The notes under the pieces: generated by a model
Databases searched by the model: none
Told to the model about the DNA's origin: nothing
What the model saw: the letters and a program-made list of their open reading frames with translations, nothing else
Position numbers and translations under genes: made by a program
IMG/VR virus record: IMGVR_UViG_3300028591_000203
Span: 1-64,000 of that record
Length of the DNA: 64,000 nucleotides
From: a virus
Reading direction: 5' to 3' (one strand)
Part shown: positions 1 to 64,000 of the stretch, in pieces
Layout of the letters: every line of letters begins with the position of its first letter
How positions within the stretch are numbered: the stretch's first letter is position 1

Positions 1-26
1 TTTCTTTTTAAAAGGAAGAATTATAT

Positions 27-521
27 ATGACTAATAGAAAAGAATATCGTAAAAAATATTATGAAGAGCATAAAGAGAAAATAAATGAAAAATGTAAAAA
101 ATATTATAAAGAGCATAAAGAGGAAATAAATGAAAGACATAAAAAATATAACGAAAAACATAAAGAACAAAGAAAAGAAGCTCTAAAAAAATATTATGAA
201 AAACATAAAGAGGAAATAAAAGAAAAAAATAAAAAACATAAAGAAAAACGAAATAAATATCGTTCGGAGTATTATAAGAAAAATCCAGAAAAATTTAAAA
301 AATTTAAAAAGAATGAAGTAAATGAAAATACTGCTAGTAGAGATAAAGCAACAAATTATAAACAAGAATGGACTTATGAAGATTATTTAAAACTTGAACG
401 ATATTTAAATGAAAATAAAAAAGCTAAAGAAATAGCTGAATTAATGAATAGAACAATATTTGCAATACGAGATAAAATATATTTATTAAAAAAAGAAGGT
501 AATCCATATATTAAAAAGTAA
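27..521 (+). CDS. Lys/Glu-rich repeat protein (16-aa KKYYxEHKEEINEx tandem repeats) with C-terminal Myb/SANT-like helix-turn-helix
   Basis: ORF track. Four to five 48-bp in-frame repeats at nt 45-260. C-terminus WTYEDYLKLERYL...IAELMNRTIFAIRDKIY fits the Myb/SANT pattern W-x2-E(D)-x-L...IA-x-L-x-RT. Paralog of 528-1100. Confidence 0.35.
   Translation: MTNRKEYRKKYYEEHKEKINEKCKKYYKEHKEEINERHKKYNEKHKEQRKEALKKYYEKHKEEIKEKNKKHKEKRNKYRSEYYKKNPEKFKKFKKNEVNENTASRDKATNYKQEWTYEDYLKLERYLNENKKAKEIAELMNRTIFAIRDKIYLLKKEGNPYIKK
45..260. repeat. 48-bp in-frame tandem repeats (4-5 copies)
   Basis: aaatattat(g/a)a(a/g)gagcataaagag(a/g)aaataaatgaaa... repeated. Encodes the KKYYEEHKEEINEK units. Confidence 0.75.
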
Positions 522-527
522 AAGGAG

Positions 528-1100
528 TTGTTTAAGATTATGTCTAATAAAAAAGATAAAAAAACATTAAATGATATGATCGAAGAACTGTATATTATGC
601 ATCCAAAAATTTCATATATAGATGGTTATACAAATATGAATAGAACTTGTATTTTTTATTGTAGCGTTTGTGACAGATATTTTAAAAGAACATTTAATAC
701 TATTCTAAATAAAGATAGAGAACCATGCCCTATTTGTAGATCAATCGAAGTAACTATATTTAGTAGAATGTCAAAAGAGACTATTTATAAATATAGAAAA
801 AATAATGAAAAAGCATTTAATGAATATATTTATAAATATAAATTAGCTACTAATCTTAAGTATAAAATGAAATATAAAGATACTCATACCTATATGGATT
901 ATGATAAAAGAGGTAGATTAAAAGATAAACCAGAAAATTATGGAAAATCTTGGACTGATGAAGATTATTCTAAACTTAAACAATATATGGATGAAGGTAT
1001 GCCTATATATAAAATTTCACAATTAATGAAAAGAACAGTTGAAGCAATAAGAACACAACAATACTTTTTAAAATTTTTAGAAAATCGTAATAATAAATAA
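528..1100 (+). CDS. Zn-ribbon (CSVC...CPIC) plus C-terminal Myb/SANT-like HTH protein, paralog of preceding gene
   Basis: CxxC-x21-CxxC motif. C-terminus SWTDEDYSKLKQYMDEGMPIYKISQLMKRTVEAIRTQQY matches the same HTH motif as the 27-521 product. AAGGAG RBS. Confidence 0.35.
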   Translation: MFKIMSNKKDKKTLNDMIEELYIMHPKISYIDGYTNMNRTCIFYCSVCDRYFKRTFNTILNKDREPCPICRSIEVTIFSRMSKETIYKYRKNNEKAFNEYIYKYKLATNLKYKMKYKDTHTYMDYDKRGRLKDKPENYGKSWTDEDYSKLKQYMDEGMPIYKISQLMKRTVEAIRTQQYFLKFLENRNNK

Positions 1101-1106
1101 ATATAA

Positions 1107-1145
1107 ATCCCATAAGACAATATTGTCTTATGGGATTTTTTTTTT
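1107..1145. terminator. intrinsic terminator (bidirectional)
   Basis: Hairpin atcccataagacaat/attgtcttatgggat followed by T10, with an A-run upstream. Confidence 0.7.
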
Positions 1146-2352
1146 AGCCTGAAATATAGTCATCTATATTAATTTTTGCTAAGTGAACAGTACTATCATG
1201 GAAAGCCTTCATTGATTTATTAAGGATAATACCACCAATTTCGGTTGTAAGTAATCCAATATTTTTACTTCCCATTTTATAATAATAGTTTCCTGCACAT
1301 TTATTACAAATCTTATCTCCTTTACAATACATTGGAGATCTCATTTTAACTACCTTGTTAATAAATTTAGATTTAGTATCTTCATTAAGTTCTACAAGCT
1401 GATTTGTTGAAGGATCTTTTACATAACGATACATGAATTTATCAAAATGTTTTTCATCAAGTACGAATTCATAGAATAATTTAGAACCACAATCAGAGCC
1501 TTCATCGTCTAATACAGATGTTTGGAAACTTGTACACATAATCTTATTTTGATAACCACCATCTTGAGTTTCTACTGCTTTACCGAATGTACCTGCAATA
1601 GACATATCACAGTAATATTTAAACTCATCAGGTCTAATACCTTCATCCAAGTTACTTGTAGAAATATAAGTTTCACCTGTAACGAAGTCTTTAACTGCTC
1701 CACGAATAACTGAAGTGCATTTATAGTTATTATCAAAGCTACCACGACAACCACTATTATAAATCTGCATTGCTGGTGTATCTTTAAATGTATCTTTAGC
1801 AATATCTAGTAATTCTTTTTCAATTTTAGCTGTTGCAACAGTATCACCATTTTTAATAGCAACATCATTTTCTTTAAGTAATTCTTCTTTACGTTTAGCA
1901 ATCTTAGGATTAGTCATAACAAAATCAGCACTTAAAGAAGCATTCATAAATTTACCACAATAAAATCCAAACCAATTTATTTTATCCATAAAATCTCTAG
2001 TTTCTTGGGCATCTAACTGATCATTACCAAAATACTTTACAATTTTAGTTAAAAATTTATTAATGTCTTTTCCAAATGCTTTATTTTGATATCCAACTAA
2101 TTCACCAATTTTTGGAGATAATATTAATAAATTAAAAATATATCTTCCTACTGTAGTAGTTTCAGCAGTTTTATTATATAACTTTCCTGCTGGAAGAACA
2201 AAATAATCTTGAGGGCAGTATTTAGGCTTTTTAGATTTTGTATAAGCAAAGTATTCTTCAAGCATTGGTCCAGTAATATCATCAGAAGTAAGAGCTAATA
2301 GTTCTTTTATTTCAGATTCACTTAAAGATCTACCTTGAATTACTTTTTCCAT
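1144..2352 (-). CDS. Multisubunit RNA polymerase beta-prime C-terminal module (bridge helix, Zn motif, trigger loop), copy 1
   Basis: EGIRPDEFKYY...GTFGKAVETQDGGYQNK...SDCGSK aligns to bacterial beta-prime EGL..[26 protein letters not shown]...DCGT. MYCKGDKICNKCAG matches C.TRRGVCAKCYG. GLLTTEIGGIILNKSMKAFH matches the trigger loop G.IAAQSIGEPGTQLTMRTFH. RBS AAGGAAGGTG. Confidence 0.6.
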   Translation of the reverse strand: MEKVIQGRSLSESEIKELLALTSDDITGPMLEEYFAYTKSKKPKYCPQDYFVLPAGKLYNKTAETTTVGRYIFNLLILSPKIGELVGYQNKAFGKDINKFLTKIVKYFGNDQLDAQETRDFMDKINWFGFYCGKFMNASLSADFVMTNPKIAKRKEELLKENDVAIKNGDTVATAKIEKELLDIAKDTFKDTPAMQIYNSGCRGSFDNNYKCTSVIRGAVKDFVTGETYISTSNLDEGIRPDEFKYYCDMSIAGTFGKAVETQDGGYQNKIMCTSFQTSVLDDEGSDCGSKLFYEFVLDEKHFDKFMYRYVKDPSTNQLVELNEDTKSKFINKVVKMRSPMYCKGDKICNKCAGNYYYKMGSKNIGLLTTEIGGIILNKSMKAFHDSTVHLAKINIDDYISG

Positions 2353-2398
2353 ATTAACACCTTCCTTTTAAAAAATATAATAATAAATAGTTGTATCT

Positions 2399-2437
2399 CG
2401 TATTTAATATTGATGTGATTTATATATTATAATTATG
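2399..2437 (+). promoter_or_regulatory. conserved bipartite phage promoter, copy 1 (CGTATTTAA-N17-TATTATAATTATG)
   Basis: Matches the 6-copy motif with an exact 17-nt spacer. Lies immediately upstream of the RBS of the 2453 gene. Confidence 0.55.
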
Positions 2438-2452
2438 AAAGGAGGGATTTTT

Positions 2453-2893
2453 ATGCAAAATATTGAGATCCCTATCACAAAAAGGGTATTTGAACGTCTC
2501 TGTAAAAGAGATTGTGAAGACCCTAATTGTAATCTTCCTTTCATCTTCCGTGAAAAAGATGAGGAAGAAAACAATACTTTTGATCATGTATTTCTGGTTG
2601 TACATGGTGCAAAAGAAGGAGGAGTTCTCAATGCTTATGAGAACACCATTCAACCAGTTCCAGAATTTATTCAATTTATGAAAAAGAGAATAAATAAATT
2701 GAATAAATTTAAAGAAATTGTTCTTGTTTGCTGTCACGGAGCAGCTCAAGAACAAGTAAAAGGAGTTACTATTCTGAATAAAAGTAACTCTGAAATACAC
2801 ACTACTAATAGTAAAATGTGTGCATATTTCACTGAAGAAGGAGATATGGCATATAGTTTTACTATCAGTGGTATTGATGGAGCTTTTTATTAA
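2453..2893 (+). CDS. hypothetical protein (Cys-rich; VLVCCHGAAQ motif), promoter-cassette gene
   Basis: The ORF track frame starts at 2435, but the RBS AAAGGAGGG sits 7 nt before the ATG at 2453 (MQNIEI). Own promoter and terminator. No recognisable family. Confidence 0.5.
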   Translation: MQNIEIPITKRVFERLCKRDCEDPNCNLPFIFREKDEEENNTFDHVFLVVHGAKEGGVLNAYENTIQPVPEFIQFMKKRINKLNKFKEIVLVCCHGAAQEQVKGVTILNKSNSEIHTTNSKMCAYFTEEGDMAYSFTISGIDGAFY

Positions 2894-2912
2894 GCTCCAT
2901 CATTTTTTTTTT
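2879..2912 (+). terminator. intrinsic terminator
   Basis: ggagctt/aagctcc stem followed by T10. Confidence 0.6.
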
Positions 2913-2955
2913 CTAAAACTTATAATTATTATATTCTTATTAAAGGAGTGATATT

Positions 2956-3264
2956 ATGAATAACTATGAAAAAGCTTTTATGGAAGGATATTTAGATGCA
3001 ATTCAAAGTATTGATGTCCTTTATAATAATGATGCTACTGATTGTGAAGAATGTAGTGAAGATGATTTTGATATGTATTCAGATGATGATTTTGACGAAG
3101 AATTAGATGAAGGTTTTGTAAGTGCCATGAGAGCAGTAATAGATAAACCAAGAAAAACAAATACTAATACTGCTTTAAAGAAAAGAGCTAAAGCACAAGC
3201 TAAATTCGATAAAGCTTTTGAAAAAATGAATAAAGCAGCTGGAGTTAGATATTGTTGTTATTAA
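2956..3264 (+). CDS. small acidic protein with N-terminal MNNYEKAFMEGYLDA motif (EGY-family, putative packaged internal protein)
   Basis: RBS AAAGGAGTG. N-terminus resembles the T4 capsid targeting sequence MKTYQEFIAE. Paralogous motif found in 5 other ORFs. Confidence 0.5.
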   Translation: MNNYEKAFMEGYLDAIQSIDVLYNNDATDCEECSEDDFDMYSDDDFDEELDEGFVSAMRAVIDKPRKTNTNTALKKRAKAQAKFDKAFEKMNKAAGVRYCCY

Positions 3265-3269
3265 TATTA

Positions 3270-3306
3270 ATAACCCTAATGGATTTAATCCATTAGGGTT
3301 TATTTT
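3270..3306. terminator. intrinsic terminator between convergent genes
   Basis: aaccctaatggat/atccattagggtt hairpin followed by TATTTT. Confidence 0.65.
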
Positions 3307-3664
3307 AAAACTTTCCTGAAATACCAATATGTCTTTGTTGCATAGTTCTTCCATCGGAAGAATATCTAGATGTATCTTGAATTGAATATCCTTTAGTTTT
3401 TCCATTATTTAAAATTTCACCTTTATATATCTTAGTACCTTTCTTTTTTTCAAAAATAGTAGTAGCTGCACGGGCTTTAGCTAAATTTCTTTTACGTTGT
3501 AAATCGCTACGTTCAGTTGTTCCCCAACCATGATATTTATCTCTCATACCACCTTTAGGGCCATTCATACCAAGTTTTCTTTGTTTTTCTTTAGTTATTT
3601 GTGAAGTTTCTAAAAATTCAATAGCATCATAATAACCTTCCATAAAAATTTCTTCGTATGTCAT
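3305..3664 (-). CDS. basic protein with N-terminal MTYEEIFMEGYYDAIEFLE motif (EGY-family, putative packaged internal protein)
   Basis: RBS TAAGGAAGTGA precedes the ATG of MTYEEIF; the ORF track starts 3 codons earlier. N-terminal motif shared with 2956 and 31962. Confidence 0.5.
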   Translation of the reverse strand: MTYEEIFMEGYYDAIEFLETSQITKEKQRKLGMNGPKGGMRDKYHGWGTTERSDLQRKRNLAKARAATTIFEKKKGTKIYKGEILNNGKTKGYSIQDTSRYSSDGRTMQQRHIGISGKF

Positions 3665-3732
3665 AGATATCACTTCCTTACTAAAATATTTTAATTATAA
3701 TAAATTAGTTTTGAGTATATATTATATTTATG

Positions 3733-3761
3733 ATTTTAATTAAAAATTTTTTAATTAAAAT
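3733..3761. promoter_or_regulatory. 29-nt AT-only near-perfect palindrome ATTTTAATTAAAA-A-TTTTTAATTAAAAT in divergent intergenic region
   Basis: Read directly from the sequence. Sits between the divergently transcribed 3305-3664 (minus) and 3791 (plus) genes. Confidence 0.4.
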
Positions 3762-3790
3762 ATTAATATTTATAATTAGGAGGTCAAATT

Positions 3791-4075
3791 ATGACACAGT
3801 ATATAGAAAATATAGTTATTGGAAATCCTATTGTTGAACCTAAAGAACTTCTTGCAAGAGATGATAAAGATTGGGAAGAAGTTGAAAAAGATAAAACTTT
3901 ATTTACAAATGAAAGATTTCTACCAAGATTATTAATAGAGCTTGGTGTATATAAGTCTATTAATGAAATTAGAAAGAATAAGCCAGAATTAGTTAAAGAA
4001 CTTAATGAAATAGATTATATTGATAAATTAAAAGTCTCTAAAAAGAGATTTCTTTGGATTGTAGTAGGTGAATAA
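3791..4075 (+). CDS. hypothetical protein
   Basis: ORF track. RBS AGGAGG 7 nt upstream. Immediately precedes sbcC and may be co-transcribed. Confidence 0.4.
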   Translation: MTQYIENIVIGNPIVEPKELLARDDKDWEEVEKDKTLFTNERFLPRLLIELGVYKSINEIRKNKPELVKELNEIDYIDKLKVSKKRFLWIVVGE

Positions 4076-4088
4076 GGAGGAATAAAAC

Positions 4089-6878
4089 ATGAAGATAAAA
4101 TATATTAAACTTGAAAATTTCTTAGGAATCTATGCAGGAATGAATAGAACTTCTGTAGAAATTGATTTCAAGAATAATAAGAATAAAATTATTATTCTTA
4201 ATGCAGCTAATGGTAAAGGAAAGACTACACTACTTTCTATGCTCCATCCATTAAGAGAAACATTTGATGATAGAAAAGATATTGTAATTCCTAATGAGCT
4301 TGGACATAAAATTGTTGATTTGACTCATGAAGGAAATGAATATCATATTGAACACTTTTATGGAAAAAAGAATAAATCATTCATTTCAAAGAATGGCAAA
4401 GAATTAAATGAAAATGGTAATATCAAATCATTCAATGAAATTGCAAAAGAAGAATTAGGAATTGATGGAGATTACTTTAAAATTGGTAGAATTGGATCAA
4501 ATGTATCTAATTTTATTGATCTTAAAGCAACTGAAAGAAAAAAGTATATTACTGAATTTATTCCAAGTATTGATGAGTATCTTGTTGCTTTTGATACTAT
4601 AAAAGAAAAATTTACTTCTTATAACTCTCAGATTAAGCTTATTAAAGGAACTATTGAAAAATATGCTGGATTAAAAGAGTTAGATGAAATTAAAGCATAT
4701 GTCAAGCAATTAACTAAGCAAAATGATGAGTTCCAAACAAAACTTGGAAAGGTTAAAGCTAAAATTGAGAGTTTTTCAGAAGATAAGAAAAAGCTTGAAG
4801 ATGAAATAGTTAACTATATTAATAATGAAACTGATTATCATATTGATAACTTTGAAATGCTTAATAGTATGACAATGTTAATTGATGATGATCTCGATGA
4901 AACAGAAAAGACATTAGGAGTATGGCAAGAAGAATATAATAATTTTCTTGAAAATAATAAAATTTTAGTAACAGAAAATATCCCAGAATATATGAAAAAC
5001 CTTCAAAATAAATTCAATATCAGAAAAGCTAAATTAGAAAATGAATTAGAAACACTTAAAGAATCTCTTAAAGAATGTACTTCTGATTTATTAGCTAATC
5101 AAAATGTAGTTGAAGTTTACAATCAAAAATTAAAGGATATCGATGGAGATTTAAGTGAAGAACAAATCGAAGAATTTAGAAAAGAACTAACAGAGACTAA
5201 TAAATATCTTGAAATTGCAAAAAAACAATTAGAAGATAATAAGAAAAAATTAACTTCCGAAGAATATGAAGAAACAGTTAATTTTTATAATACAAAATCT
5301 ATAGATCCAGTAAATATTCTTACTTATGCAAATACTTTTATTGATATGATAGATACACTTAAATCTCAGTATGATTTATCTACTTTAGAAGGCTATTATT
5401 CTTATATTGAAAACAGTGAAAATATTTTGGATAAGAAAGGAATTAATGCTGAAATAAGTAAATTAGAGCATGACATTCAAGAAAATAATGCTATACTAAA
5501 TAAAATTGAAGGAAGACTAAAACTTGTTAGTGAAACTCTTCCTAAGAGATCTACTAAGTGTACAGATGATACTTGTAGTTTTATTAAAAATGCTTTAGAT
5601 ATTCAGAAGTCAGATATTCCAGAACAAGATAAAAGACTAAAGAAACAAAAAGAATTACAAGAAAAATTAGATGAACTTACTGAATTAAGAGATACTATTT
5701 CAGTATATATTGAAATTGAAAAATTTCTGAATGATACTTATAACTACATTAAAAAGCATTTTCCTGATTATATTTATACAAAGTTATTTAACAGAAAACT
5801 ATTAATTACAAATAATACTGATTTAATAAAAGAATTTAAAATTGATATTCTTTATAATATCTTTACTAAAAAAGATGTCGTTGAAAAATGCGAAATTCAG
5901 AAAGAATCTTTTATGAATAAAATTAGTGTATTTGATATGTCTAAATCATTAATTGATGAATATAAAGAAAATCTTGATAAAGCTAATGATGCAGTTACTA
6001 CATTAAAAGAAAAGATTGAAACATGTAATGAAAAAATTGTAGAAACTGACTTAAAGATTAAAAGCCTTATTATTAGAATTTCACGTTGTGATGAATTCTT
6101 TGAAATTAATAAGAATCTTACTGAATGCACAGATATTTATCATAAACTTATTAAAACACAGACAGAGTTAAGCAAATTGCTTATTGAGTATAAGAACTTT
6201 AAAACTAAAAATAATATCGATGACTTAAAAGATACAGAAGATATGCTTGAAAGAAGTATTAAAGAACTTAAAACAAAACTTGATGAAAATAATACTGCAG
6301 TAAGAATTATTGAAGATAATATGAAGAAGCTTTCTGAAATTGAAAAGGTATATAAGGATGTAGTACTTATTAAGGATGCTTTAGATCCAAAGAAAGGTAT
6401 TCCAGTTGTATTTGCAAATGAATATCTTAAGAATATTGCTACTAAAGCTAATAATCTTCTTAAAATTGCTTATGGTGATCATTTTAAGATTAGATTTAAT
6501 ATTACATCAACTGATTTCCTAGTTGAAGTTTATAAAAGCGATGGAACATTCTTAAATGATATTAAGCTTGCATCTCAAGGAGAAACTTCTTTAACAAATG
6601 TATCTCTTAGCTTAGCAATGCTTGAATGTATGATTAAGAAATACAATATTGTATATCTTGATGAAGTAGACTGTACACTATCGACAGAAAATAGAAAACT
6701 TTTTATTGAAATGCTTGAAAATCAAATGGATTCATTAAATATCGAACAGTGTTTCGTAATTTCACATAATAATGAATTCTATGACAAAAACATTGATTTA
6801 ATTCTTCTTGAAGGTCATGATTGTGATCTAAATGATAAAGATTTCATGGCTGGAAAGAATGTAATTTTTAAATTATAA
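4089..6878 (+). CDS. sbcC: SbcC/Rad50-family recombination ATPase (T4 gp46-like)
   Basis: N-terminal Walker A NAANGKGKTTLLS. Long coiled-coil middle. C-terminal signature SQGETSLTNVSLSLAM and Walker B VYLDEVD. RBS AAGGAGG. Confidence 0.85.
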   Translation: MKIKYIKLENFLGIYAGMNRTSVEIDFKNNKNKIIILNAANGKGKTTLLSMLHPLRETFDDRKDIVIPNELGHKIVDLTHEGNEYHIEHFYGKKNKSFISKNGKELNENGNIKSFNEIAKEELGIDGDYFKIGRIGSNVSNFIDLKATERKKYITEFIPSIDEYLVAFDTIKEKFTSYNSQIKLIKGTIEKYAGLKELDEIKAYVKQLTKQNDEFQTKLGKVKAKIESFSEDKKKLEDEIVNYINNETDYHIDNFEMLNSMTMLIDDDLDETEKTLGVWQEEYNNFLENNKILVTENIPEYMKNLQNKFNIRKAKLENELETLKESLKECTSDLLANQNVVEVYNQKLKDIDGDLSEEQIEEFRKELTETNKYLEIAKKQLEDNKKKLTSEEYEETVNFYNTKSIDPVNILTYANTFIDMIDTLKSQYDLSTLEGYYSYIENSENILDKKGINAEISKLEHDIQENNAILNKIEGRLKLVSETLPKRSTKCTDDTCSFIKNALDIQKSDIPEQDKRLKKQKELQEKLDELTELRDTISVYIEIEKFLNDTYNYIKKHFPDYIYTKLFNRKLLITNNTDLIKEFKIDILYNIFTKKDVVEKCEIQKESFMNKISVFDMSKSLIDEYKENLDKANDAVTTLKEKIETCNEKIVETDLKIKSLIIRISRCDEFFEINKNLTECTDIYHKLIKTQTELSKLLIEYKNFKTKNNIDDLKDTEDMLERSIKELKTKLDENNTAVRIIEDNMKKLSEIEKVYKDVVLIKDALDPKKGIPVVFANEYLKNIATKANNLLKIAYGDHFKIRFNITSTDFLVEVYKSDGTFLNDIKLASQGETSLTNVSLSLAMLECMIKKYNIVYLDEVDCTLSTENRKLFIEMLENQMDSLNIEQCFVISHNNEFYDKNIDLILLEGHDCDLNDKDFMAGKNVIFKL

Positions 6879-6890
6879 GTATATATTATC

Positions 6891-6929
6891 TTAGTGCTAA
6901 TGATATTTCATTAGCACTAATTATTTTTA
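6891..6929 (+). terminator. intrinsic terminator
   Basis: ttagtgctaatga/tcattagcactaa hairpin followed by TTATTTTT. Confidence 0.6.
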
Positions 6930-6945
6930 AGGAGGTCCATTAATT

Positions 6946-7848
6946 ATGGATAATCAGGCAAAATTTATTAAGAGAATCATCATCGCATCAGTAGTAGGTC
7001 TTATTGTACTATTTCTTAGTCTATCTTCAATGACTAAGGTAGACTCAGGTTATACTGGTGTAAGAGTATTTATGGGTGCTGTGAAGGAGGAAACTTTTGA
7101 TGCAGGTTTCCACCTTAAAGTTCCTTTCTTTGAAAAGGTAGAGAAAGTAAATAACAAGGTGCAGAAGGTAGAAGTATCAGCAGCTTCTACTTCAAAGGAT
7201 CTTCAGAGTGTAAATAGTACATTAGCGATTAACTATCATCTAGCACCTGAGAGTTCTGTATCGATGTATAAAAACATCGGTATGAGTTATGAAGACACAA
7301 TCCTTCAGCCAGCTATCCAGGAAGCAACAAAGTCCGTAATGGCTCAGTATAGAGCTGAAGAGCTTATTCAGAGACGTGGAGAAGTCTCTATCTCTATTAT
7401 GGATGAAATCTCTAAGAAAGTTTCCGATTACGGCATTGTAATCGACGAGTTTAATATCACCAACTTTGGCTTCTCTCAGGCATTTGACGATGCTATTGAG
7501 CAGAAGCTTGTTGCTGAGCAGAATAAAATTAAGGCAGCTACAGAGAATGAGCAGAGAGTAGCTGCTGCAGAAGCTGATGCTGCAGAAGCAAAGGCAAGAG
7601 CTGAAGGTGAAGCTGAATCTGCAAAGATTAAAGCAGATGGTGAAGCCGAGGCATTAAGAATTAAGGCTGAAGGTGAAGCTGCTGCTATTAAGGCAAAGGG
7701 CGAAGCAGAAGCCGATGCAAATAAGAAGATTCAGGAATCTCTTTCTCAGGACGTTCTTACATACAAGCAGATTGAAGCTTGGAATGGTGAATATCCTGAT
7801 GTAATGTCTGGAGATACAGGCAATATTCTTATTGACACCAGAAAGTAA
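6946..7848 (+). CDS. SPFH / band-7 (prohibitin-HflC-like) membrane protein
   Basis: N-terminal TM helix. SPFH core (GVRVFMGAV...QSVNSTLAINYHL...AEELIQRRGEVS). C-terminal Ala/Glu-rich coiled-coil repeats AEGEAE. Codon usage is GC-richer than its neighbours. Confidence 0.8.
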   Translation: MDNQAKFIKRIIIASVVGLIVLFLSLSSMTKVDSGYTGVRVFMGAVKEETFDAGFHLKVPFFEKVEKVNNKVQKVEVSAASTSKDLQSVNSTLAINYHLAPESSVSMYKNIGMSYEDTILQPAIQEATKSVMAQYRAEELIQRRGEVSISIMDEISKKVSDYGIVIDEFNITNFGFSQAFDDAIEQKLVAEQNKIKAATENEQRVAAAEADAAEAKARAEGEAESAKIKADGEAEALRIKAEGEAAAIKAKGEAEADANKKIQESLSQDVLTYKQIEAWNGEYPDVMSGDTGNILIDTRK

Positions 7849-7857
7849 TGATTTAAA

Positions 7858-7888
7858 AATAGCCTTCTTCGGAAGGCTATTTTTTTTT
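7858..7888 (+). terminator. intrinsic terminator
   Basis: agccttc-ttcg-gaaggct followed by T10. Confidence 0.8.
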
Positions 7889-7946
7889 AACTGATTATTA
7901 TACATACGTTAAAATATTTCCTTCATTTTACAAGGAGTGGTTTCTT

Positions 7947-8069
7947 ATGGCTCACGATAAGAATATACGAAAAGAAAAGAAAAAACCAAAAAAGTCTAAA
8001 AATAGTAAAGATCCTCCTATACCTATTGTAGACAAAAAAGAAAATCCTTGGTTAAGAAAATATTTTAAA
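7947..8069 (+). CDS. 41-aa highly basic peptide (MAHDKNIRKEKKKPKKSK...)
   Basis: Not in the ORF track because it is under 60 aa. AAGGAG RBS at the proper spacing. Bracketed by two terminators. Confidence 0.25.
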
Positions 8070-8080
8070 ATGGATTAAAT

Positions 8081-8121
8081 AAAAACCCCTTAAGACTTAG
8101 TCTTAAGGGGTATATTTTTTT
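8081..8121. terminator. bidirectional intrinsic terminator
   Basis: A5-ccccttaagact/agtcttaagggg followed by T-run. Confidence 0.8.
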
Positions 8122-8365
8122 ATTTATTTCTCCATACGATTCTACCAGCGGTTAGATCATATGGTGAAATCTCTACTTCTACAGAATCACCTTCAGTAAT
8201 TTGAATGGAATTCATTCTTAACTTACCAGAAATAGTACAAGTAATAATGCTTTCAGTATTATCAATTCGTACCTTAAATTTTGTACCAGGTAAAGTATCT
8301 ACTACTAATCCTGTTACACCAATATGCTCTTCTTTAGGTAATTGATTCTTGTTACATTTTTTCAT
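8120..8365 (-). CDS. infA: translation initiation factor IF-1
   Basis: EEHIGVTGLVVDTLPGTKFKVRIDNTESIITCTISGKLRMNSIQITEGDSVEVEISPYDLTAGRIVWR aligns across its length with E. coli IF1 [67 protein letters not shown]. Confidence 0.85.
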   Translation of the reverse strand: MKKCNKNQLPKEEHIGVTGLVVDTLPGTKFKVRIDNTESIITCTISGKLRMNSIQITEGDSVEVEISPYDLTAGRIVWRNK

Positions 8366-8458
8366 TAGTTATTCTCTCCTATGTAATTAAATTAAATGGC
8401 CTAGCGTGGTACGCATTATCAATTAATTGATACTAAGCGTGCTAGGCACTTTCACGAA

Positions 8459-8971
8459 TTAACCCATGAATGGATTTACATTATTTAAGTATTTGTTGTC
8501 AAAAGAATTTTTATCTAAATGACCAAAATTTCTTTCGTCTGTATTCCATGCATAATAATCTGGCTGATATCTTTCAGGATGTTCATTTACAGTATGATTA
8601 TCAGGCATGATAGGTCTTCCATAAAGATCTTCAGTACGCTTTATTGGATGGTCATCATCAATACATCTTAAATCATGTATTGCACATTCACATTGATCAA
8701 AGTATTCTTCCTTAGATAATCTATGATCTACAACTGGAGGATTAATAAGTATAGAATTTTCACCATTGGAGATAGCTTCAACAATCATATCGAATATTTG
8801 TGCTACTGCTGCATAGTTACATGATTCATAAATACAAATTCCTTCATTTCTAGTAGTACCGATTATCTTATACTTAGGAAGTTCTTCATTAATTTTAATA
8901 CCATATATATCATGGGCAAATCTAGCTTCACGATCATTTCTAATAACAGTAATCATAAAACTACCTCCCAC
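8459..8971 (-). CDS. hypothetical protein
   Basis: ORF track. Cys/His-containing. No family recognised. Confidence 0.4.
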   Translation of the reverse strand: MGGSFMITVIRNDREARFAHDIYGIKINEELPKYKIIGTTRNEGICIYESCNYAAVAQIFDMIVEAISNGENSILINPPVVDHRLSKEEYFDQCECAIHDLRCIDDDHPIKRTEDLYGRPIMPDNHTVNEHPERYQPDYYAWNTDERNFGHLDKNSFDNKYLNNVNPFMG

Positions 8972-8976
8972 TTAAA

Positions 8977-10782
8977 TTAATTTATAATATCATTATCAGT
9001 TAATACAATTCTGTCATTAGCAGAAGCAGTTTTTGGAGAAGTTAAATCAATAACTCTTATAAAATCATTTTCAACTAAAGACTTACTAGAATCATATGTG
9101 TCAGATACCCAAGTACAGAAACCATGAGCATAATTTGCATCTGGAATAGCTACAAAGAATCTATGCATGATAGGAGTTCTTCTCTCAGTATCTTCTTTAG
9201 CATATACCTTTAATTCATAAACATGATTTTCAATAGCTTGCCATGCAAGTTCATCATGTATAAAATCAGAAAGAACTCTTACAACCTGATTTGTAACAGA
9301 GAGATCTTCTACAGTAACGGTATACTCATTTGCAGCACAATTCTGTACATTTACAGAAACTACAAACTTCATATCGACATCAAGATCTCTATTATCAGAA
9401 TCTGGTTCGATTGGTTCTGGTTCATTATTAAAGTCTCTACCAGACTTAGCGAATCTCATATCATATCTACCATTAAGACGAACTGCATTAACAAAATATC
9501 TTACACCATTATCCTGAAGAACAAAAGTTGTCTGAGGGATAGACTTATCAAGTTCATACCAAACACCATCGTAAGTTTCTTCCTTATAATACCAGTTAAA
9601 GTTCTCAACTAACTTATAGAATTTATCAGGAATCATGAAGAAACTCCATTCACCTGCTACATCCATATTAGTCTTAAATACCATGCTATCAAGGATACAA
9701 TCAAGTACATTCTTCTTTACAACAATAGTATCTCTAGGATTCATATTAGAGAAAGTAGAATGGAAATTCTTAGAAATCATTGTTCTAAGAGCATTTGGTG
9801 AAAGCTCTTTGATATTTGATTGAACAGATTCACCCATTGCAAAGCCACCATTACCATAATAGATACAAATTCTATCTCTAAATGGAGGAGGACATGGTGG
9901 GAAGAAAGGTGGAACTGGAGGTTCTGGTGGTAATGGACGAGGACAAGGAGGAGGACAAGGAGGAGGACAAGGAGGACATGGATGATGATCAGGATGGTGG
10001 TGATGATGATGTGGTGGTTGATATGGAGGATCATAAGGTGGACATGGAGGTTCAGGTCTAAAATGATCCTTACGATGTGGAGGATATGGGAATGGATGAC
10101 AATCAGGAATTGGACAAGGAGGAGGACAATTATCCTTTCTAGGCTCAAATCTAATTACGTCACCATCATTCTTTGGAACCTTACTATAATCAATCTCAAT
10201 ATCTGTTTCATTATAAGGTGGATAAGGATTTGGAATTCTAAAAGGCTCTTCAGCATATCTAGGCTCTCTAGTTAAATTTTCAAATACATCATACCAAGGA
10301 TTTTTTCTTGGATCACCAATATATCTTGGATCAATATCACTATCTGGAACATGAGCATCAAACTTGTCATTCTTATAGAACCAAGGCTGATAATGATCAT
10401 AAGGGAATGGTGGGAATGGTCCAGGACAAGGAGGAGGAGGACATGGATGAGGCATTGGAGTATCAGGAATCTTTTCTAAGTCAATATATCTCCAACCTCT
10501 TCTACATAAATAAATAAAGTTATCGAGATAGTTTTGAGCTTTATATAAATCTTTGCTTCTATATGTAGCGAAAGACTGTGTTAGCTCAGAATTAGTATAT
10601 AATACTACATCATAGAACACTTTATCGATAAAACGAGGATCTCTACGAGCAGGTAAGTTATGAACTGCCTTTGGAGGGTTAGGATAAGTTGTTTTTGATA
10701 TCTTAACTCTAGCACCATATACGGTAAAGATACCGACATCATAACGATAACATGTAACACTAAATGGCATCATATATATCAA
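8977..10782 (-). CDS. Cys-Pro-repeat / polyhistidine-rich protein (PCPPPPCPGP, CPPPCPIPDCHP, HHHHHHPDHHPCPPCPPPCPPPCPRP) with globular N- and C-terminal domains
   Basis: Composition read directly from the translation. The central ~250 aa are over 40% Pro with regularly spaced Cys and an H6 run. DNA in this segment is GC-richer (ggaggacaaggagg repeats). Confidence 0.5.
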   Translation of the reverse strand: MIYMMPFSVTCYRYDVGIFTVYGARVKISKTTYPNPPKAVHNLPARRDPRFIDKVFYDVVLYTNSELTQSFATYRSKDLYKAQNYLDNFIYLCRRGWRYIDLEKIPDTPMPHPCPPPPCPGPFPPFPYDHYQPWFYKNDKFDAHVPDSDIDPRYIGDPRKNPWYDVFENLTREPRYAEEPFRIPNPYPPYNETDIEIDYSKVPKNDGDVIRFEPRKDNCPPPCPIPDCHPFPYPPHRKDHFRPEPPCPPYDPPYQPPHHHHHHPDHHPCPPCPPPCPPPCPRPLPPEPPVPPFFPPCPPPFRDRICIYYGNGGFAMGESVQSNIKELSPNALRTMISKNFHSTFSNMNPRDTIVVKKNVLDCILDSMVFKTNMDVAGEWSFFMIPDKFYKLVENFNWYYKEETYDGVWYELDKSIPQTTFVLQDNGVRYFVNAVRLNGRYDMRFAKSGRDFNNEPEPIEPDSDNRDLDVDMKFVVSVNVQNCAANEYTVTVEDLSVTNQVVRVLSDFIHDELAWQAIENHVYELKVYAKEDTERRTPIMHRFFVAIPDANYAHGFCTWVSDTYDSSKSLVENDFIRVIDLTSPKTASANDRIVLTDNDIIN

Positions 10783-10828
10783 TCCTTTCTATAATATTTA
10801 GAATATTTCTATAAATGACTGTTATCTA

Positions 10829-12046
10829 TCATTTAAAATTAGCTCCGATTCTAATTGAAGGAGTTAAAGGCTCGTTCAATTTAGAAGCTTCAAAAGTAGA
10901 ACCTAATTCTTCATTTAAAAGATCTTTAAACATAGATTCAGTAATAAAATCATTTCTTAAAAATGCAATATCTTCTTCTATACCTTCAATATTATAGCTT
11001 TCAAATAGATTTAAAATAGAATTCTTATCTAAAAGCATTATATTTTCCAAAGATTCGTTAACAGGTTGCTGTTCTTGAACATTTTGCTGTGGATTTTGAT
11101 TATTATTTTGCTTTTTATTCTTTTTATCCATAAAGAAGCCTTTTACTTTTTTTCCTACATTAGATATAGCATTTTTTGCTCTTTTAAAAATACCTTGTTT
11201 TTGCTGATTTTGCTGTTGATTTTGATTATTATCATTTGCTGGAGGATTTTGCTGTTGAGTATTATTTGTTTGAGCATTTTGCTGTTGAGTATTATTTGTT
11301 TGAGCATTTTGCTGTTGAGTATTATTTGTTTGAGCATTTTGCTGCTGATTTTGATTTTGATTATTAGCATTTGTTTCATTATTATTTTGTCTTGCAATTC
11401 TATTCTCTGCAGCAGTTGCTAAACGCTTACCTTTGTCAGAATTTGCATCTACTTCATAAGTTTTACCTTTAGCATTGACTCTTTTAATTACTTCTTTTCC
11501 TTCAGGACCATTTTCTCCAGCTTGTTTAGAGCCTAATTGCATACTTTGAGTTTTATTTGTAACTCCATTTTGATCTGCGTATGTAGTAGTCTTTGTAGCA
11601 TTAGCCATTTGGTTATTTGCTTTATTTTGTGATAAAGATATACCTGCTACATTTTTAATAGCACCCATAGTGCCACCGCTAGCTTGAGCCATATTTTTAA
11701 GGTTAGTTCCCATATTTTTAATACCAGTTTGACCACCATTAGCTGTAGCATAGGCATTACCTGCATTATATGCTTTCTTAGCAGCTACGGCTGTTCCTGC
11801 TACTGCAGCACCTGCAGCCAATCCGCCCATTAATTTCTTAAAGAATCCTTCGTTTAATAATAAATTTTGCATATATTCAGTTTTTGTTAAAGGTTCTATA
11901 TCATTAACTTCACAATTTTCTAAATATGCATCATATGATTTTAAAATATAATTTTCGCAAACAGAGATAGTTTTTTGATCAGCTGGATTATCAACATCAC
12001 ACTCGGCTAGTCTAGTTACACATTCTGCCAAAATCTCTAATTTCAT
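10829..12046 (-). CDS. Q/N-repeat plus glycine-zipper protein (NAQTNNTQQQ x4; GGLAAGAAVAGTAVAAKKAY)
   Basis: RBS AAGGAAGGTG is followed by ATG of MKLEIL; the ORF track starts 3 codons earlier. 30-bp tandem repeats at 11220-11345. Ala/Gly zipper segment. Lys-rich middle. Confidence 0.5.
   Translation of the reverse strand: MKLEILAECVTRLAECDVDNPADQKTISVCENYILKSYDAYLENCEVNDIEPLTKTEYMQNLLLNEGFFKKLMGGLAAGAAVAGTAVAAKKAYNAGNAYATANGGQTGIKNMGTNLKNMAQASGGTMGAIKNVAGISLSQNKANNQMANATKTTTYADQNGVTNKTQSMQLGSKQAGENGPEGKEVIKRVNAKGKTYEVDANSDKGKRLATAAENRIARQNNNETNANNQNQNQQQNAQTNNTQQQNAQTNNTQQQNAQTNNTQQQNPPANDNNQNQQQNQQKQGIFKRAKNAISNVGKKVKGFFMDKKNKKQNNNQNPQQNVQEQQPVNESLENIMLLDKNSILNLFESYNIEGIEEDIAFLRNDFITESMFKDLLNEELGSTFEASKLNEPLTPSIRIGANFK
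11215..11345. repeat. 30-bp in-frame tandem repeat (about 4 copies) inside the 10829-12046 CDS
   Basis: ttgctgttgagtattatttgtttgagcatt repeated. Encodes QQQNAQTNNT. Confidence 0.8.
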
Positions 12047-12104
12047 GAAAATCACCTTCCTTTTTTAATAAATAAATTATAAGAGATTGTTAAAATTATA
12101 AAAA

Positions 12105-12150
12105 ATTTCCAGATTATGTTAAAACATAATCTGGAATTATTTTATTTTTT
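12105..12150. terminator. intrinsic terminator between tandem minus-strand genes
   Basis: ccagattatgtt/aacataatctgg hairpin with T-runs on both sides. Confidence 0.6.
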
Positions 12151-13290
12151 AATAGGTTCACCATATTTTTCTAAAGTAGGCATTAATATTCTTTCTAATT
12201 GTAACCTATTCTTACCATCTAAAATACAGCCAGCAGCATATTCATGACCACCGCCACCGTACATTCTAGCAATTCTAGCACAATCGATATCTTCAAGTAC
12301 TCTTCTAAAATTTATACTACCATATTTAAATGATACATTTACAATATATTTAATATTATAACGAATATAAATTTCTTTTCTATTAATAGCTTCTCTAATC
12401 ATATCACAAATTAAAGAAGTATTATCATCACTTCTGATTATAATATATTGGCAATCTGGATGAGGGAAACCATCTTCATCAATATGATCAAGTACTACAG
12501 ACGTCATTAATGCTTTTTGATAATCTCTATTAATTTGATCCATTAATTCTCTTAATATAGTTTTTTCAGTTTTATTGAAATAAAAAGCTAAACCATCTTT
12601 TTGAAGCTGCATTAAAAAGAATTTACTTCTATTCATATGAGAAAATACAAGATTAAGATCCCTTGCAATAATATTATTATTATCTTTCCACTCAAAAGTA
12701 TCCCAATCATGAACATGCTTTAAATAGCTTGAAAGCCATAATTTAACATCTTCAATTTTATCAGCTTCTGCTCCAATAGTTGCCTCTGTCCAAACTCTAG
12801 ATTGATTATTCTTAAAGAAATTAAATAATTGATAACTAGCACAATAAGATAAATCATTATAATATTCAATTTTTGGAAAAAGCTCTTCAACTCTTCCTCT
12901 GAATGTTATTTCACTATCTTCATGATGATCAATAAAGAATATTTTCTTGAATATACTAGATCTACCCTTAGCTGGATCGTTTAATTTAATTGTGAAATCT
13001 CTTAGTGGTTTATAAATATTATCGTAAAAATTTTGTTTTGTAAAATTTAAATCAGTAATAAAAACAAAATCAAATTTTTTTATACCGTCTTCATTATCAA
13101 TATCAATAAAATCTTTAATCTTATAATATTCATCATAACCAATAAATTCTATATCAAATGTAAAATATTTAGAGTTATAAAACTTTCTAAGAGCTAAGGC
13201 ACAACTTACACCATCCAAATCATTATGAGTGAACATTTTTACTCTAACAGTTGTAATATTAGAGATAATCTCTATATCCTTCATAGTCAT
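12142..13290 (-). CDS. DHH/DHHA1-family phosphoesterase (NrnA/RecJ-core-like)
   Basis: N-terminal DHH motifs FTHNDLDGVSCALAL. Further motifs FITD and IDHH. C-terminal DHHA1 GGGGH motif. True start at 13290 (AGGAGG then ATGACTATGAAG) rather than the ORF track's 13368. Confidence 0.75.
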   Translation of the reverse strand: MTMKDIEIISNITTVRVKMFTHNDLDGVSCALALRKFYNSKYFTFDIEFIGYDEYYKIKDFIDIDNEDGIKKFDFVFITDLNFTKQNFYDNIYKPLRDFTIKLNDPAKGRSSIFKKIFFIDHHEDSEITFRGRVEELFPKIEYYNDLSYCASYQLFNFFKNNQSRVWTEATIGAEADKIEDVKLWLSSYLKHVHDWDTFEWKDNNNIIARDLNLVFSHMNRSKFFLMQLQKDGLAFYFNKTEKTILRELMDQINRDYQKALMTSVVLDHIDEDGFPHPDCQYIIIRSDDNTSLICDMIREAINRKEIYIRYNIKYIVNVSFKYGSINFRRVLEDIDCARIARMYGGGGHEYAAGCILDGKNRLQLERILMPTLEKYGEPIKK

Positions 13291-14005
13291 ATCCTCCTGT
13301 ATGATAAAGTTCATTATTAAACTCTCGATCAATTGCAGAAAGAGCTGAAGGCTTATCAAATAAATCAACAGACTTAGATCTATCTACTGGATTCTGAGTT
13401 AATAATTTCAAAATACAATTTTGTTTATCCTCACCCATTTTAATAAATCCATTAGACTCAAAAAATCTTATTTTAGATTCTTCAGCTTTATTAATAACTG
13501 CTTTATTTGCTGAAAGACTCGTTTTTGCCATTTGAAGTAAATCTTTACCAAATCTTAATCCTTGGTATTTTGGATTAATTTCAAAAATAGTAATAATATT
13601 ATGCTCATTTTTACTTTCAACTTCTACTCTAGCAACTTGATTATTAAATTCATCAAAAAATCTATAACCTCTTACTCTAATTCTATATGCTTTTGGAGTA
13701 CCATATTTATCATCATAATAATGATTATAAAAAGTTTCATAACTTTTTCTTGTAAACTCAAGAAGCTCAATAGGTTTCTTAAGATCTTCCATCATAGTTT
13801 TCTTTTTAGCTTTAGCTATTGCTATCTGCTTTGTCATTGGATTTTTAATACCTGCAAATCTACTTTTCTTAACAAATTTAGGCCTAGTTAATGATGGAGC
13901 ATTAACTTGCTGACCATTTTTATGACCTACTAAACCAAATCTAGTCCAAGTTGGATGAGTTGAAGTATAAGTTTTTGGACCACTTCGTTCATTTAAAATT
14001 TTCAT
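13259..14005 (-). CDS. GNAT-family N-acetyltransferase-like protein
   Basis: IFEINPKYQGLRFGKDLL (motif A Q/R-x-x-G-x-G/A) plus FFESNGF. Overlaps the downstream DHH gene by about 30 nt. Confidence 0.45.
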   Translation of the reverse strand: MKILNERSGPKTYTSTHPTWTRFGLVGHKNGQQVNAPSLTRPKFVKKSRFAGIKNPMTKQIAIAKAKKKTMMEDLKKPIELLEFTRKSYETFYNHYYDDKYGTPKAYRIRVRGYRFFDEFNNQVARVEVESKNEHNIITIFEINPKYQGLRFGKDLLQMAKTSLSANKAVINKAEESKIRFFESNGFIKMGEDKQNCILKLLTQNPVDRSKSVDLFDKPSALSAIDREFNNELYHTGGYDYEGYRDYL

Positions 14006-14140
14006 AAATAATTCATCTCCTTATATAAAGTAATCTAATAATCCAATGTTTTTTGTAAGAACTTATTCATTATTAATATATTTAAATTTAAATTTTTAAT
14101 ATAATATTTTATTATCAGGCAATTTAAAGGAGATGATTAA

Positions 14141-14818
14141 ATGAAGGTTATGACTATGAAACAATTCTTACAGAATCCATCTGGAAGCTATTCTGCAAGT
14201 TTTGCAAGAAGAGATCTCATAATTGCTAATCTAGAAGATCGTTTTGCTAAACTTTATCAAAAAAGAAAGCAAGATTTTAAAATAAAAGTTTTTAGAGGAT
14301 CAAATAAAAATGATTTCTTTTTCTATATTCAAGTACCAAGTGAAAAATATGATAAGATTGTATATGATGTAGTAATACAATTTACACCATTAAATATATC
14401 AGCAATGTCCGCTCCAAATATAGATAATTATGGTGTAAAAGTATTTAGTAATAGTTTAAATTTTACATTTACATACTGTTATTGGTATAACCAAGATGGA
14501 ATTGTTATATCTCAGTTAAAAGACAAATTTTCTGGAAAAGCACTTACTGATAAACCAGTAGTTAAAAATAATGAAGGTATTTATGGTTTTGAAAAGTCAG
14601 TTTATTTCGCAATGCTTTTTATTAAATATAATGAACTTAATAAAAAAGCAAATATACTTAAAGTATTGGATAATAATATGACAATTGCTAAATTGAAACC
14701 ATCTATTAAAAGTGCTAATTCAAAGATTATTGAATATAATCTTACTAAAAAAGCAAATGGAGATGAAAATAAAAAAGCTAAGAAAAAAGGATTATCCAAT
14801 CAACCATTTAAGCTTTAA
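14141..14818 (+). CDS. hypothetical protein
   Basis: ORF track. RBS AAAGGAG. TTTAAATTTAAAT motif upstream. Confidence 0.4.
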   Translation: MKVMTMKQFLQNPSGSYSASFARRDLIIANLEDRFAKLYQKRKQDFKIKVFRGSNKNDFFFYIQVPSEKYDKIVYDVVIQFTPLNISAMSAPNIDNYGVKVFSNSLNFTFTYCYWYNQDGIVISQLKDKFSGKALTDKPVVKNNEGIYGFEKSVYFAMLFIKYNELNKKANILKVLDNNMTIAKLKPSIKSANSKIIEYNLTKKANGDENKKAKKKGLSNQPFKL

Positions 14819-14874
14819 AATATATATTATATATATGTCGAAAGACAAACTACGAATTAGGAGGAATATAATTT

Positions 14875-16374
14875 ATGGCTACAAAAGGATTAAGTACAGA
14901 AGAGCTTATCGCAATGTTTGATAGCCCACTCGAACAATATGAAGATGGCACATATGAGTATGCTGTTTTTGATCAAGACAGTCATTGCATTTGTGTCAAA
15001 TTTGATAAAATCTTTGATCGAGAGGATATTAAGCAGCATAATATTTTCAGAATTCAGCATAAAAGATATTATTCTGAAGGAACAGCAAACAGTTCTTCAA
15101 AGCCAATGCTGCCAACTATCTGTAATGATTTGAATTATATTTTCAATCAGAATAATGATTCAATCAGACAGTATGCTGCATTTTCAATGAAGATTGCTTT
15201 GAAGGATAAGAAACCATATCCAGTTGAAAAATTCAAGGATGATATCTATGACTTTATCGACTCTATTAGAGAAGATATTGTTACTTATGTTGAAGAGAAT
15301 TATGAACTTAATTTGAGTGAGTCAAATGACAAAATTAATACTGACCTGCAGGTAACAGATGATATGAATAAAGTATTTATTGAATCTGCTATTGGTATGA
15401 GAGCTGTTATTCCAATTGTCTGCGATTATACTAGTAATGAAAAAATCGATAAGATCTTTTATGAGATCTTTAGAAATATTATGATTAAATTCGCAGAAAT
15501 CGATAAAGATAATAACAATCCTCTAACTAAACTCAGATCAATTGTTAGATCAAGAGTTGAACAGACTAAGTACGCTAATAAGAAAATCTGGAGATTTATT
15601 AGTAACTATACTACAGATATGACTATTATTTGTGAACAGTTCAATGTTTCTCTTATTGAAAGTATTATTCCTAAGCTGGATATTAACAGATCTGCAATCA
15701 AGTATATTGATGTAGTATTAAGAAAGAAACTTGAATTTGCTTTTACATTTAACTTTTCATATGAATATCGCCCACTAAGAAATCTTGAGAACGATGATGA
15801 TACTGATGAAAGAGATCGTTTAAATGAAACTATTTTCACCAGTAGAAAAAATGAAGCTGCATTAGTTCTTAATAAACTAACAATTAAGCAGCATATCGGA
15901 CAGTATATTTCAGATAATGATATTACTGATTCTGATATTAATGAATTTAAAAAAAAGAATCTGAAGAATAAAAATCTTAATAATATTCAGAACTATTTTC
16001 TGTTTATTACATTTGGAAAGATTTTTGAAGTAAATATTGCAACAGAAGCAGATAGAGTAATTCTTCTCTATGAGCTTATTAATGACTTAAAAGAACAGGG
16101 ATTTTCTGAAATTCCAAAGCTTTTATCAAGTACTGTTGAAAATCAGGTTGATATCAGAAATAAAGTTCCTGCAAAGAGACTTAAATCTCAGGATGGTTTC
16201 TTAAAGATTGTTAAGAAGTATGAGCCTGTTGTTGATATTATCGAAAATGATAATTTTATCGTAAAGATGACAAGTTTTAAAAACTACAATTATTTTGATG
16301 AAAATAACAATCCAGTTACTTTCAATCCAAATAATTTTGAAAGAGAAATAATTAGTTTTATCCTGTCTCTTTAA
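14875..16374 (+). CDS. hypothetical protein (499 aa)
   Basis: ORF track. RBS AGGAGGAAT. No motif recognised. Confidence 0.4.
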   Translation: MATKGLSTEELIAMFDSPLEQYEDGTYEYAVFDQDSHCICVKFDKIFDREDIKQHNIFRIQHKRYYSEGTANSSSKPMLPTICNDLNYIFNQNNDSIRQYAAFSMKIALKDKKPYPVEKFKDDIYDFIDSIREDIVTYVEENYELNLSESNDKINTDLQVTDDMNKVFIESAIGMRAVIPIVCDYTSNEKIDKIFYEIFRNIMIKFAEIDKDNNNPLTKLRSIVRSRVEQTKYANKKIWRFISNYTTDMTIICEQFNVSLIESIIPKLDINRSAIKYIDVVLRKKLEFAFTFNFSYEYRPLRNLENDDDTDERDRLNETIFTSRKNEAALVLNKLTIKQHIGQYISDNDITDSDINEFKKKNLKNKNLNNIQNYFLFITFGKIFEVNIATEADRVILLYELINDLKEQGFSEIPKLLSSTVENQVDIRNKVPAKRLKSQDGFLKIVKKYEPVVDIIENDNFIVKMTSFKNYNYFDENNNPVTFNPNNFEREIISFILSL

Positions 16375-16446
16375 TTTATTATAATTCCTTAATGCCTTAA
16401 AAATAAAGGCATTAAGGAATAATTTTTTATAATAGGAGGTGACATA

Positions 16447-17481
16447 ATGATAAATACTAATTATGATTTTACAGTATATGAATATCTCAAGAAAAATTTA
16501 AAATTATGTAATATCAGTACAGATAAATCAGAAACTATTGTAAGATGCCCATATTGCGGAGATAGTTTAAATTTAAATCATGCTCATTTGTATATCAATA
16601 ATAATCCGCCTTATAAATATTATTGTCAGAAATGTTCCGTTACAGGAATTGTAGATAGTAAGTTCTTAAGAGATTTAAGTTTGTATGATCCAGAAATAAT
16701 TGAACACGTTACAAAAAGTAAAGCAAAATACATCAAAGATCTTAATAAAAAGTATGGAAATAACTTTTTAGAAATATTTAATAAAGAATTTGATGTTCTA
16801 CCAAATGAATTCGGTAAAAAAGAATTACAAAAGTTGAAATATATTAATAATCGTTTAGGTATTAGTATAGATACTGAAGAACTTATAAGTAAATATAAAA
16901 TCATTTTAAATATATCGGATTTCTTTGAGAATAATAACTTAACAATGAATAAATTCTATAAAGACAATTTAGCTAAATTACAAAATAAGTATGTTGGATT
17001 TTTATTGAATGATAATAATATGATATGCTTTAGAGATATAACTGGAAAACAAGAAATGAGATATATCAATAAAAAGATATATAGTGAAAATTTATTTCAG
17101 AGTAGAAAATTTTACACTATTGGAAATTCTATTGATTTATCTCAAGAAGTATATAATTTGTATTTAACTGAAGGAATATTTGATATATTAGGTGTATTCA
17201 ATCATATATATGATTGTAAACAAAATTCTAATGATTTATTTATTTCTTGTAATGGTAAATCATATAATTTTGTATTAAAATACCTTCAATCATTAGGTAT
17301 TTTAAACTGTAATGTTAATATCTTTTCAGATAATGATGTCTCCAAAGAAAAAATGATTAATATGGTCAAATATAATTATATTACTAAATTTAATGGAGCA
17401 ACTTTATACTATAATACTATTGGTAAAGATTATGGTGTAAAGAAAGACGAAATTATATTGTCTGAAGGATATGAAATATAG
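16447..17481 (+). CDS. DnaG-type DNA primase (Zn-ribbon plus TOPRIM)
   Basis: CPYCGD...H...CQKCS zinc-binding domain. TOPRIM motifs LYLTEGIFD and IFSDNDVS. Confidence 0.6.
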   Translation: MINTNYDFTVYEYLKKNLKLCNISTDKSETIVRCPYCGDSLNLNHAHLYINNNPPYKYYCQKCSVTGIVDSKFLRDLSLYDPEIIEHVTKSKAKYIKDLNKKYGNNFLEIFNKEFDVLPNEFGKKELQKLKYINNRLGISIDTEELISKYKIILNISDFFENNNLTMNKFYKDNLAKLQNKYVGFLLNDNNMICFRDITGKQEMRYINKKIYSENLFQSRKFYTIGNSIDLSQEVYNLYLTEGIFDILGVFNHIYDCKQNSNDLFISCNGKSYNFVLKYLQSLGILNCNVNIFSDNDVSKEKMINMVKYNYITKFNGATLYYNTIGKDYGVKKDEIILSEGYEI

Positions 17482-17489
17482 GAGGAGAT

Positions 17490-18596
17490 TTGATGTTTGA
17501 AGATATTGAAAAAATATTAAACACTAAGAAAATTCGTTATGACTATATGAATGAGCTTTTCAGAAAATTTAGAAAAGCTTTCATTCCAAACTCTACAATA
17601 AATATTTTTATAGATATACCATCAACTGTAAAACAGCTATATAACCCTGAAAATATTAAAGGATTATCTGGAACTATCAATAAAAAAGATAAATATATTA
17701 TTGCATCAACACTTCTTAATATGATTGGACATTACAGACATTATTTTGCAACAAGATATCAGTGTTATACAAATATTGTATTTATGTATAATTCTAAAAT
17801 TGATAGTAAAATCAAAAATGATATCGATCCAGAATATAAGAAAACTTATTATGAAAAAAGATTTCTTTTAGAGAATCCGATATTTGCTGATTTAAATCTT
17901 ATTCTTAAAGACAATTATAAGATAATGAAAAGTATTATTGATTTTCTTCCACATTGCTATTTTATTGATAGTACTTATAGAGATTATCGTTGTATTTTTC
18001 CTTTTATGATTGAACAAGAAGAATTTGAAGATAATATCAATATCATTATTACTACAGATAAGCTTATGTATCAAAATATGCTTATTGGTGAGACTATTAT
18101 TCTTCAACCAAAGGGTGATAGATCTAATGTGCTGACTTCTAATTATATTATATCTGAAGTAGCTGGAAATTCAAAAACTATTCAAAATAATCCAGATTAT
18201 CTTACAATTAATCCAGAAAATATTTTGTTAATTGAAAGTATGATAAATCATAAGGATTTAGACACTACTGGTATAAGAAATTTTAGTTATTTAAAGGCTA
18301 TTACATTTCTTAATAAAAATGATATTGATATCAATAATATCGTTATCAATCCAGATTCTCTTAATGAAATTTTTAAAGGACTATTAACTAAAGATGAATT
18401 AGATAAAGTAAAAACTAATTTTAAAATTTATAATAATTTTTACTTATCTAAAAGCTATGAAAAAGATCTTGAAGTAATGTATGCTTCAAGTAATAAGTTT
18501 ATTGAAGATTATGATGAACTTAGAAAAACAAATGAAGTATTTTTCACTAAGCATCCTTTAAATTTAGATTTTTACTTCAACGGAGAGGTTGATTAA
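17490..18596 (+). CDS. T4 RNase H-like 5'-3' exonuclease / flap endonuclease
   Basis: Alignable blocks to T4 RNase H: IFIDIPS~CLIDFSQ, YIIASTLLNM~IALSTALVNF, YKKTYYEKR~YYKKNRGK, NIIITTDKL~LIISSDGDF. Some acidic residues are substituted. Confidence 0.5.
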   Translation: MMFEDIEKILNTKKIRYDYMNELFRKFRKAFIPNSTINIFIDIPSTVKQLYNPENIKGLSGTINKKDKYIIASTLLNMIGHYRHYFATRYQCYTNIVFMYNSKIDSKIKNDIDPEYKKTYYEKRFLLENPIFADLNLILKDNYKIMKSIIDFLPHCYFIDSTYRDYRCIFPFMIEQEEFEDNINIIITTDKLMYQNMLIGETIILQPKGDRSNVLTSNYIISEVAGNSKTIQNNPDYLTINPENILLIESMINHKDLDTTGIRNFSYLKAITFLNKNDIDINNIVINPDSLNEIFKGLLTKDELDKVKTNFKIYNNFYLSKSYEKDLEVMYASSNKFIEDYDELRKTNEVFFTKHPLNLDFYFNGEVD

Positions 18597-18652
18597 AATT
18601 TAAATTTTGGAAAAATAATATATTATCATTTTAATTTTAGGAGGAATAAACT

Positions 18653-19096
18653 ATGAATAACGTAAAAGTAGGTAGAAAGTATAGACATTTCAAGGGTGAC
18701 ATTTATGAGGTAATTGCAGTTGGATATCATTCTGAAACACAGGAAAAGATGGTGGTTTATAAAGATATTGAAACTGGTAAGGTTTGTATCAGACCACATG
18801 CTATGTTTACTTCAGATGTAGATCATATTAAGTATCCAGATGTAAAGCAGAAGAAAAGATTTGAGCTTATTACAAATAATAAGAAGAAGAATAGACGAAA
18901 GAGAATTCTAAGTAATATTAAGAATGAAAGAGCACTTAAGGAATATTACGATTCTTATTTTGATAGTCTTCCATATTGTGAGGCAGATGATGATACTGAA
19001 GAATATGAATTTACTAATGAAGAAAAGCTCAAAATGGCAGAAGATTATGAAGCCTTTATGGAATCAGTAGCAAAGGAGAATCCAACTAATGGTTAA
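18653..19096 (+). CDS. DUF1653-like protein
   Basis: GRKYRHFKGDIYEVI...ETQEKMVVYKD...GKVCIRPHAMF fits the DUF1653 signature as recalled from memory. Confidence 0.45.
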   Translation: MNNVKVGRKYRHFKGDIYEVIAVGYHSETQEKMVVYKDIETGKVCIRPHAMFTSDVDHIKYPDVKQKKRFELITNNKKKNRRKRILSNIKNERALKEYYDSYFDSLPYCEADDDTEEYEFTNEEKLKMAEDYEAFMESVAKENPTNG

Positions 19097-19337
19097 TAAA
19101 AAATCTTGGGATGAATTTAGATCTTGCGGATTATTCTGGTTTGTAAATATGATTATTCATACATTCGGATGGGCACTTGCTTACGAAGTTGATGAAGACG
19201 GTAAAATTAAAACAGTTTATCCAGCAAGAGTTAAATATAGAGGTTTTCCTGAACACACAAATTCTGAAGGATATATTAGATTATCTAATTATCTAAAAGA
19301 AAATATTGATGATATTGCTAACGAAGCAAAGGAGTAA
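19089..19337 (+). CDS. hypothetical protein
   Basis: ORF track. Overlaps the previous stop. Confidence 0.35.
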   Translation: MVNKKSWDEFRSCGLFWFVNMIIHTFGWALAYEVDEDGKIKTVYPARVKYRGFPEHTNSEGYIRLSNYLKENIDDIANEAKE

Positions 19338-19342
19338 TAAAA

Positions 19343-19597
19343 ATGGCTAAAGAATTTAAATATGATGTATTAGCAGAAATTGGTACTGTCGAAGAAGGAT
19401 CAAGACAGGACACTATTGTTAAGGTTATTTCATGGAATGGTGGAGATCCTAAACTTGATATCCGTAAATGGAATAAAGAAGACGATAATATGGGAAAAGG
19501 TATTAGTATCTCACTTGACTGTGTAAAGAAGCTTATTGAACTTTTGAATCAAGTGGAAGATTCATATGAATCACCAAATGATTCTATTGATATGTAA
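19343..19597 (+). CDS. bacterial PC4/YdbC-like ssDNA-binding protein
   Basis: VISWNGGDPKLDIRKWNKED resembles the YdbC/PC4-like signature (ISWNGGxPKxDIRxW). Confidence 0.45.
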   Translation: MAKEFKYDVLAEIGTVEEGSRQDTIVKVISWNGGDPKLDIRKWNKEDDNMGKGISISLDCVKKLIELLNQVEDSYESPNDSIDM

Positions 19598-19604
19598 AAA
19601 TAAA

Positions 19605-19641
19605 AACCCCTAAGAGTATATTAACTCTTAGGGGTTTTACA
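19605..19641 (+). terminator. intrinsic terminator
   Basis: cccctaagagt/actcttagggg followed by TTTTA. Confidence 0.6.
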
Positions 19642-19706
19642 AAGTTATATATCAATAGGAGGAAATAACTTATATTAGATTGTTTTATTTGAAAAGGAGA
19701 ATTAAA

Positions 19707-20015
19707 ATGATTGTTAAGTTAAATATGCTTATTAATAATAATGCAGTTAATAATATTGACAGATCAATTAACAAGATTTGTTCATATATTGGCTGCAATA
19801 AAAATGAGCTTTATTATATAGAAGGAATTAATGATTCTTTATTTACTCCGTCTAAAGTATTTTTAGAAGAAGACAGTATTTCTTATTGTAATAATCGTGA
19901 AGGTTACGCATTTGTCATTTTTAAAAGTAAAGAAAATGGTAACTGTTTTATTATTAATGAAAAATTTGTTAAAGACTTAAAAGTAATTGATAAAATAAGT
20001 AATCGACTAAAATAA
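19707..20015 (+). CDS. hypothetical protein
   Basis: RBS GAAAAGGAGAA is followed by the ATG at 19707; the ORF track frame starts at 19680. Confidence 0.4.
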   Translation: MIVKLNMLINNNAVNNIDRSINKICSYIGCNKNELYYIEGINDSLFTPSKVFLEEDSISYCNNREGYAFVIFKSKENGNCFIINEKFVKDLKVIDKISNRLK

Positions 20016-20028
20016 GGGGTGATATATT

Positions 20029-20544
20029 ATGAATTATTCAGAAATTTTTTGGACTGATACAATTAATGGTGAAGGTTTAAGAGTTTCATTATTCACAAGT
20101 GGGTGTACTATTAGATGTCCAGGTTGTTTTAATACACAAGCTTGGGATTTTAATGCAGGTGAAAAATTTACTGCTGATGTAATGATTAATATTCTTGATC
20201 ATGTATTTAGCGATAAAATTAATTACGCTGGCTTATCTCTATTAGGCGGTGAACCTCTTGATAATATGGAAGGATTAACACCACTTCTTGAAGAATTTAA
20301 GCATATGAACAAAGTTAAAAAAGCTGATAAAAATGTATGGATCTGGTCTGGAAGAGATTTGGATGTTATACTTGAAGATAAGAAGAAAGTTGATTTTCTT
20401 TTCAAATATTGCAATACTATTGTAACTGGTCCGTTCATTGAAGATTTAAAAGATCTTACTCTTAAATTTAGAGGAAGTTCCAATCAGAAAATTTATACTA
20501 TTGATAAGGAGCATCGTACTTTCACACTTAGAGAGGATCTTTAA
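20029..20544 (+). CDS. nrdG: anaerobic ribonucleotide reductase activating protein (radical SAM)
   Basis: MNYSEIFWTDTINGEGLRVSLFTSGCTIRCPGCFNTQAW matches E. coli NrdG MNYHQYYPVDIVNGPGTRCTLFVSGCVHECPGCYNKSTW. Also has GGEPL. Confidence 0.85.
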   Translation: MNYSEIFWTDTINGEGLRVSLFTSGCTIRCPGCFNTQAWDFNAGEKFTADVMINILDHVFSDKINYAGLSLLGGEPLDNMEGLTPLLEEFKHMNKVKKADKNVWIWSGRDLDVILEDKKKVDFLFKYCNTIVTGPFIEDLKDLTLKFRGSSNQKIYTIDKEHRTFTLREDL

Positions 20545-20555
20545 GGAGGACAGAC

Positions 20556-21065
20556 ATGAGTTCTTTTAATGATATTTATGAAGAAAATAAGGATATTTAT
20601 ATTTCTTATAATGAATTTAATAAACATACAACTAAAGAAAATTTAAAAAAGAACGAGACAAGTATTGATAAATTTATTAATTATATTCTTCATGAAGATG
20701 ATTATAAACTTATAGAATATAAATTAAATCAGCATAGATATGCTTCTAAATATAAAGAATGTAAAACTGAATTAGTCAATCTAGCAACTAACTATTTTGA
20801 TACTTATAGAGATACTATTTATAAAAAAAGTGTATCTTATCAAAAATATAGATTCAATATGAGATTTAATTTTGCAAAGTTAGATTATTGTAGACAAAAT
20901 TCCTTTCAAAAAGATATTGGTAATCTGAATAAAATTTTTATTCCAACTAATGCATATTATCTACTTAGAGTTCTAGAATATATAATTGAATATTATTGTA
21001 CAGAAAAATACTATTATGGAAGAGAAGTATTAAAAATTCCATATCATAGCGTAAAAATAAAATAA
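20556..21065 (+). CDS. hypothetical protein
   Basis: ORF track. RBS AAGGAGGACA. Confidence 0.4.
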   Translation: MSSFNDIYEENKDIYISYNEFNKHTTKENLKKNETSIDKFINYILHEDDYKLIEYKLNQHRYASKYKECKTELVNLATNYFDTYRDTIYKKSVSYQKYRFNMRFNFAKLDYCRQNSFQKDIGNLNKIFIPTNAYYLLRVLEYIIEYYCTEKYYYGREVLKIPYHSVKIK

Positions 21066-21072
21066 ATTTTAA

Positions 21073-21108
21073 AAGGATAACCCATTATGGGTTATCCTTT
21101 TTTTTTTT
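21073..21108 (+). terminator. intrinsic terminator
   Basis: aggataaccc-atta-tgggttatcct followed by T11. Confidence 0.8.
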
Positions 21109-21147
21109 AGTATTAAAAATAATCATTAAATATATATTATAATTGTG
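21109..21147 (+). promoter_or_regulatory. conserved bipartite phage promoter, copy 2 (AGTATTAAA-N17-TATTATAATTGTG)
   Basis: Exact 17-nt spacing. Followed by RBS AAAGGAGG and the 21164 mini-gene. Confidence 0.55.
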
Positions 21148-21163
21148 AAAGGAGGTATTATTA

Positions 21164-21298
21164 TGAATAAAATTAAAATTAAAATGCCACCACTTAGTGA
21201 TAAAAGTGGAAATCTAAGTAATAAGGAGATTAAAAACTTCTTCAAGACATTGAAAAAATGTCTTGAAGATCATAAAGAAAATAAGACAGCAGAATAAT
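21164..21298 (+). CDS. 45-aa peptide (MNKIKIKMPPLSDKSGNLSNKEIKNFFKTLKKCLEDHKENKTAE)
   Basis: Below the ORF track threshold, but it has the canonical promoter, an AAAGGAGG RBS and its own terminator. Confidence 0.35.
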
Positions 21299-21320
21299 TT
21301 CTGCTGTCTTATTTTTTTTT
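21285..21320. terminator. intrinsic terminator
   Basis: agacagcag/ctgctgtct hairpin followed by T10. Confidence 0.7.
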
Positions 21321-21943
21321 TATATTTTTATGATAGATTCATCAAACTTATTATCATTCATATCAATAAGATTATTATAATTTTCAAGAGTTTCATCTGG
21401 AATATAATCTTTATATTTTTTTATGAATTTATTTACATCACCAAATACACTTTCAAGTTTAATAAATATCTTTCCAGCATGAACTAATTCATGTGCTGTT
21501 TTTGAAAGTTTTACTAAACCAACTTCATTTAGTTGATGTAACATTAATACTTCATCTATTATATCCATTGATGTAAATTTTTCATTATTAAGAATTCTTT
21601 TATTCATACAGATTTCAACTATATCGTAAAGAGTAAATGGATAGTGATGATATTCAAGAGTTAGACCATCTATATCATCAGATAAATTACCAAATACTGA
21701 ACATGAATGTAAACCTATTTCATTATTAAGATGACCTAAATAGTGTTTATATTCTTTAGACATTCTAATTTGTTTTTCTACATTTTTAATAAAAGCTTTA
21801 ACTTCTTTAGCTTCTGACCATTGTGTAAAATAAAAACTACCAATGATATTTTTACTATCACCTTTTCTAGCGATAACAACATTATCTTCTTTATTCAATG
21901 AAATAATATTATTTACTTCATTTGGTTTATTTATTTGTTTCAT
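21320..21943 (-). CDS. hypothetical protein with HExxH (TAHELVHAG) motif
   Basis: ORF track. Single HELVH motif only, which could be coincidental. Confidence 0.4.
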   Translation of the reverse strand: MKQINKPNEVNNIISLNKEDNVVIARKGDSKNIIGSFYFTQWSEAKEVKAFIKNVEKQIRMSKEYKHYLGHLNNEIGLHSCSVFGNLSDDIDGLTLEYHHYPFTLYDIVEICMNKRILNNEKFTSMDIIDEVLMLHQLNEVGLVKLSKTAHELVHAGKIFIKLESVFGDVNKFIKKYKDYIPDETLENYNNLIDMNDNKFDESIIKI

Positions 21944-22065
21944 ATACTCACCTCATTTATATTTTTTATAAAATATAAATTGCTGTTTTTACATATAATT
22001 TTTTTAAATATATATTATTTTAGTGATTAGTTGTAAGTTTCTTTTACCATTAAGGAGGGATGTGT

Positions 22066-22419
22066 ATGCTTAAGTCTGCATCTGTAAGTTTGATCAACGC
22101 ATTGAAGGAGAATTGCATTGAGTACAAGCAGTCCACTGAGATGGGCGGCTATCAGTACTTTGCAACGTATCCGAACGATTTTGGAGTAAGCATCATTAAG
22201 CACTTCGGTTCTTATGGTGCTAACTACGATCTTTGGGAGGCTGCTGTTATGAAGGGAGGTTCAATTTGTTACGACACTGACATTACCTATGACGTGGTAG
22301 GCTTTCTCAGTGATGAGGATGCTGTAAAGCTCATTCAGGCAGTGCAGAGGTTGGACGAAAATGGCAAGCTTTCGGAGGATGACCCTTACTTGGCTGGAGA
22401 GGAGGATGAGGGAGTTTAA
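22066..22419 (+). CDS. hypothetical acidic protein (GC-rich island gene)
   Basis: RBS AAGGAGGG then ATG at 22066. About 45% GC against the ~27% background. Confidence 0.45.
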   Translation: MLKSASVSLINALKENCIEYKQSTEMGGYQYFATYPNDFGVSIIKHFGSYGANYDLWEAAVMKGGSICYDTDITYDVVGFLSDEDAVKLIQAVQRLDENGKLSEDDPYLAGEEDEGV

Positions 22420-22497
22420 CTCCCTCTTTAATATTTAATTTACAACTAACAAAAATTTACTTAAATACAATAAATGAATCTTTAGGAGGATTTAATT

Positions 22498-24594
22498 ATG
22501 AGTGCAAATTTCAGAACATATGTAAACGAAATGCAGTCTCACATTGACGACATGGTGAAGGACGGTTTTCTCTATAGTCTGGATATTGAGCCAGATTATG
22601 TTTGGGAAAAGTATCTGGATAATTACCCTTCTGGAAGTAATGACATCTTCAGAAAGAGACGAGAGTTCGATTGCTCTTGTTGTCGAAGCTTCGTAAAGAA
22701 GTTTGGCAATGTTGTATCTCTTAAGGGAGGTAAGTATACTACAATTTGGGATTTTGAGGCTGAAGAGCCTTTCAATTCTGTTAACAAGCTCATGTCAGAT
22801 ATGCTTAAGGGTCTGATGATTAAAGACATCTATGTTCCCGACAAGAGACAGACTCTTGTAGGAACAGTTTATACCGTTGAGCTGTTGGAAGATTCCTCTA
22901 CCAGAAGATGGAATCATTTCAACTACAACACTGACAAATATCTTATTAAGTTCAATGATAAGTTCAGAGTAATGCCGTCTGAACTTAAGTCTGAAGTTAC
23001 AGGTCGTATCAGAGATGATAAGGCTGTATTCAAGAGATCTCTTGATGAAATCTCTATGGATGCTCTTCAGACAGTTCTTGAACTGATCGCTGCAGGTAGT
23101 ATCTATCGTGGCGATGAGTGGAAGAATAACCTTCAGGTTTTCAAGACTATTAAGAAGGATTATGATTCTCTCACTAGCGAATATGACAAAGACCTGTTCG
23201 CTTGGGAGCAGGCTGCAAATGTTTCCCCTGCGGTAGTACGAATTAAGAACCATTCAATGGGTAAGCTCCTTACAGATATTACTGATGGGATTGATCTTGA
23301 CCGTGCTGTAAAGGCATGGGAAGATATGGTGGCTGGTCCTAACTATAAGAGACCAAAGCCTCTCTTCACAAAGAAGATGCTGGAGGATGCTAAAAATAAG
23401 CTTGCAGAAATGAACTATCTCGATAGTCTTAAGAGAAGATATGCAGTTCTTGACGATATCTCTGTAAACGATATTCTTTTCTGTGACAGAAATGCTGCAA
23501 AGAGAATTAAGGGTACAGGTGACATTTTCGATGAAATGGCTTCTTCTATTCCAGTGAATCCTAAGAGTTTCTCTAAGGTAGAGGAAGTAAATATTGATAC
23601 ATTCGTATCAAGTATCCTTCCAACTGCAAAGTCTATTGAATTATTCCTCGACAATAGACTTACAAAGAATCTTGTAAGTCTTATTGCACCTGAGATTCCT
23701 GGTAGTAAGTCTATGTTCAAGTGGAATAATCCTTTCTCTTGGGCTTACACTGGCAACATTACAGATTCCAATATTAAGGAAAATGTAAAGAATGCTGGTG
23801 GTAACGTGACTGGAGATCTGAGATTCAGCATTCAGTGGAATGATGAGAATCAGTGGGATCAGGATGATCTCGATGCACATTGCATTGAGAGATACAGTGG
23901 AAGAAAGAAATATGAGATTTATTATGGCAATAGATCAAACAGTTCTCCTAATGGTGGTAGACTTGATGTAGATATCATTCATCCTACTAAGGGTGTTGCT
24001 GCTGTAGAGAACATTTTCTATAGCACTAAAGATACTATCAAGGACGGAACTACATTCCAGTTCTTCGTACATCAGTTTACTAACAGAGGAGGAAAGACTG
24101 GATTCAAGGCTGAGATTGAATTCAATGGTCAGCTTTATCAGTTCGAATATAGAGGAAATATTCCTGATGGAGAAAACATTCAGGTTGCTGAAGTAACTTA
24201 TAAGAATGGAGAGTTCTCTATCAAGGAAAAGCTTCCTTCTACTATGAGTTCTAAGGATCTGTGGGGTCTTACCTCTATGCAGTTCCATCCTGTTACAGTT
24301 ATTATGAATTCTCCTAACTTCTGGGAAGGTTCTTCAATGACTGGTAACAAGCATTGGTTCTTCATGCTTGATGGAATGGTTAACGAGGAGAATCCTAATG
24401 GATTTTATAACGAATTCCTTGTTCCTGAACTTGATAAGTATCGTCATGTTACTGAAGCACTTGGTGAAAAGCTGAGTGTTGTAAGTGCAGACGATCAGCT
24501 GAGTGGTGTTGGATTCTCTAGCACTATCAGAAATAATGTCATCCTTAAGGTGACAACAAACAACACAACAAGAACTCTTAAGGTGACTTTCTAA
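22498..24594 (+). CDS. large hypothetical protein (698 aa; CSCC cluster; beta-rich C-terminus), GC-rich island gene
   Basis: ORF track. RBS AGGAGGA. No catalytic motif recognised. Confidence 0.45.
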   Translation: MSANFRTYVNEMQSHIDDMVKDGFLYSLDIEPDYVWEKYLDNYPSGSNDIFRKRREFDCSCCRSFVKKFGNVVSLKGGKYTTIWDFEAEEPFNSVNKLMSDMLKGLMIKDIYVPDKRQTLVGTVYTVELLEDSSTRRWNHFNYNTDKYLIKFNDKFRVMPSELKSEVTGRIRDDKAVFKRSLDEISMDALQTVLELIAAGSIYRGDEWKNNLQVFKTIKKDYDSLTSEYDKDLFAWEQAANVSPAVVRIKNHSMGKLLTDITDGIDLDRAVKAWEDMVAGPNYKRPKPLFTKKMLEDAKNKLAEMNYLDSLKRRYAVLDDISVNDILFCDRNAAKRIKGTGDIFDEMASSIPVNPKSFSKVEEVNIDTFVSSILPTAKSIELFLDNRLTKNLVSLIAPEIPGSKSMFKWNNPFSWAYTGNITDSNIKENVKNAGGNVTGDLRFSIQWNDENQWDQDDLDAHCIERYSGRKKYEIYYGNRSNSSPNGGRLDVDIIHPTKGVAAVENIFYSTKDTIKDGTTFQFFVHQFTNRGGKTGFKAEIEFNGQLYQFEYRGNIPDGENIQVAEVTYKNGEFSIKEKLPSTMSSKDLWGLTSMQFHPVTVIMNSPNFWEGSSMTGNKHWFFMLDGMVNEENPNGFYNEFLVPELDKYRHVTEALGEKLSVVSADDQLSGVGFSSTIRNNVILKVTTNNTTRTLKVTF

Positions 24595-24636
24595 GTCACC
24601 TTAAGTTCTTTATATATTATTAAGGAGGAAAATATT

Positions 24637-25047
24637 ATGGATATCAATGAAATCTTTGTAAAGGCAACAAGAGGCAAGTATCGTTATTCATTTAAGGGTC
24701 TTATTTCTACAGAAGATCTGTGGGATCTGACTCTGGCAAACCTGAAAATCATCTACACTAATGTAAAGGAGACTCTTTCCACTCTGCAGGGTGACGATGA
24801 TAATCTCTTTGCTGATACTGCGGTAGATAAGAAGACTGCTGCAACAATTGATGAACTTAAAACACAGCTTGAAATTATTAAGTACATCGTAACAGTTAAG
24901 AAAGAGGAAGAGACTGCTCGTAAGAAGGCAGCTGAAAACGCAGCTCTTAAGAAGAAGCTTACAGCAATTCTTGCTGATAAGCAGGAAGATGCTCTCAAGA
25001 ATCTTTCTGAAGAGGAGCTTCTTAAGAAGATTGCCGAACTCGGCTAA
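24637..25047 (+). CDS. hypothetical coiled-coil protein
   Basis: ORF track. RBS AAGGAGGAAAA. Confidence 0.4.
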   Translation: MDINEIFVKATRGKYRYSFKGLISTEDLWDLTLANLKIIYTNVKETLSTLQGDDDNLFADTAVDKKTAATIDELKTQLEIIKYIVTVKKEEETARKKAAENAALKKKLTAILADKQEDALKNLSEEELLKKIAELG

Positions 25048-25055
25048 TTAATAAA

Positions 25056-25096
25056 GAGGATAACCCTTTATGGGTTATCCTCTTCTTTTTTTTTTT
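25056..25096. terminator. bidirectional intrinsic terminator
   Basis: agaggataaccc-ttta-tgggttatcctct followed by T12. Same loop family as 21073. Confidence 0.8.
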
Positions 25097-25448
25097 ATCT
25101 TTTTTGAAGTTTAACTTCTTTTTTAGTAGTTTCTGTTACTCTAAAACCATTTTGTTGATATTTTATTACAATATTTATAAGACTATTTGGTAGTGTGATT
25201 GATTGTGCGTCTAATAAATTAATAGAATTACTAATAATAGTATCTACATCTTTACTTTTAATAAATGTATCCATCACTTCAAAATATATAATATCTAAAT
25301 TTTTATCTAAAGCTACGCATCCAGCATATTGACCGTTCTCTGAATATATGAAACCTTTAAAAACATTTTTAAACTTTAATTTTTTTAAATTATTTTTCTT
25401 ATCTTTATAAAGTTTAAGATGAGTTTCATTTAATTCAAATCTTTCCAA
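25095..25448 (-). CDS. hypothetical protein
   Basis: ORF track. Confidence 0.35.
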   Translation of the reverse strand: MERFELNETHLKLYKDKKNNLKKLKFKNVFKGFIYSENGQYAGCVALDKNLDIIYFEVMDTFIKSKDVDTIISNSINLLDAQSITLPNSLINIVIKYQQNGFRVTETTKKEVKLQKR

Positions 25449-25495
25449 TTTATTTCACTCCTTATATAATTAAAATATAAAAATTTTGTTTAAAC

Positions 25496-25534
25496 CGTAT
25501 TAAATTATAATCTCGATAATATATTATAATTGTG
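25496..25534 (+). promoter_or_regulatory. conserved bipartite phage promoter, copy 3 (CGTATTAAA-N17-TATTATAATTGTG)
   Basis: Exact 17-nt spacing. Followed by a 150-nt leader containing an aaactct/agagttt hairpin. Confidence 0.55.
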
Positions 25535-25687
25535 AGAAGAAGAAAATAATAATAAAACTTCTATCTCAAACTGAGTTGGATTATAATAAAAAACTCTCTC
25601 AGCAACAAAAAAAGAGTTTCTTCAATTGCAGATGTTCGAGTAATCGATTTCCTGGTTGAAGTTTATATGATCCAAAAGGAGGTCATT

Positions 25688-26158
25688 ATGATGTTCACAA
25701 TTATCTTTACACCAGAGTGGAGCAACTCAATTTTCGAAGGTCTCAGGATTGAGGCCGAAAACGAGATTCAGGCTGTTGCTAATGCGGCCAGGATGTCCAA
25801 GTATTCGAAGGTTCTCTGTGTGACAGAAGAACCTGGTCTGCTGGAATATTCCAGCAGCAACGTAATTCCGAGTTCATTCCATTGCTCGGATATACCACTT
25901 GTAGCATTGTATAAAAATGGGAATGTGAAATTCACAACAATCGAAATTCCTATCACTGATAGGAATAGAGACAAAAAGAAGTATGATGAGGAGGACTTAA
26001 TCATGGCAGTACGAAATATACTGCTGAGAAAAAGTGGAAACAAAATACCTCCAGATCATGTACTCGTTGGCGATCGTCACGTTGAAGTGGCGATAGGCGA
26101 CTGTTATTCGGGGTACGATGATTCCATCGAGCCTTATCATAATCTTTCATTTAAGTGA
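25688..26158 (+). CDS. hypothetical protein, promoter-cassette gene (about 47% GC)
   Basis: RBS AAAAGGAGG is followed by ATGATGTTC. The ORF track frame starts at 25667 and includes the RBS. Confidence 0.45.
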   Translation: MMFTIIFTPEWSNSIFEGLRIEAENEIQAVANAARMSKYSKVLCVTEEPGLLEYSSSNVIPSSFHCSDIPLVALYKNGNVKFTTIEIPITDRNRDKKKYDEEDLIMAVRNILLRKSGNKIPPDHVLVGDRHVEVAIGDCYSGYDDSIEPYHNLSFK

Positions 26159-26191
26159 TAGATAAGTGATAAGGCTTGATGCTTTAATTTA

Positions 26192-26228
26192 TAGTCCAAC
26201 CCATTTATGGGTTGGACTAATTTTTTTA
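26192..26228. terminator. intrinsic terminator
   Basis: tagtccaaccc-attta-tgggttggacta followed by T8. Confidence 0.75.
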
Positions 26229-28475
26229 TTTATTTTTTAATCTTTCTTGTTTTATTCTATCTTTTATTCTAATTTTTTTAAGTTCCATATTATTGTCTAT
26301 AAGATAATCGTGTAAATTATCATTTGGTGTTAATTTACCAATCTTCAAATCATTAGATAATTGCTTTTTAGTGCTAGTTTGATACATATAATCTTTAGTC
26401 ATAAATGGAGTTAATAATCTTCCATCTACACCAATATCTTTTTTAGTTGGTATATAATTATCATCAACTATTATACAATTTTTCTTTAACATATCAATCG
26501 TCATTTGATATTTTTCTACTTTAGAATAATCAATATCATCTGTCTGTCTTATAGTAATACAATTAGGAGTATTAGAAGAGTGTCCTAGTCCTAATTCCAT
26601 ATCACTGTTTAACTGAATTGTATAAATATAAAATTCTAATAATTTTTTATTATATTTATGTAAATTATCTTTTAAATAATTATACACTGATTTAGTAATA
26701 ATCGGATTTTGAGAATTCTTACAACCTAAAATAGTTACATTTTCATCAATTTTCTTTAAGGTTTTTAATACTTCAAAACAACCCCATCCAATAGCTGATT
26801 TATATTTAGTCCAAGTATATAAAGAAAATCCTTCTTCTTGAAATATATTTCCAAAATCTAATCCAACGGATTTTAATTTTTTATAATATTCCTTAGAAGC
26901 ATGATAAACTTTTATAGGAAAATTAATAGATTCATTTAAATACTTCATTGGATCATTTTCTTTGTTTATTAATAAATAACATTTTCCATCATTAGTGCAA
27001 AATTCTAATTCTGCTGTTACTACTTTATCAGTCCAAATTTCATCATACATTTTAGAAATATCCTTAGTATAACCTTTATATAAAGTCCAATTATCTATTG
27101 GAATTACAAATTTTTTAATTTTTAAATCATTAAATTCTTTTTTAAGTAATTTTTTTAATTCATCATAATTATATTCATTTACAAAACCAATATAATAATC
27201 CATCGTTGTTCTAGTCCAGTTACAACCAAAACCGATTAAATCATCTTTATCAGTTAATTTACCCATACAATCCCAAAAATGACCAATTGTATTATATTGA
27301 TCTTCATTTTTTAAACTAAATTCTTTACCTATTCCAATAAATGTAATAAAATTATTTTTTGAATTGATAACTAAAGGTTTATTATTGTTTTGATATTTTC
27401 TAATAATATTTATAAATTCTTGAGTGGGATTTACAGGTTCTTTATAAGTTTTAATTAATTTTTTGTAATTTTCTCTATTAGTACAATTGAATAATTCAAG
27501 AGATTTTTTATCTGAAATTTCTTTTTGATTTGAATTCATTTCTTCCCAATTTCTCATAATTCTTTCAAGTTCTTCTTTGGACGGTTCTTTATGTATTAAT
27601 TCTATTCCAGTTTCAGCTCTCCATTTATGTACTGGATCTGATTTAAGTTTATTATACAGATTATTTCCATATTTTTGTTTAATTTCTTTTAAACTCATAG
27701 GTGGTTCATATTCTTCATTTAATTTTTTATTTAATTTAGGCATTTTTAAAGTTTTATTGAATCTATATCCATTCAGTTTCATCCATTCTTCAATATCATC
27801 ACCTGGTTGTAATGTTTTATCAATATTAATAGCTTGATACATTGCTTTTAAAAATTCTTTATCTTGTTGGATAAAATTTTTATCAAAAGCTAAGTTCATT
27901 ATTCCTCTATCTGGATAATTTTCTTCTTTATCCATTTCAATAAGTTCTTCTAATGATTTAATATCAAAATATTTATGAAAATTATTTTTAGTTAATGTAA
28001 ATTTATGAAGTTTAAAATCATTAATAGGTTTATCAACTGTATATTCATCTAAATGAGTAGTATTTCCTATACCAACTTCATTTATAGGTAATTTAAATTC
28101 ATATACATAAAATGGAATAGGTTTTGAAAGTAATTTATTAAAAACATAGTTAGAATTTTCTGTTGTAAAATGACCTTTAGATATATTACAATCAAATCCA
28201 ACTTTTTTTAATATTTTACCATCTTTTTCAATATTTCTTCTATATTCTCTTCTAAATGCTTGAAATGCGGCCCAATTTTTAGCTTTATTAAATTCTTTAA
28301 AACAGAATATAGACCAGGAAGGTTTTTCAAATCTATTTCCAAAATTTATACCAATAGGTTTTACAGTTTTAAATAAATCTGGAGAACCATGATATAAAGT
28401 AATTTCTTTATCAAAATAATTTTTAGATGCTATTCGTGTATATAAATGTTCATTAAAATATTCGCTCCAATTCAT
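26226..28475 (-). CDS. 749-aa protein with internally duplicated domain (LYHGSPDLF...GINFGNRFE // VYHASKEYY...GLDFGNIFQ)
   Basis: Two copies of a ~50-aa block read from the translation. The H-G-S/Y-Y context is reminiscent of H-Y-E ADP-ribosyltransferases, but this is unproven. Confidence 0.4.
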   Translation of the reverse strand: MNWSEYFNEHLYTRIASKNYFDKEITLYHGSPDLFKTVKPIGINFGNRFEKPSWSIFCFKEFNKAKNWAAFQAFRREYRRNIEKDGKILKKVGFDCNISKGHFTTENSNYVFNKLLSKPIPFYVYEFKLPINEVGIGNTTHLDEYTVDKPINDFKLHKFTLTKNNFHKYFDIKSLEELIEMDKEENYPDRGIMNLAFDKNFIQQDKEFLKAMYQAINIDKTLQPGDDIEEWMKLNGYRFNKTLKMPKLNKKLNEEYEPPMSLKEIKQKYGNNLYNKLKSDPVHKWRAETGIELIHKEPSKEELERIMRNWEEMNSNQKEISDKKSLELFNCTNRENYKKLIKTYKEPVNPTQEFINIIRKYQNNNKPLVINSKNNFITFIGIGKEFSLKNEDQYNTIGHFWDCMGKLTDKDDLIGFGCNWTRTTMDYYIGFVNEYNYDELKKLLKKEFNDLKIKKFVIPIDNWTLYKGYTKDISKMYDEIWTDKVVTAELEFCTNDGKCYLLINKENDPMKYLNESINFPIKVYHASKEYYKKLKSVGLDFGNIFQEEGFSLYTWTKYKSAIGWGCFEVLKTLKKIDENVTILGCKNSQNPIITKSVYNYLKDNLHKYNKKLLEFYIYTIQLNSDMELGLGHSSNTPNCITIRQTDDIDYSKVEKYQMTIDMLKKNCIIVDDNYIPTKKDIGVDGRLLTPFMTKDYMYQTSTKKQLSNDLKIGKLTPNDNLHDYLIDNNMELKKIRIKDRIKQERLKNK

Positions 28476-28487
28476 AATCTCACCTCT

Positions 28488-29108
28488 TTATATAATTTCA
28501 TCTAGTCTTATAAAGCTATGATTATCTTTCCATACGTCATAATGACCTTTTTTACTAGTATCCCAATATTCACCAGAACCATGAATATGTCCATGTATAT
28601 TATTATTATAAATTTGAGGGTTTACCCATTGTTTTGGATATCTATAATCTTTAAATGAACACATTTGTGAATTTATTGGAAATCTAGAAGATAATGTATG
28701 ATCCCAGACAACTGGAATGTGAGTAAAAATAATATTCTTGTATGGTAAATAATCTACTACATAAATAAAACCGCATTCTTTATAATAATCATTCGAAAGA
28801 CAATCATGATTTCCTTTTACTAAAATCATTTTAGCTTTTATAGATTTTAAAAAATTTTTTACTTTTAGATTTTGTTCTAAGGTACATTTAACATGACTTA
28901 TATCACCTAGAAATATAAGAACATCATTTGATGATAATTTTTCACATTCTTTTCTAAAATGTTTCATTTTATATTCTGTATCAGGCTTATTATTTGATAA
29001 TTCACTTTTAAAAAAGTGTACATCTGAAACTAAATATATTTGACTAGGTTTTTTATTCTCAATAAATGTTAAAGCATTTTGATAATCACTATCAATATAG
29101 CTATTCAT
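28488..29108 (-). CDS. calcineurin-like metallophosphoesterase
   Basis: Motifs DVHF (D-x-H), GDISH (GD), GNHD, and GHIHG (GHxH) in canonical order. Confidence 0.75.
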   Translation of the reverse strand: MNSYIDSDYQNALTFIENKKPSQIYLVSDVHFFKSELSNNKPDTEYKMKHFRKECEKLSSNDVLIFLGDISHVKCTLEQNLKVKNFLKSIKAKMILVKGNHDCLSNDYYKECGFIYVVDYLPYKNIIFTHIPVVWDHTLSSRFPINSQMCSFKDYRYPKQWVNPQIYNNNIHGHIHGSGEYWDTSKKGHYDVWKDNHSFIRLDEII

Positions 29109-29170
29109 AGATTCACTTCCTTTACATATAAGATATACATAATGTAAAGTTCTTTGATGAATATTTTAAC

Positions 29171-29209
29171 CGTATTAAAATATAATGATAAATTTATATT
29201 ATAATTGTG
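29171..29209 (+). promoter_or_regulatory. conserved bipartite phage promoter, copy 4 (CGTATTAAA-N17-TATTATAATTGTG)
   Basis: Exact 17-nt spacing. Upstream of the 29242 gene. Confidence 0.55.
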
Positions 29210-29241
29210 AATTTTCGAATACATACACGAAAGGAGGTGTT

Positions 29242-29592
29242 AGAATGAAGAAGGTTCTGTGGTTCAGCCGTCACCTGATGACCGATGAGCAGCTTGCTTC
29301 TTTGAAGCGTAAGCTTGGCGAGATCGAAGTCGTTCAGGTGAACAAAACCATTCAGTCGGCAAGAGAGCTGTCTAAGGAGATCGAAGAGTGTGACATTCTC
29401 GCAATTGTTGCACCGATTGGTCTACAGGCAGAGTTCCTTAGACTTGCAAATGGCAAGCCCGTAATCACTGCGGTGAGCGAGCGTGTCATCGTAAAGTCGG
29501 AGGACGGCTCTGAGGACAAGGTAAACTTCATTTTCAAATGCTGGGAGCAGTTGGAGAAGATCGAAGTCGTTAAATCCTTGTTTGCAGACTGA
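29242..29592 (+). CDS. hypothetical protein, promoter-cassette gene (about 48% GC)
   Basis: RBS AAAGGAGGTG. Strongly atypical composition. Followed by a ~100-nt 3' UTR and the terminator near 29693. Confidence 0.45.
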   Translation, partial: RMKKVLWFSRHLMTDEQLASLKRKLGEIEVVQVNKTIQSARELSKEIEECDILAIVAPIGLQAEFLRLANGKPVITAVSERVIVKSEDGSEDKVNFIFKCWEQLEKIEVVKSLFAD

Positions 29593-29692
29593 TGGTTTCG
29601 GCAAGACGAGTAAGACTCCGAGTTTATGTGTATAGCTTGGGAACAGAAAAACACAAGGTTTATATGTTGTACCAAAACAACTAAATTAACAA

Positions 29693-29728
29693 AGAAGGGT
29701 ATCAATATGATACCCTTCTTTTCTATAT
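29693..29728 (+). terminator. intrinsic terminator
   Basis: gaagggtatc-aatat-gatacccttc followed by TTTTCT. Confidence 0.6.
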
Positions 29729-29805
29729 ATTTTTTTTTTCGTTCTTTTCATATATTAAAGAAAACAAAGTGTTATATAAATATTCTTATGAAAGGAATGA
29801 TATTT

Positions 29806-30615
29806 ATGAATAACACTGAAGGATTTGTAGTGTGTGAAGAATTTACTGCTTCAACACCTTCTATATTAGCTGATGATAATAGATCTATTACATTCGAAGC
29901 TATTTTACAAGAAGCAGATGCTCCTAATAGAAATAAAAGAATCTATGGTAAAGATGTTTTATCTGAAGGACTTAATAATCCTACTGTAAGAGAAAAAATT
30001 GCTAATAAATGTTTCTATGGTGAAGCTGGACATCCTCTCTCTACAGATATTAAGAGACAAGCATATATTGATCAGACTAATATTTCACATATTGTATGCT
30101 CTACTTCATGGGAAGGAAATATATTAAAAGGTATTGTTGAAACAGCTCAAACTGCTACTGGCATGGACATGAGAGGTTTAATTAGACAAGGATCAAAAGT
30201 ATCTTTCTCTATGAGAGCATTAGGTAATGTTATTAAACAAGAAGGTCAGTATAATAGAGTATATGGTCCTTTAATGATTATTGCTTATGACTGGGTTACT
30301 ATCCCATCTCATGATAAAGCATATATGACTAAAACTCTTTCAGAGTCTGCTAGATTAGAGCAAAATGGAATTTTAACTGAAGGTCTTATCAACTTTAATA
30401 TGTCAGATTTAGCTGAATATGTAACTAGAGAAGATAAAAGAATCAATGCTATTTGTGAATCTCTTGGATTTGTAATTAATGAAGATTTTTCAAATGTAGA
30501 TGTTGATAGACGTAATAAGCTTCTTTCTATTAAGGAAGGTAATGAAACACTTAAACTATTCTTAAAGAATTCTGTTGTTAATGATATGGATAACTATTTC
30601 AAATATAGATTTTAA
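29806..30615 (+). CDS. putative prohead protease (T4 gp21-like)
   Basis: ATG follows AAAGGAATGATATTT; the ORF track frame starts at 29626. NRNKRIYGKDVL and GEAGHP blocks resemble prohead core protease. Adjacent to the internal-protein cluster. Confidence 0.4.
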   Translation: MNNTEGFVVCEEFTASTPSILADDNRSITFEAILQEADAPNRNKRIYGKDVLSEGLNNPTVREKIANKCFYGEAGHPLSTDIKRQAYIDQTNISHIVCSTSWEGNILKGIVETAQTATGMDMRGLIRQGSKVSFSMRALGNVIKQEGQYNRVYGPLMIIAYDWVTIPSHDKAYMTKTLSESARLEQNGILTEGLINFNMSDLAEYVTREDKRINAICESLGFVINEDFSNVDVDRRNKLLSIKEGNETLKLFLKNSVVNDMDNYFKYRF

Positions 30616-30624
30616 GAGAAAAAA

Positions 30625-30660
30625 AATCGCATATGGGATTTTCCCATATGCGATTATATT
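30625..30660 (-). terminator. intrinsic terminator (minus strand)
   Basis: aatcgcatatggga/tcccatatgcgatt hairpin, with an A8 run on the plus strand giving a T-run on the minus strand. Confidence 0.7.
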
Positions 30661-30662
30661 AA

Positions 30663-31286
30663 TTAAAGCTCGTCAATGTCATAACCATTGTCAAGGAATG
30701 CGGAATAGTAACCTTCGAGATAAGCCTCAGTAGTATCATCTTCATCATACTCATCGTACTCATCATAATCGTAATCCTCATCCTCATCAAAATAACCCAT
30801 CTCATCAAGAGCAGTAAAGTAACCCTCAAGATAGATCTTCTCAGCAGTAGAAGAACCAGATGCAGAACCAGATGCACCAGCACCTACGCTCTTAGAACCT
30901 CTAGCGCTCTTAGAATCCTTCTTAGTAGAGAAATCGAAAGAAGTAGATCTACGCTTACCAGAAGAAGCAGACTTAAGAGTTGCAAGAGCCTTCTTGTCAG
31001 CAGCAAGCTGAGCCTTAATAGCCTTAACCTTATCTGGATTTAACTGATTACCATTCTCATCAGTACCAGATGCAAGCATTCTTTCCTCTTTAGCAATCTT
31101 CTGCTCAAGCTTCTGAACAGCAGTAGTCTTCTTATAGTGGATAGAGAGTTCTGAAGAAGAACCCTTAGCAGCAGCCTTAGCTGCTCTCTTAGCATTCTTT
31201 GAAGCAGACTGAGAACTTTCAGATCTAGTGTTCTTTTCCTTTACAGGAGTTGCAGCCTCAGCTAAAATCATATCTAAATAATTCAT
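30663..31286 (-). CDS. EGY-family protein: basic N-terminal part, Ser/Gly/Ala stretch, C-terminal two YLEGYxxA motifs and DEYDEYDE acidic tail
   Basis: C-terminus EKIYLEGYFTALDEMGYFDEDEDYDYDEYDEYDEDDTTEAYLEGYYSAFLDNGYDIDEL. Confidence 0.45.
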   Translation of the reverse strand: MNYLDMILAEAATPVKEKNTRSESSQSASKNAKRAAKAAAKGSSSELSIHYKKTTAVQKLEQKIAKEERMLASGTDENGNQLNPDKVKAIKAQLAADKKALATLKSASSGKRRSTSFDFSTKKDSKSARGSKSVGAGASGSASGSSTAEKIYLEGYFTALDEMGYFDEDEDYDYDEYDEYDEDDTTEAYLEGYYSAFLDNGYDIDEL

Positions 31287-31348
31287 AATTCATACCTACT
31301 TTCTATAGTATTTTTAATATTAGTTTGTTTATTAACTTAATTTAGGAA

Positions 31349-31888
31349 TTAATAGTCATACTCATCGTATTCGTCATACTCATCATAATCATCGTAAGAC
31401 TCTTCAAGAGCTTCGATCTCACAAAGAGCTGCATAATAACCATCAGCATAAGACTCATTAAGTTTAGTAATAATTTCATTCTGTCCATTTATATTTCTAG
31501 CAGCCTTATCTCTGATTTTTCCAGCATTCTTAGTAACTAAAGCAGTACCACCAGCAGCAGCACCTACAGCACCTGCAGAAGCACCAGCAGCAATTGCAAG
31601 CTTCTTATACTTAGCAGCCTTAGCCTCATAAATCTTCTTAGCTCTAGGATCCTTTTCTTTAGCAGCAGCAGCAGCATACTGCTTTGCCTTCTTAGCTAAT
31701 ACAGCAGCAGAAGCACCACCAGCAACAGCAGCACCACCAGCAATACCAGAACCAACATATGCCTTCTTCTTATTAGCTCTAAGCTTATCCATAGCATCAA
31801 CTACTTTTTCGCTTCTCTTTCTACTAGCCATAGCTCTATTAAAAGCTTTTTGTTTTGCAGTCTTCTTTTCTTCTAACATATAATTCAT
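31349..31888 (-). CDS. EGY-family protein with Ala/Gly zipper and C-terminal YADGYYAAL plus DEYDEYDEYDY tail
   Basis: GSGIAGGAAVAGGASAAVLAKKAKQYAAAAA glycine/alanine zipper. C-terminus matches the family motif. Confidence 0.45.
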   Translation of the reverse strand: MNYMLEEKKTAKQKAFNRAMASRKRSEKVVDAMDKLRANKKKAYVGSGIAGGAAVAGGASAAVLAKKAKQYAAAAAKEKDPRAKKIYEAKAAKYKKLAIAAGASAGAVGAAAGGTALVTKNAGKIRDKAARNINGQNEIITKLNESYADGYYAALCEIEALEESYDDYDEYDEYDEYDY

Positions 31889-31961
31889 AAAAAAAACCTT
31901 CTTTCGTAAAATTTAATGTAATCCAAAAATGAATTTAATAAATTATTGTTAATGTAAGGTA

Positions 31962-32507
31962 TTAGTAATCATCAATATCGTGTCTCATATGTGCCTTATC
32001 TATAAAATCTCTTCTTCTTCTATATACTTCTGAGCCAATAGTACTACCCATAGTTGCCATACTACCTAAAGCACCTAATGCGGCACCACCTGCCATACCA
32101 CCTATAGAAGTTACACCAGTAGTCATTGCATTCAATGCTGCAGCATTTCCAATAGTACTACCTATACCAGAAACTAATGCTCCACCAGTAGAGACTCCAA
32201 ACTGTCCTAAATCTACTTTAGCTTTTAATTCATAATATTTTTTTCCTTCTTTAATAAATTCTTTTTCAGGTAATGGTTTATAATCTCTTTTAGCACAATA
32301 ACGCACATATTTAGGATATAGACGTTTAACTCCCATAAAAGAATCGCCTTTTTTAAGTTCTGAATTAAACCATCTAAATAAAGGAGGACCAAAAAAAGTA
32401 CCACCTAAACTATGATGATTTAAATATTTAGCCGTAGTTGATCCTTCTAAGAAAGCTAATGCATCACAATAACCTTCTATAAAAATTTGTTGAGCTAAAT
32501 AATCCAT
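31962..32507 (-). CDS. EGY-family protein: N-terminal MDYLAQQIFIEGYCDALAFLEG, C-terminal glycine-zipper region
   Basis: RBS GAGGAGGTAA. GVSTGGALVSGIGSTIGNAAALNAMTTGVTSIGGMAGGAALGALGSMATMGSTIG. Confidence 0.45.
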   Translation of the reverse strand: MDYLAQQIFIEGYCDALAFLEGSTTAKYLNHHSLGGTFFGPPLFRWFNSELKKGDSFMGVKRLYPKYVRYCAKRDYKPLPEKEFIKEGKKYYELKAKVDLGQFGVSTGGALVSGIGSTIGNAAALNAMTTGVTSIGGMAGGAALGALGSMATMGSTIGSEVYRRRRDFIDKAHMRHDIDDY

Positions 32508-32594
32508 TATTAGTTACCTCCTCTCAATTTTAATAATTATTAGTTTATCAACATTCACTTATATTTTAAATTAGTATTAGTGAGGTGATAAATA

Positions 32595-33542
32595 ATGTCT
32601 GAGTTATCTACAAAACAAAGGAATAACTTAAAAAATTCTGTTTTTGGAATACCTTCATTAAGAAAATATCCATTAAATGATAAAGAACATGTTTTAAAAG
32701 CAATTCAGTTTTTTCATCACTGTCCTTTAGAACATAAAAAAGAATTAGCTCATAATATTAATAAAGAAGCTAAAAAATATAATATTTCTATCTCTCAATC
32801 TTCTAATATATATGAATATTTAAATGAATCAGAACAAATTGAAATAGATTTAATGCAAGATGTTTTTGATTTAGAAGAAGATTTATATCTTGTTGAAGCA
32901 TTTGGAATGAATGAGCCAGAAGCTAAAGGATCTGTAGATACTGCAATTAATCTTTGGAAAAAAAGAAAGACTTTTGTAAAAACTCCAAAAGATAAACAAC
33001 GTATTCTTTCAGACTTAAGAGCTGAAAAAAATGCTATTGATACAATGCAGAGACAAGCTGATTTTAATGGTATTTTATTAAGAGCAAAAGCTACTGCTAA
33101 AAATATGAGTAAAAAAATAGCATCTGGTGATTATGATTCTATTAAAAAGATAAGAGGTAAAGCTGAAGTAAATGCTGGAAATAATAGAAGAGTTGGTAAA
33201 GTATTAGCAGTAGGTGCAGCAAGTGTTGCAGCAGGAGCAGCTATTGGTGGAGCAATGGGTAAAAGAAGTGCTAATAATAAAGGTAATGGTAGTTTTGGAA
33301 CTAAAGTTAAAGTAGGAACAGGTATTGCAGCAGGAGCATTAGCAGGTAATGCAGTTGCTATGGGAACTATGGGAGCTACTTTTGCAAAGCAAAGAGCAGA
33401 TATGCAAAAAGCTAAAGATCCTGATAAGCCATTAAGACAACATGCTGAACGTTATGCTAACTTTATTAGTAGTTTCCAATCAGAAATGATGGAATATCAA
33501 CCAGGCCAAGAAGAACAACAACAGGGAGAAGGTGAAGATTAA
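32595..33542 (+). CDS. glycine-zipper protein (VLAVGAASVAAGAAIGGAMG...VGTGIAAGALAGNAVAMGTMGATFA)
   Basis: ORF track. RBS GTGAGGTG. Same low-complexity Gly/Ala class as the neighbours. Confidence 0.4.
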   Translation: MSELSTKQRNNLKNSVFGIPSLRKYPLNDKEHVLKAIQFFHHCPLEHKKELAHNINKEAKKYNISISQSSNIYEYLNESEQIEIDLMQDVFDLEEDLYLVEAFGMNEPEAKGSVDTAINLWKKRKTFVKTPKDKQRILSDLRAEKNAIDTMQRQADFNGILLRAKATAKNMSKKIASGDYDSIKKIRGKAEVNAGNNRRVGKVLAVGAASVAAGAAIGGAMGKRSANNKGNGSFGTKVKVGTGIAAGALAGNAVAMGTMGATFAKQRADMQKAKDPDKPLRQHAERYANFISSFQSEMMEYQPGQEEQQQGEGED

Positions 33543-34837
33543 TGGGAAAGTTTTTACAAGAAGATTCTTTAGAGAAAAAAACGTTAAATAATTATTTTGA
33601 TGGTTATTTAGACACTACTGAAAGATATTCAAAATGGCTTCAAGGTTCTCCTACTTTTGTAACATATTATTCTATTAATCTTGAACAATCAACTCAAGAT
33701 CAAGGTCTTAATAATGTTATGGAAGTAGTTGGTGGAGAGTCTCCTGTTAAATATAATAAAATAGAAGATTTTCCAATTTATTTAGATGCTGATATGAATT
33801 TTAATACAAATCTAGAAGAAGATGCTGGATTTGACTCAGAATCAGAAGGAACTGCTATTATATTACCTGGAACGATTGTTCCACAAAATGATGATTTAAT
33901 AGTATTTGAAATATTAGAGCATAAACATGTTTATAGAATTTCTAATGTTGAATATTCTAATACTAGTATTAGAAAATTTTATAAAATAACTTTCTTTGTT
34001 TCACCTTTTGATGTTGAAACTCTAGATACTAGACAAGTTAAAGATGAATATAGTGTTATTTATAATAATATTGGAACTGAAGCTGATCCAGTTATACCTA
34101 AAAAAGAATTTACTTTTTTAGATGATATTGATAAGGTTTTAGATTATCTTAGTGAAAGATATATTCGTTTTTATTATGATAAAAAGATAAATGCTTTTAT
34201 CTATAATTATGATAAAATGAATATGATTATTCATGAATATTATAAAGATAATGGTATATATGATCCGAAGTTAGCTTTATTTATAAAAAGGCATAACTTA
34301 TTTATAAATAAAAAGACTTTTCTTAAAAATGTCTATGTTGAATGTCTTTTAAAAGATAGAGACTTAGATTATGAAAAATCAATTTATTCATTATTTGAAA
34401 CATTAGATACTGATGAATTTGAATATCCTTATTTTTATTTTATTCCTATTAATGAATCAGTATTTAGTTTAATGCAAGATAAATTTCATGAATTAGTTCA
34501 TAATAAGACAGATGTATATAAACGTTTTAAAATAATTCCAGATGGTAAAATAAGATCTGGACAATTTACATCTGTTGATTTAATTAAATATGTAACTGAT
34601 ACTAAATTAATAATAGATGATCTACCAATTAACGAACAAATTATGATTATTTATTTAAGATGCAGAAAGTATGAAGAACAAAATAATATAACGGATTATC
34701 TGGAAGATATAGTTAATTTATCTAAAAAAATTAAAATTGAAAAAGATTTCTATACTTACATTCAGATACCATGTATAATTTATATATTAAAAGAAATTAA
34801 AAATATAATTATACATAATACGAACTATATTAAATAA
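33542..34837 (+). CDS. hypothetical protein with N-terminal NNYFDGYLD motif (EGY-family variant)
   Basis: Start overlaps the previous stop (TAATG). Motif at residues 16-24. Confidence 0.4.
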   Translation: MGKFLQEDSLEKKTLNNYFDGYLDTTERYSKWLQGSPTFVTYYSINLEQSTQDQGLNNVMEVVGGESPVKYNKIEDFPIYLDADMNFNTNLEEDAGFDSESEGTAIILPGTIVPQNDDLIVFEILEHKHVYRISNVEYSNTSIRKFYKITFFVSPFDVETLDTRQVKDEYSVIYNNIGTEADPVIPKKEFTFLDDIDKVLDYLSERYIRFYYDKKINAFIYNYDKMNMIIHEYYKDNGIYDPKLALFIKRHNLFINKKTFLKNVYVECLLKDRDLDYEKSIYSLFETLDTDEFEYPYFYFIPINESVFSLMQDKFHELVHNKTDVYKRFKIIPDGKIRSGQFTSVDLIKYVTDTKLIIDDLPINEQIMIIYLRCRKYEEQNNITDYLEDIVNLSKKIKIEKDFYTYIQIPCIIYILKEIKNIIIHNTNYIK

Positions 34838-34854
34838 GAAAGGGTTGAATATCT

Positions 34855-35862
34855 ATGTTTAATTCATTAAGAAACGAGCTTGATAAGATTGCTTTAATGG
34901 AATCTGATGATTTAGAATTTTATAATGATCATACTGTAGATGGCGACGAAGGTCCTGCAGACGATGAGCTTTATGATGATCTTGAGGAAGGCGAAGAGGA
35001 AGAAGAGTTCGATGACCTCGATGATGGTGAAGCTATCAATGAAGCTATTGATATGATTATAAACGAAATGCTAATAAATGAAGCTTTAGAAGATGATGAT
35101 GATTATGACTATGATTATGATGATGATAGTGATGATTATCTTAATGAAGAAGAAGCTTATGGCGATGACGTTTTCGATGATGATTATGAAGATGATGATT
35201 TCGAAGACGATGATGACGAAGTCGATATGGACGAAGGTGTCGTTGGTGATGGTAAGACTGTAAAGGGCGAGCCAGATGACGATGAATATGATAAAGTTGA
35301 TATCGGTGGAGTAACTAATGCTATTCATGGTGATGTAGATCTTAAGGAAGATATCGAAGATGATGAGGAAGACGATCTTGATGAGCTTTTAGAATCTATT
35401 CTTTCTGAAGGTGATGAGACTAACGATCTCCGTGGTACATCTAGAGACATTTATGGTGATTCTGCCGATATGCCTTCTGGTGATGTTCCTCCTGCTCCTC
35501 AGTATTCTAAGGTTTCTGCAAGAAATAAGGTTGGCGCACCTATTGGTAATTATGGTGCTGATAATTATAAGGCTTTCGGTAAGGCTAAATTTAGCTCCGA
35601 TGTTATGGGATCTATGACTGTAGATGATGATGAGTATGATGAAGAAGGTAATGCATATGATCTTTTTGCATCTGCTGGAAACATCTATGATGATGATGAA
35701 AATGAAGAGTATTATGGCTTAAGAAATAAGGTTCAGACTAAGAATCTTTACGGAAGACATAATATTGACAACATCAACTATGCACAGCTTGGTGATAGAT
35801 TTGCTGGAACTAAGGATGCATTAGATGAGAGTGTAGAAGCTTTCCTCAGAAGTTTAGATTAA
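34855..35862 (+). CDS. poly-acidic protein (D/E over 40% in first 200 aa; DDDDYDYDYDDDSDDY)
   Basis: Composition read from the translation. GC-richer codons. Confidence 0.45.
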   Translation: MFNSLRNELDKIALMESDDLEFYNDHTVDGDEGPADDELYDDLEEGEEEEEFDDLDDGEAINEAIDMIINEMLINEALEDDDDYDYDYDDDSDDYLNEEEAYGDDVFDDDYEDDDFEDDDDEVDMDEGVVGDGKTVKGEPDDDEYDKVDIGGVTNAIHGDVDLKEDIEDDEEDDLDELLESILSEGDETNDLRGTSRDIYGDSADMPSGDVPPAPQYSKVSARNKVGAPIGNYGADNYKAFGKAKFSSDVMGSMTVDDDEYDEEGNAYDLFASAGNIYDDDENEEYYGLRNKVQTKNLYGRHNIDNINYAQLGDRFAGTKDALDESVEAFLRSLD

Positions 35863-35887
35863 AGATACCGAAAGGAGTAAACTTATA

Positions 35888-36466
35888 ATGAAAGTAGTTA
35901 TTTATGATGAAGGATTTATTCCAGGTTTAGGAAGAGGTCCTTTTAAGACACCTATCGATATTTCAGAAGATAAATTCTATCTTTATAAACAAATGGGTTT
36001 AACTATTATTCGTGCAGATAAGAGCGTTCCTATCGTTGAAAGTGGAATTAGAAATAGAACTGTAACTAAAAAAGAAAATGTAAATATTCCAGAAGTTAAA
36101 TCTGTTGAAGTAGAGCCTACTGTAGTAGAAACTCCTAAGTTTACTAAAAAAGTAGAAGTTACTCCAGAAGTTGTTAAAGAAGAAGAGGTTTCTGAAGTTG
36201 AGACTGTAGATGAGATTACTCCTGAAGTAGTTGATGAACCAGAAGTAGAAGAAGTTTCTGAAGAAGAAGAGACTGTAGATGAGATTACTCCTGAAGTAGT
36301 TGATGAACCAGAAGTAGAAGAAGTTTCTGAAGAAGAAGAGACTGAAATTGATCTTAATGCACTAACTAAAAGACAGCTAGTTGAATTATTAACTGAAGCA
36401 GGTGTTGAATGCAACAGTAATATGAATAAAGCTACTCTTTTAGCATTAGCTGAAGAAAATCTATAA
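35888..36466 (+). CDS. Rho_N / HeH-like DNA-binding domain protein with 23-aa acidic tandem repeat
   Basis: C-terminus LNALTKRQLVELLTEAGVECNSNMNKATLLALAEENL matches the Rho N-terminal/SAP-like HeH fold motif. 69-bp direct repeat x2. Confidence 0.5.
   Translation: MKVVIYDEGFIPGLGRGPFKTPIDISEDKFYLYKQMGLTIIRADKSVPIVESGIRNRTVTKKENVNIPEVKSVEVEPTVVETPKFTKKVEVTPEVVKEEEVSEVETVDEITPEVVDEPEVEEVSEEEETVDEITPEVVDEPEVEEVSEEEETEIDLNALTKRQLVELLTEAGVECNSNMNKATLLALAEENL
36180..36335. repeat. 69-bp in-frame direct repeat x2
   Basis: gagactgtagatgagattactcctgaagtagttgatgaaccagaagtagaagaagtttctgaagaagaa duplicated. Confidence 0.8.
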
Positions 36467-36510
36467 AAAAAAAAGACCTTAACACTATTGGTGTTAAGGT
36501 CTTTTATTTC
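36463..36510. terminator. bidirectional intrinsic terminator
   Basis: A9-gaccttaacac-tatt-ggtgttaaggtc followed by TTTTATTT. Confidence 0.75.
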
Positions 36511-36511
36511 T

Positions 36512-37225
36512 TTAGTCGTTATAGTTATAATATCTCAAAGTGATATTTCTGTCTTTAGCTTTATTTTCATATTCCTTATCAAAAGGAATATTATAACCAG
36601 TGATGGGCATCATCATGACGCAGTTATTAATATTATCTCCACTATTATCAAGGTAATCATAAATATTTGAAAGTTCATCATCAAAAATGATTGATACATT
36701 TTCAATATCTTTAATTACATCAGATTTCTTTTCTCCAATATCAGTAAATCTGATTTCTACATCTTTAATGATTGGAGCAAATAATCTCTTGATACATTCG
36801 ATTTTTTCTTTTTCAAAATTATCAAATGTTCTTGTTACGATATAGATCTTATCAAAGTTAAAATTCTTATATTTAAACATTGAAATAAGTGAATCGACTA
36901 ATGGAGTAGCTGTTACTGTTCTATAAAAATAGTTAACCTGTTCATGATAGGCTTCCATAATAAATCTTCTTCCAACCAGCTGATCTTCTACACTAAGGTC
37001 TTCTTTAAGAAGCCAATCTGTAAACATATAGCATGGTCTTGTTAATGGATAATTAAAGTGAGTGCTATAATCATAATTTTCAGGGATTACATCTTCATTA
37101 AGATATGGCTTGAAAATTTCATAATTATCCATAATATACTTAAACCAAAGGTTTGTAGTATAAACTAAGATATCATCCATATCAACAACCATTGATCCAG
37201 GTTTAACTTCTCCTAATTTAAGCAT
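36512..37225 (-). CDS. HAD-superfamily 5'(3')-deoxyribonucleotidase
   Basis: N-terminal VVDMDDILV (DxDxV motif I of NT5C-type nucleotidases). Size and architecture are consistent. Confidence 0.6.
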   Translation of the reverse strand: MLKLGEVKPGSMVVDMDDILVYTTNLWFKYIMDNYEIFKPYLNEDVIPENYDYSTHFNYPLTRPCYMFTDWLLKEDLSVEDQLVGRRFIMEAYHEQVNYFYRTVTATPLVDSLISMFKYKNFNFDKIYIVTRTFDNFEKEKIECIKRLFAPIIKDVEIRFTDIGEKKSDVIKDIENVSIIFDDELSNIYDYLDNSGDNINNCVMMMPITGYNIPFDKEYENKAKDRNITLRYYNYND

Positions 37226-37228
37226 ATG

Positions 37229-37444
37229 TTATTCCTCCTTAGTAGATGAAATGTACCCTGCTAAATCGCAGGGTACATTATTTTCATTTTCGTCATTATA
37301 TTCAATCATGCAAGGACAAGTTTGTCCACTGTTATAGATTGAAATTCTAGTACAATGTCCATCAACTGTTTCGTCAAAATATTTGCAGTCATTTACTTTA
37401 TTAGTATGACCGACACTACGTCTGAATTTAGTGTAATTATTCAT
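37229..37444 (-). CDS. small Cys-rich protein
   Basis: ORF track. C...C...C..C pattern. Confidence 0.3.
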   Translation of the reverse strand: MNNYTKFRRSVGHTNKVNDCKYFDETVDGHCTRISIYNSGQTCPCMIEYNDENENNVPCDLAGYISSTKEE

Positions 37445-37453
37445 ATTTTCACC

Positions 37454-39544
37454 TTAAATCTTAATAATATTTGTTGGAATTAAGTTTTCATTTACCTTTG
37501 GAGTCTGAATATTCAAACAATCCAAAATAATAGTTCCTGCATTAAGATGATCATAAACCATTTTTTCAGAATCTAAGAACGGTCTAATAAATAATGGAAT
37601 TTCATTAAGAGTCTTTGGAAGACTAATAACATTTAAAATTCCACCCTTTACAAGAGCATGTTCTACAGTATCTCCATTAATAGTATAAGATACATTAAAT
37701 GCTTCTTCAAGTTTTTCTAAGAAACCATTTAATTCATCTTTATCATATTCAATTTTATTTTTATTACAATAGTCAATAATCACTTCACGATTATTTTCCA
37801 TATTATCTTCAATAATTACTTTTACTACATTTACATTAGTTGGAAGAGTTATTTCATTCTCAGAATAAAGTACATTCCAAGTTAAAATACCTCTTAACTG
37901 CATAACATTTACTGGATTTGCATAACCTTCAATCTCATTTGCTCTTGAAGGAATTGTAAATGTAGTTTCTCCTTTATTAAAGGAGTCTTTGATAATATCA
38001 ACTAAGTTAAAATATTTTCTAATAATATTACTATAGTTGATATCTTTTGCAAGAATGATATCATCTTTAAGTAAGTTAGTGAAATACTCACTTACAAATT
38101 TATTTGTATTAGACTTCTTAATAGCAAGTCCTTTAAGATCAATTTTCTGTTTTTCAATAAGATTTCCTTCTTGCATTAAGACAGATGATGCATATGACTT
38201 TTTATTTTTAGTCATTAGTAGTCTTGATAGCATAAACTCATTTTTCATATTAATGAGAGGTCTATATTTCTCCTCAACAAAATGAAGTTTACCAAATTTA
38301 AGATATGCTTCGTTAATTACCTTTGTAATTAGATAAGTAATACAATTAACTGAAGCAACCTTTAATTCTTTACTATTATCTACACTTTTAATATTCTTTT
38401 TAAAGAATTCATATGCTGGCTCAAGATGTAAGAAATTTGAATCTGTATCTACGACTAAGACACTCTTACGTTTACCCTTCTTACAGAAATTAAATTTGTT
38501 AATATCGATATGATTATAGAACACCCAGTCTTTAACATAGAACCAGACACCTTCAAGAACTGCCTTATTGTATTCCCATTCTTTATTATAAAGCTCTTCA
38601 AGCTTTTTGTTACCCATATCTTCTTTACTTAGATTATTTGGACCATTTGGATTAAGGAATGGAATATCTCTACTGAATATCTTTTCAAATTCTTTATAAA
38701 TTTCAGAATCTTTTAAAAATTTATAAAGTCTATTTTTATAATATACTTTATTAATTTCAGTTTGAGATAGAGTATCAATAAAGTTAATAATTGCTTTATG
38801 CTCACTCAAATCCATATGAATTGGTCTCAAATCATCTTTAGTATAAAAATGCTCTTCAAGAAATCCAATTAACTCTTCTTTAGAAACTTCAAAATCAATT
38901 TCAGACTCATATTCTTCTTCAATAATATTAGTGATATAAGTAATAACATCACTAGCAGTATAGAAGTGAACATTTTCCATCAAGAACTTTTCAAATGTAT
39001 CAATTGCAGTCATGATGATTTCTTCACCACTTGCAGTAACAGACTCACCACAATCAAGATCTCTAAAGATTGAACCACCTGCAGTTAACACACCGTAATA
39101 TGAATTCATGATTGCAGTCTTATAAGTTAACTGAATACAATCAAACATCTTCATAAGAGTTGGATCAAGATCATTGATATGCTCAAACTTTTGTTTCTTA
39201 GCTTTCTTTCTTCGTTTACCTGAAGCATCAAGCATTTTACTTTCCAATGCTTCTTTCTTAGCATGCTGTGTATATGCTGTTCCATATTTAGTTAAAATAT
39301 GTCCTTTTTTATGCATGAAGCTTTCAAGTTTATTTAGTGGAACATCATTAACATCTCTACTAACTTGATCGAAGAATTTAATATCAAATTCTAAATTTGA
39401 TGATTGTGTGTCTCTTTCTTCGATAATCTTATCCAATTTGGCTTCAACTTCTGAAAATTCCATATCTGGAAAAGATCTTTGTAGAAAATTTAACATTTTC
39501 TGTTTGTATTCTTCTAGTTTGTTTGTTGACATCATATAAATCAA
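37454..39544 (-). CDS. family-B DNA polymerase, C-terminal piece (motifs B and C plus thumb) of a split polB
   Basis: KTAIMNSYYGVL is motif B K-x3-NS-x-YG. VLVVDTDS is motif C DTDS. No exonuclease motifs or motif A are present in this ORF. Confidence 0.55.
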   Translation of the reverse strand: MIYMMSTNKLEEYKQKMLNFLQRSFPDMEFSEVEAKLDKIIEERDTQSSNLEFDIKFFDQVSRDVNDVPLNKLESFMHKKGHILTKYGTAYTQHAKKEALESKMLDASGKRRKKAKKQKFEHINDLDPTLMKMFDCIQLTYKTAIMNSYYGVLTAGGSIFRDLDCGESVTASGEEIIMTAIDTFEKFLMENVHFYTASDVITYITNIIEEEYESEIDFEVSKEELIGFLEEHFYTKDDLRPIHMDLSEHKAIINFIDTLSQTEINKVYYKNRLYKFLKDSEIYKEFEKIFSRDIPFLNPNGPNNLSKEDMGNKKLEELYNKEWEYNKAVLEGVWFYVKDWVFYNHIDINKFNFCKKGKRKSVLVVDTDSNFLHLEPAYEFFKKNIKSVDNSKELKVASVNCITYLITKVINEAYLKFGKLHFVEEKYRPLINMKNEFMLSRLLMTKNKKSYASSVLMQEGNLIEKQKIDLKGLAIKKSNTNKFVSEYFTNLLKDDIILAKDINYSNIIRKYFNLVDIIKDSFNKGETTFTIPSRANEIEGYANPVNVMQLRGILTWNVLYSENEITLPTNVNVVKVIIEDNMENNREVIIDYCNKNKIEYDKDELNGFLEKLEEAFNVSYTINGDTVEHALVKGGILNVISLPKTLNEIPLFIRPFLDSEKMVYDHLNAGTIILDCLNIQTPKVNENLIPTNIIKI

Positions 39545-39675
39545 TCCTCCTAAACAATGTCATATATATAATATATAAACATACTTTTTTGTTATTTTCA
39601 AATTTAAGTATAACTAACAATAATTTATTATATTGATCTTCAATAATATACTTTAATATGAAGGGAGTTATTAAT

Positions 39676-40005
39676 ATGTCACAGTTTTTCGAAAATTACA
39701 ATGCAGATAGTGTGATTGAGTATATGAATGAAGCATTTGATCTTATTTATGAGAATGCACATGCTGGAAGCAATGCTGCTCTCAATGAGGCAAATGTCAT
39801 TAAGCTTGATAATCAGACTATGAAGAAGAAGATGATCCGTAGAGCAGAGTTAGCTGCTGCAAAGGCTGCAGATGACCCACTTTATCATAAGTACGTTAAG
39901 CATTCTAAGCTCAGAAAGCAGTATAGACGTGCTATTCATGAGAAGTATAATTCTAAGGCTAACATCATCTATAAGCAGTGGGTTGCTGCAAACAGAGATA
40001 ACTAA
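39676..40005 (+). CDS. hypothetical protein
   Basis: RBS GAAGGGAG then ATG at 39676; the ORF track starts at 39658. Confidence 0.4.
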   Translation: MSQFFENYNADSVIEYMNEAFDLIYENAHAGSNAALNEANVIKLDNQTMKKKMIRRAELAAAKAADDPLYHKYVKHSKLRKQYRRAIHEKYNSKANIIYKQWVAANRDN

Positions 40006-40010
40006 TAATT

Positions 40011-40050
40011 AATGTCGTAATGGTTTTTGCCATTACGACATTTTTTATTT
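40011..40050 (+). terminator. intrinsic terminator
   Basis: aatgtcgtaatgg-ttttt-gccattacgacatt followed by T6. Confidence 0.75.
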
Positions 40051-40134
40051 TAATTATATATTATATAAATGATATTTAAATTTAAATTTAAATATCAATA
40101 ATTATTTATTAACATTATAGGAGGATAACTTAAT

Positions 40135-42066
40135 ATGGCTAAGAAAAAATCTACTGAAAAAGTTCAAACATTGAATATTCAGGAATTACTTTCTAGTACT
40201 GAAGAAGTTGCTGGAGTAAGCTTATATGAAACAACTATTAAAAGCTTAATCCTGTATCTTACCGAAGACATTAATAGAAGACATGAAAAGTGTCTAGTAA
40301 GTTTCTCTGGTGAAGAAGCTAGAGAATTAAATCTCGGTCAGTATTTGACTTACATTATTATTCTTGAACCATTCTATGTTTATGACGAAGAAATTGATCT
40401 TACAGTTTTACCAGATGTAAGTAATATCAATGATGTAGAAAAATATTTTGACTGGTGTGTTTATCACTTTGGTATCGAAGAGAGTTATGAAAATATCGGT
40501 GATGTGCTTGTTGACATTATCGATAATCTTAATGAAATTACTTGTAATATGACTCAGAAATTCGGTCCAACATTTGATTTACACACATTTATTAAAATCG
40601 CAGAAAGAAATCCAAAGTTTGCTAAACTTTTGTATGAACCAGATAGCTTTATAAAAGAAAGAGGAGGAGAAGTTACTCCTGAAGAGATTGTTGATTATAC
40701 ACATAAGGTAATTGATGAAGTTCAGCAGTGTATTATCGATGATCCAGATAATAACTTTAAAAACTTTATTACTTCTGGTGCAGGTGTAAACTCAAAGCAG
40801 TTAGGTCAGGTATTAGGATATATCGGTCTTAAGCCAGATCTTAAAGAAAAGATTATTCCAAAGTCAATCGATACTAATTTCTGTATGGGTCTAAGAAATG
40901 TTACTGACTTCTATATCAATGCAGTTGGTTGTCTTAAGGCTCTTATTACAGTTAAGATTCAGACAAAGAATTCTGGCTATCTAACAAGAAAGCTTCAGAT
41001 TCTTCTTAGTGATGAATATCTTTCAGATGTAGAAGATTGTGGTACAAAGCATCTTATGCCATTTACTATTGAAAATAAGAAGCATCTTCTTCATTTAAAT
41101 AATCTTTATTATTCAATGAAGGAAAATGGAAAGAAGCTTACTAAAATTAATAGTAAGAAAGATACTGATCTTATTGGTAAAACAGTATATCTCAGAACAC
41201 CTATTACATGTGCTTGTAAGAATGGTATTTGTAAGAAGTGTTATGGAGATCTTTGGAAGATTAATAAGGATATGAATGTTGGTATTATTGCGTCACTAAT
41301 TATTACTAACATGATTACTCAGACTAATCTTTCAGTTAAGCATCTTCTTCAGGCAGTTATTCTTATTACACTTTGTCCTGAACTTCTTAAGTATTTCACT
41401 ATTGAAATTGATAAGCTTCATCTTAAGGATGAATATATCGATAAGGTAAGCTTGGCATTTAGCAGAGATATTAGTTGCAATGAAAATTCTGAATCTCCTG
41501 AATATGAAACAAGTGTCATTACAATTATTGATGGAGATAATGTAATTGATATTGAAAATAATATTCTCTTTAATCTAAATCCAGAAATCAATGAAATTCT
41601 TTTCTCTGATCTTGATACAGATCTTGATAAGTATATTGTAAAGGGTAAGAAATTAAAGAACTTTGACTATATCTTTAATTATTCAGTTGAAAATAATTCT
41701 CTTTCTGGACCAATGCTTAAACTTAAGGAAATTATTGAAAAGAACGAATTTGTTAAGTCTCATAATGCATTTGAACTTTTCAATAAGATTGTTGAAATTC
41801 TGTTAGAGAGTAATTCTAGAACAGACTATGTTCATATTGCTCTTATGATTAAGAATATGATGAAGGTCGATGAAGGAAGAGAAGCCTTCGCAGGAAGTAC
41901 TTTCCCAGAATATACTTTATATTCTGTTCCAGATGCAATTCACTATTGTTCTAAGAGTATTTCTAAACCATTACTTTTCGAAAGAATTAAGGATCAGTTA
42001 CTTCTTGATAAGTATGGTACTCTTGAAAAGCACGGATATTCAAACTATGATGTACTTCTGAAGTAA
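40135..42066 (+). CDS. multisubunit RNA polymerase beta-prime C-terminal module, copy 2
   Basis: NSGYLTRKLQILLSDEYLSDVEDCGTKH matches [16 protein letters not shown]...DCGT. RTPITCACKNGICKKCYGDL matches the C..GVCAKCYG zinc motif. GIIASLIITNMITQTNLSVKHLLQ matches the trigger loop. Confidence 0.7.
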   Translation: MAKKKSTEKVQTLNIQELLSSTEEVAGVSLYETTIKSLILYLTEDINRRHEKCLVSFSGEEARELNLGQYLTYIIILEPFYVYDEEIDLTVLPDVSNINDVEKYFDWCVYHFGIEESYENIGDVLVDIIDNLNEITCNMTQKFGPTFDLHTFIKIAERNPKFAKLLYEPDSFIKERGGEVTPEEIVDYTHKVIDEVQQCIIDDPDNNFKNFITSGAGVNSKQLGQVLGYIGLKPDLKEKIIPKSIDTNFCMGLRNVTDFYINAVGCLKALITVKIQTKNSGYLTRKLQILLSDEYLSDVEDCGTKHLMPFTIENKKHLLHLNNLYYSMKENGKKLTKINSKKDTDLIGKTVYLRTPITCACKNGICKKCYGDLWKINKDMNVGIIASLIITNMITQTNLSVKHLLQAVILITLCPELLKYFTIEIDKLHLKDEYIDKVSLAFSRDISCNENSESPEYETSVITIIDGDNVIDIENNILFNLNPEINEILFSDLDTDLDKYIVKGKKLKNFDYIFNYSVENNSLSGPMLKLKEIIEKNEFVKSHNAFELFNKIVEILLESNSRTDYVHIALMIKNMMKVDEGREAFAGSTFPEYTLYSVPDAIHYCSKSISKPLLFERIKDQLLLDKYGTLEKHGYSNYDVLLK

Positions 42067-42074
42067 ATTATTAG

Positions 42075-42110
42075 ATGGGATAAGGTTTTTGCCTTATCCC
42101 ATTTTTTTAA
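42075..42110 (+). terminator. intrinsic terminator
   Basis: atgggataagg-ttttt-gccttatcccat followed by T7. Confidence 0.75.
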
Positions 42111-42167
42111 ATTTAAATTTAAATATAACAAATTTATATTTAAATTTCTGAAATTTGGAGGTTAGAT

Positions 42168-43676
42168 ATGAGTAAGATCATAGATGGCAAAATCATTCTA
42201 TACCCCACAAGAATAGTCATTGAACCTTATTTAGAAAAAAATTCAATTATTGAAAATTCTTTAAGTGTATATGATAAAGTTACTCACTCATATGGCTTTC
42301 AAGCATTTATTAAAGATGAAGTAAATAATCGATTGATTATTCCAACAGGGTATTCAGTTAATTATCTTTTAGGTATGTACCCAAGCTATAAAGTTGAAGA
42401 TAAACGTAATTCTATTGAAAATTATATTGCAGCTAATAGAAGTAAATATAAAATCAAAATGAAATACGATTGTAGAGATGATCTTCAAAGAGAAGCTGTA
42501 AAATTCTTAAATAAAAGAAAACCTAGAAGTAAATATAAGTATATGCAAAGATTTCTTTCTCTTAAAACTGGAGAAGGAAAAACTTTTTGCTCAGTAAAAT
42601 ATATTGCTGATAATAAAGAAAGACCTATTATATTTGTAGATCAGGATTCTTTAGGACAGCAATGGAAAGAACGAATTGTCGAATATACAGATACAACTGA
42701 AGATGAAATCTTTTATATTTCTGGATATAAATCTATTAATAAATTGATGAAAATGTCTTCAGATGATATTTTAAAAATTAAGTTTTTTATCTGTTGTTAC
42801 AGAACTCTTACTACAAATATTAAAAATAATGGAAATTCTAATGATATAAGTAAATTATTTGATAAAATCAAAATTACTATTAAAATATTTGATGAAGCTC
42901 ATGTTGAGTTTACATCTATATTTAAATTAGATATGATTTCTAATTTAAGAAGTATTTATTTATCAGCTACTCCAAAAAGAAGTGATCGTGCTGAAGATAA
43001 AGTTTATCAAAATATGTTTAGAAATGTTACTAAATTTTCATCAGATACTATTCAAGAAGAACCAGAGAATTATCATAATATAATTATTTATACTTGGAAT
43101 TCAAATCCAGATATGATGGATGAAGCAAATTGTCAAACAAAATATGGTTTTTCTATGTCAAGATATTGTGATTATCTAATGAAAAAGAAATATAATGAAT
43201 TTGAAGAATTCTTATATAGTGTAATTTTTGATACAGCATTATCTAATAGAAAGAAAAGAAAACTAGCAATTTTATTTGGAACAAATGCTTTACTTGATAA
43301 ATTCTATGATAGTTTGGTAGGATTTTGTGAATCAAATAAATATAAACTTAAAGTAAATAAATTTAATGGACAAACTAAGAAAGAAGATAAACTTACTTTA
43401 CTTGAAGAATCTGATATAATCATTACAACGGATAAATCTTTTTATAAAGGATTAGACGTTAAAGATTTACAAGTAGTAATTAATACAGTTCCTTTTACTG
43501 CTGATACAAAATTAATTCAAACAGTTGGAAGATTAAGAAAACTTCCAAATAAGGAAGTTACTTTTATTGATATAAATGATTTAGGCTATAAAACTTTAAG
43601 ATATCAAGAAGCTTCTAAGAAAACAGTTTTCTCTACATTAGCTAAAAGCTTATTTGTAGTAGATTATTATAAATAA
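42168..43676 (+). CDS. SF2 DEAH-box helicase (UvsW-like)
   Basis: Motif I LKTGEGKTF. Motif II IFDEAHVEF. Motif VI QTVGRLRK. Confidence 0.7.
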   Translation: MSKIIDGKIILYPTRIVIEPYLEKNSIIENSLSVYDKVTHSYGFQAFIKDEVNNRLIIPTGYSVNYLLGMYPSYKVEDKRNSIENYIAANRSKYKIKMKYDCRDDLQREAVKFLNKRKPRSKYKYMQRFLSLKTGEGKTFCSVKYIADNKERPIIFVDQDSLGQQWKERIVEYTDTTEDEIFYISGYKSINKLMKMSSDDILKIKFFICCYRTLTTNIKNNGNSNDISKLFDKIKITIKIFDEAHVEFTSIFKLDMISNLRSIYLSATPKRSDRAEDKVYQNMFRNVTKFSSDTIQEEPENYHNIIIYTWNSNPDMMDEANCQTKYGFSMSRYCDYLMKKKYNEFEEFLYSVIFDTALSNRKKRKLAILFGTNALLDKFYDSLVGFCESNKYKLKVNKFNGQTKKEDKLTLLEESDIIITTDKSFYKGLDVKDLQVVINTVPFTADTKLIQTVGRLRKLPNKEVTFIDINDLGYKTLRYQEASKKTVFSTLAKSLFVVDYYK

Positions 43677-43708
43677 ATATATATTATTATTGCGAAAGGA
43701 GGATTCTT

Positions 43709-44332
43709 ATGAAGAAATCCGAAATAGTAAGCAATTATATTGACCTATCAAATAAAATGGAAGGTTTACTTTCTGATATGAAAGTAAACTTTCGTAAAGA
43801 AATGAAGGATATTATCGGTATTACTCAAAATGATATGGATCGTTTTTCAGTAGAATATACTGATAATAAAACAAAGCTAAATCTAAATTATAAAGTAACA
43901 ATTCCTATTATTTATCAAGCAGTAATGGGAGAAGATAATGAATCAGATGGAGTTATGTTAACATCTGATTTAGTTAGTGAAACCTATTCAGATATTAGAG
44001 TAAACGTTAATGACTATTTAGAGGTTATCTCTTTAGTACAAATGTCTGTAAATAATGAGCTAAAAGGACTATACAATGAAAGAGATATTTTAACAAATAA
44101 GTCTAAAAAGACTTTATGGAAACTCTTTCATCCAAAAGCAGATATTGCTATTAGCAATATTAATACCGCTATAAACGAAGTTGAAAAGATTAATAAAGAG
44201 TTAGACAATGAAAAAAATAAATTTGAAAATAGTAACATTATGAAAGATGTACTAAACTCTTTTGTCGAAGCTACAAAAACAACTTATGGACTAGACATGA
44301 AAATGATTGGAGGTAAATCATCAGATGAATAA
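43709..44332 (+). CDS. hypothetical protein
   Basis: ORF track. RBS AAAGGAGGA. Confidence 0.4.
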   Translation: MKKSEIVSNYIDLSNKMEGLLSDMKVNFRKEMKDIIGITQNDMDRFSVEYTDNKTKLNLNYKVTIPIIYQAVMGEDNESDGVMLTSDLVSETYSDIRVNVNDYLEVISLVQMSVNNELKGLYNERDILTNKSKKTLWKLFHPKADIAISNINTAINEVEKINKELDNEKNKFENSNIMKDVLNSFVEATKTTYGLDMKMIGGKSSDE

Positions 44333-44942
44333 TCTTTATATAAGAGTATTTTATGATTCTTCCAACATTAAAGATGCATCTATTTGGAAAATTGCTTTAG
44401 TTGATGATGAGTCTAATATGTTATATATTGAGACTCTACACGACAAAGTAAGTGACAAAATTCCAGAATCAGTATATCTGGATTTAACTAAGAAATCTTA
44501 TTTTAAAGGTCTTGTTGGAGTTGATACAACTCTTGCAACTTTAAAATTAGTTGATAAACTTGGTGGAGAAGGTTCTACTGATATTAATATCTTTGTAAAT
44601 TCTGATGATAATATAAGAAAAAAGATAGTATCTTATCTTGATAAGTTCTTTGAAGGAGTGACAGATTTAAATATTTACTTTAAAGATTCTTTTGAAGAAG
44701 TACTGTTTTTTAACTTTATAAATTCAGAGTTAAACAAATTTAATATCACAACGATGACATTAGATAACAAAATCTGTGATCCACGTTGTGAAAAGTATGA
44801 AGAAATTGTGGAAAAGAGTATCACTCAGAGTATGAGTGAACTTGAAGGCAATGATGAGATGAGGTCTTTATTTATGTATATGAGAATCATTATTGAGGAT
44901 CTATTACTTAAAGATCTCTTCACATATATTTTTACTGAATAA
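44325..44942 (+). CDS. hypothetical protein
   Basis: GGAGGTAAA RBS then ATGAATAATC; the ORF track frame starts at 44307. Confidence 0.35.
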   Translation: MNNLYIRVFYDSSNIKDASIWKIALVDDESNMLYIETLHDKVSDKIPESVYLDLTKKSYFKGLVGVDTTLATLKLVDKLGGEGSTDINIFVNSDDNIRKKIVSYLDKFFEGVTDLNIYFKDSFEEVLFFNFINSELNKFNITTMTLDNKICDPRCEKYEEIVEKSITQSMSELEGNDEMRSLFMYMRIIIEDLLLKDLFTYIFTE

Positions 44943-44961
44943 CATTTAGGAGGAATTTATT

Positions 44962-45924
44962 ATGGCAAGAAAGTCTATCGAAAAGGTTTACAACAACGTA
45001 TTCACTGTTGGAAGAATGAGTCTTGAGACTCTGGTTGTGAATGGCTCCAAGAATAGCGAGAATATGAGATTAGATTCTCTCTATTACAATACTTTTCAGA
45101 GTGAAAAGTATGCTGATGTAGATCAGCTTGATAATCTCAAGATTAATAACCAGAGTTATCTCTGTCTTATTTATAGAGGTTATAACGAGGAAAATAAGTT
45201 TGAGTCAGAAGAGGTTTGGATTGGACCAAAGTATCTTGAGAATTTCAAGGACTTTCTCGTTGATGCTTATGAGCAGCTTAGCTCAGAATCTGATAAGATT
45301 TATGGAAAGAGTTCTGTAAATCCTGAGTATGAAGAGCTTATTATTCAGACTGGTTATGAGGAAGATGGCGGTGGATATGGTGACATTGATGGTCTTGGTC
45401 ATGTAGTATACGTATATCCACAGGTATGCTTTATCGAAGAGGAGGCAAAGAAGTCTTATCCTGGAGTAGTTCTCGTTATTGAAAATGATAAGGGAGAGCA
45501 GTATGCACAGGAAATGTCTCTTAACACATTCAGACTTATGGCTATGACTGCAAGAGATTATAATCTCCTTCAGGATAGTAGAGCAACTATGATTGAAGGA
45601 ATGCTTTATCAGCTTCTTTCAAGCGGTGGAGGTAGCATTTCTTCTCCTGGAAAGAAGAATCTCTCTAGACCTCTTAAGAGCAGAAATTCTGTAGTAAAGC
45701 CTCTTCAGAAGAGAAAGCCTCTCTCTGAAGTTATTGCAGAAGACAATGACGATGATGATGTAGAAGAGGATATCGAAGTAGAAGAGACTCCTGCTCCTAA
45801 GAAGAAGATCACAAAGAAGAAGACTCCTGCTAAGAAGACTAATAAGATTGCACTTAACGACATTCTTAATGAGTCTGAAGGAATGGAGCTTAATCTTGAT
45901 GATGAAGAAGGAGAAGAGTATTAA
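44962..45924 (+). CDS. hypothetical protein with Lys-rich segment and acidic C-terminal tail
   Basis: ORF track. RBS AGGAGGAATT. GC-richer codons. Tail DNDDDDVEEDIEVEE...DDEEGEEY. Confidence 0.4.
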   Translation: MARKSIEKVYNNVFTVGRMSLETLVVNGSKNSENMRLDSLYYNTFQSEKYADVDQLDNLKINNQSYLCLIYRGYNEENKFESEEVWIGPKYLENFKDFLVDAYEQLSSESDKIYGKSSVNPEYEELIIQTGYEEDGGGYGDIDGLGHVVYVYPQVCFIEEEAKKSYPGVVLVIENDKGEQYAQEMSLNTFRLMAMTARDYNLLQDSRATMIEGMLYQLLSSGGGSISSPGKKNLSRPLKSRNSVVKPLQKRKPLSEVIAEDNDDDDVEEDIEVEETPAPKKKITKKKTPAKKTNKIALNDILNESEGMELNLDDEEGEEY

Positions 45925-46355
45925 TGAAAAAGACTAAACCTAAGTTCAAACTGGACGAGGATTTAGCTCAGCTTATGGATGATGCTTCAGAGGTTTCAGG
46001 TAATTCTGAGACCTCTGAAAAGAAAACTACGGCAAAAGAAACTGTAGTCATTAATATTCCAATTACTGATACTGATGATGATATTAGTATCTCTCTTAAA
46101 AATCTAATCAATTCAAGTGGCATTACTAATCAGGAATTATACGATATTAAAGGACAGAGAAATGCCTATAATATGGTATATTCTTTTAGAACAAAAGGAC
46201 AGCTTGGTATTGATAGAATCAAAGAGTGGGCTAAAATCCTTCATAAGAAACCAGTACTTACATTCGTAGATATGACAGATGAAGAAGCTAAAATTGCTGA
46301 TGCAGAATTAGCTAATGACAAAAAAGAGAAGGACACAAAAAAGAAGAAAAAGTAA
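45924..46355 (+). CDS. hypothetical protein
   Basis: Start overlaps the previous stop (TAATG). Confidence 0.4.
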   Translation: MKKTKPKFKLDEDLAQLMDDASEVSGNSETSEKKTTAKETVVINIPITDTDDDISISLKNLINSSGITNQELYDIKGQRNAYNMVYSFRTKGQLGIDRIKEWAKILHKKPVLTFVDMTDEEAKIADAELANDKKEKDTKKKKK

Positions 46356-46422
46356 AAATAAAAGATAGCCATCTGGGAAATCCAGATGGCTATTTATTAA
46401 ATAAGAAAGGAATGTATGATTT

Positions 46423-46623
46423 ATGGCTAAAAATAGCAGCTCTAAGAAAACTGGAGGAGGATTTGGCTTTGTTGGAGGTTTGACTCTTTTATTCATTGGT
46501 CTTAAATTATGTAAAGTGATTAACTGGAGTTGGATTTGGGTAATTTCTCCTATTTGGATTACTGTAGCATTAGTTATTGGTTTATTTATCCTAGGAATGA
46601 TTATAGGATATTTTTCAAAGTAA
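46423..46623 (+). CDS. small two-TM membrane protein
   Basis: Hydrophobic segments GGFGFVGGLTLLFIGL and WVISPIWITVALVIGLFILGMIIGYF. Confidence 0.4.
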   Translation: MAKNSSSKKTGGGFGFVGGLTLLFIGLKLCKVINWSWIWVISPIWITVALVIGLFILGMIIGYFSK

Positions 46624-46674
46624 AGGCAATAACTCCTAGTATTGCCTTATAATAAGAAAGGCAAGGTGCTACAT

Positions 46675-46956
46675 ATGTCTAGAAGTTTTAGAAAGCATCC
46701 CATGTGGATTGATTCAACTATGAAAAAACATGGAAAAAGATATGCTAATCGTAAAGTAAGACATTCAAAAGGTCTTCCTAATGGTTCATATTATAAAAGA
46801 TTATATGATTCTTGGGAAATATGCGACTATAAATGGCTTGCTGATAGCAAATCCTCAATAAAAAGTAAATGGAAAAAAGGTGATCGTGAAATACATGATA
46901 CCTATAATAATTTACAGGAAGCTATCAGATTTGGTAGAAGAGGATTTGGTAAATAA
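46675..46956 (+). CDS. small basic protein
   Basis: The ATG at 46675 (MSRSF) is the first in-frame ATG after purine-rich AGAAAGGCAAGG; no strong AGGAGG RBS. The ORF track starts at 46642. Confidence 0.35.
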   Translation: MSRSFRKHPMWIDSTMKKHGKRYANRKVRHSKGLPNGSYYKRLYDSWEICDYKWLADSKSSIKSKWKKGDREIHDTYNNLQEAIRFGRRGFGK

Positions 46957-46961
46957 TTTAA

Positions 46962-47001
46962 AACCCTTAAGACAAACGTCTTAAGGGTTATTTTTTTTTT
47001 A
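46962..47001 (+). terminator. intrinsic terminator
   Basis: aacccttaagac-aaac-gtcttaagggtt followed by T11. Confidence 0.8.
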
Positions 47002-47010
47002 GGAACATAG

Positions 47011-47048
47011 AAAAAAAAATCCTTAAGACAAAAAGTCTTAAGGATTTT
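47011..47048 (-). terminator. intrinsic terminator (minus strand)
   Basis: A9 on the plus strand, then atccttaagac-aaaaa-gtcttaaggat. Same stem family as the preceding terminator. Confidence 0.8.
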
Positions 47049-47055
47049 AAAATAA

Positions 47056-48252
47056 TTATTTTTCCTGATCTGCAGTAGTATAATTTACATATCTAACCTT
47101 ATCAGCTATCCATTCTGCAATAATATAAACTACATATAATGTTGTAGCAACAGTTGTATAATTTGTTATATTACTTATAAAAATTGGGCCTACTAAACCA
47201 GCAATGGCCCAAGATGTTAATGATAATCCATGAATCTTTGAAATGTTTTTAGATCCATAAATATCTGACAGAAGAGAAGGAAGACAGCTAAATCCAGCTC
47301 CATATCCAGCAGCAATAACACAAAATGCGATAAATGTAATAGTAGGATTGGTCTTACCAATTGTAAAGATAACAGCTAAGGCTTCAAACATTGTTATGTA
47401 TCGATAAATATCAATTCTTTTCTTAAGTTTATCTGAAATAGTTGCAATTACAATTCTTCCTAATCCATTAAATATACCCATAACGCTTACTAATAATACT
47501 GGATTCATCTGAAATGAATTAGGATGTTCAGCATTAGTATTAATCATTAATGTTTTTGCTACAGAAATTAATGCAATTCCTGAAGCAATATTAATAAACA
47601 TAATTAGCCAAATCTTTCTAAAGTTTTTATCTTTCCACATTGACATCATTTTAAAATTAGAATTTTCAACTTCATCTTCTTTCCACCAAGAAGGTTTCTT
47701 AAGAAGCAAAGATGCAATAAACATTGGAATTAAATAAATAACTGCTAAATAAATGAATGTCTGTTCAAGGCTATAATGACTGATTAAATAATTATTTAAC
47801 CATGCTGCAATGGTACTAGCAAAACCAAATGCACATACAGCAATTCCTGTTGCAAGACCCTTATTATCCTTAAACCACAACATAAGAGTTTTAACAGGTG
47901 TAAGATATCCAGTTCCTAATCCAATTCCCATAATAACACCGTATCCTAAATAGATAAGTGCTATTGAATTAACATGAATACCTAAAGCAGTTAAAAGTAA
48001 ACCACTACAAAAGAAACCTAAACTTACTCTTGAAGAAACATGAATATTTCTTTCAACAAGTCTTCCTCCAAAAGCAGCAGACATTCCTAGAAAGAATATT
48101 GCTAAAGAGAATGCAAACTGAACAACTGAAGTGCTTTTGCCAATCTTATCGGCAATACTTGGAGCTAATGTGCTCCAAGCGTATACTGAACCAATTGATC
48201 CATGAATCAGAATTGCAGGTAAAGCACCATTTAACCATTTATTTTCTTTCAT
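47056..48252 (-). CDS. MFS transporter (oxalate/formate antiporter-like, 12 TM)
   Basis: Alternating hydrophobic helices throughout. Gly-rich MFS-type TM packing. 398 aa. Confidence 0.75.
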   Translation of the reverse strand: MKENKWLNGALPAILIHGSIGSVYAWSTLAPSIADKIGKSTSVVQFAFSLAIFFLGMSAAFGGRLVERNIHVSSRVSLGFFCSGLLLTALGIHVNSIALIYLGYGVIMGIGLGTGYLTPVKTLMLWFKDNKGLATGIAVCAFGFASTIAAWLNNYLISHYSLEQTFIYLAVIYLIPMFIASLLLKKPSWWKEDEVENSNFKMMSMWKDKNFRKIWLIMFINIASGIALISVAKTLMINTNAEHPNSFQMNPVLLVSVMGIFNGLGRIVIATISDKLKKRIDIYRYITMFEALAVIFTIGKTNPTITFIAFCVIAAGYGAGFSCLPSLLSDIYGSKNISKIHGLSLTSWAIAGLVGPIFISNITNYTTVATTLYVVYIIAEWIADKVRYVNYTTADQEK

Positions 48253-48291
48253 TTTTTTATCAAACCTTTCTTATTATTATATATAATTTCT

Positions 48292-48894
48292 TTAGGTAAA
48301 AAGTTTATACCAATTATTAACATGCTCTAAGAAATCTAAATCCATATAAAGTTTATCATAATTTGTTCCAAGTCTGAATAAATGAATTCCATGAGGTTCA
48401 TTTGTAACATTTTTTGTAAAATCATCCCAATGTTTAATTTGAAAATCAATAAAAGCTTTATCACTACCTCTAAGGTACATTCTTCCAACCCATTCATTTA
48501 GCATATCATTACTAGGATATACTGTAACATAATTAATACCTTCATCCATAAGTGCTTGTCTAACTTCTAGATGAGAACTTACGAAGATAAAATCAACTTT
48601 ACCAATATTTTCCTTAATATGCTGAATGTAATCATTAATAAAATTAGGATTTCTTACTTTAATAATATCATCTTTAATTTTATTAATATATCCTTCACCA
48701 GATAATAAATGAAGTTCAGAATTCCATGATCTTTTAATAGCTTCTAGTTCTTTAGGAGTTCTTTTTCTTTCAATCCAACTAAATTTAGAACTATCACTAT
48801 CAAGTATAGAATATTTATCCTGATAGTTTTTAAATGCATATGATTTTCCACAACAAGGAAATGCACTAATTACAATTGTATCTTTATTTTCCAT
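48292..48894 (-). CDS. P-loop nucleotide/nucleoside kinase-like protein
   Basis: Walker A VISAFPCCGKSY near the N-terminus. Size typical of dNMP kinases. Confidence 0.4.
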   Translation of the reverse strand: MENKDTIVISAFPCCGKSYAFKNYQDKYSILDSDSSKFSWIERKRTPKELEAIKRSWNSELHLLSGEGYINKIKDDIIKVRNPNFINDYIQHIKENIGKVDFIFVSSHLEVRQALMDEGINYVTVYPSNDMLNEWVGRMYLRGSDKAFIDFQIKHWDDFTKNVTNEPHGIHLFRLGTNYDKLYMDLDFLEHVNNWYKLFT

Positions 48895-49117
48895 TTTCTT
48901 TTATCCCTTCTATATAATTTTCAACTAAATTATTTTTTTCAATATTATAAAATGTAAAAGTGTTTTTAGCTTTCATTTCTTTAATATAATTTTCTAAAGC
49001 ACCTTTAACACTTTCTTCACTATAAAATCTACCATTTCTATTTATTGAGCCACTCATCTTACTTGTTAAATCGTTTAAAATTGAAATATCGTGTAATACA
49101 GCATTCTTCTTATCCAT
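48884..49117 (-). CDS. hypothetical small protein
   Basis: ORF track. Confidence 0.3.
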   Translation of the reverse strand: MDKKNAVLHDISILNDLTSKMSGSINRNGRFYSEESVKGALENYIKEMKAKNTFTFYNIEKNNLVENYIEGIKENGK

Positions 49118-49119
49118 AT

Positions 49120-49641
49120 TTACACCACCAATTTTACCTTTAAAACAAATGATGTAATATCATTTATTACATTATTATTAGATTCATCACGATGACAATG
49201 ACCTCTAATGACTAAATAATATTTATCAATATTAGATTTTTGCATTTTAAATTGTTTTGCCATTGATGTATTTAATAATTTAAAACTAATATACACTTTA
49301 TTTCCAATAGAAAAACAACTTTTGAATGTACCTATTACAGATGTTGGATTAATACAAAAATTGTTTTCTGGAAAAGGACCACCTGTATGAATAAGTATAT
49401 TATTAGAGTTTACTCTTTCTAAAAAACTTTCATTGGTTAAAATATATGATTTTATTTGATCTAAAGTTATTTCATTTTCAGGAATTAACATAAGAGGTAA
49501 TGTACATATTTCATCATCATTTTCCTCTTTTTCAATTAGTTTTTCAACCTTTTTATTAATTTCTGTAAAATGATCTTTATTATCAGTAGTAATTGAAATA
49601 TTATATTTACCGTTAGTAAAAGTTGCAGTACTTTCAATCAT
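49120..49641 (-). CDS. hypothetical protein
   Basis: ORF track. Confidence 0.4.
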   Translation of the reverse strand: MIESTATFTNGKYNISITTDNKDHFTEINKKVEKLIEKEENDDEICTLPLMLIPENEITLDQIKSYILTNESFLERVNSNNILIHTGGPFPENNFCINPTSVIGTFKSCFSIGNKVYISFKLLNTSMAKQFKMQKSNIDKYYLVIRGHCHRDESNNNVINDITSFVLKVKLVV

Positions 49642-49657
49642 TTCAAAACCTCCATTC

Positions 49658-49867
49658 TTATAATAAAGATAAATATTGATTTACTATACAATTAGTAAAT
49701 TCAAAATATTTGAAAGGTTCTTCTGCTTTTAATATTTCTATCCCTATTGGTTGATATTCAAAATGTTCATAATGCTCTAAACTAATAATTGGTGGCGGTG
49801 GTGGCTGACCTACTGGTATACTTTTTTTATCATAAAGTTTTATTTTCTGTTTATATAATTTATTCAT
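49658..49867 (-). CDS. hypothetical small protein (PPPPP motif)
   Basis: ORF track. Confidence 0.3.
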   Translation of the reverse strand: MNKLYKQKIKLYDKKSIPVGQPPPPPIISLEHYEHFEYQPIGIEILKAEEPFKYFEFTNCIVNQYLSLL

Positions 49868-49885
49868 AAATATCTCCTATATAAA

Positions 49886-49920
49886 AAAAGAAAGGGCGAA
49901 ATTAATCGCCCTTTCTTTAT
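49886..49920 (-). terminator. intrinsic terminator (minus strand)
   Basis: aaagaaagggcga-aattaa-tcgccctttcttt with a T-run on the minus strand. Confidence 0.7.
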
Positions 49921-49925
49921 ATTAA

Positions 49926-52106
49926 TTAAAAATAACACTTTTCATAAGTTGTCTTTACATTCATAACAAGATCCTTGTCAAGAAGCTTATCGTGTCCAGT
50001 ATAAGTCTTTACTTCATCCTTCTTTGTATCTGCAAGCTTAGCAGGATCAAACCACTTACCACAAAGAACCTTTGCAATTCTGATACCAGCAAGCTTAGCT
50101 CTTGTCTCTGCAAGAAGAGCCTTAAGTGAATCAAGAACTACTTCTGACTCAAAATCAGACTTATGAGAGAATGCTTCTACAAGATAAGCATCACCATTTG
50201 CTGGCTTTTCAATCATAGGCATATTCTTATCATCAAACTTAATTGAGGAAAGCTTGTTGAATCCCTTAAGAGAGAATTCAAATGATCTTGCCATATAATA
50301 ATCACTGTCTTCTACAGAAGGTACAGAAGTACTGATACCGTTATAGATACCATTCTTAATTCCATACTCTTCAAGAAGAGCACACTGCTCATCAGTGTAC
50401 TTAGTCTGCTCCCAAGTCTTCTTAGTATCCTTAGTGAGTTCCTTTGCAAGCTTAAGCTGTGCCTTATACTTATTTTCCTTTCTTACAAGGTCAAATACTG
50501 TTTCGATATCAGCATTACCCATTCCTGCATTAACAATTGGAATCTTAGTAAGATCAATTGTCATGTAAGTCTTATCGTCCTTACCTTCAATGCTAGTTAC
50601 TGCATAATCAAAGTGCTTCATGATATCACTTGCTGTTCTCTGATTTACAATAACATTAAGCTCTTCCATGTTAAGGAATCCATCCTTTACAATTGTATGA
50701 TTACGGAAAATCTTACAATCATATTCTGGATTAAGGCCAACATTCTTTGCCTGTTTTGGATTAATTGAAACAGTTCCAGGAATCTCAAAGCCAATTGAAA
50801 TATTAAGCTTAGATGCATTATACGTAATATTTTCAATAGGTGAAGTATTCTCCTCATACTTCTTCTTGAACATATTGAAAGAGTCTGTAGTTGCTCTACC
50901 AATTCTCTTATAGTTGTTATTTACAACATAAAGATTTTCCTTGCTCTGTGTAAGAATTGCAAGAAGATTAACAAGACAAGGAGTATTTTCATCAGGTACA
51001 TAATTTGCTGGAGCAGTACCCTTATTTCTATCCTTATTTCTGAATGCAGCATTCTTAAGCTTCTTCTTGAATTTTTCAATCTCATCAGGAGTAAATGCTG
51101 CAATCTGAGCATCAGTCATAGGCTTATCTGCAAGAGACTTACCAAGAATGCACATTGCGGTATATCTATCTCCAAAGCAATATTCAGCAAGAGCAAGCTT
51201 ATACATAATAGCATCAATTCTTGTTGAGGGAATAGTCTTATTACCACCGTCATTAAAATCTTCGCCATTTACTGTTCCTGTAAGATTTCCACCATCATTT
51301 ACAACAACAAACTGGTTGGTCTTCTTATCAATATGATTAAGAGAAACCTTTTCATGATACTTACTTACATTATTAGAAGTAAAATAGTAAATATCTGCAC
51401 CAGGAATAGTGATCTCTACACTATCCTTCTCAAGATTTCTTGCTCTCTCAGCATTCTCTTCAAAAATAGTATGATACTCATCAATCTTTGAAGAATGAAT
51501 GAACTGACCGAAGTTTGAAGTAGATGCCCACTTATTAAGGACATCTTCATCACAATAGTTGCCATAACCAATTGTGTTGAAGGCGATAATCTTATCCTTA
51601 ATTCTGTCAAGTACAGCCTGTACTCTATTATGCTCTTCTGTAGTAGACCAAGGAGTAACAGCACAACCATCTGTAAATAGTGTTACAGAAAAGTTAGGAC
51701 AAAGTGCTGTAAGTTCATCAACAATTCTTTCAGTCTCTTCAACTGATTCTGAGAAGCAAGTACAACCAACTGTACTCTTAAGAGAATCAAGAACTCTGAA
51801 AGAAGATTCCTGATTTACAGGATCATTCTTAATACCCTTAAGAACTGTTCTAAACTCTCCTGCAGATGAGAACCAAATTACTGTGTAATAATCAGTACTG
51901 TTCATCTGTGTGATAGTCTTCTTACAGTCTTCCATAAGCTGATCAATGCTATGCCACATTGAACCAGATCTATCTAGAATCTGGATGTGATGAATTGAGT
52001 CTGGAATCTTCTTCTCTTCTACCTTATCCTTCTTATAGTCAAGAAGCCATACACTTTTGTCACCACCAGCCACGTTCATGATTTTAGACATTACTTTAAT
52101 ACTCAT
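49926..52106 (-). CDS. von Willebrand factor A (vWA) domain protein, 726 aa
   Basis: N-terminal MIDAS motif IQILDRSGSM (DxSxS) followed by a conserved T and D in VLDSLKSTVGCTCFSESVEETERIVDELTALCPNFSVTLFTDG. GC-richer codons. Confidence 0.6.
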   Translation of the reverse strand: MSIKVMSKIMNVAGGDKSVWLLDYKKDKVEEKKIPDSIHHIQILDRSGSMWHSIDQLMEDCKKTITQMNSTDYYTVIWFSSAGEFRTVLKGIKNDPVNQESSFRVLDSLKSTVGCTCFSESVEETERIVDELTALCPNFSVTLFTDGCAVTPWSTTEEHNRVQAVLDRIKDKIIAFNTIGYGNYCDEDVLNKWASTSNFGQFIHSSKIDEYHTIFEENAERARNLEKDSVEITIPGADIYYFTSNNVSKYHEKVSLNHIDKKTNQFVVVNDGGNLTGTVNGEDFNDGGNKTIPSTRIDAIMYKLALAEYCFGDRYTAMCILGKSLADKPMTDAQIAAFTPDEIEKFKKKLKNAAFRNKDRNKGTAPANYVPDENTPCLVNLLAILTQSKENLYVVNNNYKRIGRATTDSFNMFKKKYEENTSPIENITYNASKLNISIGFEIPGTVSINPKQAKNVGLNPEYDCKIFRNHTIVKDGFLNMEELNVIVNQRTASDIMKHFDYAVTSIEGKDDKTYMTIDLTKIPIVNAGMGNADIETVFDLVRKENKYKAQLKLAKELTKDTKKTWEQTKYTDEQCALLEEYGIKNGIYNGISTSVPSVEDSDYYMARSFEFSLKGFNKLSSIKFDDKNMPMIEKPANGDAYLVEAFSHKSDFESEVVLDSLKALLAETRAKLAGIRIAKVLCGKWFDPAKLADTKKDEVKTYTGHDKLLDKDLVMNVKTTYEKCYF

Positions 52107-52187
52107 AAATTAATTCCTCCTAAAAAGTTTAAAATAATATATGGTAAAGATTCACTTTACCATATATATAATATAAGTTTATTTTTA

Positions 52188-52679
52188 TTAATCAAAATAT
52201 TTACATATAAATAAATTGATATTTTCTTCATTTCCAAAGATTTCTACAAATAATGGAAGAACTTCTTCATCCCAATTACCATCAGCTAATCCACATCCAT
52301 ATTTATAAGGAATTGCTAAAGTACAACCATTTGGAAATGCATGTTTAGCTTCTTCTTTGATTTTATTAAAACAAGTTTTAATTCCTTCAAGATCAGTATG
52401 TCTTTCATTTCTAAGATTTACTCCTCTTTGTGTAAAGCAATTAAGAATTAATTGTCTTTTATTTAATTTTTCATTGTATACTTTACAAGGAATAAATTCT
52501 CCAATAATATCATTATTTTTATTCATTGTACAGAATTGTTTATATGACATTACTGCTTCTGGATACTTGGTAGAAATCTGTGCGGCTAATCCTGCTCCCA
52601 TAATACCAATAGTATTAACCTGATGAGCAATCATATCTACATCTTGTTCTAATATATCTCCTTTAATAAAAGTAACCAT
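52188..52679 (-). CDS. macro domain protein (ADP-ribose binding / ADP-ribosyl hydrolase fold)
   Basis: GDILEQDVDMIAHQVNTIGIMGAGLAAQI matches the macro signature GDI-x-DAIVNAAN-x-L-x-GGGV-x-AI. Confidence 0.6.
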   Translation of the reverse strand: MVTFIKGDILEQDVDMIAHQVNTIGIMGAGLAAQISTKYPEAVMSYKQFCTMNKNNDIIGEFIPCKVYNEKLNKRQLILNCFTQRGVNLRNERHTDLEGIKTCFNKIKEEAKHAFPNGCTLAIPYKYGCGLADGNWDEEVLPLFVEIFGNEENINLFICKYFD

Positions 52680-52719
52680 ATTATCAATCCTTTCTATATA
52701 TTGTATATATAAAGGTGTT

Positions 52720-53148
52720 TCACTTTTTCTTTTTTAGCTCTTCTCTAACTTTCATTAGAATTTTTCCAAGATGATTTTCTCCGACACCATTTACTGTACC
52801 CCAAATGGTATCACCCCAATTATTACCCTCTTCAAGAATTATATTTCCTGTTTTAATTAACTTTTTTGCAAGATTAGGATTTTGTTCAAATTTAGCTTTA
52901 ACTATTTCATACATAATTGGAAATTTAAGAGTATCCCAATTATCTCTAAGTCTAACTTTTCTTCCTAACTTTTTTCCTTTTTCTGGTTTAAGTGTTGCAA
53001 ATTCTTCTCTCATTTCAATGTCAGTTGTTTTTTGTGCTTGAAAAGCACATTCTGCATTACGATATTTAATTCCATCATAAATTATTGGACAACTATAAAA
53101 ATTACTTAAAAAGAAATATTCATCTCTAAATGAATCAATCTTTTTCAT
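52720..53148 (-). CDS. NADAR (YbiA-like, DUF1768) domain protein
   Basis: YFFLSNFYSCPIIYDGIKYRNAECAFQAQK and the C-terminal NHLGKILMKVRE match NADAR family hallmarks. Confidence 0.7.
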   Translation of the reverse strand: MKKIDSFRDEYFFLSNFYSCPIIYDGIKYRNAECAFQAQKTTDIEMREEFATLKPEKGKKLGRKVRLRDNWDTLKFPIMYEIVKAKFEQNPNLAKKLIKTGNIILEEGNNWGDTIWGTVNGVGENHLGKILMKVREELKKKK

Positions 53149-53209
53149 AACTTATCCTCCTTGAAATTTTGATTATAAATATGAGTTATTTTAAAAATTT
53201 ATTTTTAAT

Positions 53210-53248
53210 CGTATTAAATAATCATACCAAATATGTATTATAATTGTG
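53210..53248 (+). promoter_or_regulatory. conserved bipartite phage promoter, copy 5 (CGTATTAAA-N17-TATTATAATTGTG)
   Basis: Exact 17-nt spacing. 78-nt leader with a ttggga/tcccaa stem. Confidence 0.55.
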
Positions 53249-53325
53249 GTTGGGAGAACTCTCACATACTTAGCTGACCGACTTTGTATGTTCCCAATAC
53301 AGTATAGGTCAATGGAGGTACTATT

Positions 53326-53754
53326 ATGGTATCCAACATCGTTATTTTCGAACGGTCAAAGGTGGCCGTTCGAGAAGCGCTTCAGGCTGCCAATAAAATG
53401 GCTAGTGGTCTGAAGATGCTTCAGACAACTGATATGCCAGGAGATTATCCTCCTGCATATCTCATTATTTCCGATGAACTGACTGCGCAGACAGTTTGCG
53501 CAATTAGCACTCATCGAAAGAATGATCATTTGGTTTTAAGAGTATGGTCGCCCTTTACCGAGACTATTGTTAATGAAGATGGTAGTCTCGGTAAAGATCA
53601 GCCTCATTACGATTTTGAGTACCGTAACGAGGCTGATTTCGATGGTAATGCCAGAGAGATTGGTCGGTTAATCTGGCATTATAACAAACTCCTGTGGGAT
53701 TGGCATATGACCTATTCGCAGGACTTTGAGTGTTTTGATCTTGACAAAGATTAA
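53326..53754 (+). CDS. hypothetical protein, promoter-cassette gene (about 45% GC)
   Basis: RBS GGAGGTACTATT. No recognisable family. Confidence 0.45.
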   Translation: MVSNIVIFERSKVAVREALQAANKMASGLKMLQTTDMPGDYPPAYLIISDELTAQTVCAISTHRKNDHLVLRVWSPFTETIVNEDGSLGKDQPHYDFEYRNEADFDGNAREIGRLIWHYNKLLWDWHMTYSQDFECFDLDKD

Positions 53755-53759
53755 GTAAG

Positions 53760-53945
53760 ATCAAAGAAAGTTTATACCTTGTACTTTAAAACAAGGAGTT
53801 TCCTGTATACTGCGATAGGGCAACCAAGTAGTATACTGAAAATAAAAGAGGTTTATGCACTGTACCTCTGCGGTGAAAACAGTGAGTTTAAATGATGTGA
53901 TAGAGTAGGCGGTCCTCTATCACATCATTTTCTATATTTTTTTTT
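53760..53945 (+). ncRNA. candidate structured RNA / long 3' UTR ending in a strong intrinsic terminator
   Basis: No ORF in this region. Four hairpins: ccttgt/acaagg, gtatact/agtatac, cactgt/acagtg, and gatgtgatagag/ctctatcacatc followed by T9. Confidence 0.3.
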
Positions 53946-54136
53946 ATAAAAATTCTTTTTAAATATATATTATTGCTATGGTTATAATAACCAAATATCT
54001 TTAGGAGGATTGAAAAATGTACAATTTTTATCATGGACCAGAAGATGAAGAAAACTACAACGATGAGTTAGGTTATCCAGATGAAGATAACTATGGAGAC
54101 GAAGATTAATATAAATAAGTAAGGAGAAAATTTATT

Positions 54137-55273
54137 ATGGCTGATATGAATATTATTAATGTAGGTACTGAGTTTAATATCTACCGTGCAGATTCTGTAA
54201 AGACATTTAAGAAACTTCCAACACAGATTTATAAGATCTGTTTTCAGAAGTTCAAGGGATTCTACCTTGATACTTATCAGGGTCTAGACATCAAAGAGAA
54301 AGTCTATGGTGTCCATCAGAATAAAGTAAATAAAGTGATTAACTCATTTAATCATTTTGAAAGAAGCCTTGGTGTAATCCTGTCAGGAGATAAGGGAATT
54401 GGTAAGTCTCTGTTCTCAAAGATGCTTGCACAGGAGTGTCTTAAGCAGGATATCCCTGTAATTGTGGTAGATGCATGGTATCCTGCAATTGCAGATTTTA
54501 TTGAGTCCATCCAGCAGGAAGTGATGATTCTGTTTGATGAGTTCGATAAGACTTTTGGTGAGGTTAACACTCCTGAAGGATCTGCAACCCCTCAGACAGA
54601 ACTTCTTAGTCTCTTTGATGGTATTTCAACTACTACAAAGAGATTATATGTCATTACTTGCAATGAGCTTAGAAAGCTTAATGACTATCTAGTAAATCGT
54701 CCTGGTAGATTCCACTATCACTTCAGATTTGAGTATCCAACGTCTGAAGAGGTAAAGCTTTATCTTGAAGAAAAGGTTGACCCCAAGTATCATGATCAGA
54801 TTACAGATGTAATCGGATTTACAAAGAGAACTGATATCAACTATGATTGCCTTAGAGCAATTGCTTTCGAACTCAATATGGGTTCAACATTTAAGGAAGC
54901 AATTAGAGATCTTAATATTCTTAATATTAATGACACTTCCGCTTATACAATCAAGGTTTTCTTCGAGGATGGCTCTTCTGTAACTCGTAAGAAGTATAGA
55001 ATGAATCAGGACGACGAGTATGAGAGCAATTGCTGGTTCAGTCCTGATAAGGGAGAAAACGAATTTATCTGCTGTGAATTTACTCCATCAGATATTGCTT
55101 GGGATGAGAAGCTGTTTAAGTATGCTCTTATGCCAGATCAGTTCAAATATTGGTGTGACGAAGATTATTGTAAGGATGATCCTGAACTCTTCAAGTCATA
55201 CAACAACAAGAAGCCTATCTACATGACATTTGAAAGAGACTTTAAGGTAGATAGAATGCACTATGCTCTTTAA
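54137..55273 (+). CDS. classic-clade AAA+ ATPase
   Basis: Walker A GDKGIGKS. Walker B ILFDEFD. Second region of homology with VNRPGRFHYHFRF matching the AAA Arg-finger consensus RPGRFD. Confidence 0.7.
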   Translation: MADMNIINVGTEFNIYRADSVKTFKKLPTQIYKICFQKFKGFYLDTYQGLDIKEKVYGVHQNKVNKVINSFNHFERSLGVILSGDKGIGKSLFSKMLAQECLKQDIPVIVVDAWYPAIADFIESIQQEVMILFDEFDKTFGEVNTPEGSATPQTELLSLFDGISTTTKRLYVITCNELRKLNDYLVNRPGRFHYHFRFEYPTSEEVKLYLEEKVDPKYHDQITDVIGFTKRTDINYDCLRAIAFELNMGSTFKEAIRDLNILNINDTSAYTIKVFFEDGSSVTRKKYRMNQDDEYESNCWFSPDKGENEFICCEFTPSDIAWDEKLFKYALMPDQFKYWCDEDYCKDDPELFKSYNNKKPIYMTFERDFKVDRMHYAL

Positions 55274-55283
55274 TTAGTGATAA

Positions 55284-55313
55284 AGGGAGAGTTTAACTCT
55301 CCCTTTATTTTTT
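55284..55313 (+). terminator. intrinsic terminator
   Basis: agggagagtt-taa-ctctccct followed by TTATTTTTT. Confidence 0.75.
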
Positions 55314-55333
55314 ATAAGAAAGGAATGATTTGT

Positions 55334-56041
55334 ATGATCCAGAAGGATAGAATTGAAAGAGATATCGATGAAATGACAATGGCACAGATTAAGGTTTACA
55401 TCGAAGATCTAAAACAGACGATCTATCATATGGCTGAAACAATGGAAACTATCAATAGTACCTATAAAATGGTACAAAATGATCTTAACGAATTTTCTGG
55501 TATCAAAAGTGCTAAAGATCCAAATACTGTTAAAAGAGTAACAGGTTTTAATGCACCTTTAAAGAAAAGTCCTCCAACTAATTTGGATGAAGCATTCTCG
55601 AATGCTACTGACGAATCTTTGGATGAATCATTTGATCCAGACAATCCAGATGAAGATGATGAAGTAGAATTTGGAAATAATTATCCAGACTATGTAACTC
55701 ATCCAAATAAAACAGATAATGAAAACGATGATATACCTAACAGTCAATATGTTGCACTATTTAAATATACAGTATTAGGAGATGCAGATACAGCTATTAT
55801 TTCTCCAGATGGAAGATATTACACTGTATTTTCTGTAGAGCCTGATAATTTTGCAGAAATTGAAAGCTTTACTGAATACTTACCATATTACTATTTTGAT
55901 CATATTCCAAGTGTAAGTGAATTAAAAGAAATATGGAAACAGTTCTGCAATGAATTTGATACAACAGAAAACAGTGATGGATTTGAACTTAAAACAGTTG
56001 AGTTGGTAGACTCAGATAAAAATAAAAGAGTAATTATGTAA
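55334..56041 (+). CDS. hypothetical acidic protein
   Basis: The ORF track frame starts at 55277, inside the terminator. The likely start is the ATG after AAGAAAGGA. Confidence 0.4.
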   Translation: MIQKDRIERDIDEMTMAQIKVYIEDLKQTIYHMAETMETINSTYKMVQNDLNEFSGIKSAKDPNTVKRVTGFNAPLKKSPPTNLDEAFSNATDESLDESFDPDNPDEDDEVEFGNNYPDYVTHPNKTDNENDDIPNSQYVALFKYTVLGDADTAIISPDGRYYTVFSVEPDNFAEIESFTEYLPYYYFDHIPSVSELKEIWKQFCNEFDTTENSDGFELKTVELVDSDKNKRVIM

Positions 56042-56115
56042 AATGCAAATATGTTTGTTTATACCCTCTTTATAAGAGTAGTCTAAACAACATTTTTATA
56101 AAGGGGGTCGTTATA

Positions 56116-56394
56116 ATGAAGGTATTTGTTAAACATTATTTTGATACAAATATTAATAGCTTTCTTCAAGAAGTATTTGTTGAAGGAAATTATGATAATG
56201 GTATCATGAACATAACTGAAACAAGAAGTCAATACATCAAAGATAGAAATGTTGATATTATAACATTTAACCGAAATTTTACATTAAAAGAATTAGACGA
56301 CTTTATCAAAAATACATCATTTAATTCAGAGCAAAAACTAATTTATGAATATGCTTTAAATTATATGAAAGAAAAAGAAAATCCTAAAAGCTAA
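56116..56394 (+). CDS. hypothetical small protein
   Basis: ORF track. RBS AAAGGGGG. Confidence 0.4.
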   Translation: MKVFVKHYFDTNINSFLQEVFVEGNYDNGIMNITETRSQYIKDRNVDIITFNRNFTLKELDDFIKNTSFNSEQKLIYEYALNYMKEKENPKS

Positions 56395-56564
56395 AAGCTT
56401 TTAGGATTTTATATTAAATTTGGAGTTTAGAAGAAAGTGAAGAAAATAAAAATGATAAACAAAATAAAAAAGTATATTACAAGTGAAGATTTTAAAATGT
56501 GGATGATTACTCTAGGTATTGGAGCAATCATCTTTATCTATACATATATCAAGGAGGTTTTAAT

Positions 56565-56882
56565 ATGAAAAATATTAATGTCAATTATATTACAGGTTCT
56601 CCTTATGATACAAAAGAGGTAGTTGACACTCTTATTAATAACGAAATTCTTTTTACTATAGCAAATTTTGGTAGTATTGATGGAATGACACCATTTAAGA
56701 TCAATCTTATAGATGCAAACTATTCTCAAGAAGAGTTAAAGAAGCTTTGCTTCATGCTTCAAAGACAAATGGATGATATGAGAATGGAGCATGTATATAT
56801 TGTCTTAGAAAATAATAAGATTATTAATATTCAACCAGGAATCGATAATATTGATAAACTTATTAAGGAGGTATTTATATGA
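56565..56882 (+). CDS. hypothetical small protein
   Basis: RBS AAGGAGG then ATG at 56565; the ORF track starts at 56499. Confidence 0.4.
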   Translation: MKNINVNYITGSPYDTKEVVDTLINNEILFTIANFGSIDGMTPFKINLIDANYSQEELKKLCFMLQRQMDDMRMEHVYIVLENNKIINIQPGIDNIDKLIKEVFI

Positions 56883-57232
56883 TCAGACAAAAAGAAGGAT
56901 ATAATAAAAATCTTAAAAAGATAAAAAAGCAAAAAAACTATAAGAAAAGACTTATCAATAAAATGAAAAGTTTAAATAATTCATATATTATTGATAATGA
57001 TAGTTATTATGGAAAAAGTTCAAATCATCCTTCAAATGGTGAAACATACTCTATTGGAAGTGGCCGATATTTTAAGATTCTTGATTCTGATGGAGTAATC
57101 AAAACATATATCAATCATTCAAAGATTTTTCATTATCGTGAAGATAAAAGAATGGTTGAAAAAATGCGAAGACAAAGATTAAAACGGTTAGGCGATATCA
57201 ATATTACTAACAAAATCTGGAAAAATATTTAA
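56879..57232 (+). CDS. hypothetical basic protein
   Basis: Start overlaps the previous stop (ATGA). Confidence 0.4.
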   Translation: MIRQKEGYNKNLKKIKKQKNYKKRLINKMKSLNNSYIIDNDSYYGKSSNHPSNGETYSIGSGRYFKILDSDGVIKTYINHSKIFHYREDKRMVEKMRRQRLKRLGDINITNKIWKNI

Positions 57233-57244
57233 GGAGTGTAAATT

Positions 57245-57649
57245 ATGGAAGAAGTATTAAAAGAAGTTAGGAAACTGGATAATCTATCTACCAATTTTGT
57301 AGTAGTATCATTAATAATACTTTGTGTAGGTATAGCTATAATTATCATATGGGCAAAATTGAATACTGAAAATACAGTAGTTGATTTTGTTTCATTAACA
57401 TTATTTATCTCATCTATCATAGTTTCTATTACTGGTCTTATTATGAGTTGTAAACTTATGCATGATGCTAGAGAATTATATGATAATACATTATATGAAT
57501 ATATAGAAGAAAAAGATTATACTCTATATATAAATGGTGTAGAAAGAGACACTGATAAGATGAATATCAGACAAATTAAATTTAGCTGGAATAAAACTGA
57601 AGTGAATGACGAAGAAAAAGAAATCTATATAACTAGAAATTCTGATTGA
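57245..57649 (+). CDS. two-TM membrane protein, paralog of 59540-59941
   Basis: Two hydrophobic helices plus the shared C-terminal block Y-x-LY-x-NG-x-E-x3-D...F. Confidence 0.45.
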   Translation: MEEVLKEVRKLDNLSTNFVVVSLIILCVGIAIIIIWAKLNTENTVVDFVSLTLFISSIIVSITGLIMSCKLMHDARELYDNTLYEYIEEKDYTLYINGVERDTDKMNIRQIKFSWNKTEVNDEEKEIYITRNSD

Positions 57650-57662
57650 AGGGAGTTTAATT

Positions 57663-57920
57663 ATGAAAAAGAAGATTTATACTATTAATGAGGCTTATAG
57701 TGGCAATTCCGAATTCAACGTTTATGAAGATGGTAAGCTTGTTGACAGCTTTATCGACAACGATTATAACATGGATTGCCACATGCGAACTCTTGAAAAC
57801 AAGGGTTATGTACACGGTGTTTCTGTGAAGGAACTTGAAGAAGCGGAAAATGCCGTTAAAGAGGCTCAAGAGTATCTTGAAATTCTTAAGAAATATCCTG
57901 TAGTAGGAGGTGAACAGTAA
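57663..57920 (+). CDS. hypothetical small protein
   Basis: ORF track. RBS AAGGGAG. Confidence 0.4.
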   Translation: MKKKIYTINEAYSGNSEFNVYEDGKLVDSFIDNDYNMDCHMRTLENKGYVHGVSVKELEEAENAVKEAQEYLEILKKYPVVGGEQ

Positions 57921-58489
57921 TGCCGTATGCTGTAATTAAAGTAACGGATAAGATTGTCAGAAATCCAGAATTTCCTTATAGAAAACAGATTGTCAGCCAG
58001 CAGGAAATTGTTGAAATTCTAGATAACCCGAATGAAGCATTTAAAAAAGCAACAGATATTTCTATTAGTCATTGTGGGAATGTTCCACCATATGTACAAC
58101 GAATTTATGGATTATCTGTAGATTGCAATAACAAAGAAGAAGATAATGATAAAGAAACTAATGAGGAAAATGAAGAGATTATTTTCCCACATGAAGATGA
58201 TGATGTTGAAAATATCTTTAAATCATTAACAGAAAATAATGAGGATTACAATAACAGTCCTGTTATTGTAAAGAAATTTATTAAAGAAAATTTTGTCCTT
58301 TCTATGAAATGGGCATGGGATAAATACTTGAATAGTATTCCCACAGCATCAAAATCTTTTAATTATACGGATATTCAATATATGAACAGAGTTGTAGTAT
58401 TATTTAATTTAGCACAAAATGTTTATACTGCTGAATTAAGTATTGGCTGCGATGACTGGTTTAATATTATGCCGAGAGAAGGAGAATGA
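57920..58489 (+). CDS. hypothetical protein
   Basis: Overlapping start and stop (TAATG). Confidence 0.4.
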   Translation: MPYAVIKVTDKIVRNPEFPYRKQIVSQQEIVEILDNPNEAFKKATDISISHCGNVPPYVQRIYGLSVDCNNKEEDNDKETNEENEEIIFPHEDDDVENIFKSLTENNEDYNNSPVIVKKFIKENFVLSMKWAWDKYLNSIPTASKSFNYTDIQYMNRVVVLFNLAQNVYTAELSIGCDDWFNIMPREGE

Positions 58490-58492
58490 ATT

Positions 58493-58954
58493 ATGAGCGT
58501 TTTTAGAGATTATTCATCAGAAACAATTATTGACGAGAATGGTGTTTCTCATACTATTGATAGAAATACTAGATTCTTTGTTAAAATGACTCCTTTCGAT
58601 ATTGTTGGACTTCCAGGAATGGGTTTAATGTATTTTGGAAAGACTTATGGAGGAAATAATAATAGAGAGGAGTGGACTGAGTGCTATATTAATGAGGATG
58701 AATTCCTCATTAATTTTAATAATGAAAAAGACCCACCATATAAGATCAAGCTAACTGCTTGTGATCAGCGTTTTGGAAGTGAAACATATTACTACTCAGA
58801 TTTTATAAGCCTTATTAGATCTGGTCATATCTTAATTAAAGAAAATGACTTCCAGAGACCAGTTCCATACAGATTTGTAAGACCTATTCCTAATAGCTGT
58901 GCTACAATAGTTGAAGAGGGAACTATTGTAGTAGACATAAGAAATTATATTTAA
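58493..58954 (+). CDS. hypothetical protein
   Basis: Junction GGAGAATGAATTATG. Confidence 0.4.
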   Translation: MSVFRDYSSETIIDENGVSHTIDRNTRFFVKMTPFDIVGLPGMGLMYFGKTYGGNNNREEWTECYINEDEFLINFNNEKDPPYKIKLTACDQRFGSETYYYSDFISLIRSGHILIKENDFQRPVPYRFVRPIPNSCATIVEEGTIVVDIRNYI

Positions 58955-58970
58955 TTAAGGAGTATTAATT

Positions 58971-59249
58971 ATGAATGAAGAAAAAGAAAAATTAACTGAA
59001 GAACAACTAAATAAAATTACCGAATTCCTCAAAGATAAAGTTTGGAGAAATCCAAACGTGATGTTTTCTTCTAAAGAATTAATTGAAGAAGAAGATATTG
59101 AAATGCTAACCAATATTGTATCATCACTACATAATCTTCTTTATGAACAGGTTAAAGGTGAAAGATATAACTATGCATTTCACTGGTGTAATAAAATTGG
59201 ATCTGATACAACTGATGATATTTTCGATGATTTACTGAAGGGAGAATGA
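58971..59249 (+). CDS. hypothetical small protein
   Basis: ORF track. RBS AAGGAG. Confidence 0.4.
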   Translation: MNEEKEKLTEEQLNKITEFLKDKVWRNPNVMFSSKELIEEEDIEMLTNIVSSLHNLLYEQVKGERYNYAFHWCNKIGSDTTDDIFDDLLKGE

Positions 59250-59252
59250 ATT

Positions 59253-59537
59253 ATGTATTATGTTATTGAAGTAGATTACGTCCGATTATATGATGATAAA
59301 GTTTGCAATGCCTATTACGCAAATGATCGAGCTAGTGGAGGTTATCCATATTTCTCTAGCACTCCTATTGAAAGTCAGGTTCGCACTTTTACAACACCTG
59401 AAGACGCTATTGAATTTGTAAAGGAGGAACTTAAAGATCCTAATAGTGAATTCTATAAGGATGAAAGAGTAAAATCCAAACCTCGAATTGTTAAAACTAT
59501 TTTCGAAAAGGTTTATGATTTTGGAAAGGAGGAATAA
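59253..59537 (+). CDS. hypothetical small protein
   Basis: Same GGAGAATGAATTATG junction as at 58478. Confidence 0.4.
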   Translation: MYYVIEVDYVRLYDDKVCNAYYANDRASGGYPYFSSTPIESQVRTFTTPEDAIEFVKEELKDPNSEFYKDERVKSKPRIVKTIFEKVYDFGKEE

Positions 59538-59539
59538 AA

Positions 59540-59941
59540 ATGCTAGAACCTATTTATGAAAATTTTTCAAATATTATTAGTATAGCTTATGTAATTCCAC
59601 TTTTTGGTTTTGCCATTGGAATGATTTCAATGTTAATAACAGGATTTCTGGAAGTAAAATATACTTGTGTAAATGAAAAGAAAGAATCAATGTTTCATAA
59701 ACTAACGATTGCTAGTGCAATATTTGGAGTTTGTTCTTTATTTTCATTATTAATTTCAACTCTTATCGATTGTCATTATGAAGATAAGTTTAATACACTG
59801 ATTAAAGAAAATATGGATTCTTATTCATTATACGTAAACGGAATTGAAGTTGAACCAGATAATATCGATATTGATAAATTCAGCTTCGAAGACATTTCTG
59901 TTGATGATGAGAATCATAAGATTTTTGTCGTAATGGATTAA
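59540..59941 (+). CDS. two-TM membrane protein, paralog of 57245-57649
   Basis: Hydrophobic helices IISIAYVIPLFGFAIGMISMLITGF and IASAIFGVCSLFSLLISTLI. Shared C-terminal block YSLYVNGIEVEPDNIDIDKFSF. Confidence 0.45.
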   Translation: MLEPIYENFSNIISIAYVIPLFGFAIGMISMLITGFLEVKYTCVNEKKESMFHKLTIASAIFGVCSLFSLLISTLIDCHYEDKFNTLIKENMDSYSLYVNGIEVEPDNIDIDKFSFEDISVDDENHKIFVVMD

Positions 59942-59960
59942 AATTTAGGAGGAAATAATT

Positions 59961-60263
59961 ATGAAAGAAAACACTTTATTTAAAGGAAAAATTGTCAGAA
60001 ACATGGCATCTAAAAATCCAGATAAGAAATATTCAGTTATCGGATTATATGTCGATAATGAAAAAACTTCTCCAAACTATGGTAAAATGTCTTTTGCTGT
60101 AAAAGAAGTTGGAAGTTCTATTCATTCAACTAGTTGGTGGTTTCCAAGAACTGGTGATATTAATAAAAATATCGTTTTTGAAGATGATATTGCCGATAGA
60201 TACTATCATACTACAGAATGCTTAGATGAACTTAATAAGATTAAAAATGATCTAATTAAGTAA
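59961..60263 (+). CDS. hypothetical small protein
   Basis: ORF track. RBS AGGAGGAAAT. Confidence 0.4.
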   Translation: MKENTLFKGKIVRNMASKNPDKKYSVIGLYVDNEKTSPNYGKMSFAVKEVGSSIHSTSWWFPRTGDINKNIVFEDDIADRYYHTTECLDELNKIKNDLIK

Positions 60264-60271
60264 ATAAAATG

Positions 60272-60310
60272 ACCCCATTACTATAAAAGTAATGGGGTAT
60301 TTTTTTTTTA
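60272..60310. terminator. bidirectional intrinsic terminator
   Basis: accccattact-ataaa-agtaatggggt followed by T11. Confidence 0.8.
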
Positions 60311-61147
60311 TTATTCACCATCTGATTCACTTTCTGGTTGAACTGTACCAACTAAATCTTCTTCTTTTTCAAGACCGAATAATTTAGTAAGGATTTCTAC
60401 ATAAGACTTACCTGCAAGAGATTCTCCTGCTTTAAGACCACCAACATCTGTACCAACTAATGTTGGACGACCCTTTGGAATCTTACCAAATTCACCAAAT
60501 TGTTCAACATCCTTAGTTGTTTCAAAACTTGCATCAAGTAAAATAAGAAGCTTCTTATCTCCATATACTTTTAATACAGTTCCAGGAATTTTTGTTTCTG
60601 GTTTAGTAATAACACCAAGACAACCAAAAATTGGAAGATCTCCTTCTTTAGTCATAAACTCTTTAAGTGCAGTTTCATACTCTTCTAAAGCAGTCTTATA
60701 AGCTTCATACTCTTCATTATACTTATCTATAAGAATTTTCTTCTGAGCTTCAGAAAGTTCATAATTAAATAAACCACTATGGAAGTTTGGCTTCTTAGGC
60801 TCTTCTGGTTTTACAGGACCTTCTGCATAAATAAAAATAAAATCACCAAGTTCATATTCAGAAGGATCAAACTCATCTACATTAAATTCAGAAGGCTTAA
60901 TAACCTCTTTAACTATAATATAGTCTTCTCTTAAACCAAATAAAGCATCCATATTATGAGCTGCTGTCTCAGTAAATTCCTTATAAACATACATACCAAC
61001 TTTAGCAAACTGTAAAAGTCTAAATTTAGCATCAGAAACTAAAATATATTTAGACTTAAGAGTTTCTTCTAAATCTCTTGGGAAAAATGCTTTAACATCT
61101 TCCTTAAGCGGAGTGTCAAAATTATATAAAAGTTTAATTAATTTCAT
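60311..61147 (-). CDS. acidic hypothetical protein, paralog A (shares the FETTKDxxQFGxxGKxPK block with 61218-62066)
   Basis: ORF track. N-terminus MKLIKLL vs MKLVKLL. Conserved C-terminal block. Confidence 0.45.
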   Translation of the reverse strand: MKLIKLLYNFDTPLKEDVKAFFPRDLEETLKSKYILVSDAKFRLLQFAKVGMYVYKEFTETAAHNMDALFGLREDYIIVKEVIKPSEFNVDEFDPSEYELGDFIFIYAEGPVKPEEPKKPNFHSGLFNYELSEAQKKILIDKYNEEYEAYKTALEEYETALKEFMTKEGDLPIFGCLGVITKPETKIPGTVLKVYGDKKLLILLDASFETTKDVEQFGEFGKIPKGRPTLVGTDVGGLKAGESLAGKSYVEILTKLFGLEKEEDLVGTVQPESESDGE

Positions 61148-61177
61148 AAACTATCATCCTTTCTAAAATTTTATTAA

Positions 61178-61208
61178 ACCCGATGATGATTTATATCATC
61201 ATCGGGAT
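61178..61208 (-). terminator. hairpin terminator between tandem paralogs
   Basis: cccgatgatgat-ttat-atcatcatcggg, a 12-bp perfect stem. Confidence 0.55.
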
Positions 61209-61217
61209 TTTAATTAA

Positions 61218-62066
61218 TTACGTAGTAGGATCTGGTTTTGGGTCTGGTTTTGGGTCAGGAGTAGGATCTTCCTCATCAGGTGGAAGTAATTGACCTACTA
61301 ATTCCTCTTCAACTTCAAGACCAAGAGCCTTCTCGATAATTTCTGCAACAGTAAGACCTCTAATAGAGTCATCTTTTGCAAAACCACCAAGAGCCTTAGT
61401 AACCTTAGTTGCAACTTCTTTAGGAAGCTTACCCATAACACCAAACTGAGCTGTATCCTTAGTAGTTTCAAAGGAGAAGTCAGCAATTACATAATACTGA
61501 GTCTCACTAACGATTCTAACAAGCCAACCATACTCTTCATAAGAAGCTTCACCAGTAGTAATAAACTCCTTAACTGCAGCTTCATAATCTTCAAGTTCCT
61601 TAGTATATTCCTTCATAGCAGTATTATACTCATTAAGAGCATCTACATACTCTTGTGGTGTGAAAGAATAACCAGGAGCTGGCTTAGCCATCTTAGGTGG
61701 TTCACCTGGATGCTTTGGACCTTCCTCAAAAACAAAGACATAATCGCCTACTTCATATTCAGCAGGATCAAAACTTTCAAATTCAGAAGGCTTTACAATA
61801 TCAGCAATAACATAAGTGATCTTCTTATCAAAATCACCGATATTACGTACAGCTACTTCTGAGAAATCCTTAATTAAATAAGTCTTAACACCTGCGTGTT
61901 GTAAAAGAGTAAAACGATCATCAGAAATCAAAAGAGACTTCTGCTTCTTTGGAGTTTCAGGTACTTTATCCTTGCTAGAAGGAATTACAACATCTTCAGC
62001 ATTTGGAATTCCTACGATACCAGCTACACTAGATAATGGTTTACTTAAAAGTTTTACTAGTTTCAT
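61218..62066 (-). CDS. acidic hypothetical protein, paralog B; C-terminal PDPKPDPKPDP repeat
   Basis: ORF track. Same architecture as 60311-61147. Confidence 0.45.
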   Translation of the reverse strand: MKLVKLLSKPLSSVAGIVGIPNAEDVVIPSSKDKVPETPKKQKSLLISDDRFTLLQHAGVKTYLIKDFSEVAVRNIGDFDKKITYVIADIVKPSEFESFDPAEYEVGDYVFVFEEGPKHPGEPPKMAKPAPGYSFTPQEYVDALNEYNTAMKEYTKELEDYEAAVKEFITTGEASYEEYGWLVRIVSETQYYVIADFSFETTKDTAQFGVMGKLPKEVATKVTKALGGFAKDDSIRGLTVAEIIEKALGLEVEEELVGQLLPPDEEDPTPDPKPDPKPDPTT

Positions 62067-62090
62067 ATAATATACCTTCTTTCTAAAATA

Positions 62091-62654
62091 TTATTGTTTT
62101 TTATCTTCTTCATCTACTTTAATTTGTCTCTGTAAATCTTCAAAAGAATCTAATATAGTATTTAATTTATTAATTATTGCTTTAAAAATAGCTCTTGTTT
62201 TATCAATATTAACTGTTGCTATACCTTTTTCTAAGAAGAAGTTAATTTGACCTGAAGTTTCTTCAAGAGAAGAGATAAGTAAATTAATAATCTTATGTTG
62301 TTTTTCATTATTAATTTTATCAAAGTTAAGATAGATTTTTGAATTATTCAGAGATAACTTAGTTTTTTCAATTAACGCTAATAGCTTATTAAATTTTTCA
62401 AAATATTGTAATCTTTGATAATTCATGAAGTTTGTTAAATCTTGTTCAGGAGTTGTTCCATCTTTTTCCTCTGGAAATTTCTTATCAGTTGTGCTATCAG
62501 TATCTTCAACATCTAACATTACTGGCGGTGGCGGTGCTGGTTGTTCCATACCTATTTCAGCATTAGGATCACCTTCAGCCATCATTTCTTCTCCTTCTTC
62601 ATTAAAGTACAGATTAAAAAATTTACTTTTACTCAAAGTTATCACCTCTTTCAA
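62091..62654 (-). CDS. hypothetical protein (PAPPPP, acidic)
   Basis: ORF track. Confidence 0.4.
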   Translation of the reverse strand: MKEVITLSKSKFFNLYFNEEGEEMMAEGDPNAEIGMEQPAPPPPVMLDVEDTDSTTDKKFPEEKDGTTPEQDLTNFMNYQRLQYFEKFNKLLALIEKTKLSLNNSKIYLNFDKINNEKQHKIINLLISSLEETSGQINFFLEKGIATVNIDKTRAIFKAIINKLNTILDSFEDLQRQIKVDEEDKKQ

Positions 62655-62703
62655 CTATTAATAACTATAAAATCTTGTTTGCTGATGTTAAAAATTTATG
62701 ATC

Positions 62704-62742
62704 CGTATCTAATTAAGCTATTAAATACATATTATAATTGTG
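62704..62742 (+). promoter_or_regulatory. conserved bipartite phage promoter, copy 6 (CGTATCTAA-N17-TATTATAATTGTG)
   Basis: Exact 17-nt spacing. 97-nt leader. Confidence 0.55.
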
Positions 62743-62839
62743 AATGAGTAAAAATAATAACGTCAATACTTATTCGCCCACAGTATAAAAGGCCTTATTG
62801 GTATGTAAGGTACAGGCGACAACTGGGAAAGGATATACC

Positions 62840-63106
62840 ATGACTAAAGTAATTACAATTACAAACAATTGCTCTAATAATTTCTTTCAGAAAATGCAGA
62901 AGACTGCAGAAGTGTCTGCACTTGCTTTTGAAAAGAGAATAAGAGAAATGCCTGGAGGAAATCGGGACTTCAAGGCACTTGACAAGTGCCTTTCCTATCA
63001 TGGCGATAAGCCATGTTATTTATACATTATTGACGAATGCCGCACTACATATAAGTGCGACCCGAATGTGAACTGCATTCAGTTAATTGTTAACACTGAC
63101 GACTGA
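62840..63106 (+). CDS. hypothetical Cys-rich protein, promoter-cassette gene
   Basis: RBS GGGAAAGGA then ATGACTAAA; the ORF track frame starts at 62798. Confidence 0.45.
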   Translation: MTKVITITNNCSNNFFQKMQKTAEVSALAFEKRIREMPGGNRDFKALDKCLSYHGDKPCYLYIIDECRTTYKCDPNVNCIQLIVNTDD

Positions 63107-63127
63107 TAAGTCTTTCAGTGTTAACAA

Positions 63128-63178
63128 AAAAAAAAAGAACTCCTGCTTAACGGCGGTGAAGGAGTTCTTTTTTTTTCA
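63128..63178. terminator. bidirectional intrinsic terminator
   Basis: A11-gaactcct-gcttaacggcggtga-aggagttc followed by T9. Confidence 0.75.
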
Positions 63179-63224
63179 TTTTCTTTTTTAATTATATATT
63201 ATATACATGTAAAGGAGGTGTATT

Positions 63225-63638
63225 ATGACTAAGAGTCAGTTTAAAATGTGTGAGAAAATTCTTTCAAAGAATAAATCATCATTTAAACGAGTAACAATGA
63301 TGGCTTTTCTCTTTCAAGGAAAAACACTTATCTCACAGGGTATTAACTCTGAAAAGACAGATCCTTATCAGTCTAAATTCAGAAAACAGTTGAGAATTTC
63401 AGACGATACATACCTTGATAAAAGGCATGCTGAAGTAGATTGTCTTAAGAGTTTATCCGAAAATAAAGAGATAAATCCTAAGAATCTTACACTATTTATC
63501 ATTTCTAAAAGGGCAGATGGAACTCTTAGAAACTCAAAACCCTGCCCTGTATGTAGGAAAGTTATCGAGTCTATTGGAATTGGTGAAATTAACTATATTT
63601 ATAATGGACGTTTGATAACTGAGAAACTTTTAGATTGA
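63225..63638 (+). CDS. CMP/dCMP-type zinc deaminase
   Basis: HAEVDCL (H-A-E) and PCPVCRKVI (PCxxC) zinc-binding motifs at canonical spacing. RBS AAAGGAGGTG. Confidence 0.75.
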   Translation: MTKSQFKMCEKILSKNKSSFKRVTMMAFLFQGKTLISQGINSEKTDPYQSKFRKQLRISDDTYLDKRHAEVDCLKSLSENKEINPKNLTLFIISKRADGTLRNSKPCPVCRKVIESIGIGEINYIYNGRLITEKLLD

Positions 63639-63690
63639 ATTTAAAAATTAATTCAATCATCAACAACAAATTACAAAAGGAGAAATTAAA

Positions 63691-64000
63691 AATGAGTATT
63701 TCAATTGAAACAAAGTCTTCCAATTCGATTCTGCATGTAGATGATTACGATTTTGTAATCAGTAATGAACTTGCAGATTACATTAGAGAAAGCGATAGTC
63801 TAAATCCAGAGACTATTGAGGTCTCCACCAGTAAAACTGGTGTTGTTACACTGAAAATTAAGTCTTTGACTTATTCTATTAATGATAAGACAAAGGTACT
63901 TAATCTATATAAAAATTCAAATTCAAAGGAGAAATTTAGTATGAAAACATTTATCAGATTCATGAAGAGAAACAAGGGCGAGAATGACAAGCCTACAAAG
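63691..64000 (+). CDS. hypothetical protein, 5' part only (runs off window end)
   Basis: RBS AAAGGAGAAATT then ATG at 63691. Open to the end of the window. Confidence 0.35.

Follow-up and report, generated by a model that had tools for sequence, protein, structure and literature searches.

Gene Organization at the Two Loci

The 64,000-nt stretch analysed here (the window) belongs to an uncultivated AR9-like jumbo phage and carries five small genes, otherwise unrelated, that encode a common peptide tag (Table 1). Three of them (D, C, and B) converge on the gene of a prohead maturation protease and are divergent from an E-F-G-H cluster in a head-module setting, while I and J sit in a second locus (2956-3664) among non-structural genes. 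The protease, described as T4 gp21-like in an earlier note on this DNA, indeed matches Pfam Peptidase_S77 (44 bits, cut-off 27), PHROG 207 (6.7e-26), and PDB 5jbl (T4 gp21, 2.8e-5); its S77 score is above the Pfam threshold and its S80 score below, and tblastn matched 1879 phage records. The window has no capsid gene; in the two large relative contigs, tens of kb separate that gene from the protease gene. A separate scaffold-like gene was found at 62091-62654, and no lysis gene adjoins the tagged genes.

Table 1. Features of the two loci (arrows, candidate cleavage positions)
Feature	Coordinates	Strand	Remarks
Variant promoter-like site, I	2917-2928
Protein I	2956-3264	+	Second locus; 102 aa
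I N-terminal tag	2977-3000	+	FMEGYLDA
Protein J	3305-3664	-	Second locus; 119 aa
J N-terminal tag	3623-3646	-	FMEGYYDA, then EFLE↓TS
Late-promoter-like site, AR9 type	29763-29774	+	AACA-N6-TA; upstream of protease
Prohead maturation protease	29806-30615	+	Peptidase_S77 (T4 gp21 type)
Bidirectional terminator hairpin	30625-30655	.	Between protease and convergent D-C-B unit
Protein B	30663-31286	-	207 aa
B tag copy 2	30699-30722	-	YLEGYYSA, aa 189-196
B tag copy 1	30810-30833	-	YLEGYFTA, aa 152-159
Late-promoter-like site	31318-31329	-	AACA-N6-TA; 43 nt upstream of B
Protein C	31349-31888	-	179 aa; N-terminus MNYMLE↓E
C C-terminal tag	31427-31450	-	YADGYYAA, aa 147
Late-promoter-like site	31939-31950	-	AACA-N6-TA; 62 nt upstream of C
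Protein D	31962-32507	-	181 aa
D N-terminal tag	32460-32483	-	FIEGYCDA, then AFLE↓GS
Variant promoter-like site	32534-32545	-	AACT-N6-TA; 38 nt upstream of D
Late-like site for E	32550-32561		Divergent from D
Protein E	32595-33542	+	315 aa, untagged
Protein F	33542-34837	+	Pfam Phage_H_T_join_2; orthologue of AR9 virion structural protein gp164
Protein G	34855-35862	+	335 aa, poly-acidic; syntenic with acidic AR9 gp163

Protein B begins with a T4 CTS-like N-terminus (MNYLDMILAE↓AA). Its body (aa 11-149) is basic, with a net charge of +15, and its C-terminal module is acidic (net -22) and contains two tag copies with a DEY-rich spacer between them. The N-terminus also resembles those of scaffold-like acidic proteins of other AR9-like phages (e.g., MNYFETLLLEAD and FLDVILEDAD), whose genes adjoin the capsid gene in those phages. 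The basic body of C (net +23) has two Ala/Gly-rich segments, and its tag stands between an upstream LNE↓S and the DEY tail SYDDYDEYDEYDEYDY. In D the tag leads into a strongly conserved domain of about 80 aa; a Gly/Ala-rich stretch that varies comes next, and the C-terminus is again conserved. Downstream of its tag, I has an acidic stretch and then a basic C-terminal half; J, whose true ATG is at 3664, has a basic body (net +16), whose first ~20 residues, like the tag, recur in a relative on a 305-kb contig. Bodies of the tagged proteins are Lys-rich with a pI above 10, and tag modules have a net charge of -15 to -22. AlphaFold models were too low in confidence to be used (pLDDT 41 and 52). 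The C and D families comprise seven proteins each among 5.8 billion, and all homologues come from uncultivated phages.

Transcribed divergently from D, the untagged protein E opens with a DUF6582 domain at its N-terminus. An acidic linker carrying a conserved h-x-E↓AFGMNE (h, hydrophobic) follows, and then a C-terminal half that is basic and includes two Ala/Gly-rich segments. The poly-acidic protein noted earlier downstream is G, with 117 Asp and Glu among 335 residues.

From their promoter-like sites the tagged genes look late: AAC[AT]-N6-TA occurs 38-62 nt upstream of 29/42 family genes vs. 63/223 others, and an early motif was found for 0/42 family genes vs. 43/223 others. The AACT-N6-TA variant typically goes with an N-terminal tag, and at the second locus it is the only putative promoter.

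A Portable Terminal Tag

Six copies of [FWY]x[ED]GYxxA occur across the five genes where 0.03 would be expected (500 residue shuffles of the 81-gene set, with one as the highest count in any), and six-frame translation of the window gave no further copies. The earlier note had listed six ORFs sharing this motif, which holds for 30663, 31349, 31962, 2956, and 3305; in 33542 (protein F) YFDGYLDT is a chance match, relatives reading YFDNYLDT without conservation of the Gly. Its three N-terminal copies were found, starting at residues 7-9, together with the C-terminal copies in two proteins (two in B from aa 152 and 189, one in C from aa 147) and DEY-rich stretches alongside. The whole unit of about 17 residues is acidic, with the consensus h-x-E-x-[FY]-h-E-G-Y-Y-D-A-L-x-E. 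As predicted from sequence, it is a self-contained acidic amphipathic helix, often repeated with Asp/Glu/Tyr-rich spacers between repeats.

Contrary to the earlier note, the carriers are not paralogous: in all-against-all BLASTP the five have nothing in common beyond a 15-22-residue motif. The earlier note had also considered that the motif might belong to a conserved folded domain. Its carriers have unrelated bodies, one of them (in a relative) a RibD_C domain, which supports a portable terminal tag rather than a piece of a folded domain. Gly and Ala are present in every instance collected, aromatic positions are conserved, and the motif is always in frame. Codons at conserved residues vary (three for Gly, 34/12/8; three for Ala, 35/17/2; TTA and CTT for Leu), and this synonymous diversity indicates that selection acts on the peptide.

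A search of related genomes, as had been suggested, recovered a family of at least 45 distinct proteins with 59 tag copies (IMG/VR and metagenomes). These copies are found right at one end of the protein, often as tandem arrays in which acidic Tyr-rich spacers separate the repeats: 24 of the 59 start in the first 15 aa, 14 lie within the last 25 aa, and the other 21 are mostly second copies inside terminal tandem modules. One carrier joins the tag to an enzyme-like RibD_C domain that begins at residue 32 (Pfam 1.5e-17). Genomes hold a dozen or more tagged genes, which on the 305-kb contig occupy five dispersed loci.

Compared with L003, the segment 30625-32456 is replaced between flanks of 92.6% and 85.8% identity. 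The terminator hairpin doubles as the left edge of this swapped cassette, the right junction falls within tag codons, and at the motif different genes keep ~27 nt in common. We propose that the DNA encoding the tag, together with promoter and ribosome-binding site, doubles as a recombination junction through which related phages rapidly reshuffle their cargo.

Hydrophobic-x-Glu Sites and Gly/Ala-Rich Stretches

[LIMFV]-x-E stands directly after 21/24 N-terminal modules (background 9%) and h-x-E directly before 10/14 C-terminal modules (background 4%), the sequences counted being related to one another. Such sites are intrinsic to the helix at either end, so where they fall with respect to the body proves less than a first look suggests. 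In 6/6 D-family members [FILM]-[LN]-E↓[GAS] links the tag to the invariant domain. Beyond its catalytic domain the protease carries a candidate self-cleavage site, GILTE↓GLINF, with the pattern [IV][LI]xE↓G, and the major capsid protein of the lineage keeps a similar predicted site (ESILTE↓SLEG..PYASLTMP) that aligns with AILQE↓S, NIME↓S, and ILME↓S in AR9, LPJP1, and SA1. Cleavage had been placed after ...(F/I)(M/I)E. In some copies this Glu gives way to Asp, Lys, Gln, or Ile, while G-Y-x-D-A is kept, and cleavage sites at the helix edges appear more likely.

Of the long Gly/Ala-rich stretches claimed for three tagged proteins and the 32595 protein (E), those in C, D, and E are present; B has a 12-residue patch only. 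The proposed glycine-zipper register is not borne out, as GxxxG/small-xxx-small spacing shows no enrichment over composition (z ≤ 1.8 at lag 4) and the register is not conserved among orthologues. The underlying DNA is microsatellite-like, and Kyte-Doolittle means of 1.0-1.8 are marginal for membrane helices. Pore-forming and anti-defence readings find no support beyond composition.

A Putative Capsid-Targeting Propeptide and Its Alternatives

The observation in the earlier note is partly confirmed, and its interpretation as processed, head-packaged proteins appears partly supported by evidence at the sequence level. We favour, with moderate confidence, the explanation that the tag is a capsid-targeting propeptide cut off by the protease, an analogue of the capsid-targeting sequence (CTS) of T4 internal proteins (IPs) at either terminus. 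Late in infection the helix would dock its carrier onto the assembling prohead core or inner shell, operating from either terminus (tags are seen at both). The S77 protease would then cleave after Glu at the hydrophobic-x-Glu sites of the helix edges; acidic tag and spacer peptides would exit the head, and the Lys-rich basic bodies would remain with the DNA and probably reach the next host. Sequence and profile searches found no homology to T4 IPs, phiKZ inner-body proteins, or AR9 gp114-like virion proteins. The hydrophobic Ala/Gly segments in several members speak against capsid targeting in that they could mean a membrane location. A counterpoint also comes from SPN3US, where substrate cleavages are all N-terminal apart from the protease itself (PMC10052503). 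C-terminal propeptides are rare among the giant phages studied. Also unfavourable are the second locus, set among non-structural genes with the AACT variant as its sole putative promoter, and the distance between the capsid gene and the protease gene.

It is rather unlikely that the carriers are prohead core or scaffold proteins, targeted, cleaved, then degraded and expelled like T4 gp22, gp67, and gp68, which differs from the favoured explanation in that nothing would be retained or injected. Acidic Tyr-rich spacers and multiple Glu sites do recall scaffold-type propeptides with redundant sites (PMC9026906), the B N-terminus matches scaffold-like ones from other AR9-like phages, and slippage-prone, low-complexity bodies suggest a filler or structural role. 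Essential scaffolds are normally conserved, however, whereas tagged genes are exchanged among near-identical phages, total at least a dozen in a genome, and coexist with the distinct scaffold-like gene; the invariant ~80-aa D-family domain and the one enzyme-like cargo indicate functional cargo. We also consider unlikely a helix that docks or oligomerises late membrane proteins (for lysis, superinfection exclusion, or a DNA-entry conduit) with the capsid uninvolved. The Ala/Gly-rich segments, taken here as transmembrane helices, are flanked by Lys/Arg and have Kyte-Doolittle means ≤1.8 (E, C, and several relatives), lysis genes are likewise expressed late, and the tag has G-x-x-x-A spacing, a classic helix-packing pattern. 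But hydrophobic segments are missing from B, I, J, and the RibD_C carrier, none of the neighbouring genes is for lysis, the zipper register is neither significant nor conserved, and the tag is soluble and strongly acidic and lies in a head module adjoining the prohead protease.

The charge split (body +15 to +23 vs. tag module -15 to -22) and the DNA-mimic-like Asp/Glu/Tyr repeats of the tails would fit an autoinhibitory or chaperone-like pro-region for basic DNA-binding proteins that work in the cytoplasm, on DNA of phage or host, and are not encapsidated. We regard this as improbable, as it leaves unexplained the helix conservation (Gly and Ala in all collected instances, aromatic positions), the terminal tag on a non-basic enzyme-like cargo, and the linkage with protease and head genes. 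T4-like hyperplastic regions contain promoter/terminator shuffling motifs (PMC4122927), and the cassette junction within motif codons and the ~27 nt conserved between different genes would suit a motif kept solely as a DNA-level recombination linker with a functionless peptide; the synonymous codon diversity (i.e., selection on the peptide), the copies at C-termini and in tandem inside one protein, and the constant reading frame make this very hard to sustain.

Comparison With Known Systems

In the T4 CTS, MKTYQEFIAE (PMC8442874), Tyr4 and Phe7 are needed for targeting and Ile8 and Glu10 for processing (PMC9026906); T4 IPs are highly basic, diverse, and have only the CTS in common (PMC3012670). 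The likeness drawn in the earlier note stands, N-termini such as MTYEEIFME keeping the Tyr-Phe-Glu order within a Tyr...Phe-h-Glu pattern and with hydrophobic-x-Glu sites. As with the gp21-removed CTS of IPI/IPII/IPIII and Alt, a short terminal peptide is carried by unrelated, mostly basic, fast-evolving proteins. Both phages encode an S77 gp21-type protease, the swapped cassette recalls the plastic T4 IP loci, and the natural fusion of tag and unrelated domain parallels experimental CTS fusions. Unlike the T4 CTS, the unit extends over more residues (~17 aa), has a G-Y-Y-D-A core, is C-terminal in about one third of the copies and tandem with Asp/Glu/Tyr spacers, and is found on proteins with no detectable homology to T4 IPs, several of them with Ala/Gly-rich hydrophobic segments; packaging and cleavage here are putative.

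phiKZ, 201phi2-1, and SPN3US are likewise jumbo phages with many head-internal proteins, and their inner-body and ejection propeptides are cut by the S80 proteases gp175/gp245 (PMC5694885, PMC10052503). Shared traits are post-Glu cleavage at a three-residue motif (here predicted), redundant propeptide sites, conserved N-termini on diverged paralogues, and TM helices in some ejection proteins (PMC5694885, PMC10052503). Their propeptides, however, mostly exceed 100 aa and occur at the N-terminus only, the cleavage motif is S/A/G-x-E, and the protease is S80 whereas the present one is assigned to S77; no PHROG or Pfam link to their inner-body or ejection proteins was found. For P1 DarB, an N-terminal peptide of ≤30 residues suffices for cargo loading into a myovirus head and is, as proposed here, a capsid targeting signal (PMC9024508). 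The Dar proteins lack a consensus signal, in contrast to the unit here, which is highly conserved over many carriers. Encapsulin cargo-loading peptides are also short and terminal and bring various cargo into an HK97-fold shell; they are not removed by a protease or derived from a DNA-packaging virus, and differ in sequence, so that they serve as an analogy only.

Small head-module proteins of the AR9/PBS1 group (AR9 gp114, LPJP1 136-138, and SA1 53) showed no homology to the tagged proteins in profile-profile comparison, and none contains the EGY unit. They come from the same phage group, adjoin the protease, and have N-terminal hydrophobic-x-Glu peptides, a hydrophobic segment, and Lys-rich helices. 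One of them, AR9 gp114, has a virion-protein annotation.

The EGY unit in the window

The earlier note described six ORFs in two loci as sharing one short motif. In the six-frame translation of the window, the pattern [FWYIL]x[ED]GYxx[AT] occurs seven times, all within those ORFs, and the stricter Ala-ending form has six copies in five genes, compared with 0.03 expected from residue shuffles and 0.01 from nucleotide shuffles. The motif stands in proteins B, C, D, I, and J, but the match in the sixth ORF, F, is due to chance (AR9 gp164 has no motif there and one relative reads YFDNYLDT), so the family in the window consists of these five. Other EGY tripeptides lack the extended motif and were rejected as chance matches. 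All-against-all BLASTP of the five proteins finds only 15-22 residues in common, so the word "paralogous" used for the cluster is wrong for the window; tandem paralogues do occur among C-type proteins in relatives.

The shared part (the tag, or EGY unit) is an acidic helix of ~17 residues with the consensus h-x-E-(A/S/I)-[FY]-[LMA]-[E>D,K,Q]-G-Y-Y-[D/A]-A-[L/I]-x-[E/D]-[I/L/M]-(E/G)-Y, drawn from 22 and later 54 distinct instances. Its hydrophobic or aromatic residues at positions 0, 1, 4, 5, 8, and 11/12 have amphipathic-helix spacing, and Gly3 and Ala7 form a small-xxx-small pair whose invariance is partly circular, since the search patterns demanded both residues. The Glu proposed in the earlier note as the cleavage residue is Asp in the whole C subfamily and Lys, Gln, or Ile in some other copies while G-Y-x-D-A is kept, and it is therefore not a conserved essential feature.

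Coordinates of features in the window and in related loci (L-numbers; L013 is AR9)
Feature	Record	Position (strand)	Description
I	window	2956-3264(+)	tagged, second locus
J	window	3305-3664(-)	tagged, second locus; true ATG at 3664
Unnamed gene	window	26226-28475(-)	749 aa, no family match
Hairpin	window	29691-29721	terminator-like
Promoter-like site	window	29763-29774	late type
Protease	window	29806-30615	uninterrupted copy
Exchanged cassette	window	30625-32456	differs from L003
B	window	30663-31286(-)	tagged
C	window	31349-31888(-)	tagged
D	window	31962-32507(-)	tagged
E	window	32595-33542(+)	
F	window	33542-34837(+)	431 aa, AR9 gp164 orthologue
G	window	34855-35862(+)	poly-acidic
AR9 gp162 orthologue	window	35888-36466	
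Tandem duplication	window	36200-36344	perfect, 69 bp, 2.1 copies, 100% match
Paired proteins	window	60311-61147(-), 61218-62066(-)	~280 aa each
Scaffold-like protein	window	62091-62654(-)	acidic N-half, helical C-half
AACT-N6-TA	window	2917-2928, 32534-32545	upstream of I and D
AACA-N6-TA, late-like	window	10823, 12091, 13425, 21987, 22448, 39593, 42127, 52719	intergenic examples
(A)TATATTAT, early-like	window	2422, 3717, 6881, 14822, 18618, 24612, 40056, 43679, 63194	intergenic examples
EGY tripeptide alone	window	4089, 16447, 19089, 19680, 37454, 48292, 56879	chance matches
RibD_C carrier	L049	7808-8560(-)	N-terminal tag
Split protease gene	L005	10001-12353	also in L004, L007, L016
Single-domain protein	L005	8062-8988	near protease
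gp114	L013	6435-6893(-)	annotated as virion protein
gp113 (protease)	L013	7001-8152	annotated as two joined pieces
gp112	L013	8207-8404(+)	
GKLS-type module	L003	1525-2283	
GKLS-type module	L016	3936-5991, 6618-7211	
GKLS-type module	L021	3553-5472	
GKLS-type module	L046/L047		

Relatives and distribution of the unit

The window phage is an AT-rich (GC about 0.24-0.39) jumbo phage, distant kin of Bacillus AR9/PBS1, Staphylococcus S6-like phages, and Listeria phage LPJP1. F is 33-39% identical to the AR9 virion structural protein gp164, and the next two genes are syntenic with AR9 gp163 (acidic) and then gp162. No close relative was found among 50,697 deposited phage genomes; same-lineage contigs are present in IMG/VR, with protease proteins 89-97% identical, and two of these contigs measure 265 kb and 305 kb. 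Among 5.8 billion proteins, the C family and the D family have seven members apiece, with no cultured phage as a source, and every homologue of the tagged proteins comes from an uncultivated metagenomic phage. A capsid gene was searched for in the window and not found, the capsid loci of relatives have no tagged genes, and an Rfam search of the window gave no match.

A degenerate DNA pattern encoding E-x-[FY]-h-E-G-Y-Y-x-A-h was run on IMG/VR and on metagenomes. It matched 16 stretches in IMG/VR, nearly all on same-lineage contigs (over five dispersed loci in the 305-kb contig), and 70 in metagenomes, the AT-rich ones being of the same lineage and the high-GC ones from unrelated globular families. 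When complete ORFs from AT-rich loci were pooled, we counted 45 distinct carriers with 59 tag copies: 24 start in the first 15 residues, 14 lie in the last 25, and the other 21 are mostly second copies in tandem terminal modules with Asp/Glu/Tyr spacers between them. By the earlier note, a motif lying within a conserved folded domain would have counted against targeting; it sits instead on diverse bodies (the remainder of each carrier). Some bodies are small and rich in Lys, some have Ala/Gly-rich segments, one kind holds the conserved D domain, and one is a RibD_C domain (reductase fold; Pfam 1.5e-17, from residue 32) that follows the tag and EILNE↓QQ (arrow, candidate cut) and has no homologue in the window. 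One body occurs in two settings, with the tag N-terminal in L047 (179 aa) and behind a 110-residue extension in L046 (272 aa). Between the second locus and the tagged loci of the 305-kb relative, synteny yielded nothing beyond the tag.

The high-GC metagenome matches were rejected as carriers: the octapeptide lies within globular domains of two cellular families unrelated to each other, one methyltransferase-like (...EDFVEGYYDAIVALHACD) and one Cys-rich (...LEREAFLEGYYKAFG) (L064, L065, L079, L096 etc.; L066, L093, L125 etc.), so the motif alone is not diagnostic outside this phage lineage. A tail-assembly chaperone match (L053/L072) was judged to be chance. A second recurrent module, in which an Ala/Gly-rich segment leads into K-x-Y-K-x-x-(G)GKLS-x-x-E-W/F...GKP, is C-terminal on several tagged proteins and is also repeated in a zincin-protease-like protein upstream of the capsid gene.

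Prohead protease and candidate cleavage sites

The putative prohead protease of the earlier note is borne out by Pfam PF03420 (Peptidase_S77; 44 bits, cut-off 27), PHROG 'head maturation protease' (6.7e-26), the T4 gp21 structure PDB 5jbl (2.8e-5), and tblastn matches to 1879 phage records, T4-like gp21 genes among them, while the S80 profile score is below the S80 threshold. Judged by these matches, the product is a genuine Peptidase_S77 (T4 gp21-type) prohead protease. Its His (GEAGHPL) and Ser (SFSMRALG) align with T4 gp21 segments in 5jbl and are probably the catalytic positions. A longer ORF from 29626 was rejected as an artefact because a terminator-like hairpin and a late-promoter-like site fall within it. 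A conserved [IV][LI]xE↓GLINF lies directly past the catalytic domain; C-terminal autoprocessing is known for the T4, phiKZ, and SPN3US proteases. In most relatives the protease gene is split past the conserved ...YDWV by an insertion of 0.4-1.6 kb, which in L005 encodes a 375-aa Cys-rich, endonuclease-like ORF.

The T4 cleavage consensus is L/I-x-E. The capsid protein of this lineage has a candidate site, ESILTE↓SLEGVQPYASLTMP, that aligns with AILQE↓S (AR9), NIME↓S (LPJP1), and ILME↓S (SA1). Similar sites lie at the edges of the tag modules: of 24 N-terminal modules, 21 have [LIMFV]-x-E directly past the last helix, against 9% of background windows, and of 14 C-terminal modules, 10 have h-x-E directly ahead of the first helix, against 4% of background. 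These counts come from mutually related sequences, and the sites are a part of the unit wherever it is placed. In the D family the boundary between tag and invariant domain reads [FILM]-[LN]-E↓[GAS] in all six members. These edge Glu sites are consistent with, though not proof of, removal of the tag by the protease. Cleavage by T4 gp21, as by the proteases of giant phages, follows a Glu within a three-residue motif; in the T4 capsid targeting sequence (CTS), Tyr4 and Phe7 govern targeting and Ile8 and Glu10 processing, and a Glu10-to-Asp change blocks cleavage while targeting is kept (PMC9026906).

A second terminal peptide was observed at the N-termini of B, C, and several relatives, reading MNYLDM(I/V)LAE↓AA, MNYMLE↓A, or MNYRDLILE↓S. 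That of B is ten residues long and ends in I-L-A-E; the T4 CTS is MKTYQEFIAE (PMC8442874). In other AR9-like contigs, like N-termini occur on scaffold-like acidic proteins adjoining the capsid gene (MNYFETLLLEAD, MSFFDTILFES); LPJP1 gene 136, which adjoins the protease, has FLDVILEDAD. Since C-type proteins carry this N-terminal peptide, both of their ends would be trimmed, as in T4 Alt. AR9 gp114 and gp112, which flank the protease and are mutually unrelated, have ESLLL[VI]E as a common N-terminal sequence, which may be an AR9-specific counterpart of a shared targeting/cleavage peptide. The C-type family was compared with AR9 gp114, LPJP1 136-138, and SA1 53, and homology was rejected (hhalign probability 0.3%).

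Promoter-like sites and cassette exchange

In AR9, late promoters read AACA-N6-T(A/G) and stand about 40-60 nt ahead of the start codon (PMC5312081). About a dozen window genes, B, C, E, and the protease among them, have the exact AR9-type late motif 36-62 nt upstream, and D and I have an AACT-N6-TA variant instead. A relaxed late-like motif precedes 29 of 42 family genes versus 63 of 223 other genes, and the AR9 early core TATATTAT precedes none of the 42 versus 43 of the 223. Promoter-like site, GAAAGAAGG ribosome-binding site, and start codon are conserved together as a package. Delimited by hairpin terminators, the protease is a unit by itself, D-C-B a second one (minus strand), and E-F-G-H a third (plus strand; H, the next head-module gene). 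A sigma-70 promoter scan returned no more sites than shuffles did.

The AACT-N6-TA variant is over-represented before N-terminally tagged genes (16 of 42 family genes versus 23 of 223 others); it occurs upstream of D, I, and 14 relatives, and may either represent a promoter class of its own or simply be carried along with the tag in a single recombination unit. Both AR9 promoter elements stand at fixed distances from start codons in a phage with only ~35-45% protein identity to AR9, which suggests that the two-RNA-polymerase transcription programme is conserved.

Comparison with L003, whose protease is 97% identical in protein, shows the cluster to behave as a cassette. DNA identity is 92.6% on the left, as far as 30624, and 85.8% on the right, from 32457 on; the stretch between has no L003 counterpart except a 55-nt inverted patch over the first codons of B; L003 has two different tagged genes in its place. 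The left edge of the cassette is a terminator and the right edge falls within the first 17 codons of D, i.e. in the tag. The tagged cluster and E-F-G are inverted relative to the protease in the 265-kb contig, and extra genes are inserted in the 305-kb contig, so the cluster belongs with the E-F-G-H head module no less than with the protease. T-even internal proteins (IPs), a highly diverse set with the CTS alone in common (PMC3012670), show similar locus behaviour.

Interpretation of the tag and alternatives

Charge is split between tag and body. The bodies are basic (B 11-149, net +15; C 7-144, +23; J from residue 20, +16; pI >10) and the tag modules acidic (B 150-207, net -22; C 145-179, -15; I 1-53, -19). 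The most economical reading, which we hold to be somewhat probable, is that the tag is a capsid-targeting propeptide served by the S77 protease and analogous to the T4 CTS and IPs. The tag would dock its carrier to the prohead and be cleaved by the protease, the acidic peptides would be expelled, and the basic bodies would be retained with the DNA and later ejected. As in T4, a short terminal peptide is common to otherwise unrelated proteins (BLASTP; 45 carriers), the phage encodes a gp21-family protease, and the boundary between tag and body follows a Glu-P1, hydrophobic-P3 sequence pattern. A tag of the T4 kind would be N-terminal and about 10-20 residues long; the unit here, different in sequence and longer than the T4 CTS, is N-terminal in only 24 of 59 copies, with 14 at the extreme C-terminus and others in tandem modules. 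In T4, Alt does have a propeptide at its C-terminus, but no CTS is shared at that end (PMC9026906). The resemblance to MKTYQEFIAE that the earlier note pointed out stands as a pattern and fails as sequence homology: PHROG, Pfam, NCBIfam, and PDB searches with all carriers found no homology to T4 IPs or the CTS. The tagged proteins are therefore not members of the T4 IP family, neither homology nor a strictly N-terminal position having been found. No PHROG match was annotated as a phiKZ inner-body family (gp93/95/97-type).

Several other accounts are less probable. Scaffold-type components that are wholly degraded are an unlikely explanation. Slightly less credible still is a docking helix for late membrane proteins. 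The Ala/Gly stretches have Kyte-Doolittle means of 1.0-1.8. The glycine zippers claimed for them are not supported: lag-4 enrichment over composition is not significant (z <= 1.8), the GxxxG register is not conserved in the D family, and there is no match to the Pfam glycine-zipper domain. A glycine-zipper or membrane-helix label is possible but not justified, and the membrane-pore or anti-defence function proposed in the earlier note is speculation. These stretches (microsatellite-like in their DNA) and the DEY tails are encoded by period-3/9/12/18/21 repeats whose copy number varies among orthologues. Structure prediction of D and C (with 6-7 homologues) was all helical and unusable (pLDDT 41 and 52).

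An acidic autoinhibitory pro-region on cytoplasmic DNA-binding proteins would also pair an acidic module with a basic body, and we regard it as improbable. A unit acting only as a DNA-level recombination linker is very improbable; the cassette does end within the tag, but the codon data speak against it. Gly is encoded by GGT/GGA/GGC (34/12/8), Ala by GCT/GCA/GCC (35/17/2), and Leu by TTA and CTT, and this synonymous spread, which is free of the search-pattern circularity, points to selection on the peptide.

We put forward, tentatively, a wider form of the capsid-targeting reading, in which the EGY unit is a bidirectional, stackable cargo tag for the capsid of a jumbo phage, active at either end of a protein, with protease-release sites on both edges, and is also a recombination joint. 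Each genome of this uncultivated AR9-like lineage would then encode a dozen or more packaged and presumably injected proteins, a fast-changing set with enzyme-like cargo in it, and the Asp/Glu/Tyr spacers would be removable and balance the charge of the basic bodies up to DNA entry. The natural tag-RibD_C fusion is suggestive, and only that, of a tag carrying a foreign protein into the head. A CTS, a prohead protease, and diverse internal proteins are already known from T4, as is signal-directed loading from P1 DarB, and the propeptides of the giant phages studied are long and N-terminal. If the targeting reading is true, the novelty would lie in the unit itself, in its use at N- and C-termini alike and in tandem arrays spaced by acidic Tyr-rich stretches, and in the number of genes that carry it, a dozen or more in each genome of an uncultivated AR9-like lineage. 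Experiments have defined capsid targeting sequences only in T4 and, for one protein, P1. Giant phages select dozens of internal or ejected proteins for packaging, and for this lineage the tag would supply a directly testable cargo-selection rule; the lineage's candidate injected proteins could be listed from sequence alone. The tag could also be a compact label for loading foreign proteins into large capsids. Should it bind a partner other than the prohead, it would still be an unusually clear portable peptide module shuffled among phage genes.

Other features of the window

E has stand-alone DUF6582 homologues, whose gene neighbourhoods gave no clue. In the AR9 gp162 orthologue the tandem duplication falls in the acidic middle part, and the C-terminal ~45 residues of that protein gave several PHROG matches via a short helix-hairpin-like DNA-binding motif. 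The two ends of the 749-aa protein resemble a duplicated domain (LYHGSPDLFKTVKPIGINFGN... and VYHASKEYYKKLKSVGLDFGN...), and a similar single-domain protein is encoded in L005. The scaffold-like protein has a weak match to capsid-adjacent proteins of SA1 and AR9 (gp115), and after it come the paired proteins, which are similar to each other.

Follow-up and report, generated by a model that had tools for sequence, protein, structure and literature searches.

Two types of phage-encoded enzyme that counter toxins of the DarT family have been described. The first, AdfN, is a NADAR protein: AdfN(Bas32) neutralises DarT1 and brings back plaquing on DarTG1 hosts (PMC11825919). The second, AdfM, is a macrodomain protein, which the jumbo phage PhiKZ carries as an orphan (gp104) and which shares its class with the macrodomain of DarG2 (PMC13309987; PMC5179494). 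Phage T4 holds both superfamilies in one genome, with AdfN (gp30.3) directed against DarTG1 and AdfM (Tk.4), which T4 needs for growth on DarTG2 hosts, directed against DarTG2 (PMC11825919; preprint 10.1101/2025.11.20.689424). Related bacterial enzymes have been characterised in some depth: SCO6735 of Streptomyces coelicolor hydrolyses thymidine-ADP-ribose on DNA, rescues cells from DarT and is inactivated by the Q85A substitution (PMC9411070), and residues E88 and K95 of the E. coli C7 NADAR, whose counterparts in T4 AdfN are E36 and K43, are essential by mutation (PMC11543638; PMC11825919). E. coli YbiA hydrolyses guanine-ADP-ribose in vitro (PMC11125620), and published work indicates that such activity of a NADAR in vitro is no guarantee of protection in vivo. 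At the level of genomes, Macro and NADAR domains co-occur in DNA viruses above chance and are fused in some viral proteins, with an enrichment among myoviruses and jumbo phages (Iyer et al. 2022, PMC9503650). Here we describe a phage locus in which a NADAR gene and a macrodomain gene lie side by side.

Genomic setting

The window, by which we mean the whole 64-kb stretch of DNA analysed, is part of a genome that is probably larger than 200 kb; among contigs listed with the identical macro protein, the longest measures 66 kb. A megablast search with positions 49000-57000 against 50,697 phage records returned zero matches, so that protein searches were needed to place the phage; these put it near AR9 and PBS1, at ~35% identity. 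Judged by these comparisons a close sequenced relative is absent, and the reading that we favour below takes the source to be a jumbo phage akin to AR9/PBS1, with a low-GC Firmicute as its host. Both genes lie on the minus strand at the positions where a sequence-only reading had put them, and their translations carry the motifs that it quoted. The features of the locus are as follows.

52720..53148, minus strand: NADAR (YbiA-fold) gene, 142 aa, a 'naked' YbiA domain without N-terminal extension
52188..52679, minus strand: ALC1/TARG1/DarG-class macrodomain gene, Gln-type, 163 aa
53156..53162, minus strand: Shine-Dalgarno sequence AAGGAGG of the NADAR gene, found by sequence inspection
52700..53162, minus strand: NADAR cassette, present here and in contig L001, with ~35 bp in its place in the sibling contig L002
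53163..53248, no strand: divergent intergenic block, 88% conserved in L002
53265-53237, minus strand: sigma-70-like site GTGAGA-17-TATAAT, assigned to the divergent intergenic block
53229-53241, plus strand: AR9-type early-promoter motif with one mismatch, in the divergent intergenic block
52137..52167, minus strand: terminator-like hairpin that lies 21 nt past the macro stop codon and has a 13-bp stem and then a T-run
52180-52168: AR9-early-promoter-like motif AAACTTATATTAT, overlapped by the terminator-like hairpin and ahead of a vWA gene

The two genes share a strand across a 40-bp gap, each has its own Shine-Dalgarno sequence, and their GC content is lowered, as is typical for accessory genes. 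They probably form a small co-transcribed accessory unit, and their promoter probably lies in the divergent intergenic block. Terminator-like sites were found six times against 1.8 expected, and sigma-70-like promoter sites showed no enrichment over shuffled sequence. A specific promoter call for the pair was dropped, since the sigma-70-like matches are at chance level and the plus-strand AR9-type motif faces the opposite way, towards a 142-aa ORF.

The NADAR protein

The assignment of the 142-residue product to the NADAR family, already made in the sequence-only reading, holds far beyond chance. The protein matched PF08719 in Pfam with E=2.2e-26 and 93.5 bits (gathering score 35.1), its best PDB match was E. 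coli YbiA (2b3w, E=1.4e-18), and its AlphaFold model (pLDDT 95.5) aligned in Foldseek with YbiA (2b3w) at a TM score of 0.86 and with PnNADAR (8bau) at 0.77. It also matched TIGR02464, 'riboflavin biosynthesis intermediates N-glycosidase', scoring 78.2 bits where the cutoff is 73.7. This YbiA-type character, together with a score above the cutoff of a riboflavin N-glycosidase model, is a counterpoint to a role on DNA.

Mapping onto E43, K50, R79, W89, R93, E125, D130 and W133 of PnNADAR (PMC11543638) yields E33, K40, R63, W71, K75, E107, D113 and W116 as the predicted catalytic and ADP-ribose-binding residues, and in the alignment every ADP-ribose-contacting position of PnNADAR is conserved. 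E33 and K40, at the positions of the distal-ribose Glu and the phosphate-binding Lys, align with the published catalytic residues, namely E88/K95 of the E. coli C7 NADAR and E36/K43 of T4 AdfN, and are invariant across 40 homologs. The residue on the last strand is a glutamate (E107), family-invariant and aligned with PnNADAR E125, which places the protein in the Glu-type YbiA subfamily rather than with the Asp-type (DarG1/BC4488) or His-type (T4 gp30.3) proteins.

The closest validated relative is AdfN(Bas32), identical to bas33_0070, which is 41% identical across 97% of the length (E=8e-36). Like the window protein, AdfN(Bas32) is a stand-alone phage NADAR, of ~145 aa and with no adjacent toxin, and has the E/K catalytic pair and the last-strand Glu in common with the window protein; it differs in coming from a T5-like Escherichia phage rather than from an AR9-like phage of another host phylum. 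In Bas33, none of the ten neighbours displayed is annotated as a macrodomain protein, five of them being labelled 'hypothetical protein'. As a phage-encoded orphan with an intact catalytic site, the window NADAR would belong to the AdfN class. T4 AdfN, of the His-type gp30.3 subfamily, aligns with it over the N-terminal 60 residues only, at 28% identity. We could rule out that the protein is a DarG1, since it has Glu rather than Asp, lacks a basic N-terminal extension and has no darT1 adjacent. Among homologs, one of 60% identity sits in a relaxase/topoisomerase mobile element and one of 65% identity belongs to a Ruminococcus operon for arginine biosynthesis, a housekeeping context.

The macrodomain protein

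A Pfam scan of the 163-residue product gave no match at E<0.01, PF01661 included. A precomputed PF01661 match exists for 6 of 14 close homologs and was weak where looked up; the Pfam Macro model has little sensitivity for this clade. Other evidence for the class is ample. PHROG 335 matched with E=6e-27, and a profile of the family recovered BT1257, DarG, TARG1, SCO6735 and Poa1p at 1e-13 to 1e-17 (BT1257 8e-17, SCO6735 1.7e-14, Poa1p 2.5e-13). The structural model (pLDDT 90.8) found DarG, SCO6735, BT1257 and TARG1 as its top Foldseek matches (5m3e, 5m3i, 5e3b, 2fg1 and 4j5s, the best being Taq and Mtb DarG) with TM scores of 0.71-0.82. DarG was also the best match in NCBIfam and PADLOC, at 56.7 bits in NCBIfam, against a cutoff of 250 and over model positions 2-144 of 338. 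The resemblance extends to the ADPr-1''-phosphatase Poa1p, a counterpoint to a role on DNA.

The key residues are H19, N22, G28-x-G30, N80-C-F-T-Q84, P124-Y-K-Y-G-C-G130, A132 and W136, among which both glycine-rich ADP-ribose/phosphate loops (G28-x-G30 and G128-x-G130) are conserved. Gln84 stands where DarG and TARG1 have their catalytic lysine (Taq K80, TARG1 K84). The sequence-only reading, correct as to the domain, had overlooked this replacement of the lysine. The family comprises about 5,000 representative clusters; among 150 of its representatives, Q84 is present in 146 and N22 in all 150, which argues that the active site is under selection. Q84, A132, H19 and N22 align with Q85, 'AHVCN' and 'GCGLAGG' of SCO6735 and with 'AHGCN' and 'YTQ' of T4 Tk.4. 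The protein has the features of the Gln-type ALC1-class hydrolases, namely Gln where K80/K84 would stand, a small residue in place of TARG1 D125, and H-x-x-N. ALC1 itself also has Gln in this alignment and is a non-catalytic binder, which counts against the reading that we favour. We rejected the reading of the missing lysine as the mark of a dead enzyme, because SCO6735 and T4 AdfM carry the same Gln and work, and because hardly any family member deviates from it.

Identity to validated enzymes is low, at 20-26%, which also counts against the favoured reading. T4 Tk.4 stands at 26% (E=3e-8), with NLYTQ in place of NCFTQ and a common H-x-x-N and G-x-G...NW. SCO6735 and BT1257 (PMC9411070) likewise have Gln at DarG K80/TARG1 K84 and Ala at TARG1 D125, and share H-x-x-N, GCGLAxGxW and TM scores of 0.75-0.82 with the window protein; identity is ~20-22%, and they are chromosomal bacterial genes whereas ours is a phage gene. 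Unlike these two, the window family has PYKYGCG, a motif lengthened by one inserted residue. In SCO6735 an extended mobile loop and Lys34/Lys89 position the DNA. At the place of the SCO6735/BT1257 loop the window protein has an insertion (about residues 86-92) that is absent from its closest relatives, but Lys34 is Ala29 here, another counterpoint to a role on DNA. The conserved N22 of Taq DarG has its counterpart in N22, and PhiKZ AdfM, of the same macro class, is also a jumbo-phage orphan; both are Lys-type (K80 and K78, respectively), in contrast to the Gln of the window protein, which also lacks the C-terminal DarT-binding domain of DarG2. The lack of a catalytic Lys, of a C-terminal domain and of a DarT nearby rules out DarG2 itself. 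The nearest homolog adjoins an SSB gene in a prophage replication module.

Adjacency and the question of a module

The sequence-only reading had taken the neighbouring genes for a dedicated two-enzyme module, a view that comparison did not support. In the sibling contig L002 the same macro gene, 99%-identical, and the upstream intergenic block are kept, and NADAR is precisely absent, with a junction that fits a gain here as well as a loss in L002, which means that the gene pair is not obligately coupled. AR9/PBS1 and T4 have both genes in one genome at distances of 39-67 kb (67 kb in T4, against 40 bp on one strand here). Direct adjacency was found at none of 42 macro-bearing and 80 NADAR-bearing viral loci; in 2 of the 42 the macro gene has a NADAR gene at a distance of up to 6 kb, and in 7 of the 80 an ALC1-type macro gene lies equally close to NADAR, never adjacent, in counts whose local HMMs detect relatives of the two window subfamilies only. 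Pfam annotation of the 144 proteins directly beside NADAR gave 63 families, and Macro did not recur among the best 25 of these. Within these limits of the HMMs and of the family listing, a single macro neighbour could be hidden. Given the sibling without NADAR, the distant genes in AR9/PBS1 and T4 and the lack of adjacency elsewhere, a conserved macro-NADAR module is rejected. A NAR 2025 paper on a 'defence module' was considered as an earlier account of the pair and set aside, its subject being PARG and an RNA ligase. Compared with the neighbourhoods of Iyer et al. 2022 (PMC9503650), the pair is a minimal form, without SLOG, Nudix or NAD-salvage partners.

We scanned 68 ORFs of the window (at least 77 aa, nearly all at least 100 aa) for possible partners. 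None of them showed an ART domain, a SLOG or Nudix domain, or an RNA-repair or NAD-salvage function; riboflavin, RNA-ligase and Tpt1/KptA genes were not detected in the 64 kb either. Neither the flanking ORFs nor the others in the window revealed a DarT or other ART beside the pair, which makes the NADAR and macro genes orphans.

Function and alternative explanations

Both genes are present in their expected folds, with conserved catalytic residues and homology to validated enzymes, and they are separable from one another. We put at roughly 60% the probability that they encode orphan counter-defence enzymes which strip guanine-linked and thymine/uracil-linked ADP-ribose off phage DNA. Under this reading, the two would be mechanistically unrelated nucleic-acid de-ADP-ribosylases of an 'antitoxin-like' kind. 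The NADAR protein, as an AdfN-type enzyme, would cut the N-glycosidic bond between ADP-ribose and guanine in adducts made by DarT1-type toxins or by other guanine-specific ARTs, for example YarT or ScARP-like toxins. The macrodomain protein, as an AdfM-type enzyme, would take ADP-ribose off N3 of thymine or uracil, the product of DarT2-type toxins, by the mechanism described for SCO6735, which depends on Gln and needs no lysine. Jointly, the two would keep replicating phage ssDNA clear of base ADP-ribosylation of both known classes. Among the roles raised in the sequence-only reading, counter-defence against ADP-ribosylation of DNA by DarT-type toxins is the best supported, through the similarity of the NADAR to AdfN(Bas32) and of the Gln-type macrodomain to AdfM and SCO6735.

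That the enzymes handle soluble NAD or ADP-ribose molecules instead, such as cyclic ADPR isomers of Thoeris, ADPr-1''-phosphate, O-acetyl-ADPr or NAD-breakdown products, seems to us rather unlikely. Soluble ADP-ribose derivatives have been proposed as substrates of most phage Macro, NADAR, SLOG and Nudix genes (Iyer et al., PMC9503650), the macro-family profile does match the phosphatase Poa1p, and macro relatives are annotated as 'phosphatase' or 'Appr-1-p processing' (PHROG 335, GenBank). Furthermore, at loci L049-L053 of jumbo phages, a NAD-synthetase-like and a SLOG/YpsA-like ORF (identified from motifs) lie between a macro relative and a NADAR gene, an arrangement that fits the NAD/ADPr islands of PMC9503650. 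However, all experimentally tested close relatives, namely AdfN(Bas32), T4 AdfN, T4 AdfM, SCO6735 and DarG, act on nucleic-acid base adducts (PMC11825919, PMC9411070, preprint 10.1101/2025.11.20.689424), the 68 scanned ORFs hold none of the expected NAD-salvage, SLOG or Nudix partners, and NADARs are N-glycosidases for which no activity on cyclic ADPR has been reported. Degradation of Thoeris- or sirtuin-linked signals, also suggested earlier, found no specific support here.

A bolder version of the DNA reading is distinctly unlikely. It would make the pair a purpose-built, co-transcribed, dual-specificity 'DNA de-ADP-ribosylation operon' and the Gln-type macrodomain a dedicated deoxyuridine-ADPr hydrolase in a dU-DNA phage lineage. 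Cultured AR9/PBS1-like phages have uracil in place of thymine in their DNA, and SCO6735-like enzymes reportedly perform better than DarG on uracil. If this were true, DarT2-like toxins could attack dU-DNA phages, and the phages would answer with SCO6735-like enzymes.

It is very unlikely that the two are housekeeping auxiliary genes, the NADAR a YbiA-like N-glycosidase against reactive riboflavin intermediates and the macrodomain a phosphatase for Appr-1''-p, a by-product of RNA repair. The TIGR02464 score, the best PDB match to E. coli YbiA and the homolog in the Ruminococcus arginine-biosynthesis operon would all fit, yet the window lacks detectable riboflavin, RNA-ligase and Tpt1/KptA genes, guanine-ADPr is hydrolysed in vitro by E. 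coli YbiA as well (PMC11125620), AdfN(Bas32), a validated enzyme, is also of the YbiA/Glu type, and the presence or absence of NADAR between sibling phages fits an accessory gene in an arms race.

Finally, the hydrolases might reverse or tune an ART activity of the phage itself, as had been suggested with the 749-aa product of ORF 26226-28475 as the candidate ART. T4 offers a parallel, having Alt as well as AdfN and AdfM, with alt ~3 kb from gene 30.3; ModA and ModB are further T4 ARTs. The candidate also has two paralogous domains that each start with an hYH(G/A)S-like strand, on reading faintly H-Y-E-ART-like. We nevertheless consider such a role highly improbable, since the candidate has no match in Pfam, PHROG or PDB, has homologs with GNAT or HAD domains and never an ART domain, and lies 24 kb from the pair, and since none of the 68 ORFs, in 64 kb of the larger genome, has an ART domain.

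Implications

Our results leave current understanding unchanged: both enzyme types, and a phage (T4) that has both, were already known, Macro and NADAR had been described as co-occurring in large phages by 2022, and the locus is one more ordinary member of this kind, if somewhat neater in its layout. Should the assignment hold, it adds one more natural case of phage-captured, antitoxin-like erasers that beat DarTG-type immunity, this time in a jumbo phage that is AR9-like, uncultured and associated with low-GC Firmicutes. The two sibling genomes, of which one has the NADAR cassette and the other lacks it, provide a natural comparison for anti-DarTG1 function. Additionally, virtually every member of the phage-borne macro clade is of the Gln type (146/150), and most phage AdfM-like enzymes would then use the lysine-independent mechanism of SCO6735 rather than that of DarG.

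The gene pair and its phage background

The NADAR and macrodomain genes are neighbours on the minus strand, with 40 bp between them and a Shine-Dalgarno sequence before each; the sequence-only reading had placed both ORFs here, and the peptide motifs that it quoted are found in the translations. Overlapping plus-strand ORFs were treated as spurious, the minus-strand ORFs being those with strong homologs. With a GC content of 26-28%, against 33-40% in conserved neighbours, the pair is flanked by a conserved vWA gene on one side and by a divergently transcribed 142-aa ORF and an AAA ATPase on the other.

Features of the gene-pair region and copies of a 13-mer
49926-52106, minus: vWA-domain protein gene (726 aa; PHROG 2426; 34% identical to AR9 gp067, annotated vWA)
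52188-52679, minus: macrodomain gene (163 aa), downstream gene of the pair
52720-53148, minus: NADAR gene (142 aa), upstream gene of the pair
54137-55273, plus: AAA+ ATPase gene (PHROG 2376)
14818-14830, 21128-21140, 22006-22018, 43675-43687, 53961-53973, all plus: exact matches to AAATATATATTAT

A terminator-like hairpin follows the macrodomain stop codon, and the two genes may plausibly be transcribed together, starting in the intergenic region upstream of them. Just downstream of the vWA gene, a perfect 13-bp-stem hairpin with A-runs and T-runs at its sides (49887-49918) is a predicted bidirectional terminator-like element, present on both strands.

The window encodes split multisubunit RNA-polymerase genes, a divergent family-B DNA polymerase, a primase, an SbcC-like nuclease and a T4-type prohead protease. 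Bacillus phages AR9 and PBS1 have counterparts of its polymerase and of the macro-adjacent vWA protein at ~35% identity, and megablast of 49000-57000 against 50,697 phage records returned no nucleotide-level relative. The exact 13-mer AAATATATATTAT, the same as in annotated AR9 early promoters, occurs five times where 0.09 copies are expected, and this distant relative of AR9 therefore seems to have kept the AR9-type early-promoter consensus. Four copies were checked (14818, 22006, 43675 and 53961), and each precedes a plus-strand ORF at a distance of 21-163 bp. In AR9, early promoters precede the vWA gene. The window also carries a 398-aa ORF (47056-48252, minus) matching the Major Facilitator Superfamily model PF07690 over its full length (E=2.3e-26), a membrane transporter being unusual cargo in a lytic-type jumbo phage.

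The NADAR gene

Assignment of 52720-53148 to the NADAR family is clear from its matches: Pfam PF08719 (93.5 bits; gathering score 35.1), TIGR02464 (78.2 bits; cutoff 73.7), E. coli YbiA (2b3w, E=1.4e-18) and the Phytophthora NADAR-ADPr structure, PnNADAR (8bau, E=1.9e-9). An AlphaFold model built from a 40-sequence alignment (pLDDT 95.5) had YbiA (TM 0.86) and PnNADAR (TM 0.77) as its sole significant PDB matches. The catalytic residues, whose loss would have counted against the earlier proposal, are kept: the ADP-ribose contacts of PnNADAR, E43, K50, R79, W89, R93, E125, D130 and W133 (PMC11543638), align with E33, K40, R63, W71, K75, E107, D113 and W116, all eight positions being conserved and most invariant across the family. 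The subfamily-defining residue of the last strand is Glu, as in the YbiA type, whereas it is Asp in DarT1-linked DarG1 (PMC11125620) and His in T4 gp30.3; DarG1 also has a basic N-terminal extension, which the window protein, a bare YbiA domain, lacks.

The closest validated relative came from tblastn of phage genomes, which matched Escherichia phage HildyBeyeler at locus bas33_0070; the tag shows this phage to be Bas33 of the BASEL collection. The NADAR of Bas33 is identical to that of Bas32 and is known as AdfN(Bas32), a phage anti-DarT factor that alone neutralises DarT1 and allows three phages to form plaques again on DarTG1 hosts, with DarTG2 unaffected (PMC11825919). It is 41% identical to the window NADAR over the whole length (E=8e-36) and shares its Glu-type site. 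NADARs take ADP-ribose off guanine, not thymine, and TARG1-like macrodomains take it off thymine and uracil, including dU in ssDNA (PMC11125620, PMC11833690, PMC13036486). A NADAR that is active in vitro does not always protect in vivo (PMC11125620).

Two further relatives have other surroundings. A NADAR 60% identical to that of the window (L129-L131, 6001-6450) has surroundings that resemble a mobile element: a DNA methylase, a RecJ-like DHH protein, a topoisomerase with DUF5710 and a Mob_Pre relaxase. Its exact sequence is listed in 116 collection blocks (24 contigs read), and it may serve a conjugative or mobilisable element in anti-defence. Another, 65% identical, lies in a Ruminococcus-type arginine-biosynthesis operon (Logan SRR15221299 contig, L132, 6001-6441; argG, argH, argC, argJ, argB, NADAR, argD, argF), an unexplained housekeeping context.

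The macrodomain gene

The 52188-52679 product is, as assigned earlier, a macrodomain, and it belongs unambiguously to the ALC1/TARG1/DarG class. Pfam gave no match at E<0.01, but PHROG 335 did (E=6e-27), and a 15-sequence family profile matched BT1257 (8e-17), M. tuberculosis DarG (2e-16), TARG1 (1e-15), SCO6735 (1.7e-14) and Poa1p (2.5e-13). The model (pLDDT 90.8) had T. aquaticus DarG, M. tuberculosis DarG, SCO6735, BT1257 and TARG1 as top Foldseek matches (TM 0.71-0.82). Its best NCBIfam and PADLOC matches were DarG, in the macro part of the models only and far under the NCBIfam equivalog cutoff.

Its active site departs from that of DarG and TARG1. Their catalytic Lys (K80 and K84, in a 'TKK' motif) is missing, T83-Q84 standing in its place, and TARG1 D125 is replaced by A132; Q84, however, corresponds to Gln85 of SCO6735, where Q85A or Q85E kills activity, and that enzyme efficiently removes DarT-made thymidine-ADPr and shields cells from DarT (PMC9411070). 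On this comparison we consider a dead active site ruled out, functional SCO6735 carrying the same Gln. T4 Tk.4, named AdfM and needed for growth on DarTG2 hosts by transposon screen and clean deletion (preprint 10.1101/2025.11.20.689424), shares the H-x-x-N, 'YTQ' and 'G-x-G...NW' motifs with the window protein (26% identity, E=3e-8). The catalytic position is Q in 39/40 distinct viral homologs and, in an exhaustive search (5,164 clusters at E<=1e-3), in 146 of 150 representatives, with N22 in all 150 and H19 in 137; the clade is therefore very large and uniformly Gln-type. In contrast, PhiKZ AdfM, the other phage macrodomain published as an anti-DarT factor, is Lys-type (N23 and K78; PMC13309987).

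Probably independent neighbours rather than a module

The proposal of a two-enzyme module was not supported by comparison of loci. A sibling-phage contig from another sample (L002, ENA ERZ27257205 k141_3483716) shares the upstream block and carries a macro gene with 99% identity to that of the window, yet precisely lacks the NADAR gene and its RBS, with ~35 bp in place of window 52700-53162 (L002 1371-1560 against window 52640-53248). Past the intergenic block its AAA ATPase has only 66% DNA identity, and where the window has the 142-aa ORF it has another one, of 128 aa. The gene-pair region is a local hotspot of gene-content variation. AR9 and PBS1 both encode homologs of the NADAR (55% identity) and of the macro (33%), and the two genes are 39 kb apart in PBS1 and 67 kb apart in T4. 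A NADAR lies within 6 kb in 2/42 viral loci with a macro relative, and an ALC1-type macro within 6 kb, always at 1.7-5 kb, in 7/80 NADAR-relative loci; Pfam annotation of 144 immediate NADAR neighbours showed no recurrent Macro family among the best 25 of 63 families. The nearest macro homolog adjoins SSB in a prophage replication module. The evidence says that these are independent accessory genes, neighbours here by happenstance.

One locus with both genes within 6 kb lies on a 419-kb contig (L050, 2303-6426; IMG/VR UViG_3300021400_000141), where a Gln-type macro and a 210-aa NADAR with an N-terminal extension bracket, in order from the macro, an ORF with the SGGADS PP-loop motif that looks NAD-synthetase-like, a possible SLOG/YpsA-like ORF and small ORFs. 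With the middle ORFs identified from motifs, this looks like an NAD/ADPr island of huge phages; L049 and L051-L053 are laid out similarly.

Interpretation

With a probability of about 0.6, we read the pair as orphan 'antitoxin-like' enzymes that complement each other in erasing base ADP-ribosylation, one AdfN-type and one AdfM-type, the window macro being only 20-26% identical to validated enzymes. That the pair processes soluble ADPr derivatives is unlikely, if still credible: the macro resembles Poa1p, and some jumbo phages carry NAD/ADPr islands. Distinctly unlikely is that the pair forms an operon dedicated to dual-base de-ADP-ribosylation in a dU-DNA phage, where deoxyuridine-ADPr would be the substrate of the macro. 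Window ORFs of at least 100 aa include a dCMP/cytidine deaminase-family protein, an NrdG-like radical-SAM activase and an SPFH/Band-7 protein, and no thymidylate synthase was seen within the 64-kb window; this is compatible with, but no evidence for, a uracil-DNA lifestyle like that of AR9/PBS1. Housekeeping-type roles, as YbiA and an Appr-1''-p phosphatase, are improbable.

Reversal of the phage's own ADP-ribosylation is highly improbable, since a scan of 68 window ORFs detected no ART, and no DarT, RNA-ligase, Tpt1 or NAD-salvage domain either. For the 749-aa ORF (26226-28475, minus), suggested as a possible ART, neither Pfam nor PHROG nor PDB gave a match, the domains on its homologs are GNAT or HAD, and nothing here points to an ART. 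Its reported internal duplication is real but weak: residues ~13-162 and ~510-660 align to one region of homologs P0136 and P0137, and self-BLAST, limited to E<=1e-3, showed no match. What is widely conserved is another segment of ~90 aa (251-340), common to 600-1300-aa multidomain proteins with GNAT or HAD on jumbo-phage-sized contigs.

The components are of known kinds (AdfN, 2025; AdfM, 2025 and 2026; SCO6735, 2022), one phage with both enzymes has already been shown for T4, and a 2022 paper on large DNA viruses described how Macro and NADAR co-occur at genome level, along with their fusions and gene neighbourhoods (PMC9503650). Specific to the window are that the two genes sit tightly together, that a Glu-type NADAR is combined with a Gln-type macro, and that the background is an AR9-like Firmicute phage. 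As base erasers, the AdfN-type NADAR would act on guanine adducts from DarT1-like or other guanine ARTs and the AdfM-type, Gln-dependent macrodomain on thymine or uracil adducts from DarT2-like toxins, so that together they would protect replicating phage DNA.
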